Shown here piece by piece: positions 1 through 64,000 of a DNA stretch of 64,000 bases. This DNA is from Podarcis filfolensis (lineage: Eukaryota). Each line of letters begins with the position of its first letter. Position 1 is the stretch's first letter. A program made the translations under genes and the position numbers. A model generated the notes under the pieces. That model was not told where the DNA came from and did no database searches. It saw nothing but the letters and a program-made list of their open reading frames with translations. The stretch lies in assembly GCA_964270895.1 (NCBI GenBank), contig OZ185439.1. The stretch is one strand, 5' to 3'.

Positions 1-691
1 GGTACTTTACCAAAACCTGACTACAAAGAATGTGACCTGAGTGCGATTCCACTTCTCTGTCAGACATCCACCATCCCTCTAGCCTAAAGTCATTCCTTGA
101 TCATTGCGTTTATTATGAAAGGGGTTTGCTCCCCAGCACGCTTGGTTAACTGGCAATGTCTCCCCCAAAAGCGTGTGGAAGAATGGGGTCCAAGACCTAT
201 TTTTTTGGGGGGGGGATATTGAGATCTATCTATGTACAGCTGAAATCTCTTTCCGACCAGGATAAGGACTTAACCGAAGCAGAATCTCGCTGATAATTTG
301 GTGGAGGGGGGTGTTCACTTCTACACCAGTCACCCCAGAATTTGTCTAACAATAGACAATTTGCCAGTTTAGAGAATGCAAAATCGCCCGCTGCTTCTTA
401 CCTAGTCAACATCATTTATTTTTGTTCCAAGAAACAGTAAGTTTGGCACGAGATCTTGTGCAAAATTACATAAAAGTGAGTTTCGTTGACGTGTGCCTGG
501 CGCAGGAAGACTTTAGCTAGTTAAAATGGTTGAAAACGTGGACTTCGTGGAATCTGCCATTCTAGGGTGCTAGGTGAAAGTCTATTAGGTGGGCAAGAAA
601 ACCGTTAAATGTCTACACATACACCAAATGTTGATCGGAGGGGGAGGGGAACATTCCTACCGAAAGCAACTTACAGTGCATTGCTGTGTGA

Positions 692-764
692 TACTCAGAA
701 TTAAATCCCAATGTATTCAATGGGGCTTCCTCTCAGGTAAGTGTGTATCGATAGGATTGTAGCC
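692..764. mobile_element. Short palindromic squamate MITE-like repeat
   Basis: CCCAATGTATTCAATGGGGCTT...CAGGTAAGTGTGT...AGGATTGTAGCC; related copies at about 8403-8449, 27476-27540, 38701-38770, 48620-48680 and 51815-51900. Confidence 0.55.
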
Positions 765-2470
765 TTACAGACATTAGTCCATTGCAAAAGTTGTTAGTAC
801 GTGGCACGACTTCACTAAGTAACCTTTGACAAGTTAACAGAGCCGGGGGCAGGTGTGCGAAGGGAAGTGGGGGGGCGGTCCTCTGCAGTTATATTGACAT
901 TTTCTAGCATTGAACCTCGTCTTCGCCCTTCAGACAGTGGGAAGTCTCGTATTACCGTATCAAATCAAACAGCTTGATTTTAATATAACACCAATGCTAT
1001 AAAAAAAAGCACATACTAAGACCTACCAAAGATATGAGGGTCTTATAATATATAAAGTTTAATAACACGAACAAGCATTCAAGGGCGAGATGATCTCCAG
1101 CTCCTTTAAACTGTGTAAACACCGTAAGAAGAATGGAGGGGAGAACGGGCAAGAAGAGTGATGGCTTTTATTGTTATGTTTGTTTGTTTGTGCAGCTTTT
1201 GCTTTGTTCCGGAAGCCAAAGTCTCTCCCCCTCCCTGTGGTAGAGATCCATTTGAATCCACGAGTAAACTCGGTGTGCAGTTTTATAAGCCGCGAAGTTC
1301 TTTATTTAGACCCACTTTTTTTTTTTAAGGACGCTGTTTTTGAGGAATGCAATACGTTCACACTTCCAGCGTTAAGAAAGTAACACCACTTGTTAGCACA
1401 ACTGTTAGCGTACTGTTTCACACGCTTGCTCGGCGCTGGGTTTTCTAAGAACTGAAATCACTGCGCCCACGCTATTGTTATAACTACTACAGAAAAGTGA
1501 GAACAACCAAAGCCAAAGCTTTCGAGAAGCGGAAAGTGCAATGAACTTGAAGGTGCTGTTGCTGTTGCTGCCGCCGCCGCTAGTGCTACTGCCTGTGCTT
1601 TTTCACCCGAGGGAATCATCTTCTCTTCCATTGTAATTTCCAGGGCTCTCTCGAGATGCCGTTCAGACTCCCTTGAACTTTGTTAAACTTTCAGACCTCG
1701 AGGGCTAACTACTTCTCTGGCTAATTCCAGTGGATTTATCGCCGGGTACTATCTAAACCCCGCTAACTTTAGTATCTAATTTATCCAGTCCTCATTTGCA
1801 AACTGTCTCCTACCAAGTCGTGTCAACCAAAGGTCAACTCTACACAGCAGTTATGTTCACTTTCCTTTCCTTAAAAAAAAAAGGAAAGAGAAGGGGGGGG
1901 ACTAAGGAGGAATTCAAATTAAACCTTTTCTAAATACCTGTGAGTTCCAGTCACTCCGAGTTACAATTTAATAGAATGGGCGCATTAAGAAGCCATTCAT
2001 AAGAATAGTTTAAGTTCATATGAAAACGTTTATTTGTAGGAGGCTGGAAAACGCTATATGCAGATATCATTTAAATTGCAAAAGGATATTTTAGGTGCAT
2101 TATTTCCAACAATACTAGTGCTAGTGTGCTAGTGTGATTAATATTAATAACATTAATAATAATATTAAATTGCCCTTAAATCCTAAATGAATTATCTCAG
2201 AGCCCCGTGACAGCTTTGTTATTACGCCCTGGTATAAAAAAAATGTAAATATCATGGCCTCGATCTCCTCAAAGTAGCTCCAGCAAAAACAATACCAGCA
2301 ACAAAAAGTTGCTGGGCAGATTCAGTTTTCGTGCCATAAAGTCTGTCCGAGCCAACAGATAGTGATCATGCTTGTTCCTGTTGCGATTTCAAACGCCACA
2401 ATAGTTTAACTCTGTCCTGTTTGATGTGAAAGTACTTGGGCAACGCTGCTCGCAAACAAAACAAAACATA

Positions 2471-2488
2471 CACTCTCTCTCTCACTCA

Positions 2489-2526
<38 letters not shown>

Positions 2527-2550
2527 CACGTCACACACACACGCGCGCGC
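2471..2550. repeat. Compound (CT)n-(CA)n-(CG)n microsatellite
   Basis: Directly visible. Confidence 0.9.
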
Positions 2551-5500
2551 AGAGGCTATCCGAGCAGTGCCATTTTGCAATGGAGCAACGCATCACTTAC
2601 CAAAGCTGGAGTGTAGATTTTCGGCAAATGCTGTCAGTAGGGTTGAGAAGTGAATAACTGGAGGAAAAGTTGGAAGAGGACTTGTGTGTTGTTGTTTTTA
2701 AAGGAAGCCAGAGGGAAGTTGAGAGCACAGCGCTCTCTTGCTCTTTCTGGCCGCCACCACCGAAACAAAGATCTGGGAGTTAAGAGAGCAAAGCCGTGCC
2801 AGATCTATACAGAAAGAGGGAGAGGGAGAGAGAGGGAGAGGGAAAGAGACGGGGAGATTATATCCAGGGCCAAATCTCAGTTCCACATTCCCTCCAGCTA
2901 AGCGAAAAGTGTAAACGCTCCGGAGGTAAGAGATGTGGCGGGAGGGGGAAATCTCCTGACAATAAATATTATTTTGTAAACAAAACAGCTTTCAAACAAA
3001 GCTCCAGGCTGGTGTAGGGGTTTTTTTGGGGGGGTACTTGTTAATTATTGGCCAAAAGAATGAAAGAGATACTAAAATAGGCTAGATAGTTTGAAAGGGA
3101 AGGGTCTAAACATCTAACTATGGATCTTGTTCTGTGTTTCTGCATTTTATTCTCTGTTACCCTAGCATTTTAATATCCCCCCCCCCAAGAAAAAAAGTAT
3201 CTAAACATCTTTATTTTGGAAGAAGAAACCGGGGTTTAACTGGATCTATGAAGTATAGATTAATAGGCTAATTTAGTGTGCGTAAACAAAGCAACCTTGC
3301 AACAGTGTTTTTAGAATGCAGTGATCTTAAATAAGGAAGATTAAAAAGGAAGATGATCAACAGTTGTGGGGGGCGGAGGTTTCTCCACCCACGTTTTGAA
3401 CAAAACGAATCCATCTGTTTACACAGGCATTGACTGGACACGTGATCAAGGTGTGCGCGCGTGTGGTTCTCTTTGCTTCAATCCTCTTTTTAAAAGTCAC
3501 CAAAATCTCTTACGTTATCCTGCCTAAAATATGCTCTGTGGGCGCAGGGTTGTAGGACTGCGACAAACATTTGCGGTCGTTGAAGCCTACATTTTAAAAA
3601 AAAAAAAGTCTCTAGTTTTAAATTCCAACCTGGTGTAAACAAATGGTTGTAAATGATATCGGAGTCGAGACAGTAGATTTAAGCCTTTATTCCTATTTGC
3701 AGGCTCAGGGTTATTTCCTTGTCACATACAGTGCTTAGATGTCAGGGGTCTGAAATGGAACGCCGAAGAGATTTGTTTATTTTGTTGCTGTTTTTAGGGC
3801 GAAATAACCTTGATAATGGCAGATCCTTTATTACGGGAGGAGGGGGCAAGAAATATGGAAGGAGGAAGAGAGAGTGTCCACAAATGAGATGTGGTCAAAT
3901 GCTATTCATGTAGTCTTTTTACTCCACCCATAATAGCCCAGCCACTAACTTTGAAAATGAGTCTCTAGTCTGAACCTGATGTCACCTTGAGGTGAACTGG
4001 GTGAGAGGAAATTGTCATCGACAATTGGTGATTTCGTGTGTGTGTGTGTGTGTATTGGGGGGGGGGGGAGGGAGAGAGACAAAGCTGACTCCGAGTGAGG
4101 TTCCACTGTCTTGTATGAGGTGCCACCTATTTACACGCCTTTAGTCCCACCTATAACTCAGAGAGGCTTAAGTACCGCTAAGCGTTAAGTCAGTGCCCTC
4201 TTACAGACTTTAATGGCACGCTGAAGGGTGAAATCCAAGAGCTTTGACCGAGTTGTAAGGCTGGCTAAACATAGCTCGAGCAGTCACTGCTGCGTACCTG
4301 GTGTGTGATTTCCTCATTATGACAATGGGCTAGAAAACAATAGCTTCTTTTAAAAAGAAAGTCATCTTTTATTTATGCAGCTTTTTCTCCCTCTTGGCCT
4401 ATTAGGATGGCTCTCTTCTCATTTTAAACACACACGTTAAATAGTTGTAAATGACACATTTACCTAGAAAGTTAGGCCAACTGAAATCACTGCACTTCCA
4501 GGTCCGAGGTTCCAGTCATATTTCACGCTATTTATCTTTTAATTCCAAAAGAGTAGGACGAGATCTAGAAGTAAATTACGCCCCGGTGTAGATGGAATGG
4601 CGGAGAGAATGTGCTCTGGTCAGCACCTAGGACCAAGAGAAAGCTTTTGGCCTAGGCAGGCATCTCATCTGAAAATTATTAGTGCTGAGGAGTCCAGCTA
4701 AAGGATTCATTCAACGCGATAGGTTGTGCTCGTCCGACGTGTAGAGGCTTGGGAGAAAGGGAGGAGGGACAGACTGGAGGATATTTGTCAGACAAGCCAG
4801 AGCTAAGCGTTAGGGTCTCACTCTGTAGCGAAAAGGCCACCGCTGGGGCCTAAGGAAAGATCTATTCGAGAGGAATGGTTGGGCCCACCTAACCGTGGAA
4901 TAAAATGCATTTGATAACATTATGTGATGTGGATATATGGGGTCGTGAGGAGAGTAAAAAATAAAGTTTTCTTTCAGAAACAGTGCTGCGTGGCAACTCT
5001 AGGGCTTCCTGGTTCAACCGATGTGAAATGATTGTTCACGGAGTGGCTGCGATCACAGAATTCTCCTTGAGAATGGTCTTGTTGCTGCTGCTATTGCTGC
5101 TGACGCCTTATAGAGCCTCTCGGGGTTTTTTCCGGGTGGGGGGGTGTTACAATGTTTGTTGTTTATCTGTCAAGGTTTATGAACCTTCTGTGCCTTGTTG
5201 TATTACGATCTTGCTTAAACCATAGATGTCTGAAAACAAACACGTGCATATTCCCCTACCAAACTATTTTGGGAGCCTCGCCAACGGTTTCCCGATGATT
5301 TAGGCTCTGTGTGGTTACCTTCTCTAGACAGTTTAGGAAGTGCTGAGAGTTATAAATATGCAACAGCACGTGGAAGCTGTGCCCGAGCTTGAGGAAGGCG
5401 CATGCGCGTCCAGTCTACATCTAACGCCAAGCGTTGTGTGTTCTTAAAGAGAGCAGGCTGTTTCATGTGTGGCATTGGAAAACTCTGTTAGAGACCGCTG

Positions 5501-6155
5501 GCAGCCCTGATGTAGCCAGAAAGCACAGCGAAGCTTCTAAAAACGTGGTCTTTTCTTGTTTTCCAGGAACTCTCCTTAACAAAAAGCAAAGCAGAATACG
5601 TTACCTATCTCCAAATCCCCAGATTCACTTGTCGTGAAAGAGGCAGTATCGAAAAGAAACCACGTGGCCTTACAGTGGTTTGTTTGTTTTTTTGTGTGGC
5701 GGGGGATGTGTGTGTGTGTGTGTGTTTAATGCGATTTATTTATTTGCTTATTTATTTTTCCCCTCCCTATTTCTCTGTCGTTGCCCTTTGCCTTTTTTAA
5801 TTGTAATGGTTTAAAACGTACGCACATGAGAAATAACCGAATTGGGTGACACATAATAAATATCATTAAAAGTATTGTCAAAAAAGGGGGGGTCGTAAAA
5901 GGACATTCGCAAACATAAACAAGCACAGGTATATCTTTGAATACGCCTGACTTGTATAATCCATATTTAAATAATTATTATGCATAACAATATTAAGCAC
6001 ATTGCTTGCAAGGGAAATAGCATAAGCCCATGCTTCATGCTCCCACTGAAATAAATGTGACTTCAAAGTGCTTTATTTTGCCGGATTGTGTCCTAGCAAG
6101 CAAGATTATCACACACTACACATATATAAATACAGACTCTCCCAGGATAACGTGT

Positions 6156-6158
<3 letters not shown>

Positions 6159-6192
<34 letters not shown>
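6159..6192. repeat. (CA)17 microsatellite
   Basis: Directly visible. Confidence 0.95.
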
Positions 6193-6193
<1 letters not shown>

Positions 6194-9100
6194 TATCTTG
6201 GAGAAGCCAGCACGATTGGGTAGTTAATTTGATTTATTATTCTTCAAAAACACTGCCTCCAATAGGGGTGTCATCTGGAAACTTCATGCTATTTTGTACT
6301 ATCATTCTAAGGCTGAAATAAATGTTACCAATTGATGACAGCTTCCAGCTGCACGGTAAAAATAGCCCTCTGGTTTCACATGATCCTGTTTCTTGTTAAT
6401 CGAGGATGAAGCAGGCCTGACTTACAGAACCTAGAAGGGGAAGGGTGGGTTTAAAGATTGAATTGACTTATTATTTTGGAATTGTTTATTATTTGTTTAT
6501 TATTTTATACAAAGATTTATATCCTGACCATCTAGTGCTTATGTACTGTGTAGGAGACAGATTGAAAAGATAGATTTAGATATACACAATACAATTAAGA
6601 AATGGGCATACGACAATTGTACACAAGAAGCATAATGTGCGTGTGCATGTGCGTGCGCACATCCTATTTATTTTCTAAAATGAATAGAGAAGTAAGCATT
6701 TATTTTATTATATTGTTTTCTTTATAATCATACATGTACACACACTTACGTTAACAAGTGGAATAAGTAGCAAACGTCTAAGAGTGAGGAGTGTGTGTGT
6801 GTGTGTGTGTGTGTGGTGGATAGACAGAGTAAAGAGGGGGAGGGGGAGAGTGTACTACGGTAAGACCACACAAAAAAGCATCAAAGGCAATGTGGGAGGA
6901 AAGCCAAATAAAAATTAATTAAAATGCGAAGTTACCAAATGCAAAACAAGCAGGGATATGTGATTTGAACCAGTATGCACGAAATTTACAGCTAAGCCAT
7001 ATAGTTGTCCATTAGATGCACATTAGATAACAGGTATGTATGTATCTGATATATTTTTAGCTCCCAAACAAAAGTTTTATATAAACAGGGGAAACCATAA
7101 CTAGGAGGCCCTATCGAAAACCCATGTAAAGAAATCTCAGCAGGTGTAAAAAAAAAAGTGGGTTTGTCAGGATTTCTGAGTGATATATAAATTGTCCTCT
7201 GCCTACTTTAAATTAAAAAAATCTAATTTCTGCAAACACCCTTTGTCCACAACTCGCCATCAAAACCTTCATAGCCTTATTTTGCTTTCTTCTCGAAAAT
7301 GTTATCTGACTCTCTTTAACTCTTTGTAACTGGTGAATGGTCAATATCTTTTTATTCTTACGTCATTCGAGCAGGTTAAGTCTATTAATGTGCGCATAAA
7401 GGCTACATAAACACAGCCAAGTAAATAAATACACCGAACAGGGCACTAATGCGGTTATAGGTGGATAGTGTAGGTATACGAAGGTATATGAAGTAGAAAA
7501 AGCGTAAAAGTGCCCGTCCATTTCTTGCGCTCAGTTCCTTTAAATACAACTGTATTCCCTTTTTCGACAAAAAGACGCCAGCTACCACTCCTCTGCCAGA
7601 AATATAGATCTTCCCATATAGATTTTCGGGGGGTTGTCATACTAACTTCAAAGAAAATCATGCGTCAAGTTTATTATTTAGAAGTATTCCATCCCTGCTT
7701 TCCCATCCCGCCTCCCTTGGAGAGCTCACATTGTAGGCCAGCTTGCCCTCTCATTTGCCTCTTCCCTCTCCTGCCCTTAGACTCCTATCCTAAACAGTTA
7801 CTTGGAAGTAGATTCAATTGAATTTTACAGGGAAATAAATGGGAATTTCAGTCAGATTTCCGTGAAAAATCAATAATTCAAAATGGAATTTCGTTTTCTG
7901 ATCGTTTCAGTGGAATGTCAGGGGGAAACCAAGAGTCTGCATTATTTAGGATTGGGGTATAAATATGCTCCCGAGCAAAGCAAATTTCTTTTTTAAACAA
8001 CAACAAGAGAGAATTGTAGTTTATGTTTTACGTTTGTAAACAAAATTATTCCTGTTGTAAAGCATGCAACAGATTGGCCACTCTACTACTGTCGAAATTC
8101 CACGTGATCTTGCACTACCCTTTATTCCGAATGTAGCTCGTTCTTAAAAAGCTTAATTTTAAGATTTAACAGAACCATGTATACTCAAAAGTTAATCGTA
8201 TTAACATCAGTGGTTTTTACTTCAAAGTATGCTTCTGATTACATCTCACAAGTACGGGCTCCTATTTTCTATTTACAGAAAGTATGGGAGGGTGATTGAT
8301 AGCATTGGGGAAAAATAGTTTAAAACGTAAATATTTATGAAAACTTCAGGTTGCAGACAGCTTCTTTTCTATTGCGTGTTTACTCGTCTGTAAATTATGC
8401 TAAGTTAAATGGGTGTTACTCCCAAGTAAATGTACACAGGATTGCAGCCAGTGAAGTCTACCTGCGGTTTGTGTGTGTGCCTATAAAACCCGCACGAACA
8501 TAATCATATCCACACATTTTGGACAGTGTTTCTGGGTGGTCTTCAAAGGTTCCGCATTGGCGTACAGAAATCTTACATCCTTTGGAAGATGACGCGGAGT
8601 CTGGGAATAAAACAACATCATCTGAGCTACAGGCTGCTGCCTCAATAATCCAAACGCGCGGCTCTCCATGCCCCACAAGCCCGCTTCTGCATTGTCTGGA
8701 GTTTCTGCTAAATAGACTCTAACAATTCATATTTCTCAGCCAGCGTTCACGTCTTTCCATACCTAATAGCCCATGAAGAAAAGTATGAAATATACATCTC
8801 ACGAAGCAGACATTAAAAGTACCCGCACAATGAGAGACTGGGTTGGAGTTTAAAAGGCCATTTAATGCAACCTCTCTTCTTAATAGCATTCTTGTCAAGT
8901 ATTTTTTTTAAAAAATAATGATCTTCGCCAGGTATTGATTTATTCAGTAAAAGAGTTAATTAAGCATTCTTACAAGAAGCCACGATCTCTCTCCATATAT
9001 GTGTGAGAGAGAGTGTGCGCGTGCGTGTGTGTATAAACACACACATACATATAAATAGTGCATGTCTATTTATCTGTTCAAAACCAGACAGATGCAATAT

Positions 9101-11334
9101 TGTAATTAAATGTATTAAACTTTTAAAACATTCTAGCGCCCATCGCTGAGTTGTGTAATCAAATAAGTGTGGCTGACTGGTTATTCCGAGAAGCCTGTTA
9201 TTTTATAGGTCGTGGGGATACTATGGGGTTGTTGTTTTTTTGGCTGGGGGATGTTACAATACAACTTCAAGCATAGATAGAACTTAGTTTTAATGATGTT
9301 CAAAATCGTCTGATTTGAAAATGACAGAATACTCGGTATTGGTAGCCAGGCAATCCATTCAGATAAAACATATTTCTAAAACAAACTACCACTGGAGAAG
9401 AATAATAAAATCTACACCCAAAGAAGCTATGGCATTTATCTTTTAAGATTCTTCTAGATTTTGTAAAAATGAACCGATGATTCCTTTCAATCATGCTGGT
9501 GGTGGGCGGGTAAGGGAAGATAATATTGTATATTGCCCTATATCTTCTTTCCTTTTCCATTTAGGCTCGCATACTAAATCGCTGAAACTGCTACTTTCCC
9601 GCTAAGGCTAACGGTCTGGAGACGACTAAACTTTATCATTGCATTTCTTTAGGGTTAAATGAATACCCAGCGTGTCTTTCGGCCGCAGTTCCTCCGGGTT
9701 GTGCCTCAGCCTCTATGGTTCTCTCGAACTTCTTTCAGTATCTGTAGGCCCTGCAAGGTGGCGCTCTTTGCACTGGAAGAGCTGATAAATGAGCTTCTCA
9801 TTAGAATAACATTTTCTAGGAAGTGAAGTTTTTAAAAAAAACACAACACAAAGCAGGCTCTACTATTTCTTAACTGTTTCTTTCCGACTGAAAAGATCTA
9901 TAAGACATCGCAGCGCATCTCCGCGGCCCAGATCCTACTTCCTAAGGGTCCAGAGAGGCCTATGTAGATTTAAGTAAAACATTCCAGCAAAACACCAAAA
10001 CACAAGCTTCTCCTTCCCCCATGACTCTGTTTACAAAAATCCTGCACAAAATAATAAATATATACCAGGACAATATATACTGTGAGTAGCTAGTAGACAT
10101 GCGTATTAAGAACTGAGATAACTTGGGGATCCAAACCAGCTTCACTATCCCCAAATCCTCATCGCCGTTGATGCTGCGGCTGACTCGCTGAACTTCTAAA
10201 TATCTATATATCTATATTTTAAAAGAAGCTGTTAAAATGCCATCTTGGCCTACAAGAGAGGTCAGCAGGTGCAATTCACTCTGTGACATAATATCCCAAA
10301 CACAGAGAGCTCATGATCTGTGTTGTCTGTTGATATGTTGTCTGCTTAATGGGGCGATCATGCAACCTACACCAAGGAACAAAGCCTAGCGGTTCCTACA
10401 AGCGTCGCTAAGTTAACGGAAGCACCACAGCTTGCAAATCTATCAAACTAAACTGCAAGAAAGACAATCTGATTTAGAGAAAAAGGCGTTCTGCCACAGT
10501 CATTAAGCACAAGTAATTTAGATTTTTTTAATATATATTGTCTTCTCATTTACAAATTTACTGTATCACCGCCAGCCAATGGAACGAATTTCTTAAGTAA
10601 ATGGGGGGAAATAAAAGAGATAATCAAACTACATAAACTCCCTCCCACCCTCTCTGGGTTTGTTTTATTTTGCTGCTGTTGTAAGGAACAACTCTGGCAA
10701 AATTATAGTAAAAAAAGAATACCAACTGCAAACACAGAACGGAGCATCTAAACAGAGGGATATAATATAATGGCGTGGCTTTGGGGGTAAGAGGTGAGGA
10801 TCGCAGAAGGCCTTGCAAGAATAAAAAAAATGACTCAGATTAAATGATACCTAAAAGCTTCTCAAATTTAAACATATGAATTCTTTTCGCAATTACTGAT
10901 TGTAGCAAAGAGCTAATCCATTTTATGATATTGTGGCAACACCTCATCCTTTTTTCTTCCCCCTGACAAGATTTGCATGGTCGTATGCAATCTATTGCTA
11001 CTCTGCTGTAGCTGTTGTTACTGTTATTATTAGGAGTCAGCAATGGTCATTTAAATTATATTGCAGCCAAAAACTTTTGTTTCATAGGGTTTTCTATAAA
11101 TACTAATTACATCCTACCCTAAATGCTAGCAGGGGCACATCAATTTATCACATTAATATCAAAGTTGCTGGTCTAGTGATGACATAATGGTAGTACAGTA
11201 GGACAAGGAGTGGAAGTCAGGGGGCAGGATTCTTGGTCCAGTCTGTATACTGTCCTGAAAACTAGCTAAGTTGCAGCAGAGCAGCAGGCTTAGTCAATAA
11301 GGATTCCTACCACGGATTATGGGATTTCAGAATC

Positions 11335-11340
11335 TTTAAT
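11335..11340 (-). terminator. Candidate ZIC1 polyadenylation signal ATTAAA
   Basis: Plus strand tttaat is ATTAAA on the mRNA strand, at the end of the U-rich 3' UTR-like block. Confidence 0.45.
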
Positions 11341-12182
11341 AAGGTACGAAATGTTACCAAACAGTTCTGTAAACTAAATTGTACATACCAATTCTTCTAG
11401 CCATAAATATTGAATATCTGTAACATGTATAACCGGACCTTTACATGCGGATAAATATGGAAATTAGGAAGTATATACAGTATGTGGTTGTATTTGCCAA
11501 AAGCAATGGACAGGTTATAGTTTATAGCTTTTTTTTTTAATACCACTTTACATAAACAAATGTAACAGTTTGACACGCAGATCCAGGCTTGCACTATACG
11601 AATTTCTTGACAGGACGTGTAACAACATTTTACTGCACTACTTAGACTGGACTTTGGGACGAAATGTTTGCACTTTATACAAAAGAAAAAGCACATTAAT
11701 ACCAATAATATTCTGTTAGGTCGACGTTTAGACTGTAATAATACAAAGTAATTCACATTTTGGTACACATTTACTAGAACATCCTTGCCATTCAGTACAA
11801 ATAGATGATTTGCTACCTCCTCCCTCCTTCCCCCCCACTTTTCAACCTCCTCCCCAACCCCCTCCCCTATTCCCCTCCCCCCACATATATATGCAAAGAC
11901 CACAATTCCACGTATCCCCTTATTCAACTTGTGGTATAACTATTTACAAAATCAAACAGTACATTGTAAGCTAGTATTTCTGTATTTACAGAAAACAAGG
12001 CGCTGCCCAAAGAGACATGCAGTTGAAGAACTCCAGTCAGTGGTTCCATTAAAAAGCCCTGCACATCGGCAAGATGGCCCAATAACCCTGCTCTTCTCAC
12101 GCACTCTAGAAAAAAACCATTTGCTTTCCAAGCCTTTGCCCCAAACACGACAAAACCAAAACAAAACAACAGAAATTGAAGA

Positions 12183-12186
12183 AGAG

Positions 12187-12231
<45 letters not shown>
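12183..12231. repeat. (GA)n/(GATA) microsatellite in the ZIC1 3' UTR
   Basis: Directly visible; reads (CU)n on the mRNA. Confidence 0.9.
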
Positions 12232-12235
<4 letters not shown>

Positions 12236-12372
12236 TTGATTTGATTCGGTCCTGGGTCTATGGGCAGCATTAAAAAAAAAATCAAAACACACAAAAAGAT
12301 CGATTTTCAAAGTGTTCATTAATTTTTGGAGTCTTTTAAATAGGTTGGATTTGCATTTGTTTGTTCGTTTGT

Positions 12373-12570
<198 letters not shown>

Positions 12571-13484
12571 CTAGAAAACAGAAATGAATAACAAAGGGAA
12601 ATGCTTGAAGTGTGTGTGGATTCACACATAGATATACGTGTATCGCTGGGTGCACACCCACCCACCCATCCCTGGCTAGATAAATATATAAATATTGTTA
12701 TACCCATGCAAACAATATGCACGTATGCATCTGGCCCATTTACTTGCCCAACATGCTAAATCACGGAGCTGAGCTCACAGATTGAACTCTAAATGCCACG
12801 GTGGGGGGAGGGTGGCGGCGCGGGGGAAGCGTGAAGTTTGAAATACTGCTTCGCTAATCAGGATGTTGGCTGATCTCATAGAAGCGCCGAGCCCTTAACT
12901 TAACTATACACCGAGATCGCCTGTTCTCAGCTAATTTCAGGGAACTGCCATGCAAGATAAATACGGCCCTGGGATACACAAAAGAAGAACGATATCCTAG
13001 CGGAGGCTTGAACAAGAAACCCAGAGTTTCTATGCCTGCCTGTGTCCCTTCAGACTCCCCATCGAGTCTTTTTCTTTAAATTCTCCCCCTGAAGCAATGC
13101 ACAACCCCAGGCTAGCCCAAACCGGGATCCATTGTGAGACAATTTACAGCGTAAAGGACTGGAATCCCGGGTCTCCAGAAACGAAGACTTTCCACGCCTT
13201 TAAGCAACGTAATCACTTCTCCTTTAATAAACCTTTCCAGAGTGACAGAACAATACGGGCTAGTTTCCCAGTTTCCTGTCCGGAACGTCGCGTCACTACT
13301 GTATAAACTACTGTTTATAAGGAATAAATGTTTATTTCCCTCCCCCCTCCCCCCTCCCCCCTCCTCCAGTAAATAGCGGTGTGCAAAGTCGATGGTGGAA
13401 GGAGAGAGGCGAAGGCCACCCGGCCCAAGCAGATCCCAATGAAAAGAGAAGCTGGGGGGGGGGGGGACTGAGTCTAGCATTTAC

Positions 13485-13648
13485 CTTCATGTGTTTTCGG
13501 AGGGAGCTCGGGTGCGTGTAGGACTTATCGCACATTTTGCAGAGATAAGGTTTGTCTGAAGTGTGGACGTGCATATGCTTTTTGCGATCGCTGCTGTTGG
13601 CGAAGCGCCTGTCACAGCCCTCGAATTCACACTTAAAGGGTTTTTCAC
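13485..13648 (-). CDS. ZIC1: ZIC1 coding exon 2 (zinc fingers 4-5), 164 nt
   Basis: Acceptor TTTGTAATAG|GT; encodes [55 protein letters not shown]; donor AAG|GTAAAT; frame consistent with exons 1 and 3. Confidence 0.97.
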
Positions 13649-14657
13649 CTATTACAAAAACAAACAAAGTCGACCTAATTGGAAATCTGGCACCTAGATT
13701 TTTATAGTATGGAGCAACACCTATAGCCAGTTCTAACCCCCCCCACACACACTTTACTGCACAAGAGTAAATTAAATCAAAGCCTGTTTTCTTTCCCCAT
13801 TTTTCTTATCTTTCTTTTAAACAGCGAACTGTGGCATCTCACCAGAAAATGAACGTCTGGCAAAGGAGTACATTTGCACACAGTTTTGGAAGGAGGGGAA
13901 GGTTTGTTGCCACTTTTATGGCTAAATTTGGCGTGTGTTTACCTTCCCTTCATTCCCTTATTTATTACGTAGTGTACACATAACCTTCTACGGCTGCACG
14001 GTAGCATTAGTTATTAAACTTGCAGTGCATTGCACACTTCTGATTAAACTGTTCAAATCACAATAGCGCCAGCTTTAGATTTTTTTTAAAAAAGAAATTA
14101 GATAAACACACGACAGGTTGTGGGATTTCTGTTTCCAAAAGGAGAGGGAGAAGGAAAAGACAACACAAGAAATATTAGAACAGGGAGCTGGTGATTTGCG
14201 AGTGATTTCAGCGCTCCCAACCCCCACGTTTCCTTGTAATAATACATAAACTCGTACAGCTCAGATTACTTACAATAGCCCCACATAATTAAATATTTAC
14301 AGAGGGTGAGAAATAGATAGGAAGGAAAGCTGAGGTTAGGTAGCCATATATTTAGCAGGATTTCTCACTGCAAGACAGTCAGTGCCCTCGACTACCAATT
14401 AATTAAAACCAATAAATTTTAACAATTCAGATCGCTGCCATCTTTTCCCCTCCACCCCACACCCTAATCTCCCCTTTTTTTCCTGAAACATTTAGAGCCC
14501 TACCGTACATTTGCTTTTTCCCACTTAAAAATAAATTAAAAAAAAAGAAAAGCAATGTTTGGTTTATAGTGACAATTAATTCACCAGCTGAACTGAATCC
14601 GGCTCTTGATGTGGATTTGTTTAAGAAAGGAGCCCCCACCCCTATATTTCTTCCCTA

Positions 14658-16500
<1,843 letters not shown>

Positions 16501-16599
16501 TCCGTCTCTTTTCCCCCTCCTTGGGCTTTTTTCCCCCTTCGCTTTCCTTTTTTCCCCCTGCTTTGTTAAAAAAAAAAAAACGGCGCAAATCATGCACAA

Positions 16600-16930
16600 T
16601 ATTGTCTTTTGCGGTTTATCTTCCTGGGGAGAAACTTTCACCTCCTCAGCCGGGCGGTGAACGCGAGACTGATAGCGGCAATCATTCCTGCAGATAAATG
16701 AATTGAAAAGACGACACCGTCCCCCCCTTGATGAATGGGAGAAGGAGGAGGAGCTACGTAAAGACCGACGTCGCTGATCATTGGTGCCTGGCGGTTCCCA
16801 CTTTCGCTTGCAACTCCCTCCTTCCTCTCCAACTAAGGGTGCGCAAAACCTTCCTTCTCTCCTGATTGGCCAGCTCAGCTCATCAATCCCAGGTATTGTG
16901 AAGCGCATTGACATCGCTTTTGACAAACAG
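16600..16930 (-). promoter_or_regulatory. Putative ZIC1 promoter
   Basis: Two CCAAT boxes on the minus strand (ATTGG at 16780-16784 and 16865-16869, the latter in a CTGATTGGC NF-Y-type context); complex CpG-containing sequence directly upstream of the leader. Confidence 0.5.
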
Positions 16931-17739
16931 GCTTGTACAGGAGTAGCAACTTTTTATATACATAAACATATATAATATATAGATATAGATATATATTTCG
17001 ACTCGACAATATTCCAAAGCTCTCTTTTCTATAGCTGTTTTATGGAGATAGAGAAAGATGTAGATGTTATTCCTGTGCCTATCTTTTCCTTCTTTCTTGT
17101 GATGGTGATGTTTGGTTCCTGGAGATCGAGATCTTTGAACAACACAAGTTTTGAAGGAGTTGCCCAGGGAAGTCCTTTTGTGACTTGCTCCTTTTCCATT
17201 TGGGCTTCCTCCTTATTTTCTTTCAGATGCTCTCCAAAACGCATGTGTTGGTTACATTAGATTTTGCTTTAAAACAGCAGGCGTGATTTCTGTGGGGAAA
17301 CGGCTGTAACGTTCCATCACTTTGTTTTTTCTGAATTATTTTTTAGCACCCATCAAAAGGCAGGTGGGTGAGAGCGCTTAACTTTCTGCCTGTGTGTTTG
17401 TTTGTGTGTGTGGTGTAGTGTTGTTATTGTATCTCCCTGCACTTTGTTTCTTGTTTTTCTTTCTTCTTTTTTTACGCGACCTCTTTCATTCAGGTAAAAA
17501 AAAAAAGCCTGTATTTTTCTCCCCCAAAGTTGCTTTTGTCTCTTCTGTGCTGCATGGAGCTTTTGGATCCTGGGGTTTTATAATGTATTTGAAATCCTCG
17601 CTAGATAGGAGCAATATAAATTTTCTGACGCTCAAACCTTTTCTAGTTCACAAATCAGTCACCCTTGTCACATTTATTGAAATTCCTCAACTTGCCACAC
17701 CAGGACGGTGGAAAAAGCAGGCGGCGCCTTTGTTGCTGA

Positions 17740-17879
17740 NNNNNNNNNNNNNNNNNNNNNNNNNNNNNNNNNNNNNNNNNNNNNNNNNNNNNNNNNNNNN
17801 NNNNNNNNNNNNNNNNNNNNNNNNNNNNNNNNNNNNNNNNNNNNNNNNNNNNNNNNNNNNNNNNNNNNNNNNNNNNNNN
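17740..17879. other. N gap (140 nt)
   Basis: Run of N. Confidence 1.
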
Positions 17880-19060
17880 ATGCAACCCCTCGATTAACCT
17901 GCCTTTACCCAACTCAAGTCTATTGAAAAACTACGGATAGTTCCTCTTTGTTCCTGTTACAAAGACCCATTGACTATATATTAAAATGATTGTCGAGATG
18001 TAGAAGTATGGTTACTTAAAAAGAGACAATCTTTGTGACTCAATCAATTAAGCAAAGCAACTTGGGTATGTTATTCCCTGTGATGCCCGTGCAGTTTTGA
18101 GAAAGGGTGCGTTTTGCTGAGAACAGTGTTTTTAGTTTTGGTTTTTTTAAAAAACCATAATAATGATATTTTAACCTGGACCATCCCCAACCCCAATACA
18201 GAAAATGTGAACCTGTGTGTTAGACGGAGAAGGAGAGGGATGTTAATAAATGTTAACTAGAAATCAAAGCCCTTCGGGTTTTGAACCTTTGTCCAGCCTT
18301 TATGTGACTTCGCTATGACTTTTCCCCAACCTGATTTATCCTGTTTTCTGTTAAAGGAGTTAGGAATCAATTCCCTTGGCAGATAAAAGTGCACGAAAAA
18401 TATTTCCTATTTCATAGCTGTATATTTCAGTGAAATGTGGGAGGGGCACACAGTTTGGTTTAAGTAAAACAAAAACCACCTTTTTACTGCCATTCGGCAG
18501 TGTAATACTATATTATATCAGATTTCCGAGTAGGTTAAATGCATAAAGGAAGATATTCGGGGCAGTTCTATTAGCACGGCTTCATAGTTTCTGACCGATA
18601 GCGGAGGTAATGCTGCTTGCATGAAAGAAGGCTTGCACACACAAACGTACGTACGCACACACACAATGTTTGTGTGTGTGTGTGTACACAGACGCATACA
18701 AACACATACACACATACATACAAGCACACATCTAAGGTCCTAAAGCAACAGGTCTGAAGCATCTTCCCTTGATAAGGATTATAAAGAGTTTTCATGTGTT
18801 CGACTTGGTATATGTAATGAGATCTTGCTCTTTCGCCCTTTCGCTCTAGTATGCCTAATCCCAGAGCGACGGGCAAGAATCTCAGGAACGTTTGGTCCCA
18901 GAGAGAATAATCTACACATACTTGAAGTTAGCAAAAGGGAATAGATTCGCCTCTCCAAAATGCAGAGCAACACTTAACCCCATCTCAAGAGTCAACAACC
19001 GTGGAATGGTACAGTCCAAAGTTTGTTTGTTTGCTGTTGGGAACATGTTCAGATATAAAG

Positions 19061-19063
<3 letters not shown>

Positions 19064-19101
<38 letters not shown>
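19064..19101. repeat. (GT)19 microsatellite
   Basis: Directly visible. Confidence 0.95.
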
Positions 19102-19102
<1 letters not shown>

Positions 19103-20607
19103 TGCGCGCGCTCTGTGTGCAAGTGTTGTGGGCTGCAGAAGTTATCAAGTGGGATTTGCGGCATGCTCTCTGCAGGAAACGAAAGCTGCTCCAGTTCAAA
19201 GCCACATGCACCAACGTGACATATAAGCCATTAAAATATCATCCTGAAGGTTCATTTCTGCCTCTCCATACAATCCCCAGCTGCTCCCAGAAAGCAAGAA
19301 AAGAAGAAATGAAGGATGACCGCCTCGATGAAGTCGCCCAAGAGGTGTTTTGGTTTTGTTTGATCCAACCGTTGCCCACCCTACCCCCTCTATCCCACCC
19401 ACCCCCCAGCTTCTCCTCTCGTCTCCCTCTGTCTTTCGACTTTCTTCTTTTTTTTGGTCAGTTCTGACATGCTAGGCAGAAATGAGGGGATCTCTGCTTC
19501 AACAGGTGGAGTGGGGTAAGTGACTGAAGTGGTGATCAAGGGGTGGGAGACGCGGGGCGGGCTAGGAAATGCGGCTTCCCTTCTGCCACAGTCAGGCCAA
19601 GCGCTGGAGCAACCTTTCACCTTCAGGAGGCTTGTTATGTGCATGAATGAACCTTAGGAGCTCCCCCCCCCCCTCTCTTCGCACACACTCTGCGGATGTG
19701 GTTTGGCACCTTTTCAGGCACGTGGGCAGAGACTTTCCTCCACGGGAGACTGCTGGGAGGTAAAGCTGCACCTGGCCCCACCGCCAAAGGCGGGCAGGGC
19801 TTTCCCTTCCCCGACCCGAAGGTCCAGGCCGCCAAGTGGATCGGGGCGTTTGTGATCAAGGTGCTTCCCATGGTGCCGCTGGGACAAGCGCCCTATATCT
19901 GAACGCCCACTACAGGAGGGCAGACGGGGAAAAGATAGGGCAACGAAAGAGATGCGGTTGCCTCGGAAGAGAGGGAACAGGAGGCGGAGAACATCAGAGT
20001 GTGTATCCTAAGCAGACAATGCCCTAGGGTGCCGAGCGTTAGAGAAGTGCGGTTATCTCGGTCCACCTCTGCTCCAGCCTCCCAACCGTGGAAGATGAGT
20101 CGCTGCTTTGGGCTCGAGGTGCAGGGAGGAACCGAGAGGCGGGGATTTGGTCAGCCCAGGTCTTGCTCCCCCTTGAGAACTCGGCACCAGTTTCTCTGTT
20201 TCAGGCACTCTCTCCTGCGCAGTTAAGAAGGAGTTAACCATGTCTGTGGCTAAAGGTCTAGTAGCCAAGACTTCGTAAGTTTTTCACAATGGACCTTCCA
20301 TTCCCATCTCGATCAGGAGCTTTCCGTAATCGGGTGACACTCCCACCTCCCTTACACACAAACACCCCACTCCAGCATCGTTTAACTCCTTGTTTCTTTT
20401 TTTTATTCGTGCAAAAATGTCTACCAACCTGCATGTTTTTTAAAAAAAATAACAACCACCACAAACCCTTTCGCTGATTTATTTTGCTGCATTTTTATTT
20501 TATTCTTTAAAGAGAATATCTGTAAAATCTGGATCAGAAGGAGGAGGGCGACAGAGCTTTAGGCTATCCAAGTCTTAAAGGGAATCGAGAAGGATTTCCA
20601 CGAAAGT

Positions 20608-20736
20608 NNNNNNNNNNNNNNNNNNNNNNNNNNNNNNNNNNNNNNNNNNNNNNNNNNNNNNNNNNNNNNNNNNNNNNNNNNNNNNNNNNNNNNNNNNNNN
20701 NNNNNNNNNNNNNNNNNNNNNNNNNNNNNNNNNNNN
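20608..20736. other. N gap (129 nt)
   Basis: Run of N. Confidence 1.
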
Positions 20737-22986
20737 TCGCAGTGGCGAGACCGGTGAAGCCCGTTGCATTTCCTTGGCTACTGTTGATCATGTAGTTAAT
20801 CAGTTTGGATAAGTGTTGAAGGCTTGAGTTCTTGAAGTGGCCGGCTTTGGAAACACCCCTGGAGCTTGACCTCTGACCTGCGACCGGGAACATGTGCCGG
20901 GCCCACCGTATCCGGGACAATGACTCGAGTGTGTAGCCGCGCGCCCGCGCGCCCGCGCGCGCCCGTCTCTGTGCACTTCGGTTCGCCCTTCCGTTTCCAA
21001 CGACTAGCTCAACCTGATTTCCTAACCTTCGTCCAAGAATAGAGTTGCTCTAATGCTCTCCGCAAACAGTTTGTCTAGCTCTTGAAAGGCAAGATCTGTC
21101 CAAGCGTCTTCTGAGTTACTCTATAAGAGTAATAGACATTTAGGATTACCTTGAGCCTTGTATGCTCAGTCTCAGAGCGTTGAAAAATATATGTTATGCT
21201 TTTAAAACAATATGCGTAGGGGAGGTGGATTCATTGCAGCTTCCCTTGCCTCAACTAGGCCGTTTGAGGATGGAAATAGTTCATAAGAAGAACCCCCAAA
21301 TTCCGCATGGTATTCCAAAGAGTCAGCTGGATCTGTAAAAGATTTGCTGGAAGTTTATTAGAATGGCTGGCTGCATCGAGAGTCGGGTTACCGGCCATGA
21401 TTTGAGTGCTGCCAAATTGTTTTTAGTATGGAAATAGAGGCTGTTGACTAGCCGACCTGCAGCAGAAGTCCAGCCTTTCTGGATGTAAATACTACACACG
21501 CGCGCGCACAAACACCTACGGACACATACACAGGCTTGTTCCATCTCATCTCAGAAGTGCATCTCACACAGTAAAATAATCTCATGCACTTCTGGAATGG
21601 AATACATAAGAAAGAGTTCGGGCTGTAAACAGACGCTGTTTACGGTGCCCCCTATTTTGAAATTTCGGGTGAGGTGCGTGTCAAACTTTAAACTAGGAGA
21701 AAATAAGTATTAATAAGTAAGGTTAAGGTATATAATGCAGGGGTTTTTTCCCCATTCATGGACCTTGCACCTATTTCCGCTCCCTTTTTTCCAGCCAAAA
21801 AGAAACAGGAAATCCTATCTTTCCCCCTCTTCAGGTCAGAACACTACTTCGGTGTTAATAATAACCCCAAATTTTATATGATGTGCGGAGAAGTTGCACT
21901 CCATCTTGATCGTATTTGAGGAAATCTGGCCTCTGCCCCCCCATCTCTTTATTTTTAAAAATTAAAACATATTCCAGAATAAAAATAATAGCACCATAAT
22001 AATTTATAATGATTCAAAAGTGTCAAGTTTGGGCATCCCATATAAATCCCCTCCTTGATTCAATAACTTCATTTTAAGAGTATTTATTTATTTATTTATT
22101 TCACTCCCATTGGGAATCTTTCTAATGTAGTTTTTTTTTATAAAAACAACAACTATAAGCCATACAAAAGCCCTCTTTGAGCTCACATATGTGCATTATT
22201 TGGTTCTTATGAAATTATATAATTCCTATCTCCCTTTCAGGAATATATATCCAGAAAGAGCTCCTGCAACAATATTTAGACTTGGTCATTTACCTCCTCG
22301 GCAATTCGCACAAGGGTTATCGTCACTCCTTCCTATTATTCCTACTTTACTGTTCACATTAACCACTAGCACTAAGTCATGGGCTGAATCTATTGCTTTT
22401 TTGAAGTCTCCTCTTAAGTCTTAGTATCTGCACTGAGAGCTCCTCTCTTGGCACAGTCAGGCCATTGGTTCTCCTTTGAAAAGTAAGAGTCGGACGGTGC
22501 AAAAGTGGCAGCTTTAAAGCATCTCATCTTTGGTTGGAAGAGTCTTGCAAACAAACAAGTCGATATTAGCGCTGAAAAGTTTAATATTAGCTCTGAAAAG
22601 TCCATAAACAATGCAGCGTCGTCGGTGGTAACACCTCTCAGTGCTCAGCCAGGAGGTATGTGTCAGATCAAAGCAGAATTCTGGAAATCTCCTGTCCTAT
22701 CTCTTCCTCTAAATCAGCCCTAGGGTAGTTCTGTAATATATGCACGAAGTTTTGAAATGTTTTATTGTAAATATATTCCACCTCTTCCATCTCTCCCCCT
22801 CCCCCCTTCTTTACTTCCGCCATATTTTGGCGACATAAAGACTTGAGTTCCAAAACAATTTGAGGTTTTTATTCGGGATGGGGGTATTAAAAAAAAAAAA
22901 AGATTTCACGCCATTCTTCAATGATTTATCACTTGCATATAAACTAGACACTTTAAAAAATATTGCCACTTTTCTCTCCTGAACAG

Positions 22987-23071
22987 GAACCAAGTTAGAA
23001 AATAAGGCACAAGGTTTCCCTTGTAATGAGGAAAAGAAAACGACTTTACAGAAACCTTCTGGGACAGTCAA
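22987..23071 (+). CDS. ZIC4: Putative alternative upstream ZIC4 exon (mammalian-type N-terminus); coding from ATG 23026
   Basis: Acceptor CTTTTCTCTCCTGAACAG|G and donor TCAA|GTAAGT. It translates (I)RHKVSLVMRKRKRLYRNLLGQS, closely resembling the human ZIC4 N-terminus [23 protein letters not shown] (recalled). The phase-1 end fits the acceptor at 31012. Confidence 0.75.
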
Positions 23072-25510
23072 GTAAGTTAAAATATGACTTTCTTTTTTAA
23101 AAAAAACAACAACAGCCCAAAGACAATATATGATTCCTCCCCTCTAGTGTTTAACTTGCTTGCATGAACACAAATCAGCCACACAAGGTCCCACCAGCAA
23201 GTGCTTAATCCTGCTCTCTGCCTATTCATTTGGAGGTTCTAGAATTAATATTTGACAACTCTCTCATTGAAACAACAACCCCTGACCCTCTGTGATTGCA
23301 TTGTCACATTATTCTATGACATATTCATCTTGCATTAATTTACGGGCGATTTGATTGGAATGAGATTTGACATGTATTGGATCCTATTAAAGAAGAAAGC
23401 TTTGATCTTGGCGATGGGGTTTACATGATATGTATCATCGTTACCCGGTATACCAGCTTTCCACAATGTGGTGGCTACCCAACTTCCACCATGCGAGGAG
23501 TTAAGTAGGGCATTGATTGACATCTTATCTGACAGGAATACCTTAATCTGAGGCACTAGATTAAGTATTCCATTTGAAATAAACATTTGATTGGGTTGAT
23601 CTTCAGTAATTCAAGTTTTGAACTGGTGGAAGGAAGAGGATTTGAAGCCATCCCATCTTCACAACTGGTCATTCTACCTATTACCTGCTTTGTCATCCTT
23701 TCCTGCAGCTTAGCCCAATTAGACATTAGTTTTCAGCCATAAAAAGCAGGGCATATTAAAAGGGGGGGAAGATACAGAATTTCCCCTTTATTTTCCATCA
23801 GTATTTTCCGTCATATTTTCTGAGCCAATACCTTCCTGAATAAAAGGGAGGGTTCACGTTTAATTCTCATCATTATCTTGCGGCGATTCTTCACCAATCC
23901 TTCCACGTGGCTCTTCTTGATTTTGGTGAATTCCTTCCCTTCTCTTAAGTCTCCCGGCTGCCTAAATGCTGAATAGGAACTTCCCCCTGTATTATGCTCT
24001 TACAGCCCATCAACAACTCAGTTAATCCCCCAGATAACTTGGGTTTTAAATGGATTGTTTCCCTCGAAATCATGTGCACGACACAAGTCTTGCACCCGTA
24101 TATTTCAGCTTAAGGAAGCCTCTTATCGGGCTGGTTCCTTTTCCTATGAATTCCTACGCTGCTATTCGAAATAAGGCGACAATGTCCGTAGTGCACCCTG
24201 AAGATTTGCGTTTACAGGCGATTTTTGAAGTGGGAAGGGGTAGAGTTGCATAGAAATCCCTTATTCACTAGACTTTCCTTCTTCATAAGCAGTGAAGACC
24301 TTCTTCCGAAAGGTCACCACTTCCCTACACTGATTCAATGACCCTTCAGCGAGACAGACATAGAAAACGCGAAAAAAGTTTCTGCGAGTCTCAATCGCCC
24401 AGAGAATCTGGCTGTTTTAACTAAAAGCTAAAGGTCAGATTCTGCTAGCAGATACAGCCTAATAAACTCTGTTAAAGAGATGGGGTAAAGAAAATACTGG
24501 CAGCGTATAAGACCGGATGATTGCTCTAAAGTTTAGGAAGTTTATTTATTTATTTCTTGTTGTTGTTTTTTAAAAAAGCTTACAATCTTCCATTCTGTAT
24601 TTACTTATTTATTGGGGAAATCAGCCAGGTGTCGTATTTATGCAGAAATGCAATCTATTCCTTGAGGAAGATAGGATAATATAAACAACAAATGTGATTA
24701 TATCTGGTTTTAGTGCAAAAAAAGCACCTCTTAGGCTTTTGATCCATGGAACTGATCGAGAAGGTATTTTTTGGGGGGGAGTGTAAATCTCCTTCCCACA
24801 ACAGATTTCTGCTGAATCTCCAACCTACAGAAATAATACTGTGGTTTCTCTTATGCAGAAATCTTAACCACATCTTTTCCAGTTCGTGCCTGAGGTCACT
24901 GGAAGCAACAGAACACGCCATTGGGCGGCAATCCTGCCGACACTTAAGCAGACATAATTGTCGCCGGTGTCAGTGGGAGACAGAGGGCAGAATGGCTGCT
25001 TTGCTGCCTACTTTCTGGTATGCATTTATTTCCTAGGCTATGATAAGCAAAACCTGAAACGGAAGAAGTCAATTGTCATTTGTTCAGCTTCTCAATGGTT
25101 ATTAGTAGGTGCTGTCAGTGTGGTTCTGTGTGCGTAATAAGAGGGTTTTTCTTCAACAAACCTCATCTCTCTCCTACCCACTGTCTGGCAGGGCAAGTCT
25201 GTGACCCCTCCCCCCGAAACCACTGGGCCACGGTGTTCAAGTTGTTAGGATCCTCAAACCAGTTCACAAGACAGTTAAGCCGCAGCAATCTCATTGAAAC
25301 CCGCTTACATAGTCCCAATAGGTGGTCTTAACTGGGCTCTGTGAGTAAAGGGCATCTTGCCAATACTTTACAATTGGGCCACATTGTCCAGGGCAGTCAG
25401 TAGGGGGAGAAACTGCGATCCGCAAAACATTTTGTGTGGACAAACGTGCAAGGACTTCTAATTGTCTCTTCCACGCCTTATGCGGCTGCGGTCCTCCGGT
25501 GGGAAGCTAA

Positions 25511-25558
25511 TAGCAGCAGTAGTAGTAGTAGTAGTAGTAGTATTAGCAGCAGCAGCAG
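25511..25558. repeat. Compound (AGC)/(AGT)n triplet repeat
   Basis: Directly visible. Confidence 0.9.
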
Positions 25559-25886
25559 TCCAATGGAGCTAGTAACCAAACAGTCTTATTGCCTTTGGGG
25601 AGTTTAGATTCTGCTTTTGGCTAGTGGCCGTGCTAACGCAACAGGGCTGGGCGTTATTCTTGCAAAGTGCAGCTCTCCTTGTCATCAAGTTCCTCAGCTC
25701 CAGTATTTATATTAGAAGTAGAATGCGTCCATGAGGGCCATGACAGTTTTAAAATATAAGGCGGGGAGTCCCTGCCATCCCGATTTGTTTATTTGCGGAA
25801 GGGTGAGCTATTCTGCTCTTCTGGTCGTTTTATCTACTCAATATATAGAACATGTTTTGCTGGCAAAATGAACTACTAAATGAACC

Positions 25887-25920
25887 GTGCGCGCGCGCGC
25901 GCGAGCGCACACACACACAC
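25887..25920. repeat. (GC)n-(CA)n alternating purine-pyrimidine tract (Z-DNA prone); similar tract at 26101-26150
   Basis: GTGCGCGCGCGCGCGCGAGCGCACACACACACAC. Confidence 0.85.
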
Positions 25921-28900
25921 TGAGGGAACCACAAAGAAAAGTGCACATTAGGCAGGTAAGAGCTGCATCGCAGATGCAAGTCTCCTGGATAACTGCAACT
26001 TTGTTCAGGCCCTCCTAGTTCTGTTTCCCCCGCCTTCTGGTCATGTGTACAGCTCCATCTGCATCACCACCCTCCCTCACTTGTCTGCTCTGTCTCCTTT
26101 ATGCGCGCGCGCGCACACACACACACTCTCTCTCTCACACACACACGCACAGAGATATGTCTCCCAAGGTACACAACAAATGCTAGGAGTGAGAGCACTA
26201 ACTTCACCTAATATAATGAGAGAGACACCATGGGCCATTTCTTTTCCATTGGACTCATGCAAGCAGAGGGGGGAACAAGGGGGGGAAACCCCTGTGAGGA
26301 ACCTCAGGGTTTTAAGTAAGAGCGGATAAAGCCATTAGCGTTTGACAAGAAGCCATGCCAATATTTTAGAATGGCCTAAGCCAACCGATAGTAACATATA
26401 TATATTGATAAACTGTTCCAGATGTTTTCTCCCTTGACTGAGGACTGTCAGGACTGAAGGATGTCAAGAGTGTAGAGGTGAAGTGGTTGTAAGGAGGGAT
26501 GAGGAAAACAGCTTTATTTGGAAGTCACACTCTCAGTACCTTTGTAAGTAACAGCCTTCCAGAGTCCTGCTTCCTATAACGTTTCTTTCTTTCTGTGATC
26601 TCCTTCGGAGATGGTCAGGGATGAGGAAGGGGAAAGACGAAATGTTTTTGGCTTAGGGCGAAGAAACTGGCAAGGGAAGGTCGTATTGAACTACTGGGGG
26701 GGTTTAAGTTGTCTACATAAACATGTTACGTAAGGAGAGCTAGTTAATTACAGCGTGTGTAACTTTTCAGGTCCTCGGGGCATCAATGTGTGTGCGCGCG
26801 TTACATTCGTACAATAATAAATACCGATTTAGCTGTCTTTTATTTTATCCTCAGTATTGTGATCTGTACAAAAATGGTCAAAAACAAGAATATAACTCCC
26901 GCTATGGTATAAAGTGTAATGAGATGCTTCTTAGATAATTATTTATGCTTGTCGTACATCTTGAACTCAATATTCCAAGATTTAGCAATTCAAAAATATT
27001 TTATAGGAGGCAGGCTCCTATTTTTCTGCTTTACGTAAATTTGATTGGCAATTGCTTGAGTCGGGAATTGTTGTTCCCAAGCATACAAAAACAACATTTA
27101 GCTAGTAACTTTAGAATATCTCAAGAAATTGTTTTGCTAAGGTGATCTCCGAGGTGATTTTTCTAAAATTCAGTGACTGGCAACTGTTTCCACAGTATAG
27201 TTAAACGTTGCTTTTAAAAAATAAAAACAAAAAGTTCAAATATTTTTTGGGGGGAGGGGATAGAGGTGGAAAAGCTGTAAGTGTTCAGTCCGGCTTCAGA
27301 TAGTTTATTTACTGTATGACAGGATGTAAATTTTGCGATGATGAGAGAAAGAATTATTTACTCTTGAAACTGAAGTTCTGTATCCCGAGAAATGATGTTA
27401 TTGTCCTTTAATATGTGACTTCCTTTGAGGGGGGGCCTTTTAATTCACCTAGTCTTGCATCTGAAATGAGTTAAAGCCCATCCTATGCATGTTTCCTTGG
27501 AACTTCCACTGAATTCAGTTGGGATTACTCTCAAGTGAGTGTTGTGATTGCATCTTTAATAACACTGACCTCACTAATACTCAGGGCATTACCACAAGTA
27601 ACTTAAGAGCGGCTTTCGGTTTCAGGACATCACTTGTGCAGCTATTAACACGGGACAGAAAGCGGAAAAGAATATTATTTTTAAAAGTACGTGTCGATTT
27701 TGCATTTTACTTTTGCCCAGATGCTTCAGTTTTAAAAAATAAAAAATAAATAAAGGGCTCTTTTCGCAGGATGTCATTTAAAAGTAAAAAATGCTGCTTG
27801 TTCAATGGGGGGGATACATTCTTAAAATTGCCGTGTTTCTTACTGGATTTTAAGTAAAATTGAAAGCTGCCCTTCTGCAGAAAGTGGGTATACTTAAAGT
27901 AACTTTTACGTTTAGAAGTTTAGGTCCAGAGTTCAAGGCCGAATTTTGATATCCCACTAGATGGAGGAGAACAGAATTACCTGAATTCAGTAATATCGGG
28001 TTCCAGCATTCATTGGAAGGGCTCTCAATGGCTTTTTTTGTGGGGGTAAAAATAATAAACCCTATACTTTTATTATCATCATGGATACAGTACACTTGCA
28101 ATCGGTTTATTTTCCTTTTGACAATGAGCAAATGTGAGCATCATAACGTCCGATAGATTTATCTATTAATCTACAGGTTGCTTTTTAAATTGACTTGATC
28201 TTTTAATTGCTCTTTATAAATGAATGTGGGCGATTGCGTTTGACAGTGAGAGGCAAAGAGATTCAACACGATGTTTCACACGCATCCAGGGCTGCTTTAG
28301 ATGGTCAGAGACTTATTAGTTGCATAAGCCTCCTGAAACGATTTGCAACATTTGGCTTGGGTTATATGCGCCAGTTAATTGCAGGTATTAGGTATGACTT
28401 TTTTGTATTACTTTTAAAGGGAGGGGGACATAAATATCGTGTAATCGTGGGAAATGAAAGATGTGGCAGAACTTTAGCCTTTGTTGTTGTTTTAAAGGCC
28501 TGGTTCTCTGGGCCGCCAACAAGTGTCAGAAATCTAAATACCTAGCTGCCCAGCTCCGCTTCCCAGGACGACTTCTGTATGCAAAGCCTGTCTCTTCCAC
28601 ATTGTGCCCATTTCTGTTGCGGACGGGAGTCCCGGAGATTTGTCTGTGCTATAAATAATCAGCAGGCAAATTGATGGCGCGGTTGGGCTGGAGGTTAGGA
28701 AGCGAGGGTGGAGGTAGTGTGCGTGTAGGACTGGATCCCTCGAAAGTATCTTGCCTGGTCCAGGGTTTGGGGTCCACCACCATCGCTGTATTGCTTAAAA
28801 AAAAAAAATCTAGACTTTTGCTCCTGGCCCAAAACAGGCCTGGTAACAAACCTGCGCGCTTCTCTGCTTCCTACAATGGTGGGTCGTAGGCAAAGGAATT

Positions 28901-29388
28901 TATGAGGCGGTCTCAGAAAGCCCCGCGCGTCTCCTGCCTTTCGGATTCATTCATAATCTGGGCGATTGTGAGGGCAGGGAAAGGGGTCGGAGGAGAGCTT
29001 GCTACGTCTCGGCAGACCTTCTCCGGGCAGTCTCTCTCCTCCCTACCTCCTTCCCTGCTGATTTCTGCGGCGGCTTGGCCTAGCCGTATTTCGCCCCCCC
29101 CCCCGCCGCTCCCCTGTCCCTCGAGAGCGGAAGTTTTGTGAAAGTCCCTGTGTGATGTGTGCTACCTTCCTCCCCTCCCGCCCCTTCTCCATCTTTGTTG
29201 TTGCTCTTGCAGGAAGGAAACTGGAAGGGAGTTGAGAATTGCACTTTGGTTAGTCCACAATGAGCTGCTCGGTGGCCAATCAGGCAGTCCGCCCCGAAGC
29301 AGACACCGATCTGAGCTCTCCATTAAATCGTCTGCTCGTTACGAGGCTAAGTGAGAAAGAGAGACAGGGCTGGGTGTGGAAGAAGAAC

Positions 29389-29414
29389 GTGTGTGTGTGT
29401 GTGTGTGTGTGTGT
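29389..29414. repeat. (GT)13 microsatellite upstream of the ZIC4 promoter
   Basis: Directly visible. Confidence 0.9.
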
Positions 29415-29929
29415 AAAAGTAAATGGTTGGAGGCTAGCAGGAGAACAGAAAGCAGAAGGGGCTTGAGCCACGATCCAAGCCATGCAGGAGTCAGGAGATC
29501 ACCCAGGATACCTCCAAGCGCCTGGCTCTTCTAAGCAGATGATCGGGGACAACCAAAGCGTCTTTGGAAGGGGTGGGGAGAAAGCAACAGCCACCCGCCG
29601 GCCAGCCTCGCCTCCCAGGCGCTCCCAGGAGCTGCTGCCGCCGCTTGCTCAAGGCCTTGTTCCTCCTTTGGCAACCACTGCTCATTAGCGCGTAAACGAC
29701 TCGGAGGACCCCTCGTTTCGTCTGGGGAAGACGGTTCCAGCGGCCCTTAATCAGTTAAACGCAGATAAAAACAAAATGCGGGGAGTAAATGCAAACACCG
29801 GACAAGCTCGGCGCACTGGTTAGGGCTAGAGAGGGAGGGGGCAAAGGGGGAAGAGGAGGAGGAGAAAGGGAAGGAGCTTTTGGTGGGGGGGGGGGGAATT
29901 AGCCACAAACGCCGCGCAGGCGCACTGCT

Positions 29930-30110
29930 TCCCGAGTCCTCTTCCTCCCTCCCCGCCCCTTTACCCCTTCCTAAATCTTTTCAGACTTCAGCGGGGACCT
30001 GTCAGCGCTGACTTCGGTCAGGCAGCTTCGGCCAATCAGCGCCCGCCCTGATTGTTTAGCTCTCTGGGTTGGAGCCTAGTCTGTGAAGCGCTATTCAGTA
30101 GCCTCCCAGC
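29930..30110 (+). promoter_or_regulatory. Putative proximal ZIC4 promoter
   Basis: GGCCAATCAG CCAAT box (30032-30036), CCCGCCC GC box (30042-30048) and a reverse CAAT element in CpG-rich sequence about 430 nt upstream of the ATG. Confidence 0.55.
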
Positions 30111-30462
30111 GTCCTGCTGCTGCTTCTCAAAGCGTATGGGATTCCACGTAGGCATTAAAAAAAAAAAAAGGAAGGAGGAAAAACACACACACACAAAATA
30201 ATGGAAGAGGAGGGGGAGGAAAGAAAGGGGAAGGGGGGAAGAGGGGAGCAAAAACAAAACAAAGCCAAATAGTCCAGACCAAGAGAGAGGGAGGGGAAAA
30301 ACCTTTTTTCTTTGCGGGTGGGGGGGGGGACTTTCAAAAAAGTTTTTCCACCGCTCTTTCCCTCTTCCTCTTTCTCCCTCGCTCCCCCCTCCTCGGCGTC
30401 AGGTGACTTTTTAGAATTGTAGTAGAACCAGGAGAGCTTGGAGGCTTTGGGGGAGCCCAGTA

Positions 30463-31654
30463 ATGGACTCTGCTTCACTCTCCAAACGGAACACGGCGCT
30501 GAAATTACTAGGCTTGGCAGGGGCTCCTCGTCATCGTCATCACCGCCTCCATCACCACTCCCCTCAGAGCATGACAGGCTTCGCCGGGCATCCCCACTCC
30601 ATGGTTCCCACGCACCCTGGGGAGTACGCTGCAGAAAGCCGCCTCGGGCTGAGTCCATTCCGGTCAGAACACATGGGGCACCACCACCATCCTCTCCATC
30701 ATCATCATCACCACCGCCACCACTCTCATCCTCCTCATCACTCAGCGGCCCTTAAGCTCAGCCCTGCCCCTCAGCCTCATCCCCACCATCCTGTGACAGG
30801 CCAAGCCGAGGTGGTACCCAGTCCAGCAGGAGCATTTGGCCCGGCGCAGTCAACAACAGTCCCTTACGCAGTCCCTCACCCAAGTCATGCTCTTTCATCA
30901 GGTAGGGAATTCTTCCTGCGCAGAGATCTGACAGCCCCAGTCATGCCAGGGCTCCCTTATCAACACTCTGCTGCTACAGGTTCTCACCATGGAATGTTTG
31001 TCTCAACAACAGGTAGCTACCCCGGACACCATGCTCACCACCACCATCACCACCACCTCCACCACCACCACTCAGAAGCCGGAACTCCCTCGCTTTTTAC
31101 TGGACTCCACCATGAGCAACCTCCCCATGCAGCTCCAGGTGGCCATCTAAACGGACAGATAAGGCTGGGGCTACCTGGAGAAATGTATGCCAGGTCTGAA
31201 CCTTTCACGCCAGTACCAGTCTCCAGGACAGATCCTTTTGCTGCTTCCTCCTACCACGGCTACGGTGGCATGAACCTGAACGTGAATTTAGCTCCACACC
31301 ACGGCCCTGGGGCTTTCTTCCGCTACATGAGGCAGCCCATCAAGCAGGAGCTCATCTGCAAGTGGATCGAACTGGACCAGACTCCCAAAAAATTATGCTC
31401 GAAAACTTTCAGCACCATGCACGAGCTGGTGACTCACGTCACCGTGGAGCACGTTGGAGGGCCGGAACAGTCCAACCACATTTGCTTCTGGGAAGAGTGT
31501 CCCAGGGAAGGGAAGCCTTTCAAGGCCAAATACAAACTGGTCAACCACATCCGAGTCCACACGGGGGAGAAACCTTTCCCTTGTCCTTTCCCGGGATGCG
31601 GGAAAGTCTTCGCTCGCTCGGAAAATCTCAAAATCCACAAAAGGACGCACACAG
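30463..31654 (+). CDS. ZIC4: ZIC4 coding exon 1, long form (His-rich N-terminus, ZOC-like motif, ZF-NC, zinc fingers 1-3)
   Basis: [20 protein letters not shown]... with [10 protein letters not shown] (ZOC-like), [25 protein letters not shown] and [12 protein letters not shown]; donor CACAG|GTCAGT at 31655. The head-to-head position with ZIC1 identifies it as ZIC4. Confidence 0.95.
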
Positions 31655-34600
31655 GTCAGTATGGAAAGGTCTTTCTTCATTCGTGTTTTGTTCAACTATC
31701 TGCTGCATGTGCGATCTCCCCCACCCCACCCCCGCCCGCTATAATTCTACATAGAATTAATACTAGCCAATGAAGACCGGATCAATAGTTTGTTTTGATT
31801 GTTGTCTTTCGTTTGAAGAATTGAGGCGTGTGTGGATGCATAATGCTGACGTGTATGTGTATGTGCGTATGCAAGAAGGGTCTTCCATGATTTAGATCGG
31901 GATTTCCTGGAGAGGGGAGAGTTAAAAAGCCCTATAGAGACGGAAAAGCATCCAATCTTGATGCAAGCTCGCAAATTAGGAGCGAACAATGGAAGTTGCA
32001 ACTTGTCTAGGCAGTTTTGAGTGATGCTGCTGGGATGCTGCTTCTGCCGCCTTCCTTGTGAGAAAAGCACAGCTGCAAGGTCCCCTCTTTTTGTTTTGTA
32101 TGAGGAACCCTGCAATGTTTCATCCCAAGTCTTCGTAAGAGCCTTTTCCTTCTTAAAGTGCTACGGAGATTGAAATATGGGAAGGTGTTCTTTTTGGAAC
32201 CTGGGAAGGAAAGAGGGGAGTAGTGGTGTGTGTTTGGAGTTAATTTTGTCTTCCTAGCCTGTTCCTTTTGAACGGTCATTGGCCAGAATTATGAAGGAAT
32301 ATTTTGTCAGAGATAGGAACAATTTCTACTTAACACAGAAAGGAAAGTTATTTGAAGGGGAAGACCTTGCCAACACCCTCTTTGACCTCGGAATTCACAG
32401 AAGCGTCTGTGGTGAATGAATGAAACTGGCGCTATAAAGTTTTCAGACTTCCAAATTCAGCCTGTGAAGTTGCAGAGAGTTAGTTTAGCAGCCGGTCTTC
32501 TTAGCTTTTTATTGCCTTCTCCACTCCACTCCTTCCTATCTGACTCTCTTTCTCTCTCTCTCACACACACACCAGAAGATAATAAATAAGCCCTTTTGGA
32601 AAATTAAATCCGTTCCACTGTGCAGTTTTTTTGCACACACACTCCACAGCCTTATAAACTCCCAGGAAAACGACATAATCCTATTGTAAGATATCCTTAC
32701 AACCCAACGACTCTCTCTCTCTCTTTCTGCAGTTCTAAAATGTCGTAGCCTTAACTGTAGTATGGTTAGGTTAGTCCCTTCCCCCCCTCCAAAAACTACG
32801 TTTAAAATAAAGCTGTGCATTTGATGGAGAATATTTTGTTACTTATTTTATTTAAAATATTAATAAGGCGAATGACACCAAGGCATCTTCGTGTTAGGTA
32901 GGAAAGCACTGAAGAGCACAGTTCATCCCTTAATTACAGTGTTTTTCTTAAGTAAACAAACTTTAACTGCCCTTTAGCCGCCTTCTCCTTTGAAGTCTAT
33001 GAAGCAGAAAATGGTCGGATTCTTGGTAAATTTGACCTACATCAGTGCAACCAGTTGAGTGTCTGGGAAGGGTGCGGGCTTGGAGTTCAGCATTCAAAAT
33101 GTACTACATTATGTAGTCGTTTCGCTTGAACTTCCCTGCTTAATTAATTTATTTTTGCAGTGGCGGTGGGCTAGGCTTGGGATGGAGAGAGGGAGAGGTG
33201 GAGGTGGAATCTTTAGGCCTTATTACAATGCAGCGTTTTCGATTGACCCACCCCGCCCTAAATTCTCAAACCCAAATGTTTCTGAAATGGCAATAGAACT
33301 TCCTGCAAATTATTCATGAAGACAGTTCTAGATTTAAACGAGAAAATAATTGCCTTCTCAAATATTAATGACGTTGCGTTTCCCTGAGCCTGGGCAGACA
33401 GGAATGGGTTTCTGGAGATGAGAGAGAGAGAGGGAAGGAGGGAGGGAGAGAGAACGAACTTAATTCACAATAACGTAGCACAGGTATCAAAAGAAGGAAA
33501 GCAAAAATCACTTCCTTACCATCAGTACTGGCCAAGGGACAATTGTGACCAAGTTGGTGTTTAGGCCGCAGTAAGAGAGGTATGTTTTAACTTGTAATTT
33601 ATAGTGCTGGCGCTGGCAAGCTCAATATCCCTCCTCCCCTCCCCCTCGAGAATTTTGCAAATACTTTAATCCAGTCCCAGAGTTGGGAGGATTATGCTAA
33701 AATCTCCAAGCTGTACGTATTGCTCTCCACAGCGAGTCCTGTGAGAGCTACAAGTGTGGGTAGAAAATGGCGGTGTCGACTCGCTGCAGTGTGTGCGCGC
33801 GCGCGCCCTTGCCCCCATCCGTCCTCAGTCCTCGCTTCCTCTCTTCCTCTCCCCCCCCCCCCATCTCTCCACCCCCAAACACACACTTTCAAAAGTGCGG
33901 CGGGTCAGAGACAAACATGCAAACACGTTTCCTTTTGACCGATACATATTTACGCGCAGGGAATCCTATCCTTTTAACGCGGAACTCTAACATTAACCCT
34001 AGGCCTGAAACCACATTCACAGATAATGCGCTGCAGCCAACAAGAAAGAGCCCCCTTCTGCAATCATTTCTTGTGGCCGGGGCCTTTATTTACCCCTGCC
34101 AAGGTGCTGAGGTGTGGAAGGTGGGGGCGTACAAGAAGCTGGCCATTTTTATTTATTTTTCTGTTGCTGCTCGCGAGAAACAAGACCGGTCTTATACCAC
34201 GATGTAACTCACGCCGCCCGATCGCTGGGTTTATGACGGGGCCTCTCCCCAGGGCCTCCTAACTTACTGCTTGCCTGTGCTACACCAATCCTCGTGATTT
34301 GTTATTTCAGCTGAGTAGCGGAAGGTCAAACTGTTTCTTTACAAGGAACTATAATTAAAATACTTAAAGAGCCGTCAAAATATACAGATGACCTTCCTTT
34401 TCTTTTCTCTCCCCGCCAAAACAAAGCAAAATGAGTAAATACCTTTCGATGCAGGTACACACGGAGCCTCACTTGTCATGCCTAGCCTGCTAAAAACGTC
34501 GTTTTCTCGCAGGCCTGAGACCAATATTGGTATTTGCCACCGATATTCTTTAAAATGTGGAACCATATTTTACTCCTTGCAATAACTAGCCGTCCAGCAC

Positions 34601-35524
34601 GGCGGATTTCCCTGAATCATTACACCGACAGAGAATGCTTTTGTAGGGGGGGAGTAGCAGTTGCTTAGCTCCCCACCAACATTTCTTAAAGAACACTTTA
34701 GCCTTAGCATATTCAGTAGACACAGCTTTTTTTAATAAAAAAAATGTTTTGTGCTGAAGTCTGAATATACAACATGGCCTCATTAAGGAACTCATGTTTT
34801 TAAAATGCTACACAAACAAACACACACTAACACACATATGCACTTACCCTGCTATTTTGGCAACATTTGCCTCTAAGAAACACATAGTATCCTGACCTTC
34901 ATTTCCCATCCCTGTCAAATATGCGTTATATCATTTTTGCGCGACTTTCGTACGCAAGCGTCTCTGTCTGTTGGTTTTTCAGAATAAGGCATCCGTGCCC
35001 CGTAGAGACATCAAAGCACGTGGCTTCAACGTGTTTTCCTTTATCGGTGAAAAATCGCCCATGCAGCATTTGGTGTACAGACTATCTCCAGTAGATTTCC
35101 TGGGGAATCTGGCTTCCTTCCGTCTCTCACCCCTCCTCACCTTTCCAATATCTCCTCCCGCATATGGTGTTTAATATGTTTCCAATGCATATCATCTAGT
35201 CAGATCAATGAGTTCTCCCATGGACAATGCACTATGGACTGCGTCGTTGTTTTTCTCTTTCTCTTCGCTGCTAAATAGGTCCCTGTCTGTTAGTTTCTGC
35301 AGATTTTCCTTGATAGCAAAATGAAATCTTGGCCTACTCAGTAAGGCGTTGGCTGTCCCAGCAGAATGCTACTGAGATCCTTCTAGATTATTAATCTATA
35401 CTAAGGATATGTAGTGGAAAGATACTCTATCGTAGATTATTCTCCAGAAACTACCAGAACTGCCTTTAGGTTAAGTTATGTATTAATTTAGTTATTTCCA
35501 TATGAATTTGAGAGAGGTGAAAGA

Positions 35525-35585
35525 GATGATAGATGATAGATAGATAGATAGATAGATAGATATAGATAAATAGATAGATATAGAT
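35525..35585. repeat. (GATA)n tetranucleotide repeat in the ZIC4 intron
   Basis: Directly visible, imperfect. Confidence 0.9.
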
Positions 35586-36299
35586 TTCTAAACCTGTGCA
35601 ACACTGGTTCAACCGTGGTATATCTAAACGATGGTTTTAATGAGCTGGCTGCTGACATTTGCTCATCGTTTCCTCCGAAGCCTACTTTGCAATCCCACTT
35701 TCCTCCAAAGCCTATTGGCAAGGTCAAATGTGAGCTCTTGTGCGACTCTGTGTGTGCGGGCAAGAAGAAGGCGCCTTGCAGCATGTGGAGTTGTTTATGT
35801 GGGAGTGCCCCAGACTAGTAAGAAGCTATGCACCACAAGGCCACGAATCCGTAGTTCTGGGGTTTCAGATCCTAACCTAGGTTATGTAGCCATCTCTGAA
35901 GTAAAGGGGTTGTCAGGTGAGCGAGCTTGGAGGGGCATTTGTGAGATGGGAAATATGTGTCCATACCGACACGGTACGAAAAAGAGGAGCGAGCGAGATG
36001 GGCAAGGAGCCTAGGGAAGAGAAAGCGTTGTCCCACCTCGTCGCCTCAGGCCCTTCATCCAGGGCCTGGAACATTTCCACCCTTCCTCTGGAAGGCAGGC
36101 GTTGATAGGGATGAACACACAAACTCACACACGAAGCTTCCCCCCTTTGTCATTTCAGAAGACCCCACAGCTTTAGAGATCTCTCCTCACACCCTTGTAA
36201 TCCTGTTCACATACAGTGCTGCTAGGCGCTTCTGCTGGGTTTGGCTTCACGGCCACTGCTGGGAAAGCGAGGTGGGGCGAGGGCGACACAGAGCTCATC

Positions 36300-37030
36300 G
36301 CTCAATAACCTGTGACCTGCAGACACGCCACCCCGCCACCCCAATAAAACACGCAACACCCGCACCTTTCCCCACCCTGGTCCTTTACGCAAAGTCTCCC
36401 TGGATTCCCTCTTTTCCTTGCAGGCGAGAAGCCCTTCAAATGCGAGTTCGAGGGCTGCGAGCGCCGCTTCGCCAACAGCAGCGACAGGAAGAAGCATTCC
36501 CACGTGCACACGAGCGACAAGCCCTACAACTGCAAAGTGCGAGGCTGTGACAAGTCCTACACGCACCCCAGCTCCTTGCGGAAGCACATGAAAGTCCACT
36601 GCAAGTCCCCACCTCCCAGCTCGGGCTACGAGTCGTCCACCCCGTCGCTGGTGTCGCCGTCGTCGGACTGCGGCCGGGAGCCCCCTCAGCCGCCACCACC
36701 GCCGCCGCCGCCACCGCCTCCCGCAGCGGCTTCCTCCACCCAGGCGGCAGCCAACCTGAGCGAATGGTACGTGTGTCAGAGCTCAGGGGCCAGCGGCATC
36801 CCGACTCCACCCAGTAACTCTCCGTCACCTCACCCGGGAGAGGCCGCTTACACGAACTGCGAGCCCCGGCCCACTTATTAAAGTCAATACGGTAGGATGG
36901 CCCGCCGGCGGCGGCGAGACTGCATTGTTCTTTTCGGGGTGCTGTGGATCCTTGGCTCACACTGGACGAACGGCGGGTCGGCAAGGCCCGGTTCTTGGGG
37001 GAGGGGCGGAAATCGATCCCAGGCCTGGGG
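36300..37030. other. CpG-rich island over ZIC4 exon 2
   Basis: High CpG and GC3 density by eye. Confidence 0.65.
36424..36881 (+). CDS. ZIC4: ZIC4 coding exon 2 (zinc fingers 4-5 and C-terminus to stop)
   Basis: Acceptor CTTTTCCTTGCAG|GC; encodes [71 protein letters not shown]...NLSEWYVCQ...PTY-TAA. KKHSHVH and CKVRGC are typical of Zic4/5. Total CDS 1650 nt, 549 aa. Confidence 0.96.
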
Positions 37031-37689
37031 AGCAAGCCCCCTCCCCCTCCCCAGCCTCTTCCCTCTTCCCCCAGTCAGTCACCTTCGATCAGAAATGCTG
37101 CACAGGCTATCGGAGAGAAGATACATGGGGGGGGGAGGTGGACAAACCTCCTCCCTCTCTCCCCCACCCCCGTTTTGTATTTATTATGGCACAGAGGACA
37201 GCAAACCCCCCCTCCCGCCACCTCCCCCTCCCCGCACCTCTTTCCATGAGCTCTTCTTTTTATTTTACACCCTCCCAGGGCAGACTCCGCGGACCAACTC
37301 CTTCCCATACGTTTACAATGGCCTCGATTTGAATGGAAACATCCTTTTGTATCAATGAACCAAAGTGTTTTAATACGGATTTCTAGCTGTACAGCTGCGA
37401 TCGTCGGTGCTGGTATCTTGTGATGGTGTTTTTTCTTGGACAGTTTTATTAGCCTAGTGTCTGGATTTTAATTGGGTTTCTTGGCGGGGGTGGGTGGCTG
37501 TGTGCGTGTGCTTTTTTTCTCCCAAAAAGGAACATCAGTATCTATAAATATATTATTTGTTACCGAACTGTACAACAAATCGATCAATTAAATACTTTGA
37601 TTAATTTACCAGTTCAGTTGACGTTTTTTTCGGGGGGGAAATCTCTTTACTGCCCCTTTTTCACCAGTATATTCTTCCCACTTGTCACT

Positions 37690-37695
37690 AATAAA
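37690..37695 (+). terminator. Candidate proximal ZIC4 poly(A) signal AATAAA (a second at 38064-38069)
   Basis: Canonical hexamers 0.8 and 1.2 kb after the long-form stop codon, in a U-rich 3' UTR-like stretch. Confidence 0.45.
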
Positions 37696-38497
37696 ACAGA
37701 CCCAAGGGTGGCTTAATGATTTATGGTACATTTTAATTTACACTAGTAATGGATTTAAATGCATAAACATATTCTCCTTTTCTCTTCCCCCTCCCTCGCA
37801 TTATTTCTGTTGAATTGTGAGTTCTTGTGATTCCTTAGTGGATGGAAGGTGAGATCCATGTTAATTGGAGAGAAGGGGGGGGGAGTTGTTATGAGTGACG
37901 TAATTGTGTTGAGTTGCTTGGATTGTCCAAAAGGATTCACGACGTGTCGATTTTTTCTGAACCCGTGGTGTAAACCCAGTGGTGGTCTGGTTTTCAAACG
38001 CACAACAGTAGTTATGTAAAATAACAATTCGAAATATTAATTATTATTTTTTGTAAAGGTAAAAATAAAATGGTTTTAAAATCTTGAACATATGTCGGGG
38101 TCTTTAAAGCTATATGATTCTTATCAGCCCTATGTGAGTCCTTGTCTCTAGCGAATTTCCCAGACGGGGGGAGGAATGCTTGTGGAAATATTATTATATG
38201 GATTTCATTTACTGATTGTAGCTCCTAAACGCATCACTTTGTAGTAAGACCCATATACTTCAATGAAACTTATTTACAGGCAGTATATTTAGGAATGAGG
38301 GAGGGGGCGTGGTTCATTCTAATCGATTTTTAAACTATGGAAAGGCCCATTTGTCTGTAGGCGCTCTAAGATCTTAGCCAAAACACTTCTACAAAGCCAT
38401 TTCCTTCAGTTCAGTGAAGGAGAGTGAAGCAAAACGTCCAGCCCAGTCTTTGGGTTAGCCATGCACACACCACCACGAACAGAAATTTCTTATTTCT

Positions 38498-38661
38498 TGT
38501 GGGAGGTATTATTACTAGAGCAGTCAAGTACAACATTTTCCTGTTGCCTAGAATGGACACACAGGGGAATGTGGCTCCAAAGGGAATGTGCTCTGAGCGT
38601 GAGTGAGGAGGGATAATATCAAAACAATATATCCTCTCCTACCTTCCTTAACATTCCCACA
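38498..38661 (+). mobile_element. 164-bp internally deleted LTR-like element with perfect 5-bp TSD
   Basis: Ends TGTGGGA...TCCCACA, flanked by TTTCT on both sides (38493-38497 and 38662-38666). Both ends match the reverse complement of 58867-59513. Confidence 0.8.
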
Positions 38662-39311
38662 TTTCTGAACTCTTTCTTTCTCTCTATCTTCCTTGTGCAG
38701 CAGGACCATATGCTTATTTACTCGGAAGTAAGTTCCACTGAGTTCACTGGGACATCCCAGTGAAGTGTGAACACCGTGGTACTTACGTCTGAAGATGGGG
38801 CGGTTGGTGTCATTCAGGCATTCACATTAAATTTTAAAAATAAAATAAATAGAAGAAAGTCTGCCTATCTGGGTATCAATCCATCTATCACCTATCTACC
38901 TTTTGAACAATGTGCATGACTTGGTTCCCCATTCCTTCTCACTGCCTCAGCGAGAGATCCTTAATAGATCGCCGAGTTAAATGGACGAAACATAGCAAAC
39001 AAAGAAATAACCATCCCGTCCCGATTCTCAGGATAAAAATTAAAACAAGATATTCGTTGCCACTACTGCTGCTGCTCGTTTACTCCCTCTGATCTAGCGG
39101 AGCCGTCGTGGAAATGAGAAGGTAGAGATGGATGGATGGAGGCCATCTGCGAAAGATGCTTCCACCTTGTCTGGAGTTGGGTTGCCCCCTCCCGGCTCCG
39201 TCCCTCGGCCCTCCTCCTCCCTCTCCCTTTTCTTCTTGATTTCTTTCTTTGCAGAAGCGGTTTTTGGATGTGTAGGCTAATCACCTTTAATTTTTCATTT
39301 GCTTGTTACAG

Positions 39312-39334
39312 ATGTCTATCCCGTTGCTCTCAAG
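39312..39334 (+). other. ZIC4: Putative downstream ZIC4 exon start (completes TGA when joined to donor 36766)
   Basis: Branch-like CTAAT at 39277-39281, pyrimidine tract TTTAATTTTTCATTTGCTTGTTACAG|A, and a possible donor AAG|GTAATC at 39335. Confidence 0.55.
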
Positions 39335-39654
39335 GTAATCTAGACAGAGGCAGCTGAAAAGCCCCGCATCTTATGCCTTAGACATCAAAGCAGTCTCTCA
39401 CAATGAAAGTATTTCTTCGCAACGGTGAATCTTCATGGTGAGTTAAGATTTCTATAGCAATAGGCAAGTCATACTTAAAAAGAGTGAAAAGCGAAGTCTG
39501 GAGCCCGTCCAGTCTTTTCATGAAGGACATAATATTTAGGTCTAACAGATTCTCTCTCTTTCTCCCCATCCCCTCGCGGCTCAGTTTCTTTCTCCCATCC
39601 TCACCGATGTATATATAAAAAAAACAGAAAACACCCCAACAGTGCCCAAACCAC

Positions 39655-39657
<3 letters not shown>

Positions 39658-39697
<40 letters not shown>
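39658..39697. repeat. (CA)n microsatellite, about 20 units
   Basis: Directly visible. Confidence 0.95.
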
Positions 39698-39699
<2 letters not shown>

Positions 39700-42600
39700 A
39701 TATGTTGTGTTCGTGATGGACGTGGAGTATGCATATTTTCCCTCCGAATTTCCGGGGCAAGAAAACCCCCACGCGAATGGGGGTCGTTGTTCCAGCCCAT
39801 AATCAGAATGGATAAGAATGTCAGGAAGAAAAAGGGGGCCGCCTGAATCGCCGTCCGCCAGTTCACTTTTGTTTCTCTCCTTCTGGGCCATGATCAGAGA
39901 CGGCCTTTGGGATTTGATGGCGACCTTTCTAAAGGCGAGGAAATGGGTTTGAAGGAGGGAAAAGAAAAGGAGAAAGGTCTAATCAAGCCCGGCCTTGTTC
40001 AAAGGCTCTGATTTTTATTTTTTATTTTTTGGCTGGAGGGTGGGGGTTGAAAGTGTGAGCTTTATGGTGCATCAACATGCCACGTTAGGATCGCTATGGT
40101 AATGAGCAGAGCAATAGCAAGCGCCCTTGAAAAGGAGGCACACTCCATTCGAGACAGTCTATTAAGATACATTTGCACTGACCTTTGGTTTCATGCTAGC
40201 TTAATACATTCAATCTGCTCTTCCTCAGAGATGGACTTCCTCCATCTCGTCCCCTTTGGCTTGCTTTGCTGGCTTGCTCTCTAAGGAGGGCTTTTGTTGC
40301 AGCATCTTGGATCTCTGCGATTAAGAAACAGAAGTAGGGGCGGGGGGGCGAGGCGGTTTTATAAGAGCTATCAGTGCCGAGTGAAATTTTGCACCATGGA
40401 AATCTGGGGCTGGGACTCAATAGTAGAGGACCCACTTTTGTTCAAAGCAGCCCACCTGGCTAGAATAGGACTGCTCAGGAGCAAGTCAGTAGTGGACCAG
40501 TTTTGTTTACTAGTGAGCTCACAAAACTCTTGTCTCCACGCCCCAAGCCTTAACCCTAAGACATCCTACAAGTACGGTCCAAACAGTGGTTGGTGTCAAT
40601 ATTCTTATTCATAAATGTATACATTTGCTGATCTTTGCTTTGCAAGTAACATTTCGATATTTCTGTGTCTGACTCCATCCTCCTTAGGGTCTAGCTCCTT
40701 GCTGAATGCTGCGGCTTTAAGTTGCTTTTTGACACTATTTCCTTCTTTGTAAACACACACAGTCACATCCACACACACACACTGCTGAAGATAGAGACTG
40801 AACTAGAAAGGGATGCCATTTCCAGAACAAAGACTGAGGAATCTTCTGAATTTCTTGACTCTTTCACGGAAACAAACAAGGACTAGATCCTAGGTGTGTG
40901 GCAAAAACCATGTCCCAAGAAATTAGGGTTTAATGCCTTCCAGGGCTACAGAACTTGACACTCCCAAGTCTGAGGCCACGGGCGATGGGCCATGGTCCCG
41001 GGAAAGTTAGAAGTCCATGTTCCAGTAATTGTCTTCTTGTTTATTTTATCCAAGTACCCCAGTGAATAGGGGAAAAATAAACACGCCGAACAAAAAAAAA
41101 AATTCAAACAGTCGAGTCGTCTTTAGTGCTAGCCCTTGTGGCTGAATAAAAAAGGATGGTCCAATTTCTATTGAGCTGAAAAATCTTTGAAGTGGGAGTT
41201 ATTATCTGAGAAATTCCTCCTCGTCGCCCTAACAACGCTGATGAAACGTAAAAAGGTTCTTTGTCAGCGATTTGTTCTCCCCTCTGTCAAACTCCCTCTG
41301 CCCCGTTAGCTGGGACCGTTTCTAAAGAGATGGAACCAAACTTCTTAAAAGATAACGTTGGGATGGAGACAGAAAATGTCCCAGTATACAATCAGATACA
41401 TACATCTACCTACGTCTGTCTGCCTATGTCTGTCTCTCTGTAGGTGGAGGGGGGCGTGTAGCTCTAGGGTGGGGAGGGTGGGAGGGGGAAACGAGAGGGG
41501 GGTGGAGAACGAGAGCGAGAGAGGATCCCTTCTGCTTTCTGAACTTCTCAGCCCCAGAGGAACTGCCCGACTGGATCTTCTATTCCGAACTCATTTGCTT
41601 GAATTCTGCCCAAGCCTTTGTTCTTTGCACAAAACCCAACTTCCTACGAACGCCATCCATGAACACCAAGTCTGTAGCTGCTGAACCTCGCTACCCTCCC
41701 ATTATCCCAGTATAAAGAATGCAACAGCTCGTACATGCCTTTATTGCAGGCTCGGCTCGTGTTAATGCTGAGACTACCTATTAAAAAGCACGTTTCTCTA
41801 CTGCAGTGCACTAAAATGGTTACGCCTTCAAAGCGATGGCTTCCATATGTCTCAATGTTTTATTGTCAGCGAGTGGAAAGAAAAGTAACAGCATCCCACT
41901 CACTCCGCAACTTGGTACTCTCAATTGGGAGGAAAAAACAACAACAAACTCAAGAGTCCATAGATGTCTTTGGGAATGAGATAGTGGCTTGGAGAATACA
42001 CTGCTCACCAGTTTAGCATTTCTGCCACACTGGTAGTTTTGGGTCCCCATGAAATGGTAGCATCGTTGTTGGGCCCTCTTTTGTCGCAGCCAAGTGCCGA
42101 GTGTAAACTATTGGCAGTGATCCCAGTAAGTTTTTGTTGGCTCAGAGGCTGAGGAAAGAAGAGTGGTTTAACTGGTGCCTGTTTATTGGAATATACTGGG
42201 CCTTGCATTATGAAGGCCGTCTTAGGAAGTGTAATTCGCAGACACCCTGTCCATACCTCAGTTAGCAGAAGGATTTGTCGTTTAAACTGTACATCATCAG
42301 TTCCAATCCATATGTGAAATAAGTCCTAGTGAAATAAATAATAATGACTTCTATGTATCGTGTTTAGTTTTGAAATGTTTCCAGCGGGACTCTGTGGTCC
42401 TAAACAATTTCTGAAGTAATAAGCTTCTTTGAAATAAATGAGATTCATCTTAAATTTAGGCATTTATTCAGGATTGAGGCTTAAATAGCACTTGCCTTAA
42501 TCAGAATGAAAAATATAGGCAGAAGAAGAAACACAACGCAACTCCCACCCACCCACACCATAGTATTAGGGCAATGCTTTTATTAGGCCAACAAAAATGT

Positions 42601-42750
42601 CACAAAATAGTGAGAAAGTTTTTGAGATCTCCAAAAGTTGAGACTTTAGCAAAACGGAGGTGGGGGGGGGAGAGAAAAATCGTGGCTTTGGTATCATTCT
42701 TAAAAGGGGGTGTGAGAAAAGATAGCAGAGTAAAGATGACTCCCAATGAA

Positions 42751-42903
42751 GCTTTCATAGGAGTAAGCCCCATTGAAAACAGTGGGACTTGCGGGTAAAC
42801 GAGGATTGAGCTGTAAGGCTGCAATCAGATACACATTTACCCGAGAGTAAATGTAAATCCCATTGAACTCAGTGTCACTTACTTCTGCATAGATGGTATA
42901 GGT
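42751..42903. mobile_element. Two adjacent copies of the palindromic MITE-like repeat
   Basis: GGAGTAAGCCCCATTGAAAACAGTGGGACTT, followed by GGCTGCAATC...CCCATTGAACTCAGTGTCACTTACTTCTG. Confidence 0.6.
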
Positions 42904-43456
42904 TTAAAAAAAAGGGGGGGGGGGAGAGGTTCTCCTAGGAACTTTCCAAATTTCAGGTTACATCTTCTAGGATGATTGAGTAAGAAAACACACAATGGAT
43001 GATTCCTCACCATTGAATACAGGAACTTCAGTATATAAGGGTATCTCATTTTTTAAAAAACTGATTTCAAAATCATGTGTCGTTTACAAGGAAGATTATA
43101 ATCCAAATTCAGTTTCCAATCTACCAATAGATGCAGTTTTCCCCCAGGGGTTTAATGTTTCTTTATTTGAAAAGGATATTTGTACAAATTCTGCGTAGTG
43201 TTATTGTATCTTTAAATATTTACGAAGCTTCGGTGCTTCTTTTTATAAAGATGAATTAAAATGTTTTATTTTTCGCCCTACCGTGCTATTTCCGAAAGGT
43301 TTTGTTTTTAACAATCCCCTCTTATCACTTGTACACTAAACAGCAAAAGGAAAAATCAATTCTACGCAGCAACCATGTATAATTTGGGTCGGTTTCTAAT
43401 GCGATGTAATGGCAATTATTGTTGTTGGAATATTATGGACATGTTATGTATTTTTA

Positions 43457-43470
43457 AATAAATAAATAAA
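43457..43470 (+). terminator. Candidate distal ZIC4 poly(A) signals (overlapping AATAAA; others at 41076 and 41145)
   Basis: Three overlapping AATAAA hexamers at the end of a U-rich block with TGTA motifs. Confidence 0.4.
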
Positions 43471-46400
43471 ACGAATATTGAATGAAAACATCATTGCTAT
43501 CTGAAAACTCAATCTTATGGAGAAATAATTTGTACTTTTAAAATAAAGCCCTCCATGAGAAATATAAAACTTGTTTCTTTGTGATTAAATTCGTCTTTAC
43601 TTTTCCCTTTTTTCTCCCCCCCCCCCTTTCCAGCTGATTCTTTGAAAATCAAGTATCCGTTGTGGTTTCAACAATGCCCCTTGAAAATGACAAACGATTC
43701 TCTCAAGTTAGGGTTGGAAAGCTATGGTGCCCAAGAAATGGTTTGGCGCAGGAAAATAATATCTGCTTTCTACTACACTAGTGTTTTGTTTTTATAAATA
43801 TTTCCAGAACTGCGGGGGTGGGATTGTCTTGTTTTTAAGAAGTTAGTTCACTGGCAGATAGTAATCAATCCCTTTTTCAATGTGAATAGTCCATAATGAG
43901 TCCCCTCAAATTTCTCCGCCTTCCCACAACTGTATATATCTATCTATCGAACGCTGCTAGCTGTCTATGCCTACTACTGCGTTTTGCTGCACATGCGCAT
44001 TGTGCAAGTCGTTGATTTGCCTTTCTCCTGCTTGGAAATATTATGAGTGCAAGAGTGGAATCCTATGCGCGCTCACTCGACAGTAAGTCCCGTCGAAATC
44101 AGTTGGAGCAAGCAAGCTATATATAGGATCGGGCTGTCATTGCACTAAAGGAGGACAGGTCACTAAAATCAGCGAGACTCACACCCAAGTAAACGTGCTT
44201 GATGGCTAGCGTCTGTAGCACTTCCTTTTTGCTGGGAAGGAAGGTGTGCTTATACAAACGGTGCTTAGATCTGAGTAAAGCTGGGATAGGGCGATTGGTT
44301 GACTGCCCAGTCCTATGCGTGTTTGGAAGCAAGTCCCCCTGTGCTCCTCTCTAGCTTCTATCCCACCTTAGTTGTGTTCCTCACACTCCTTGCTTGCATT
44401 CTTCACAACCGGCCCGTTACTATGCATCTACAGAGAAGCCGAACTATATGACCAAGGTGGGGTAGAGGAAGACCAGGTTAGTGGAACGTGGGAAAGGAGA
44501 TCAAGGAAGTGAGGGGAATGTGGGTTGTTCTACAGACGGCAAGGTTGGCGGGTAGGAACCAGGACGACAAAAAACAAAACAACGCCCCCTAACCCCAACC
44601 CAACGCTGGAGAGTCGGTGGCTATTAAAGCCAAGAGTTATATGGCCCCTAATCGCAGACAGAAGCCCTGTAATCATCATTACACTCGGCTGTAGTCAGCA
44701 AGACATGGAAGGTTCCCTCGGACAACATGGGGAGAGACGTGTGGGCAGGCTTCCCTACTCTTTCTATAGACGCTGCCGCCTTTTTCTTCCTTTAATGCTG
44801 ACAATCCATTTCGGATGGCTTCCTCCCCTGTTGCTTTCTAGCATCGATCCCCATGCAAGCCCCTGCATTGTGCGGGCGCATTAATTAAAGACCATTCATT
44901 TCACAAAAGGCCATTTGTATCTTTAGGAAATGAAGATTAGAAATATGAATCAGGACGGCCGAGCCCCGTTTCCGCCCAGGCACACTATACAAGGGAGAGG
45001 GGCTGGGGGGGGGAGGCAGGCAGAAGAAGAAAGGACCTTCGGGGTCTTTGCAACCTCCTTTAATTGAATGCCCATAAAAACGAATGGCCCGCGCTTCTCT
45101 CTAGAAGTGTATGACCCGGGGGGTGGTGATGATCCGCCCTCGCCGCCAGGCTTCTCGTGTAGAGACGGTTAGATTCGAAGGTAGTGTCAGGCGGAAGCTG
45201 GCCCTCGGGTTTTGGTCCGGTTCCTGGAAATACATTTCCGCTTTCTGAGTAAAGGACCAGGAATGTTTCAGAAATGAAAGTTTTGCCAGGAGGAACACAA
45301 TGGACACTTTGGGGTTAGAGGTTGCGAGCCACGAGTTAAGTTGACTTTGTGCTAAATGTTCCCTGCGCTGTTGGAAGAAACGATGTGTGTATAGTGTGTT
45401 ACGTGGAGATCCAGAGAAATTAATGCCATGTTCGTTTGCAGGCATACAACATAGCTTCCATGAATTGCTCTCCTGAAATCTTTGTTCGAAACAACTCTTG
45501 AAATCTACCAGGGGTTGATGGGTCACAGGCCATGGTCGTGTCACTACGGAGTGAAGGAGTACCCTCTCGTCTTCTTGCCTGCTTCCCATACAATTCAATG
45601 GGGCTTGCACAAGAGGCTCCTCCGGTGGGTTGTGTTTTATACATTTTCAGGCCCGGTATATTCACATCCAGTAGCTAGCTACACCAAATGGAAACGAGGC
45701 GCAATGTCGTCTATGCTGACTAGGCACTCTGAGAGCCAGAGTATTCCATTATGTCGATGAAAATAGAGAGATTTGAAACCTTAACGCTTAACTTTCTAAG
45801 TGGTACTGACCGCTAAGCACACACACATGAGAATTTGGGAGGCAAGCCTAGGCTGGATTTCATGTAATGTGCTCAAAGGATGGGTCCAATGAGATGACTG
45901 GGTATTACAGGTCAGATAGATGCACGCTACAACTGGTGCACACAGTCGCGTGAACTTAGCATCGTGGCGTTCCCACGTACATCAACCCTCTTGCTGGCGT
46001 CAGAACCAAAGGAAGAAGTAATAGAAACCAGAGTAAAATTAGGGAATTAAAGGTAATCGAGTGTCCTCTCCTGCTTTCACTCCCCACTTTTCTCATGCGC
46101 ACCAGAAATATCCCCAGTTTCACTTAAAACCCAGCATGTTATCTGGGTCATATGTTCGTTTGCTTACACTCACATTATTTTAGGTTACCTTCTGAGAATG
46201 GTGATTTCCAAATGAAGGCGAAAATGCATGGAGGCATGCATACATCTATTTAAAGCACGTTCTTCCTTTGAGCCTCATGCAACCTCCTAACCAAAGAGTA
46301 AGTCTTCTTTTGATAGAAAAGAATTCATTTTGATATAATATAATCCCTATTCCGTAGAGATAGGATGCAGAAATGATACATCATCGGAATTTTTTTATAC

Positions 46401-48968
46401 CCTTCTTCTTACTTGTTTATTCAAAAGAACTGCTGCAACCTTTGCAAAGGTGCAAAATGTTTCCTTTCTTTCTATGCATGTTCAGGAACTAAAGAAAGCT
46501 ACAGTATGTGGTAATTAGTTCTTTAAAAAACACACAGAGAGAGAGTGTGTGAAAACAATGCAAAAATGATCAGCATCATTATAAATGTTTTATTTTCACG
46601 GATATATCCTGAATGATATATTGAAAGAGCAGTTCCTTCTTTTGCAAATTAACCTTTGAACCTTGGCTGAATCCCTTCGCCGCTGCTACGTTAGTAGCAT
46701 TCAAAATGCAGTTTGAAGAAGGTAGGTTTACTTTTTCAAAACTGTTTCTGCACATCTTTCTTCCTCTTAAGAGCAAATAAATCGATGAAGATTGCAGAAC
46801 GTGGACATTACTAGCAAGTTCTTCGGGGGGGAAATGGATTCAAAATATTTCTTGTGACGTTTCCTAAACATGGGGGTGGAAGAAACCTTTCGATCAATGC
46901 ATAAATTTGGAAAATGCATTAATTGGGAAAATTGCTGAATGATCCAACATCTCCTTCCTTTCTTCAAAGAAACCTGATCACTTTTTAGTTACGTATATGC
47001 ATATATATTTTTAAGATTTCTACTTAACCGTGAAAACTTTCTACATTCTCTCCCAATACTTTTGTCCCTTTTCTCTCTGTATGTTTTGCAGTGTTGGGGA
47101 CCTCGATCCACAGCCCAGTTAAGCGAGGGGCTTCATTTATTACCTGTTTCATTGGCCTTCGGTGTGGCTCAGTCGGTTTAAATACACTTACTCTCGTCTG
47201 ACTGAATGGTGGCAGAGTTCTCAGATGCTTTCACATAATAAGCCAACCCTTTATATTATTCCTCTTTAAAACTGACTACCTCAAGGCTTAGGTGAAGTTG
47301 TTCTTCACTGAAACGTCGAAAACAACCCCACAACCCACCTCATCTGAATCAATCACATTAATCTCAACTGAACTACTTAAGAGGGGGGAAATGTAGCCAT
47401 GCAACATAGTGCTATTGTTTTATTGACTCCGAATCTATTCACAAGTGTCGAGTTTGAAGATATTACAGCACTCTTTAGCATATTTATTTATTGATATGGC
47501 TAGAACAATATATCTCCAGGTAGCCCGTGACAATTTTATTCTCTCCCTTAGCAATAGCTTAGCTATGCTGCTAAACATCCGGATAAATCTGGTCTCTACT
47601 ATAACTGCTTGTATTTTTCCTAAACTTGAAAATGTGGGTAGTGGTGTGTGGGTGTGGGTGGGTGTTACACAAGCACACAAAAGAAAAACAACAACGTTTG
47701 ATTGGGGATAGGGAGTACCTCAGATTATTTTTTTAATCGTCCAGGAAACGGTCCAATTTAAGAGGGGCGGGGAAAACAGTTGTAAAAATTCAGACACTCC
47801 TTTAAGTGTGAAATATCATTTCATTGTGCAAAGTTAAAAAGAGAGCCGGTAATCCAACTTCCGGAAAGTGTTCTGAATTATTTCAGCAGACTCTTTTAAA
47901 GGGGATTAGCAGGGCTTTGGGGGCACAATCCTTCTGTTTTATTCAATCTCTGATTTTATGTTATAATTACGAGATGTAAAGCCTCTTGAATTAGTATGCA
48001 GCCGTGGTCCAGACATTATGCAGGTGCTATTCTAATCATTCAGCTTTTTAATTAAGGGACGAGGTAAGAAAACAGAATAATAAAAACACTTTTGTGAGAG
48101 CTGAGAAAATTGTGAGCGACTGAATGAAAGAAGCCTTTATACCTTCTCCTGACAGGTCAGACACCAATTGCCTGACTTACGACCTTTTCTTGGTGAAACA
48201 AGGCTGAACAGCTTTCTCACCTTGTTCCCATTATATGGCTTTTATACTCGTGGAGAACTTATGGAAATGCCAATAAGATTCTTACTTAAATTGAGGGGTG
48301 GGAGGCAGGGAAGCCGTAGATATTTCCATTATAATAGATAGGTAGTTTATAAGAAATTACTTCCTCTCTTAACATTCTCAAATGGGTGGCCAACGTGGAT
48401 ATCAGCGATGGCCACTAACATTAATTATTTGTCTTTTTTTAAAAAAAAGAGAGAAAAACGTTTCCTTTGGATGTAATCCTGGCATAAGGCAGTTCCAGGA
48501 TGGAGGAGGTGCTGTGGAATAAGCATCGCTGGTGTTTTGTTATATGTTCCAACTTTCAAGCATAAAGTTTCTGAAACAGGCCTTTAGCAGATTAACAGCA
48601 CAAACGTAGCCACGTCTACTCATAAGTAGTTAAATCAAATGGACTTGCTCCCAGGTAAATGGGGCTAGGATCGCCCCTGAAGTCTACTCTGAAGGTTGCC
48701 CACAAGCTAAATAAATAGGATTTAAACCTACTAATTTAGGGCTGCAGTCCTAAAAAATGGAGAGTTAATAAGTCCCTTTATTATCAGATGCTTTTCATTG
48801 TTAAGCCCAATTGTAGTTAAACACTCTCCTCTAAGAGTGTGATCCTAACTACTTTTAGTGAAACGTAAATCCCGCTGTGTCCAGCGGCGTTTACTTGGGA
48901 GTAAACTAGCAAACCATTGCACCACACTGACACTTCACTCTTTCCGTCATGTAGTTTGTTTGCTTGTT

Positions 48969-49165
48969 GGACTACAACTCAAGAAAACCCAGGTTCAGTT
49001 TCTCCACCCATACCCAGTTGTGAAGCTCCCTGCACCATCTTGGGCTGGTTACCTCCTCTCGGCTTAGCCTAACTCACAGGGTTGTTGTTAAACAATAAGA
49101 GGCAAGTGGAGAAATACGTGCGCCCCTCTCTGCCCTAGATCCTTGAAGGAAGGGTGGGATAAACA
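48969..49165 (+). mobile_element. Squamate CORE-type SINE (Squam3-like), copy 1
   Basis: CCCAGGTTCA head and CTCACAGGGTTGTTGT core; homologous to the neighbouring copy at 49510-49690. Confidence 0.6.
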
Positions 49166-49509
49166 TGGAATGAAATGAAGCCAATTCAATCCATCTCGAC
49201 TAGCTCTTAGGTAGACGTGCGCAGCCTCGGGCCGCACCAAAATATCAACAAATCTGACCTCAAGCAGTGGTCATTATTTCTCCAACGCAAGAAACTGAGG
49301 GTTGTTCTGGTGGTATATGCTGGAAAGCACTGTAAGGCTTTCAGATACTCGACTGGCATTACCTCGACTGGGTTGAAGGCGGCCTAAAGAGCATTCCCAG
49401 GGCGTTTCCATTCTAGGCACTGCTATATCTCTTCATCAAGGGAGCTGCATCACGTGCTCACACCTGGTCACGCCCCCTGACCCGAAGTCCCGCCCTCCTG
49501 ACGAGTCTG

Positions 49510-49690
49510 GTTACGAAGAGTCTGGAAGAGAGGAGCAAGGTACTCACATGCCATGAAGTTCCCTAGGTGACCCTGGCCAGTCGTCTCTCAGCCAAACCTA
49601 CCTCACAGGGTTGTTGCGAGGATGAAATGAGGGCAGGGAGAACTATCTACGCCACCTTGTGCTCCTTGGAAGAAAGGTGGGATGTTAGTG
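49510..49690 (+). mobile_element. Squamate CORE-type SINE (Squam3-like), copy 2
   Basis: CTCTCAGCCAAACCTACCTCACAGGGTTGTTGCGAGGATGAAATG...GCCACCTTGTGCTCCTTGGAAGAAAGGTGGGAT matches the recalled family pattern. Confidence 0.7.
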
Positions 49691-50564
49691 TAAGGTGGGT
49701 GTCAACCCTTTTTAGTTCAGTGTGGGAGAAACCCAAGTGCAGCTTAACTTTAACCCGATTCTCATCATGTTTATTTGGAAGTAAGTCACCTAAACCTACC
49801 CAGTATGTGTAGGTATTCTTAGGACTCGTTCCTCGCAGGCAAGAAATTCCGCTGAAATCGGTGGGACCGCTATAGAAATGAACTGTAAAAAGGATGAAAT
49901 CCCAAGCCCTTCAATTCGAGACTTGGGCTGTCAACAGGAGGATTTGGGTCGTTCCATTTCATTTGCTCTCCCACCACCTAAAAGGTCCAAGCCCCACATC
50001 CCAAACTGATTTGTGTCTCCCTCTGCCCAGGGCAGCGGGGCTCTTGACTTCATCGGTGACAGTTGGATCGCTCCACGAAGGATTTTGGAATTCCCTCGGT
50101 CAGATCCAGATTCACTCCATAATGTGTGTGCGCGTGAGCGAGTGACTGAATCGAGCCCACGTGCTTCTCGATCCAGCGTAGGCAGAGGTCCATTTCTCTT
50201 TCCCTCCTTCGCCTAGTTTGTCTTTGCAACTAATTGCATTTGCAAGAAGAAAGGCAAAGTTTGTTCTTTGGTTCTTGGAAGGAATATTAATAGGAGGAGA
50301 AAGAGGCGGGGCAGGGGCTGGGTGGGGGAGAGACCGGCTGGACTTTGGTGTACTGTATGCAAATATAGTGGGGGGGGGGGGAGAGTCCTTTTTTTTTTTT
50401 AGGGAAGGGATCTTTTGGAGTTGGCTTTCTTTATTCAAATGGAAAACCTCCCTCTCTCTCCCTTTCATTTCCTGTCCCAGAACCACCTCCCGCGTCACCT
50501 CCCGCCCCAGTTCGGAGCAGAGTTCATTGACTGTAAATGAATCAATCCGGAATGCTCTGAGACT

Positions 50565-50627
50565 TTCTTCTTCTTCTTCTTCTTCTTCTTCTTCTTCTTC
50601 TTCTTCTTCTTCTTCTTCTTCTTCTTC
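50565..50627. repeat. Perfect (TTC)21 triplet repeat
   Basis: Directly visible; explains the poly-S and poly-K ORFs in the track. Confidence 0.95.
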
Positions 50628-53600
50628 AGAACAATGCCAAGTATTAGGATATCAGGAGCACTCGAAATGATCAGGAGTTCAATGATTTTGCTTTCACGGA
50701 TGAGGAGTCTTAGTTCTCTCTCTCTCCTCCCCCCCCCCCCGCCTCCCAATGTAAATCAAGCGCTTTAGTTATTAAGGCTGTGCACTAATCTCCAACAACC
50801 TCCGCATAATGTGCCCGATGCGCCGCACCACTTCGCACCTGCATCCTGAATAGAGGCTCCTTTTCAATGGAAGACACGCTTGTTGGCCCTGCTCTCCAAA
50901 GAAGTTGTCTGAATAAGTCAAGCTCGCTGAATGCCCAGACTCGTTTTCGCTTGCTTGCCTTTGATCAGGGAAAATGGCTCCTAATTTGTCCGGGTTTTTT
51001 TCTTCTTCTTCATTGTAACATCGTTTTGAGGTCTCATTCTCTCTCTCTCTCTCTCTTCTTAAATAAAAGAAGAAAAAGTGTCCAAACCACATTTTCCTTA
51101 AAGGGGGAATACATTGCCCCGCCCGCGGGGAAAAACCAAAAAACAAAAAGTAAACGCAAATATGTTACGTTGTGATGGGAGGTCATTCACCTCCACCGGC
51201 TGTTTGGAAGTCCCAAGCAAATAATCCCCAGCTATTTCCCCTTGGTCAAGTTGAGTTTTTGTTTAGTGTTTTGTTTTGTTTTTGAGGAGAGGGGGGATTT
51301 CCTCTCAGTTCCTTTTCTATAGTTCTACAGAAACAATAAAAGACCCGCACATTTTTCAGGAGGAAGAAAACCCGGAGCATTAAAGTCAACTGCTTAGAGA
51401 CGGGCGAGGACTCAGAGGAATGGGTATACATATGGTGTGTATGTAGGCGTGCATGTACACACATGCACACATACGCAGAATACACAGCCACAAACGATAG
51501 TGGGCTTTTACACTGCTGCCACCCTCGGTGGAATCTTATGATGAAGGGTGGGTAAGAATACTACTGCTATTGTTATTAATATTACTACTATTATTATCAC
51601 TACTACTAATAACAACAGCAATAATAATAATAATAATAAGTGCCTGACTTTCTAAAAAGCAACTGGGGGGTCAACAGCGAGAATATATTTTATTTACTTT
51701 ATTTGCTTTTTTATTTTAATCATCCAATCAACTGTAGCTGAAGAATCCTGTGTAACAGGAAACCTCGTTGTTGTTTTTAAAGCACAAATCAGGCGCAACC
51801 CTTGTCACTGGGTTTGCAATCCTAATCGCACTTACTTGAAAGCAAATCCCATGGAACTCAAGGCGCCTTAGTTCTTCTGAATAAACATGGACAGGACTGT
51901 ACTCCGAGTCTCTAACCCAAAGGACACTAACCCGGAAGTAAGTCCCTTTGAACCAAGCGGAAAGGAGTAAACAAACATACAGAAGCTTAGGTTGAACAGG
52001 GTGAGCGCTATCGGAGTGGCGAGGTTTGTTTATGTTTGGGTATCTGAGTAGACAGCAACAAGGCAGTGGCTGTTGCTCTGATTCTTTAACGTAGCCATGT
52101 TTGTCTTGTTTGTTTGTTTAGTTCTATTTTTAGCTCGCCTTTCAATCATATCGATTTCCGAAGCGGGGCACAATTAAAATTTGTCCATACAAATAGAATC
52201 GTAATCCAACAATAAAACAGCAGAGGGACAAGGCGGATGGGGTGGGAAATCAGGAGAGGACATTAGCTATAGTCAAAGGCGAATAAGAAAAGACCTGCTT
52301 AAGGCTGTCATTCTAAGCACGCTCACTCGTGAGTAAACGCCATTGAAGACAGCAGGGTTTACCTTCGAGGAGAAATGCGTAAGATCGCTCTCTAAGATGG
52401 AAGTTAATGGGACTAAGCCAAAACAGGTCGTTGGCATATCCCATAACAGCAACAACAGGCTGGATGTATAGAATCTAAAAAGAAGCAGCACCTCTGGACA
52501 TTTTTCTCTGAACATCTCTGAGGAACAATTATGTGTTTTTTGGAATGAAGACTGGTTGCTTCCCCCCCAAAAAAAGTCTGTATTCCGAAAAATCTTAATA
52601 TAAAGATGCTTCTCTTATTTCTCGATAGACAAACGGGACATTCTCCGCTTTTAAGTGATCCGTCTTAAAAGGGTGCTCTGAGGTTGAGCTTCCTGTGGGA
52701 GAGGGAGTCATGGTGTCCTTAATACAGCCCCCTCCTCAACAATCTCTACGGATAAGCTTCCAGAAGCAGAGCCTTCCTTGAGACCGTGTCCTCATTCTCA
52801 AATGAGAGGGCTTGGACATTCCAGCTGAGATAAACTCAGGTTATGATTGTTGCAAGATGACACCGCCCCCGTCAGGTAAGAGCCATCCGGCACATTAGGC
52901 AGCAACAAACACAGGTGATTCACCGGTAGAGATGCTCAACTGGTAGCTGCAATCAGTCCTGCCTCTTTGACTCTTTATTTTGTTTCATTAGATGATTTAT
53001 ATACCGCTTAACTACGTTCATCTGTGAGCAGTGTGCATGAATTACAATTCAGAAAATGTAAAACTCGGTTAAAACTATAAAATCAGACTTCAATTCAAAT
53101 GCCTGCTGGATTTCCTTTATTAAAGACTCCAATAGGCACCCCGAAGTTCGGCTGGGAGGGAGCCTCCCTGACCTCAACTATACAAATGTCGTCGTGTGAG
53201 ACAAATATTTCCCAACGAAATGAATGCCTTCACACTTTGCACGTGTGAACAGGCCTAAGTCGGTCATTTCAATTGACTTTCATGCAAAAGCTTAGGAATG
53301 AGGTATGTTCTGTACCATAGGCAGTGAGAAGGGTTAACTCCCACTCACCCAAATGTATTATAGATCTCAGGTGGACTGAGGACTATATTCCTTGGCTATT
53401 ATTGGACCATCATTCCCGGAACGCAACAAATGGTCTTCAAACTCAACCACTCCGCCCAAATCCTTAACATATCCAACAGAAGCTGCTGGGAGTTAGCATG
53501 AACTCTCCTTCCCGTTCCTGCAGACCTCCTGTCTCGGCGGTCCTCTTCTAGGTGTCTTGGCGGTTCATCTTCAGCGTCTTCTACCTCTCACCGATTACAG

Positions 53601-54227
53601 AGCCAGAGCCGCGGCACCAGATTTCATGACCATTGAAATCAACGGGGATTCAAAATGCTGTTGGTAATGAAATGGGCGGCCTTGACCCTCTCATCCCAGG
53701 AATCCCTCCTTCCGGTTTCTGACATGTGCCAGTTGCATTGGCAAACTTTCTCGCGTTGCATGCACTGCTTTCCTTTGCTATGCACCAATTCGGGGCATGC
53801 ACTCGCGGTTTCAGAATTTGAGCAGCCGTCGCTGCCTGGTGGTGACCTAACATGACTCAAATCCCCAGGTATACGTGGATCCAGCAAAAACCTCCAGCCA
53901 GCTTCCCCTCTCTCCACCTTTCTCTTTCGTCTTCCCTCCCCTCCCCTCTAGGAACACCAAGCGGTTTCTTTCTGACATTACCGTAGGCTTGGACTAATAG
54001 AAAGCTAAGATCTCGCCCAGCCCGCTTCCCGCCCCCGCCCGCCAATACAGTTTAAAACACTTTGATGTCTTGCCAGGAAATACACTTCCTTCAAAGAGGC
54101 ATGTCAACATTTGTTTTTCCCATTAAATGGCGTTTAGTTGCCACTGGAAGAAAAAAAAAATGATGCTAAAAGACCACTTTTTAATTCGATGTATAACAAC
54201 CGCGGGGGTCTAAGAGAAAATAACGGC

Positions 54228-54375
54228 NNNNNNNNNNNNNNNNNNNNNNNNNNNNNNNNNNNNNNNNNNNNNNNNNNNNNNNNNNNNNNNNNNNNNNNNN
54301 NNNNNNNNNNNNNNNNNNNNNNNNNNNNNNNNNNNNNNNNNNNNNNNNNNNNNNNNNNNNNNNNNNNNNNNNNNN
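54228..54375. other. N gap (148 nt)
   Basis: Run of N. Confidence 1.
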
Positions 54376-57300
54376 TCACTGCTAATGCAGGAAGGTTTAC
54401 TGCAAGGGGAAAAAAAAGCTATTTACACCTTCAAATAGAAGCTTTTGAGATTTAAGAGTAAGGGTCATACATCACGAAGAATAAATGATTATGAATTGGT
54501 AAACGCGCCCTCCAGCCATTAGCTTTGCCACGCGATTTATCATTTCGGGGTGTTCTTTCGCCCCCCCTCCTTTTCTTTTTAAAATAATCGGGGCTGTTTG
54601 GGAAAGGAAAGCATGACGGATTCTCCCCACCCCCTTTTAAAAAGGCCACCGCGGGAAAGTTTGTTTTTGCATATACTATAAGTCATCAAAACACCGGCCA
54701 TTCAGCCAGAAGCGGGGCCACTTATGGATTGCTGCGCCCAGAGGACAATGTGGTCTTTTCACCGTGGCCATTTGTTACCCAGCGATTGGCCGGCCCGGCG
54801 GGGTTGACACGTCCGGTAAACCTCCAAAGGCGCCGGCCACTTCGAAGGGGCGAACTTGGACTCTGCTAGCCGAGGAAGGTACCGGCCGCCCAGTGGGAAA
54901 TTCTCTTGCGCAAGTTCGGTGGCCAGGAATGAATGAGTGAGTGAGTGAATAAATGGATGGATGGATGGGCGGTGTTCAAGAGGAGTGGGGGATTTCTTCC
55001 TGCGATTTACCCAAGTTCTTTGGCCAGTTCACAGTCCAGATTCCCCCCTCCCAGAGTCACAGTGTTTCTTCTTTATTACCGCCCAGTTGTCCAGTGTCCA
55101 AGTCCTGCAGCCGGTGCATCAGACTCGACCAGCCAGGAAACGCCCTTCCCTTGACCTTAGGCGGCACGTGGTGGACCCGCGCTGCAAGCGGACCGAGGCG
55201 GGGAAAGGGAGACTCGCTGAGGAGATGCTGCAGAAAGAGGAGTAAGGACCTCACAGCCTCCCTAATCTCACCCATAAGTGCAAACTAACAATTGGAGCGG
55301 TGGTGCGGAATAGGGATATTTCAAGGAGAGACACATTTCCCAAGATGCCCTTTATTCCTTGCTGGTCAAAAGCTCTTGGGTCTTGACCTCTGCACATAAG
55401 ATGTATAAGGCAATCTTCCCTGAGGACCAGACCGGAGAGAAAAATCAATCTCCATCCTAAGAGCCGCTTCACACGTTACGCAAAAGGACACCCGAGTTTG
55501 TCGACAAATAGACTTTTTTTTAAAAAAAAGAGCTTCAGTCAAACATTTCTCCCTGTAGTGCGTACCTGTGTGACACAGCTGCTTGTAAACCCATGGATGT
55601 CCTATCCATACGTTATGTGTTTTAACATCTCAGGTGTATATCTAAACACATAGCAGCCGAAAGCGGCGAAGGCACTGGGTTAAGGTCAGCCTGAGGCCTG
55701 CCACTCTAAGCAGGTTCCACTGGGAAGCAGGACCCGCTGAAATCAGTGGGATTTTACTCCGGATATATAGTTTGGATTCGCGTGTTAGCTGAAAGCCACA
55801 AAACCTTAGAACGAGGGAGCACGGAGGGGTCAACTCCTTCTGAATTTGCCGCAAGGAAACCAAACTCTTGCTGAACAAAATATTTGAAAGATCAATTTCC
55901 TCGGGATTTTCCGTAATCTTTCTCCGAAAGCTTAAATTTAGACGGCGTCAGTTGTGTTAACATGCGCACACGCCTCCCTGGAAGTAAGCCCTTATAAACT
56001 TGGAGGCATGTCAAAGGAGTTCCTTTAGTTTATAAAGCCTCGGTGGAAAGGGTAGTTGATACTTTAAACTCTTGAGACCACATTTGAGGTTCAAGGCAGC
56101 CCACACCGCACCCTCTCCCCAATAAATCGGATTCCACTTGTGACAAATTTTGGAGAGGGAGAGTGGGAGAGAGGGATTTAATAGATGTGAAGAAAGGGGG
56201 TTCTGCCACTCTGTCTCTCAGTAGGGAACAAGATCTGCTGGCGGCCTCCAGGATTTCCCCCCTGTCTAAATCATGCACGATTAAAAGACTTGGACAGATT
56301 CTGTAATAAAACCTCTTTTTATAGGCTGGCTGAGATTTTACTATATATTCTAAGCAAAGAATGGAAATGCGAAGTGGGCGGAGGTAGAAATGAAGGATAT
56401 TAAGATTTAGTTGCTGAACGCTGGTCGCTTTAACTGAACCCCTAGACTTCATCCTTTGACACTTATTGGAGTGGCACATGCTAGCAACTCCAGGGTAATC
56501 CTATAGACCCTTCCTTGGGAGGAAGCTTCATTGGATACAACGGGATTTGTTTCCGAGTAATCATTCACAGTCTCGGGCTTCACAGAAGTAAAGACACCAT
56601 ATCCTGGGGGTAGCAACCGTTCCTGTAAAACAAACAGCAATTCCAGAAGCCAACGCCACAGATACACGCGAAGAGCTTGGAGTGGCGAAGACGCAGCACC
56701 ATTTGCAGAAAAGTTGCTGTTGAGATCGGCTGCTTTCTAAATTTTTACTCCAGCTGCGCTCTCACCCTCTCGTGGTCCTCTCCTCGTGTGATGGAGTCCC
56801 TGAGTCATACTGCCAACCGGCCCTCGACCCTTTTCTGTCTCTTCAGGGCAGTGGGCAGTGGGCAGGGCCAAAGCCAGGAGTGGACAAGGCGCCCTCTTTC
56901 CCCTCTCTCATCCTGTCACCCCTTTCTCTCTCCCCTCCCCACTCTCTTCCTTGCCACCTGCATGAGAATAGGCTCAGCGCCAGAGCGAGTCCTTGGGCGG
57001 GAGGTTGCTCACCCCGACCCATAGACCTGGCCATCACCTCCGACCAGAGTTCCCTGGAGACATCTAGACAGGCTTCTTAAACCACCCAGAAAGTTATTCC
57101 ACTTTCCTTCCGCATGGAATCAAGTTGCTTTATTATGCCCTCTCTATGTTAAGGTCTGGCCTCTGTTCTCGCTGAACTGGTCCCCTTCCTCGAACCACGG
57201 CCCCCAATCCAAGTGTTACGATACGAAAAGAAAACCTCTGATGATCCATAATATTCTCCTTTATCTGACTTCTCTCCCCCCCACCCCGGGCTCCTCGGTG

Positions 57301-57541
57301 TTGTATACATTTCTCTAATTGCTTGGCAATGTTTTCTAGAGATGACATCCCGAAAATGTGTCATAGTAAATTACCTTTGTAATAAAATGTAAAAAATGCA
57401 AATAGCTGTTGTCTTTATTACGTTTTAAACCATTGGTTTATCTGCACTATTTCACTTGTCAGTCGCACAATATGTCGCGGGGAAAGGCGAAGGCACAGTT
57501 TGAGAGCAGATAGATGGGACCTCGTGTGTAATCTTGCAGAC

Positions 57542-57681
57542 NNNNNNNNNNNNNNNNNNNNNNNNNNNNNNNNNNNNNNNNNNNNNNNNNNNNNNNNNNN
57601 NNNNNNNNNNNNNNNNNNNNNNNNNNNNNNNNNNNNNNNNNNNNNNNNNNNNNNNNNNNNNNNNNNNNNNNNNNNNNNNNN
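57542..57681. other. N gap (140 nt)
   Basis: Run of N. Confidence 1.
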
Positions 57682-58804
57682 GAAGGCATTTACCTTTTTC
57701 GGCGATTCGGAGACTCATCTTGATCAGGTTTAATGACATTTCGACTCGCACGGTTTATTAGGCTTGATTAGATTTGGCCTCCTCTCCTGCTGTCATTTCA
57801 GATGTCTCTACATAAACATCACCTGCTTCAGGTACAAGAACAAATGCACTCTTTTTACTGCTTTCTTTAAAAAATAAAATAAAATTCTGAGATGGGGGGG
57901 AATGTGAAACCTTAATTTTTGGGGGGGAGCAAGAACCCGAAATATTTTATTTTATTTCAAGAACCTTCACGTTGTAAAGGTAAATGGAGCAGGCAGCTCT
58001 TGATTCATTTCACGTGGGCCAATAGGAGGCCGCGGCCCATTTTACCCGCACAAACCGGCGCCTGGTCTGACTGAATCTCCTCCTGATGTGGGTGCTTAGA
58101 AACACAGCACATTTTGAAGTAAGTGAAGTCATGCACTTTGCCATCTAAAGTGGGGGCGCCCGTAAAACAGCTAAACCCAGTGTCTAAAATTACCCTCACC
58201 ACTGCAGCTCTGTTATCATGGATCCAAGTTTCTGATGCACCCGGGCCTTGATCAATGAGCTTGTCGACTATTAGCCTCCCCCCCCCCCCTCCTGCATGCC
58301 CAACATTACCCAAAAGTCACCAAGACAATGAATCTAGTGAATATCAGTAGCCGGTAACCGCAGGAGGAGACAATACACTTGTGCTCGAATCCTGCTTGCG
58401 GGTTTCCTACGGGCATCTGGTTGGCCGCTGTGAGCAAAGGATGTTGGACTAGATGGGCCACTGGCCTGATCCAGAAGGCTCTTGTCCTTATGTTAATGAT
58501 CCGGCTTAGCCGAAGTGATGGAATGGCCCTTCCGCCCTTGTGAGTTGGACCTTCATTAACACATAACATGTACACTTGAACGTTTAGGATAGGAAGGATC
58601 TCGGGCCAAGCCTTTAGCCAACCACGCTTCAAAGGCACAGGTTGTAAACCTGCTCCTAGGAGCTTACATTCTAAGAAGTTCTGTGGGGTCCAGGCAACCT
58701 AGCTGTGTGCACCGTTGTAGCTCACCAGCAGGTTCTCGGGACGGCGTTGGCATTACTGCAAAGCACGACTGTCCTGCGGAAACATAGAAAGATGACTTGG
58801 GAGG

Positions 58805-59580
58805 AATCATAGAATCATAGACCCAAGGGTCATCAAATCCAAACTCCTGTAATGCAGGGTTCTTAGTGTGGGAATGTTAAGGAAGGCAGGACAGGATATA
58901 TTGTTTTGATATTATCCTTCCTCACTCACCCTAGTTGAGTAAACAGCAGAGCAGATTCCCACTGCAGCTTATTGGAAGCAAGTTGATGGTTCCTTAGAAT
59001 CCTTTAATTAATTAATCCAGTCTGGATTGTCCAGTCTGGATTGTTCCTGGTAAATCTCCCCTTCATTTCCCTCTTAATAATAGCAACACAACACAGTCTT
59101 CTTTAAAAGTAATTATAAAGTTTTGCTCACATTTACTCACATTCAGTTCACAGCACTAAAGGCAGGCTTTATCTTGTGGTTACAGTGAAAAGAAGTCTGA
59201 GCTACATTTCAGACTTTTTGCTTGCGGGCTCCATTCTATGTGAAGGTTAAGCCATGAGCTGGCTAAGAGTCAGGAGACCGAGAGTCCAAGAGTAAGAGTA
59301 AGAGTCCAAGAGAGAGAGGGTTGCGTAGCCAACCATTTTATCTGGTCAGCTAGAGTCATGTCCATCTACTTGGTTACACAAAGGGGAGGAAGCTCTAGAG
59401 CAGGTATGACAGGAAGTCCTCCCTGTCTGGAGCCACATTCCCCTGTGTGTCCATTCTAGGCAACAGGAAGATGTTGTACTCGACTGCTCTAGTAATAAAT
59501 AATACATCCCACACTCAGCTGAACCATCCATTTCATGACAGATGGTCATTCAACCTCTGCTTAGAAACCTCCAAGGAAGG
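58805..59580 (-). mobile_element. CR1 LINE 3' fragment interrupted by the LTR-like element
   Basis: AATCATAGAATCATAG is the reverse complement of the CR1 (ATTCTRTG)n tail. CR1-like sequence resumes after the insertion (CATGACAGATGGTCATTCAACCTCTGCTTAGAAACCTCCAAGGAAGG). Confidence 0.7.
58867..59513 (-). mobile_element. 647-bp solo-LTR-like element (same family as 38498-38661, opposite orientation)
   Basis: TG...CA termini with short inverted repeats TGTGGGA/TCCCACA; near-perfect TSD CTTAG/CTCAG; internal tandem duplications (CCAGTCTGGATTGT twice). Strand is given relative to the short copy; transcriptional orientation is unknown. Confidence 0.75.
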
Positions 59581-59654
59581 GGGTTGAAATGAATCAGATC
59601 GTTGGTCCCAATATTAGTCTAGTCTCTGACCTGCAGCTTCTCTCTCACTTTCTG

Positions 59655-59800
59655 TAGGAACACATGACGTTGACTTCTACTGAGTCTGACCATTGACTCA
59701 TCTACTCTATCTAACCCAGTCACTACACTGATTGTGCGGGATATTGAATCTGGTACCTTCTGCATGCAAATCAGATGCTATAACCACTGAACCAGGGCCC
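59655..59800 (-). mobile_element. Degenerate tRNA-derived squamate SINE (Squam2-like)
   Basis: The minus strand starts with a tRNA-like head (GGTTCAGTGGTTATAGCATCTGATTTGCATGCAGAAGGTACCAG) and ends with a tail resembling the recalled family consensus (plus strand TAGGAAC...ACTGAGTCTGACCATTG). Confidence 0.6.
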
Positions 59801-60998
59801 TTTCATGTTGAGATATGAACAGATACTAGGAGAGGATACCGCAGGCCTCAATTCAGGACGTTTGACTGCCCCAGCTCGTTGCAGCCCAAGTCAAGAGCGC
59901 TGAATGCAGCGATTTTGAGATGCAACCACATATTGTACGGTGCTCAGATAAACAGCAGTAGGCAAGGCAGGTTCTTCGGCTGCCCGTCCTCTACTCTAGG
60001 GGTGTCGGATATTTCCTCCTCCCAGTGGCGTAATCGAGTTTTGTTAATTTAGTAATTGAATTGTTGGTAAATTTCATAAGCGAGGTCTGGGACACGGGAA
60101 CCCCGCCGAGCTAGGGCACCCACAATCCCTTGCGCGTTGGGGCACACTATGGAGATCCGTGCCGATTTTTTAATATATCTATATATTGTATTTTTTGGCT
60201 TTGGAAAACGAGGTGACCTGAGACAGCAGAGTCTCTGAGTGGATGCAGGCTCTTTGTCTTCTTCTCATTGAATTATTAATTCCAGTTCAAGGTGTGGAAA
60301 GGGCGGGGGGAAGGGAGGGAGGGAGAAAAAGAGACGGGGTGGGGGGTGGGAAGAGCCGAATAACATTTCTTGCCTGGCCATCGTTTGTGTCATATCGGAG
60401 AGCTGGAGCAGCCCAGCTTGCACCAGTTGAACTGATGGCTCTGCAGGGCAGGCCAGGGGACAGAGGTGGAGGGGTTAGTGGCAGGAGGGAACTCCAAATC
60501 CCCAGCCTGGGAGGCGGACGACGCGTTAGCCTTTGCACTTTATAAAATATACATCGGGAATGAAGCTGGAGCCATTAAAGTACACGCTAAGAAGCTATAA
60601 AATTGTTTGCAGAGACTTCCAAATATTTCCAAACAACGGTTTTTAAAAACACAATGGAGAGTTATTAAAGCGCTTGTTGGTAAAGTGAGCATGTGTTCTG
60701 CAATCATCAAAAATTGATATGTACCGCCAGTAAAGTAATTATGCACCATCCTGAGGATAGGAGAACAGTACATTGTTAATCCACTTGCACACCCGTTGGC
60801 TTGCAACATCAGGCTGCAAATAGCTTAATTAAGTCTACACGTGGAATATAACCATATTGTTACATTGCATTATGCACACTATATCTCAATTTATTGGGAC
60901 AATTAATGCTAGTGATAGACCTCGGGCAAGAAATATGAACTGCAGAGCACTAAAGTTGCAAGCTAGTGACATTTGCTAGAAAGGGAGGGAGGGAAGGA

Positions 60999-61000
<2 letters not shown>

Positions 61001-61034
<34 letters not shown>
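61001..61034. repeat. (AGAA)n tetranucleotide repeat
   Basis: Directly visible. Confidence 0.9.
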
Positions 61035-61036
<2 letters not shown>

Positions 61037-61523
61037 CAAATCCACAAGGCAGAACTGTCAACGTCCGACTCCAACCATCCAAAGGCTTCAGCAGCAGGCC
61101 TTGGGCGACCACTTCCGCTTCCTGTCCCAGGGACTTCAAAGGGTAATGCTAATTCAGGTGAAGAATCGGGCTCCGAGCTGATCACCCGCCAACGACGTTC
61201 GACTTGAAAAGCTGGTTGGTAATCCACTTCACAATGCAGCGAAGTCATTGGGGCTTAAGCCCATTGAACACACTGGCCATTGCAACCATCTTCCAGTTAA
61301 CATCACTCCGAGTATGCCTGGATTTTAACTTGCGATTCAAAATCTGGTGCACATTCTGGTTCCCATTCCTACTGATTTCTGCTAACAGGCACTTCTGCTT
61401 AAATGTGTTTAGGCTGCTCTCCTTCCTACTTCCAATTCACTACTGAAGCTAAAGTGTTCTAACTAAATGGGGGCTTCGAGCGGCTAATAGGTATCGGGTG
61501 TATATTAAAATCGAAGAAGCCTG

Positions 61524-61632
61524 TAGACTGTAAGCGCCTCGGGGACAGGGATCTACTTTTCAGGCTACCCTGTAACGCACCATGCACTCTGATAGCCCTG
61601 TATGAATGCCAAATAACAGCAGTAAAATAATA
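61524..61632 (+). mobile_element. L2-type LINE/SINE 3' end remnant
   Basis: TAGACTGTAAGCGCCTCGGGGACAGGGA...TGTAACGCACCATGCACTCTGATAG followed by an A-rich tail resembles L2 3' termini. Confidence 0.5.
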
Positions 61633-62775
61633 TGGCAACAGGTTAATAATCATAATGAGAAAAGATTGGCGGAACCGAAACTACTGGTGGTTGGTGGGAG
61701 AGAAATGTTTCATTTGCAAGCCTTCATTTTCCTTATTCCCCTTTGCAAGCCTTCTCATTTTCCTCTTATGGTCAATCTTTTTCTGCAGCTCGAAAGCTTT
61801 GGACGCTTTCACACTAACAGAGGCTGAGCCCAATAAAAGCTTTTGCCTTACCAACTTTGCATTTTTCATTCCCCGGGCAGTCCTTCGCAAGAAATCTGAG
61901 ATCGACTGTTGACATGACCACATCCCACACGTTGGCTCGCAACGCCTTCCCCAAGGGTCCCGGCTGAACTGCGATGCTGGTCTCTCAAGTCCTTAAAAGG
62001 CAACACATGGTCTTATGAAGGCCAAGGTGCCCAGCGGAAGCCCTGGAATGAACTCGCTTTGAAATCCCCCTTCGCACCCTTCACTTGGGCGCACAGGTCA
62101 GGACAAGGGGACTTCTTTCAGGAGTAAAATAAAATAAAACCCGATGGCCTTTAAGAAAGTATGGAGTGGGTAAATGTGTGCGCTGTAGTTTCAGTATCCA
62201 TACTGAACAATATCCATACCGTTGCTCTGCAAATTTATTTTAACCCGTTGGGTGCGTCGCCAAATACCTCTCCCTTAGAAACAGAAGTTCAAGCCAGGGA
62301 TTTTGTATAATTTATTTATTTATTTAACGGATTTATAACCCACTTGAGTTCTTCCCAAGGCGACGACTTATTTATTGTTGGAAGGTTTAGACAGCTTAGG
62401 TATATGTATTCTGCGTTCGTAGTCAATAAAACCAGAGGTGTGAAAATAGGCAAGAGCTTAGGACTTAAAACACAGTACATAGAACGAATAAATAGAACGA
62501 ATTTTAGGGTTCTCCTGTCCAAGATCAGACAGCAAGTCCAATTATTTCAAAGGATATAACATCTCATAGTAAGCAAACTGGAAGATCCACTAGTTTAAGT
62601 TGCATCTATTTACACCCCTCAAAAAATATTCTCCAGACTCTAACATAACGCCCCCAAGACTTATTTAGGACTTAGGTAGGACTTCTGTCCCAGTTAGTCG
62701 CAGGGCATCGATTTAACTGGATTGTAGCTCCCACATGATCCCCCCACCCCCTTTAGCACGGCGCGTTATTAATTT

Positions 62776-62843
62776 AATAATAATAATAATAATAATAATA
62801 ATTTATACCGCCTTTCATCGGAAGATCGCCGGGCGGTTTACAA
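62776..62843 (-). mobile_element. 5'-truncated reptile retroposon 3' tail with (AAT)n
   Basis: The minus strand reads TTGTAAACCGCCCGGCG...AAAGGCGGTATAAAT followed by a (TAT)n tail, a common squamate retroposon end. Confidence 0.55.
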
Positions 62844-63040
62844 CATAACCTGTGTCGTGTGATCTGTGAAAGGAAAGGATGGGCGGATGATGGTGACGCT
62901 GGTGATTAAAGAAGAACAATTGCAAACAAACCGTCCCTCGAATAAATTATTGTATTTCAGACGTCTTGATATGTGGATGACTGCTCCTTCCACAAGAAAA
63001 GTTAGACGGAATTACTTAGCCCTAACCGATTCGTAGCCCT

Positions 63041-63205
63041 AGCCCCAGTGCATATTTACCCAGAAGTAAGCCGCTCTGAATTCAATGTGATTTACTCCCA
63101 AGTAATTGTGCAAACGACTGCATCCTCACAGAGCCATTCTAAAGGAAATCCTACTGTGGTCAATGGGGATCACTCCCTAGTAAATGTGTTTAGGATCACA
63201 GCCAG
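63041..63205. mobile_element. Two adjacent copies of the palindromic MITE-like repeat
   Basis: TTTACCCAGAAGTAAGCC...TTCAATGTGATTTACTCCCAAGTAA, followed by GTCAATGGGGATCACTCCCTAGTAAATGTGTTTAGGATCACAGCC. Confidence 0.55.
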
Positions 63206-64000
63206 GTTAGTCCTGCTGATTTATGTGAATTAAATCGCTTTAAACCTAAACAGTTCAATTTATCAGAATTCTCGTTAGGTTTTTAAACTCTGTGGAGTTC
63301 AGTCCGTGAAAGTTAGTTTAATAATGCAAACGCAGTTCAAAAACCGCACATAGATTTGCCCCTGAAATCAGTGGCAGCTAAATATTATTGCCACATTTTA
63401 ATGGTTTGAGTTCTTGAGCTGCTGGGCAGCTTTAAATTATCCGGGCTAAAGTTTGCTGCTGACTGTTGACCCCAGATCGTTTACTTAAATTATTCAAGTC
63501 AAGAAGGAGTTAGTGGAATAGAAAATGAAATTTATCCTCTCGGATCTTTCGAACCCGCACCCCCGCAATTGCTGAACAAAGATGCTCAACAGGTTGTAAA
63601 ACAAGTTAGCACTTACTTCATTCCCGACCCATAAAATCCCTCGTTTTTCTTTCTTTCTTTTTAAAGGAAAATGACAGGGGAAAGATTCTAGAGAAACGCC
63701 GCTGGAAGATGGGAAGTGCATTAAGTCTCTAACATGGAAAAAAAGCAAGAAAAAGGACAAACTTGCAGATTAGATTCTGATTTAAGATTCCACCTGCCCA
63801 TTATCCAGGGGGAAACAGCAGTATTACATGTTTTACATACACGTAAGAGGATACTGGGGTATATTTCCTGTTTTTTATTGGCATATTTTTTAGACTTTGA
63901 ATAATGTACTGCTGTTTAGTATATCAACCTGCCGCCCCAAATACTCGCCAGTTTTCAGCCCGACCCGCTGAACCGCGATGGTCCGCGTCAATTGAGGGCA

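Follow-up and report, generated by a model that had tools for sequence, protein, structure and literature searches.

A candidate alternative 5′ coding exon of ZIC4 in the lizard Podarcis filfolensis predicts a short, ZOC-less protein beside a ZOC-bearing long form

Introduction

ZIC4 and ZIC5, the ZIC subclass B, are said to lack the ZOC box (PMC7403390). A second study relaxed the ZOC consensus to RDFL-(1-2 aa)-RR and found the motif in Xenopus Zic4 (PMC2988786). Our literature search yielded no paper that describes a short isoform of sauropsid ZIC4, and the non-coding RNA located beside mouse Zic4 (PMC2722021) is unrelated. The ZOC-less isoform as such is already known, as it is present in the public annotation of lizards, turtles, birds and marsupials.

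Around an acceptor site within the large ZIC4 exon, a protein search recovered ZIC4 models with three classes of N-terminus: long with ZOC, long with the ZOC stretch spliced out, and short. In the second class, 35–37 residues are removed, leaving the junction ..A|GSYPGHH. The short forms start with MRHKT(S/P)LVMRKRKRLYRN in turtles and birds, with MR(Y)K.. in marsupials and placental mammals, and with MRKRKRL(Y/H)R in squamates, and all of these N-termini join directly to S-S-Y-P-G-H-H. The short N-terminus is modelled in squamates (Hemicordylus X2, Heteronotia X1, Anolis X2), in eight turtle species (all 373 aa), in birds (crow, jay, blackbird, pigeon, chicken, emu and hoatzin) and in marsupials (Monodelphis X5/X7, Dromiciops X2); these models of relatives are automatic predictions. 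When the N-terminal 40 residues of the turtle short form were used in a word search, 15 candidates came up, all from turtles and birds; this search is too insensitive to delimit the taxonomic range.

Two further kinds of annotated isoform come close to the short form. Exitron isoforms of turtle (Mauremys X2), python (Liasis isoform 2), gar (X2), coelacanth (X2), tailed frog (Ascaphus X2) and opossum (Monodelphis X2/X4) use the same acceptor and likewise skip the ZOC. Unlike the short form, however, they begin at the proximal start, retain the long N-terminus up to about residue 146 and lose only 37 residues. Zebrafish ZIC4 X2 and Hemicordylus X3 join an upstream exon straight to G/S-SYPGH and are thus ZOC-less in the same manner as the short form, whereas their leader peptides are unrelated to the one described below and lack MRKRKR.

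Here, we analyse a stretch of 64,000 nucleotides of P. filfolensis DNA (contig OZ185439.1, hereafter the window), in which an earlier note, made from the sequence, had proposed a mammalian-type first coding exon of ZIC4.

Results

The window holds the head-to-head ZIC1/ZIC4 pair of a squamate. Exon 1 of ZIC1 lies on the minus strand at ~14.7–15.8 kb and the large exon of ZIC4 on the plus strand at 30463–31654; the closest proteins to the window's ZIC4 in a protein search are those of lizards (Lerista, 91%; Pogona, 90%). Between the two genes, on the ZIC4 strand and 7.4 kb 5′ of the long-form ATG at 30463, lies an 85-nt stretch (22987–23071) with the appearance of an exon. The order is the same in the gecko, duck and skink loci. 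An Rfam search of positions 16000–32000 gave no match.

We identified the exon by reading its frames, by tblastn, by blastn with flanking sequence and by exon-by-exon comparison with RefSeq models. It is preceded by a polypyrimidine tract and the sequence ctcctgaacag, with the acceptor AG at 22985–22986, and is followed by a gtaagt donor from 23072 (GT at 23072–23073), so that the canonical splice sites claimed for it are indeed present. Frame 1 reads EPS*KIRHKVSLVMRKRKRLYRNLLGQS with a single base (A, 23071) left over, and the exon therefore ends in phase 1. Its coding part (23026–23071, plus strand) comprises the ATG opening MRKRKRLYRNLLGQS and the first base of a serine codon. The basic cluster RKRKR contains the pattern K-(K/R)-x-(K/R), which is invariant in the amniotes compared and corresponds to the consensus of the classical monopartite nuclear localisation signal.

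The predicted architecture of the short form closely matches that of RefSeq ZIC4 isoform X2 of Zootoca vivipara (XP_034989329.1, 378 aa), which we found by cluster look-up. Three exons of the window align with it collinearly when each is compared separately rather than as a joined protein: the 85-nt exon with residues 1–15 (100%, 15/15), the part of the large exon common to all isoforms (31013–31654) with residues 17–227 (98%), and the last coding exon (36424–36881) with residues 229–378 (99%). Residues 16 and 228, the sole gaps in this match, are the two split codons. Zootoca X2, a computed model, thus has the same three-exon coding architecture and likewise starts at the second Met, differing from the window in being 3 residues shorter (lengths of His/Pro runs) and in two substitutions (Y/F, P/S). 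Together with the conservation described below, this match makes it very probable that the alternative 5′ coding exon of amniote ZIC4 has its lizard orthologue in this 85-nt stretch, which would give a short form without ZOC.

To place the exon in a wider context, we compared the ZIC4 loci of gecko, duck, rattlesnake, caecilian, toad, skink, catshark and eel. By tblastn, the exon peptide was located at the syntenic position in skink (E 6e-8), rattlesnake (3e-7) and duck (1e-6), and blastn of the exon with its flanks gave E values of 1e-123 to 1e-53. In skink and rattlesnake the syntenic exon lies 7.0–7.6 kb 5′ of the long start; it is also present in gecko and duck. The acceptor AACAG|GAACC is shared by all five amniotes (window, skink, rattlesnake, gecko and duck), and a 20-nt donor motif (GTCAA|GTAAGTTAAAATATG) is identical in four of them, rattlesnake differing at a single position. 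The other reptiles, as well as duck, keep both splice sites and the frame. A short segment flanked by AG and GT might resemble a mammalian N-terminus by accident, and the exon is indeed short, which is all that speaks for such a coincidence. The syntenic matches and the 15 of 15 residues shared with an annotated isoform refute this explanation, to which we assign a negligible probability.

Aligned with 10 orthologues, the exon peptide is 63–87% identical and homologous to M-R-(H/Y)-K-x-x-L-V-M-R-K-R-x-R-L-Y-R-N; M10, R11, K12, R13, R15, R18 and S24 are invariant. The ATG and the next five codons are unchanged in the five amniotes even at synonymous sites, whereas further on, in its second half, the peptide differs freely from one species to another. 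Only MRKRKR..YR looks constrained, and since this constraint reaches synonymous sites, it may not act at the level of the protein. Such a pattern would also be expected if the stretch were a regulatory non-coding element of ZIC1/ZIC4, unspliced in this lizard, with an inherited but unused exon-like appearance. Deeply conserved non-coding blocks around the exon would agree with this: one lies just 3′ of it in the intron (23147–23290; 82% identity to toad over 143 nt, 77% to caecilian and 83% to catshark over 48 nt), another further upstream (19125–19344). Copies of the exon are, moreover, recognisable in caecilian and toad despite an in-frame stop. However, every amniote compared keeps both splice sites and an open frame, and in Zootoca, a lizard apparently of the same family, exactly this isoform is modelled, with exon products 98–100% identical to those of the window. 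On these grounds we reject a purely regulatory role as very unlikely and retain the reading of an alternative coding exon.

Where translation of the exon would begin differs between lineages. The short forms of mammals, turtles and birds start 8 codons upstream of the window's ATG, with M-R-(Y/H)-K. In the window this Met1 position (23002–23004) is ATA, as it is in 4/4 squamates compared, whereas duck has ATG; the window additionally carries an in-frame TAG at 22996–22998 that is private to it, the other squamates and duck having CAG. In gecko, a 1-nt insertion lies between ATA and ATG, and the part 5′ of the ATG can therefore not be coding there. The earlier note had placed the start at ATG 23026 on account of the ATA and the upstream TAG; all three codons are where it put them, and the start at the second Met is supported by the ATA of all four squamates, by the gecko indel and by the RefSeq models of four squamates, which begin with MRKRKR at the equivalent of ATG 23026.

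An alternative would be that the exon is spliced in but left untranslated in this lizard, with translation starting at a later Met (e.g. ..GEMYAR..) and yielding a shorter, again ZOC-less protein. The loss of Met1, the TAG at 22996, the poor conservation of the C-terminal half of the exon peptide and a possible upstream ORF from ATG 19309 (see below) would all be compatible with this, as would the Anolis X3 and Monodelphis X6 models, which start at MYAR. Against it stand the sequence context of ATG 23026–23028 (purine at −3, A at +4), the invariance of this ATG and its five following codons, the squamate models that start there, and a frame that is open to the donor in all amniotes examined, while both amphibians have TGA at codon 6. 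We thus regard an untranslated exon as improbable, and favour translation from ATG 23026.

The exon-like element extends beyond amniotes. The caecilian (L004 3853–3903) and toad (L005 4790–4835) copies keep the ATG, a phase-1 GTAA(A/G)T donor and the flanking conserved block, whereas codon 6, CGA in every amniote compared, is TGA in both. No matching acceptor was seen for the copy in caecilian, and no copy of the exon was found within 10 kb upstream in the eel and catshark loci. In the caecilian copy, a further ATG (MKES) follows in the same frame, 12 nt ahead of the donor.

The other half of the predicted junction is much more widely conserved. An internal 3′ splice-site motif (30997–31019) within the large ZIC4 exon contains the acceptor caacaacag, whose AG ends at 31012; position 31012 opens long-form codon 184 (ggt, 31012–31014). 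Its 23-mer is identical, synonymous positions included, in window, gecko, duck, rattlesnake, caecilian, toad and skink, while the catshark sequence departs from it at 1 position and that of eel at 2. Joining the phase-1 end of the exon to this acceptor in silico combines A (23071) with GT (31013–31014) to AGT (Ser), followed in frame by AGC TAC CCC GGA CAC CAT. Both this frame arithmetic and the collinear match with Zootoca X2 agree with the in-frame junction before SYPGHH that had been proposed. Within the intron so removed (23072–31012, 7.9 kb) lie the ATG of the long form at 30463 and the sequence that encodes the ZOC. The orthologous gecko model, P0011, is arranged alike, with the exon at L001 9961–10046 and the acceptor motif at L001 18144.

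The lengths of the predicted products can be calculated directly. The coding part of the 85-nt exon (46 nt), the common part of the large exon (642 nt, 31013–31654, encoding the His-rich region, ZF-NC and zinc fingers 1–3) and the last coding exon (458 nt, 36424–36881, encoding zinc fingers 4–5 and the long C-terminus, with the stop codon at 36879–36881 included) add up to 1146 nt, or 381 aa. Dropping the 38 residues after ..NLSE shortens this form to 343 aa. Both sizes predicted previously are thereby reproduced.

The sequence specific to the long form spans 183 codons (30463–31012, plus strand). It includes the ZOC core REFFLRR (30904–30924), which lies N-terminal to ZF-NC and 5′ of the acceptor at 31013, and is accordingly absent from the short form. 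With two deviations (D to E, L to F), REFFLRR fits the relaxed ZOC consensus, making it a putative ZOC motif of the long form. The motif is encoded within an in-frame exitron of 111 nt (30902–31012), whose donor CAG|GTAGGGA is conserved like the acceptor 23-mer; between lizard on the one hand and eel and catshark on the other, donor and acceptor hardly vary. Just 5′ of ATG 30463, at 30438–30465, the sequence MSV(D/E)ALGSPVM, with which turtle, bird and marsupial long forms begin, is recognisable in another frame. This is consistent with a 1-nt indel that moved the start of the long form in squamates to a Met further on (MDSA..).

As the annotated exitron isoforms and those with unrelated 5′ exons use the equivalent of the acceptor at 31013 as well, this site is, judging from the gene models, a common point of entry to ZOC-less ZIC4 in vertebrates. 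Its conservation to eel and catshark and its use by these other isoforms further indicate that the predicted amniote short form re-uses a pre-existing internal 3′ splice site that is older than the 85-nt exon.

Upstream of the exon, the block at 19125–19344 (~220 nt, plus strand) is 79–91% identical to gecko, duck, caecilian, toad and eel. Frame-breaking indels in the amphibians and eel show that it is conserved as DNA or RNA and not as protein, and it may represent a shared promoter or enhancer of ZIC1 and ZIC4. The same block doubles as an upstream exon of short-form ZIC4 transcripts in birds, and probably in lizards. Bird models extend the short form 5′ with MKDDRLD.., to which this block of the window is homologous, and pigeon X4 (P0028) begins with a peptide homologous to it, joined to the MRHK exon. 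The donor GT that follows the block, at 19345 in the window, is confined to amniotes. If this candidate 5′ exon were joined to 22987, an upstream ORF of 15 codons would open at ATG 19309 (MKDDRLDEVAQE) and end at TAG 22996, 27 nt before ATG 23026. Inclusion of the block in the transcript could hence lower translation of the short form.

Discussion

Our comparison suggests how one locus could provide two kinds of ZIC4 in this lizard. A distal promoter would drive transcripts carrying the 85-nt exon, the donor after 23071 would splice past the proximal start at 30463 and the ZOC-coding stretch, and the splice would land on the old internal 3′ splice site at 31013 within the large ZIC4 exon. Starting at ATG 23026, ribosomes would then make a protein of 381 aa (343 aa with the short C-terminus), in which 16 residues (MRKRKRLYRNLLGQS plus Ser) would stand in for the N-terminal 183 residues, ZOC motif included, while ZF-NC and all five zinc fingers would be retained. 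Possible effects include the loss of ZOC-mediated partner binding as described for ZIC2, or the gain of the basic, NLS-like RKRKR. For this species, we infer the use of the junction, the choice of promoter and any functional effect from sequence features, conservation and the isoforms of relatives.

Comparing the window with mammalian ZIC4 reveals both a common design and a different context. In placental mammals and marsupials, the first coding exon of short ZIC4 (334/335-aa type, e.g. Monodelphis X7) is homologous to that of the window, with 67–70% identity, and is joined just before S-(Y/S)-x-G-H-H; the protein lacks the ZOC and can end in the short C-terminus ..LSE. A titi-monkey model, which opens with the sequence given in the note for human ZIC4, is 70% identical to the window's exon, in support of the proposal that the exon is a homologue of the first coding exon of mammalian ZIC4. 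However, whereas the short N-terminus is the only one in placental mammals, in the window it is an alternative to the ZOC-bearing long form. The suggestion that the short, ZOC-less architecture pre-dates mammals as an alternative isoform gains weight from the RefSeq models of Zootoca, Hemicordylus, Heteronotia, Anolis, turtles and birds.

The earlier note had further held that mammals lost the long, ZOC-bearing form, and this part needs to be revised. Among the Monodelphis models, each of three N-termini (long, exitron or short) occurs with each of two C-termini (long or short), six combinations in all: X1 and X3 are long forms with the ZOC motif GRDFLIRRDL, X2/X4 exitron forms and X5/X7 short forms. 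No ZOC-like motif precedes the acceptor in any of the 35 placental models among the best matches. Seven placental read-through models (P0066, P0072, P0079, P0084, P0085, P0095 and P0100) have ..LFVSTTG just before the acceptor, which we interpret as a remnant of the lost long exon; the sequence further upstream no longer resembles the ZOC region. As opossum keeps the long ZOC form, its loss appears to be placental and not mammalian, with placental mammals alone lacking it among the matches examined.

It is possible, and we put this forward tentatively, that the MRKRKR exon was not an invention of mammals or amniotes. A tetrapod-wide exon-like element would have become coding when its frame opened: the single C/T difference at codon 6 would have opened the N-terminus in the amniote stem, or closed it in the amphibian stem, a history read from two amphibian sequences. 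The exon would plug into an older acceptor of jawed vertebrates that already served to drop the ZOC; squamates would subsequently have lost Met1, and placental mammals the long ZOC form.

For the subclass B description (PMC7403390), the consequences are twofold. The predicted short isoform of the window fits a protein that lacks the ZOC box, whereas the long form, which carries REFFLRR, does not. Given that this motif fits the relaxed consensus, the mammal-centred textbook line that ZIC4 lacks the ZOC box describes placental ZIC4 and not vertebrate ZIC4: the models of lizard, turtle, bird and marsupial encode both ZOC-bearing and ZOC-less proteins. According to these gene models, one ZIC4 locus gives both kinds of protein by means of alternative first exons, together with an internal acceptor that is shared, which makes sauropsids and marsupials natural systems in which to ask what the ZOC does in ZIC4. 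To this picture the window adds details: squamates have lost Met1, an upstream stop is specific to one lineage, and the history of the exon's sequence can be traced.

Follow-up and report, generated by a model that had tools for sequence, protein, structure and literature searches.

Our analysis of a 64,000-nt stretch of the Podarcis filfolensis genome (GenBank assembly GCA_964270895.1, contig OZ185439.1; hereafter the window) indicates that positions 30902-31012 are probably a real and very old optional intron lying inside the first coding exon of Zic4. When retained, this segment would encode the ZOC motif and the following ~30 residues; its removal would leave a slightly shorter Zic4 that lacks exactly this block. 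Introns of this kind are reportedly what Marquez et al. named exitrons (exonic introns) in 2015. An in-frame intron removing the ZOC block had been proposed in an initial annotation of the window, and the proposal is now supported by splice sites conserved in all nine species compared, by isoforms annotated with precisely this junction in over 30 species, and by one presumably RNA-derived contig.

A six-frame motif scan and the list of open reading frames place Zic1 and Zic4 as a head-to-head pair in the window (Table 1). In a protein search, the best matches to the N-terminal region of the plus-strand gene were all ZIC4 (E 1e-141 to 1e-60 for the top matches, with ZIC5 matches only at E ~1e-20), and identities to squamates ranged from 77 to 85% (skink 85%, tegu 82%, rattlesnake 77%). 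The gene encodes ZF-NC and five C2H2 fingers and has a sole coding intron after ZF3, with no second; ZF4-5 and the C-terminus thus lie within one exon, unlike in the Zic1 of the same window. By gene order, architecture and closest relatives alike, it is a Zic4 ortholog, that is, a Zic of subclass B. Translation of exons 1 and 2 gives a long form of 549 aa. The C-terminal end varies among relatives, with many annotated proteins stopping at ...ANLSE (Pogona X2, Monodelphis X3, several birds, cat) and others extending beyond it (..ANLSE/WYVCQ..), a difference that corresponds to 36762-36770 of the window. Four runs of N of 129-148 nt (17740-17879, 20608-20736, 54228-54375 and 57542-57681) are either assembly gaps or masked stretches.

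Table 1. Features of the Zic1-Zic4 region in the window. Slashes within sequences mark splice junctions; consensus values are matches out of nine.
Feature	Position	Strand	Details
Zic1 zinc-finger exons	~13.5-15.1 kb	-	six-frame motif scan
Zic1 ZOC region (paralog control)	15320-15490	-	no GT or AG at homologous places
Distal "mammalian-type" exon	22987-23071	+	MRKRKRLYRNLLGQS + 1 base; donor caa/gtaagt; predicted to join 31013
Zic4 exon 1, coding, long form	30463-31654	+	open reading frame; ATG 30463; 397 codons + 1 base
Putative exitron (in-frame optional intron)	30902-31012	+	111 nt, 37 codons; G(REFFLRRDL...MFVSTT)G
Putative exitron donor	30899-30907	+	CAG/GTAGGG (tcatcag/gtaggg); GT 30902-30903; consensus 7/9
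ZOC-like motif REFFLRR	30904-30924	+	translation and alignments; RDFLIRR in most other species
Second in-frame AG	30978-30979	+	gctacag/gt; 78 nt
Candidate branch point CTCAC	30983-30987	+	A at 30986; acceptor 26 nt downstream
Putative 3' splice region	30991-31012	+	GGAATGTTTGTCTCAACAACAG; nearly invariant in 9 species, synonymous sites included
Putative exitron acceptor	AG 31011-31012	+	tttgtctcaacaacag/g
Post-acceptor codons (G)SYPGHH	31013-31030	+	GTAGCT donor-like; GGT AGC in 9/9
Zic4 exon 1 donor		+	cacag/gtcagt; phase 1
Zic4 exon 2 (ZF4-5 and C-terminus)	36424-36881	+	stop TAA 36879-36881

The putative exitron lies wholly within the open reading frame of exon 1, and the form that retains it aligns with the full-length Zic4 of many species. 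The segment has the sequence attributes of an exitron, being situated inside a coding exon, bounded by GT and AG, free of stop codons and divisible by three, with phase 1 at both ends. The cut would fall one base into the Gly codon just before REFFLRR, and the predicted spliced product, of 512 aa, reads HALSS-GSYPGHH across the junction. The initial annotation had described the donor, the CTCAC, the acceptor, the length, the phase, the lack of a stop and the change from 549 to 512 aa, and every letter and coordinate proved correct. The 7-mer CAGGTAG occurs as a direct repeat at the two ends of the segment (30899-30905 and 31010-31016), a possible source of reverse-transcription artefacts. Directly after the acceptor, GTAGCT is donor-like (7/9 consensus, conserved in 9/9 species); either join would regenerate a phase-1 5' splice site, in the same phase as exon 2, in a manner that resembles a recursive splice site.

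Taken alone, the lizard sequence proves little, and the exitron is not more than chance would yield, because exon 1 (39 GT, 71 AG) contains 260 in-frame GT..AG pairs 60-500 nt apart and because the pyrimidine tract of the acceptor is weak (9/19, versus 15 and 14 for two undoubted acceptors). Judged by consensus-match counts, the exitron donor is among the four best of the 39 donor-like sites in exon 1, with seven of nine positions matching versus eight of nine for both the true intron donor and the distal-exon donor. The second in-frame acceptor at 30979, to which the initial annotation had also pointed, is present but specific to this lizard lineage, where AGT has changed to GGT; ACA AGT or a similar sequence stands at this place in the other species. 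It also lies upstream of the conserved branch-like site, and we regard it as a chance occurrence.

Comparison between species gives a different picture. Exon 1 was aligned by codons between this lizard and eight other species, for which the Zic4 loci of a skink (L001), rattlesnake (L002), turtle (L003), crane (L004), opossum (L005), catshark (L006), eel (L007) and spadefoot toad (L008) were used. GT and AG are found at homologous places in all nine, bounding a segment of 108 or 111 nt. On the donor side, codons 146 (NCA), 147 (GGT) and 148 (AGR) form an NCA G/GT AGR that is unchanged in 9/9 species, even as the residue before the junction varies between S, A, T and P (TCA, GCA, ACA, CCA); the arginine after the donor is AGG or AGA in every species and CGN in none. 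This conservation is limited to positions -3 to +7, beyond which the next upstream codon is free to vary. On the acceptor side, codons 182-185 are ACA ACA G/GT AGC in all nine species, synonymous positions included, within a nearly invariant run of GGA ATG TTT GTN TCR ACA ACA G/GT AGC TAY. Both junction glycines are GGT throughout, although no Gly codon is rarer in these exons (12%), and both acceptor threonines are ACA, a codon that accounts for 34% of Thr in the same exons. The branch-like site is CTCAC in seven species and CTCAT in the other two. Conservation of CAG/GT at synonymous positions, named in the initial annotation as a way to check the exitron, was thus found at both ends. Across species, the exitron splice sites are far more than a product of chance.

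Synonymous constraint, computed only where all nine species share the same residue, is highest within exon 1 at the acceptor. Mean pairwise codon identity is 0.85 near the acceptor versus 0.63 in the rest of exon 1 (Mann-Whitney p = 0.001), and codons with fourfold or higher degeneracy are identical in all nine species at 9 of 14 sites near the acceptor versus 11 of 72 elsewhere (Fisher p = 4e-4), p-values that are optimistic in that the nine species share ancestry, although their lineages are deep. Codon identity is only 0.59 in the zinc-finger region, where the protein is more conserved. This pattern of constraint is that of splice signals superimposed on coding sequence.

Isoforms in the databases are consistent with use of these signals. 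We classified 225 retrieved proteins by the residues preceding SYPGH and obtained three classes: long proteins with the block, short proteins with the N-terminus of a distal exon, and long proteins lacking exactly the block, which read ...AQAL(S/T)A/GSYPGH... Annotated members of this last class come from more than 30 species, ranging from sturgeon to marsupials, and are drawn from RefSeq, Ensembl/UniProt and independent genome projects; most are computed gene models. The class includes snakes (Liasis olivaceus isoform 2, Thamnophis sirtalis), turtles (Pelodiscus X2, Mauremys reevesii X2, Chrysemys X4), birds (Falco tinnunculus, Chlamydotis), marsupials (Monodelphis X2 and X4, which are 36 aa shorter than X1 and X3; Sminthopsis; Dromiciops), frogs (Ascaphus X2, Leptobrachium, Engystomops), the coelacanth (X2), sturgeon (X2) and both gars. 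Among teleosts, it was found in tarpon, bonefish, arowana, arapaima, smelt, herring, shad, anchovy, electric eel, milkfish, turbot and a dozen cyprinids, including Danio aesculapii. Both forms are annotated within one species, for example, in Monodelphis (X1/X2 and X3/X4) and among cyprinids (X1/X2), and the check on fish, frog and bird records proposed in the initial annotation found Zic4 without the 37-aa block in all three groups. One protein, P0093 (403 aa), is encoded by a 1,278-nt Logan contig. This contig lacks the block and spans the pre-junction sequence, the join of exons 1 and 2 and the stop codon; it would be derived from RNA, because 1,278 nt cannot contain the intron of 2.7-5 kb. 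A protein search around the junction in the python isoform returned no further transcript-derived records.

The acceptor also appears to serve as a landing site for upstream exons. The distal exon of the lizard (Table 1) is bounded by a strong acceptor and a phase-1 gtaagt donor, and joining it to 31013 gives ...QSSSYPGHH. The same join is present in annotated short isoforms of Anolis, Heteronotia, Pogona, Phrynocephalus, birds, turtles and marsupials (...QSS/KSS to SYPGHH), and the short placental N-terminus, MRYKTSLVMRKRLRLYRN..ESS/SSSGHHG, uses this junction as well. The proposal that one acceptor serves both the exitron and the distal exon is therefore borne out by short isoforms of lizards, birds, turtles and mammals. 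Other upstream exons reach the same acceptor in parrot, marsupial, cat and crucian carp. Its own strong acceptor and the in-frame TAG that precedes its ATG mark the distal exon as internal, with MRKRKR as the start of translation, the arrangement also seen in Anolis and Heteronotia. An additional coding exon further upstream (MKDDRLDG...) is present in birds, turtles and Pogona.

This second use of the acceptor leads to the most serious alternative, which we consider unlikely: that the acceptor is real but serves the distal exon or exons only, and that its pairing with the internal donor is rare, functionless splicing noise in the lizard. Relatives provide ample records of distal exons joined to the acceptor, and the lizard records would fit such a reading, as no ZOC-less long form was found among the lizard records retrieved. 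All lizard long-form models (Pogona, Lerista, Salvator, Varanus, Euleptes) retain the block, and the ZOC-less squamate models are those of two snakes; the short distal-exon models of lizards (Anolis, Heteronotia, Pogona X3) do not bear on the exitron. Two bulk RNA runs from a close relative (X23 and X24, 2026) gave 0 reads on 30300-31290, which means that Zic4 was unseen in these samples and that they are uninformative for splicing. The noise explanation fits poorly with the donor, however, which has no other known use and nevertheless keeps its NCA G/GT AGR, with the rarest glycine codon, in every species compared. Furthermore, fishes, frogs and the coelacanth keep the acceptor and have ZOC-less models, yet no mammalian-type distal exon was seen there. 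We infer that the exitron is used in this lizard, since its splice signals are intact and conserved.

Among the sequencing runs searched, no run recorded as RNA contained the stretch. Two contig sets (X1 and X5) compared with 30300-31290 yielded a single match, a 448-nt contig of a 2025 run from a close relative (X5). It covers 30329-30767 only, reaching from the 5' UTR into the beginning of exon 1, with three substitutions and three gaps relative to the window. Run X15 contained every sampled word and may stem from the source individual, and the small runs with 0.2-0.8 of the sampled words may be DNA capture libraries rather than RNA.

It is still less probable that the GT and AG occur by chance, that their conservation reflects constraint on the protein or on the DNA as such, and that the ZOC-less records are reverse-transcriptase jumps or copied gene-model guesses. 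The abundance of in-frame GT..AG pairs in exon 1 would allow for such an accident, the 7-nt direct repeat at the two ends is of the type where reverse transcriptase can jump, and most of the records are predictions. Part of the conservation is also at the protein level, because the residues after the block are conserved as protein in Zic5 too. Constraint on the protein would, however, hardly account for donor conservation that stops at the splice-site positions and leaves the preceding codon free to vary, or for synonymous constraint exceeding that of the zinc fingers. Independent annotation pipelines, several in number, call the same junction, and in the two-exon contig it is the only path, which rare template switching would not give. 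A third possibility, that 31012/31013 is a recursive (ratchet) splice point from which CAG/GTAGCT then acts as donor to exon 2 and gives an in-frame product without ZF1-3, is suggested by the conserved donor-like GTAGCT and by the phase shared with the exon 2 acceptor, but is very improbable, as no such isoform occurs among the 225 proteins, although it would be hard to find by the searches used, and GGT AGC also encodes the conserved residues G-S.

With the exitron as the preferred explanation, the spliceosome would pair the internal donor CAG/GTAGGG with the internal acceptor CAACAG/G in a share of the long-form transcripts, probably using the conserved CTCAC as branch point. The spliced mRNA would stay in frame, hence free of premature stop codons, and would encode a ZOC-less Zic4 whose zinc fingers and C-terminus are intact. 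The acceptor would act as a hub, receiving the distal upstream exon or exons as well and so giving rise to the short N-terminus of mammalian type. The ratio of retained to spliced transcripts may be regulated.

The segment that would be removed carries a regulatory motif known from other Zic proteins. The ZOC consensus is RDFL-(1-2 aa)-RR (Layden et al. 2010, PMC2988786), and under a criterion of RDFL-(1-2 aa)-RR or (S/T)RDFLxxxR, the Zic4 motifs of turtle, opossum, eel and shark (RDFLIRR) match the consensus exactly. The skink has RDFFLRR, and the lizard REFFLRR differs by D>E and L>F. Like the ZOC of ZIC1-3, the Zic4 motif is RDFLxRR-like and has the same relative place before the zinc fingers. 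The ZOC of ZIC2 binds I-mfa, and deletion of ZOC from ZIC3 raises its activity at isolated binding sites; the motif has been called a partner-binding site (PMC7403390). Partner binding and transcriptional modulation by ZOC are known only for ZIC2 and ZIC3; by analogy, loss of ZOC may alter the partner binding or transcriptional output of Zic4.

The Zic1 motif of this window, unlike that of Zic4, is not flanked by splice sites. Its sequence is ACG CGG GAC where the donor would be and GCC GGC AGC where the acceptor would be, and the absence of both GT and AG rules out an equivalent exitron in Zic1. Zic5 of fishes, sharks and a caecilian (P0095-P0116) contains a homologous block, (S/G)RD(F/Y)(I/M)LRR...HHGMF(I/L)S(T/P)TG(S/A)Y, which in sharks reads SG-RDY...STTG-SY. 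The same exitron might exist, or might have existed, in Zic5; among 10 Zic5 records, no ZOC-less protein was found.

Besides its position, GT-AG ends, length and open frame, the Zic4 segment resembles exitrons in having a rather weak 3' splice site and in removing a short motif or disordered region with the frame kept. It differs in that it shares its acceptor with alternative first exons, and in that its splice sites are conserved over the sampled jawed vertebrates, from catshark to opossum. To our knowledge, such a range is unusually deep for described exitrons. A literature search, with subscription-only papers largely outside its reach, found no description of a Zic4 isoform that skips ZOC. 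Exitrons are already known as a class, and the ZOC-less Zic4 isoform is present but unremarked in many database records.

These results also bear on the current view of the Zic family, in which subclass A has ZOC and subclass B (ZIC4/5) is said to lack it (PMC7403390). Functional work on ZIC4 uses the short placental form (PMC7403390). The lizard distal exon encodes MRKRKRLYRNLLGQS and would join SYPGHH at the acceptor used in placentals, where the ZOC-less state looks constitutive, whereas in the lizard it would be optional. Placental read-through models show ...LFVSTTG before the junction and no ZOC-like residues further up, and about 10 codons of the old exon thus seem to persist in placentals as a 3' splice region, consistent with loss of the long form and retention of the acceptor only. 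The statement that mammalian ZIC4 lacks ZOC, on which the initial annotation relied, applies to placentals and fails for the opossum, whose genome retains the whole long exon with ZOC (L005, ~7665). Among the opossum proteins (P0009, P0156, P0158, P0161), isoforms X1 and X3 keep the block and X2 and X4 are without it; distal-exon isoforms are annotated too. Because the opossum retains this exon, loss of ZOC from ZIC4 would be a trait of placentals and not of mammals as a whole. Whether a regulated switch between ZOC-bearing and ZOC-less Zic4 was kept from catshark to opossum, with the ZOC-less state fixed in placentals through loss of the long first exon and the absence of ZOC from ZIC4 being a derived placental condition, is in our judgement evenly balanced.

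If most vertebrates make Zic4 both with and without ZOC from one exon, the rule that separates the Zic subclasses would be a placental peculiarity, and the function of ZOC could be approached through a natural on/off pair. The case would offer a clean example of how an intron within a coding exon and an alternative first exon that share an acceptor can lead to the loss of a domain. Its importance would lie in the depth of conservation and in the revision of a Zic family rule, which is directly testable.
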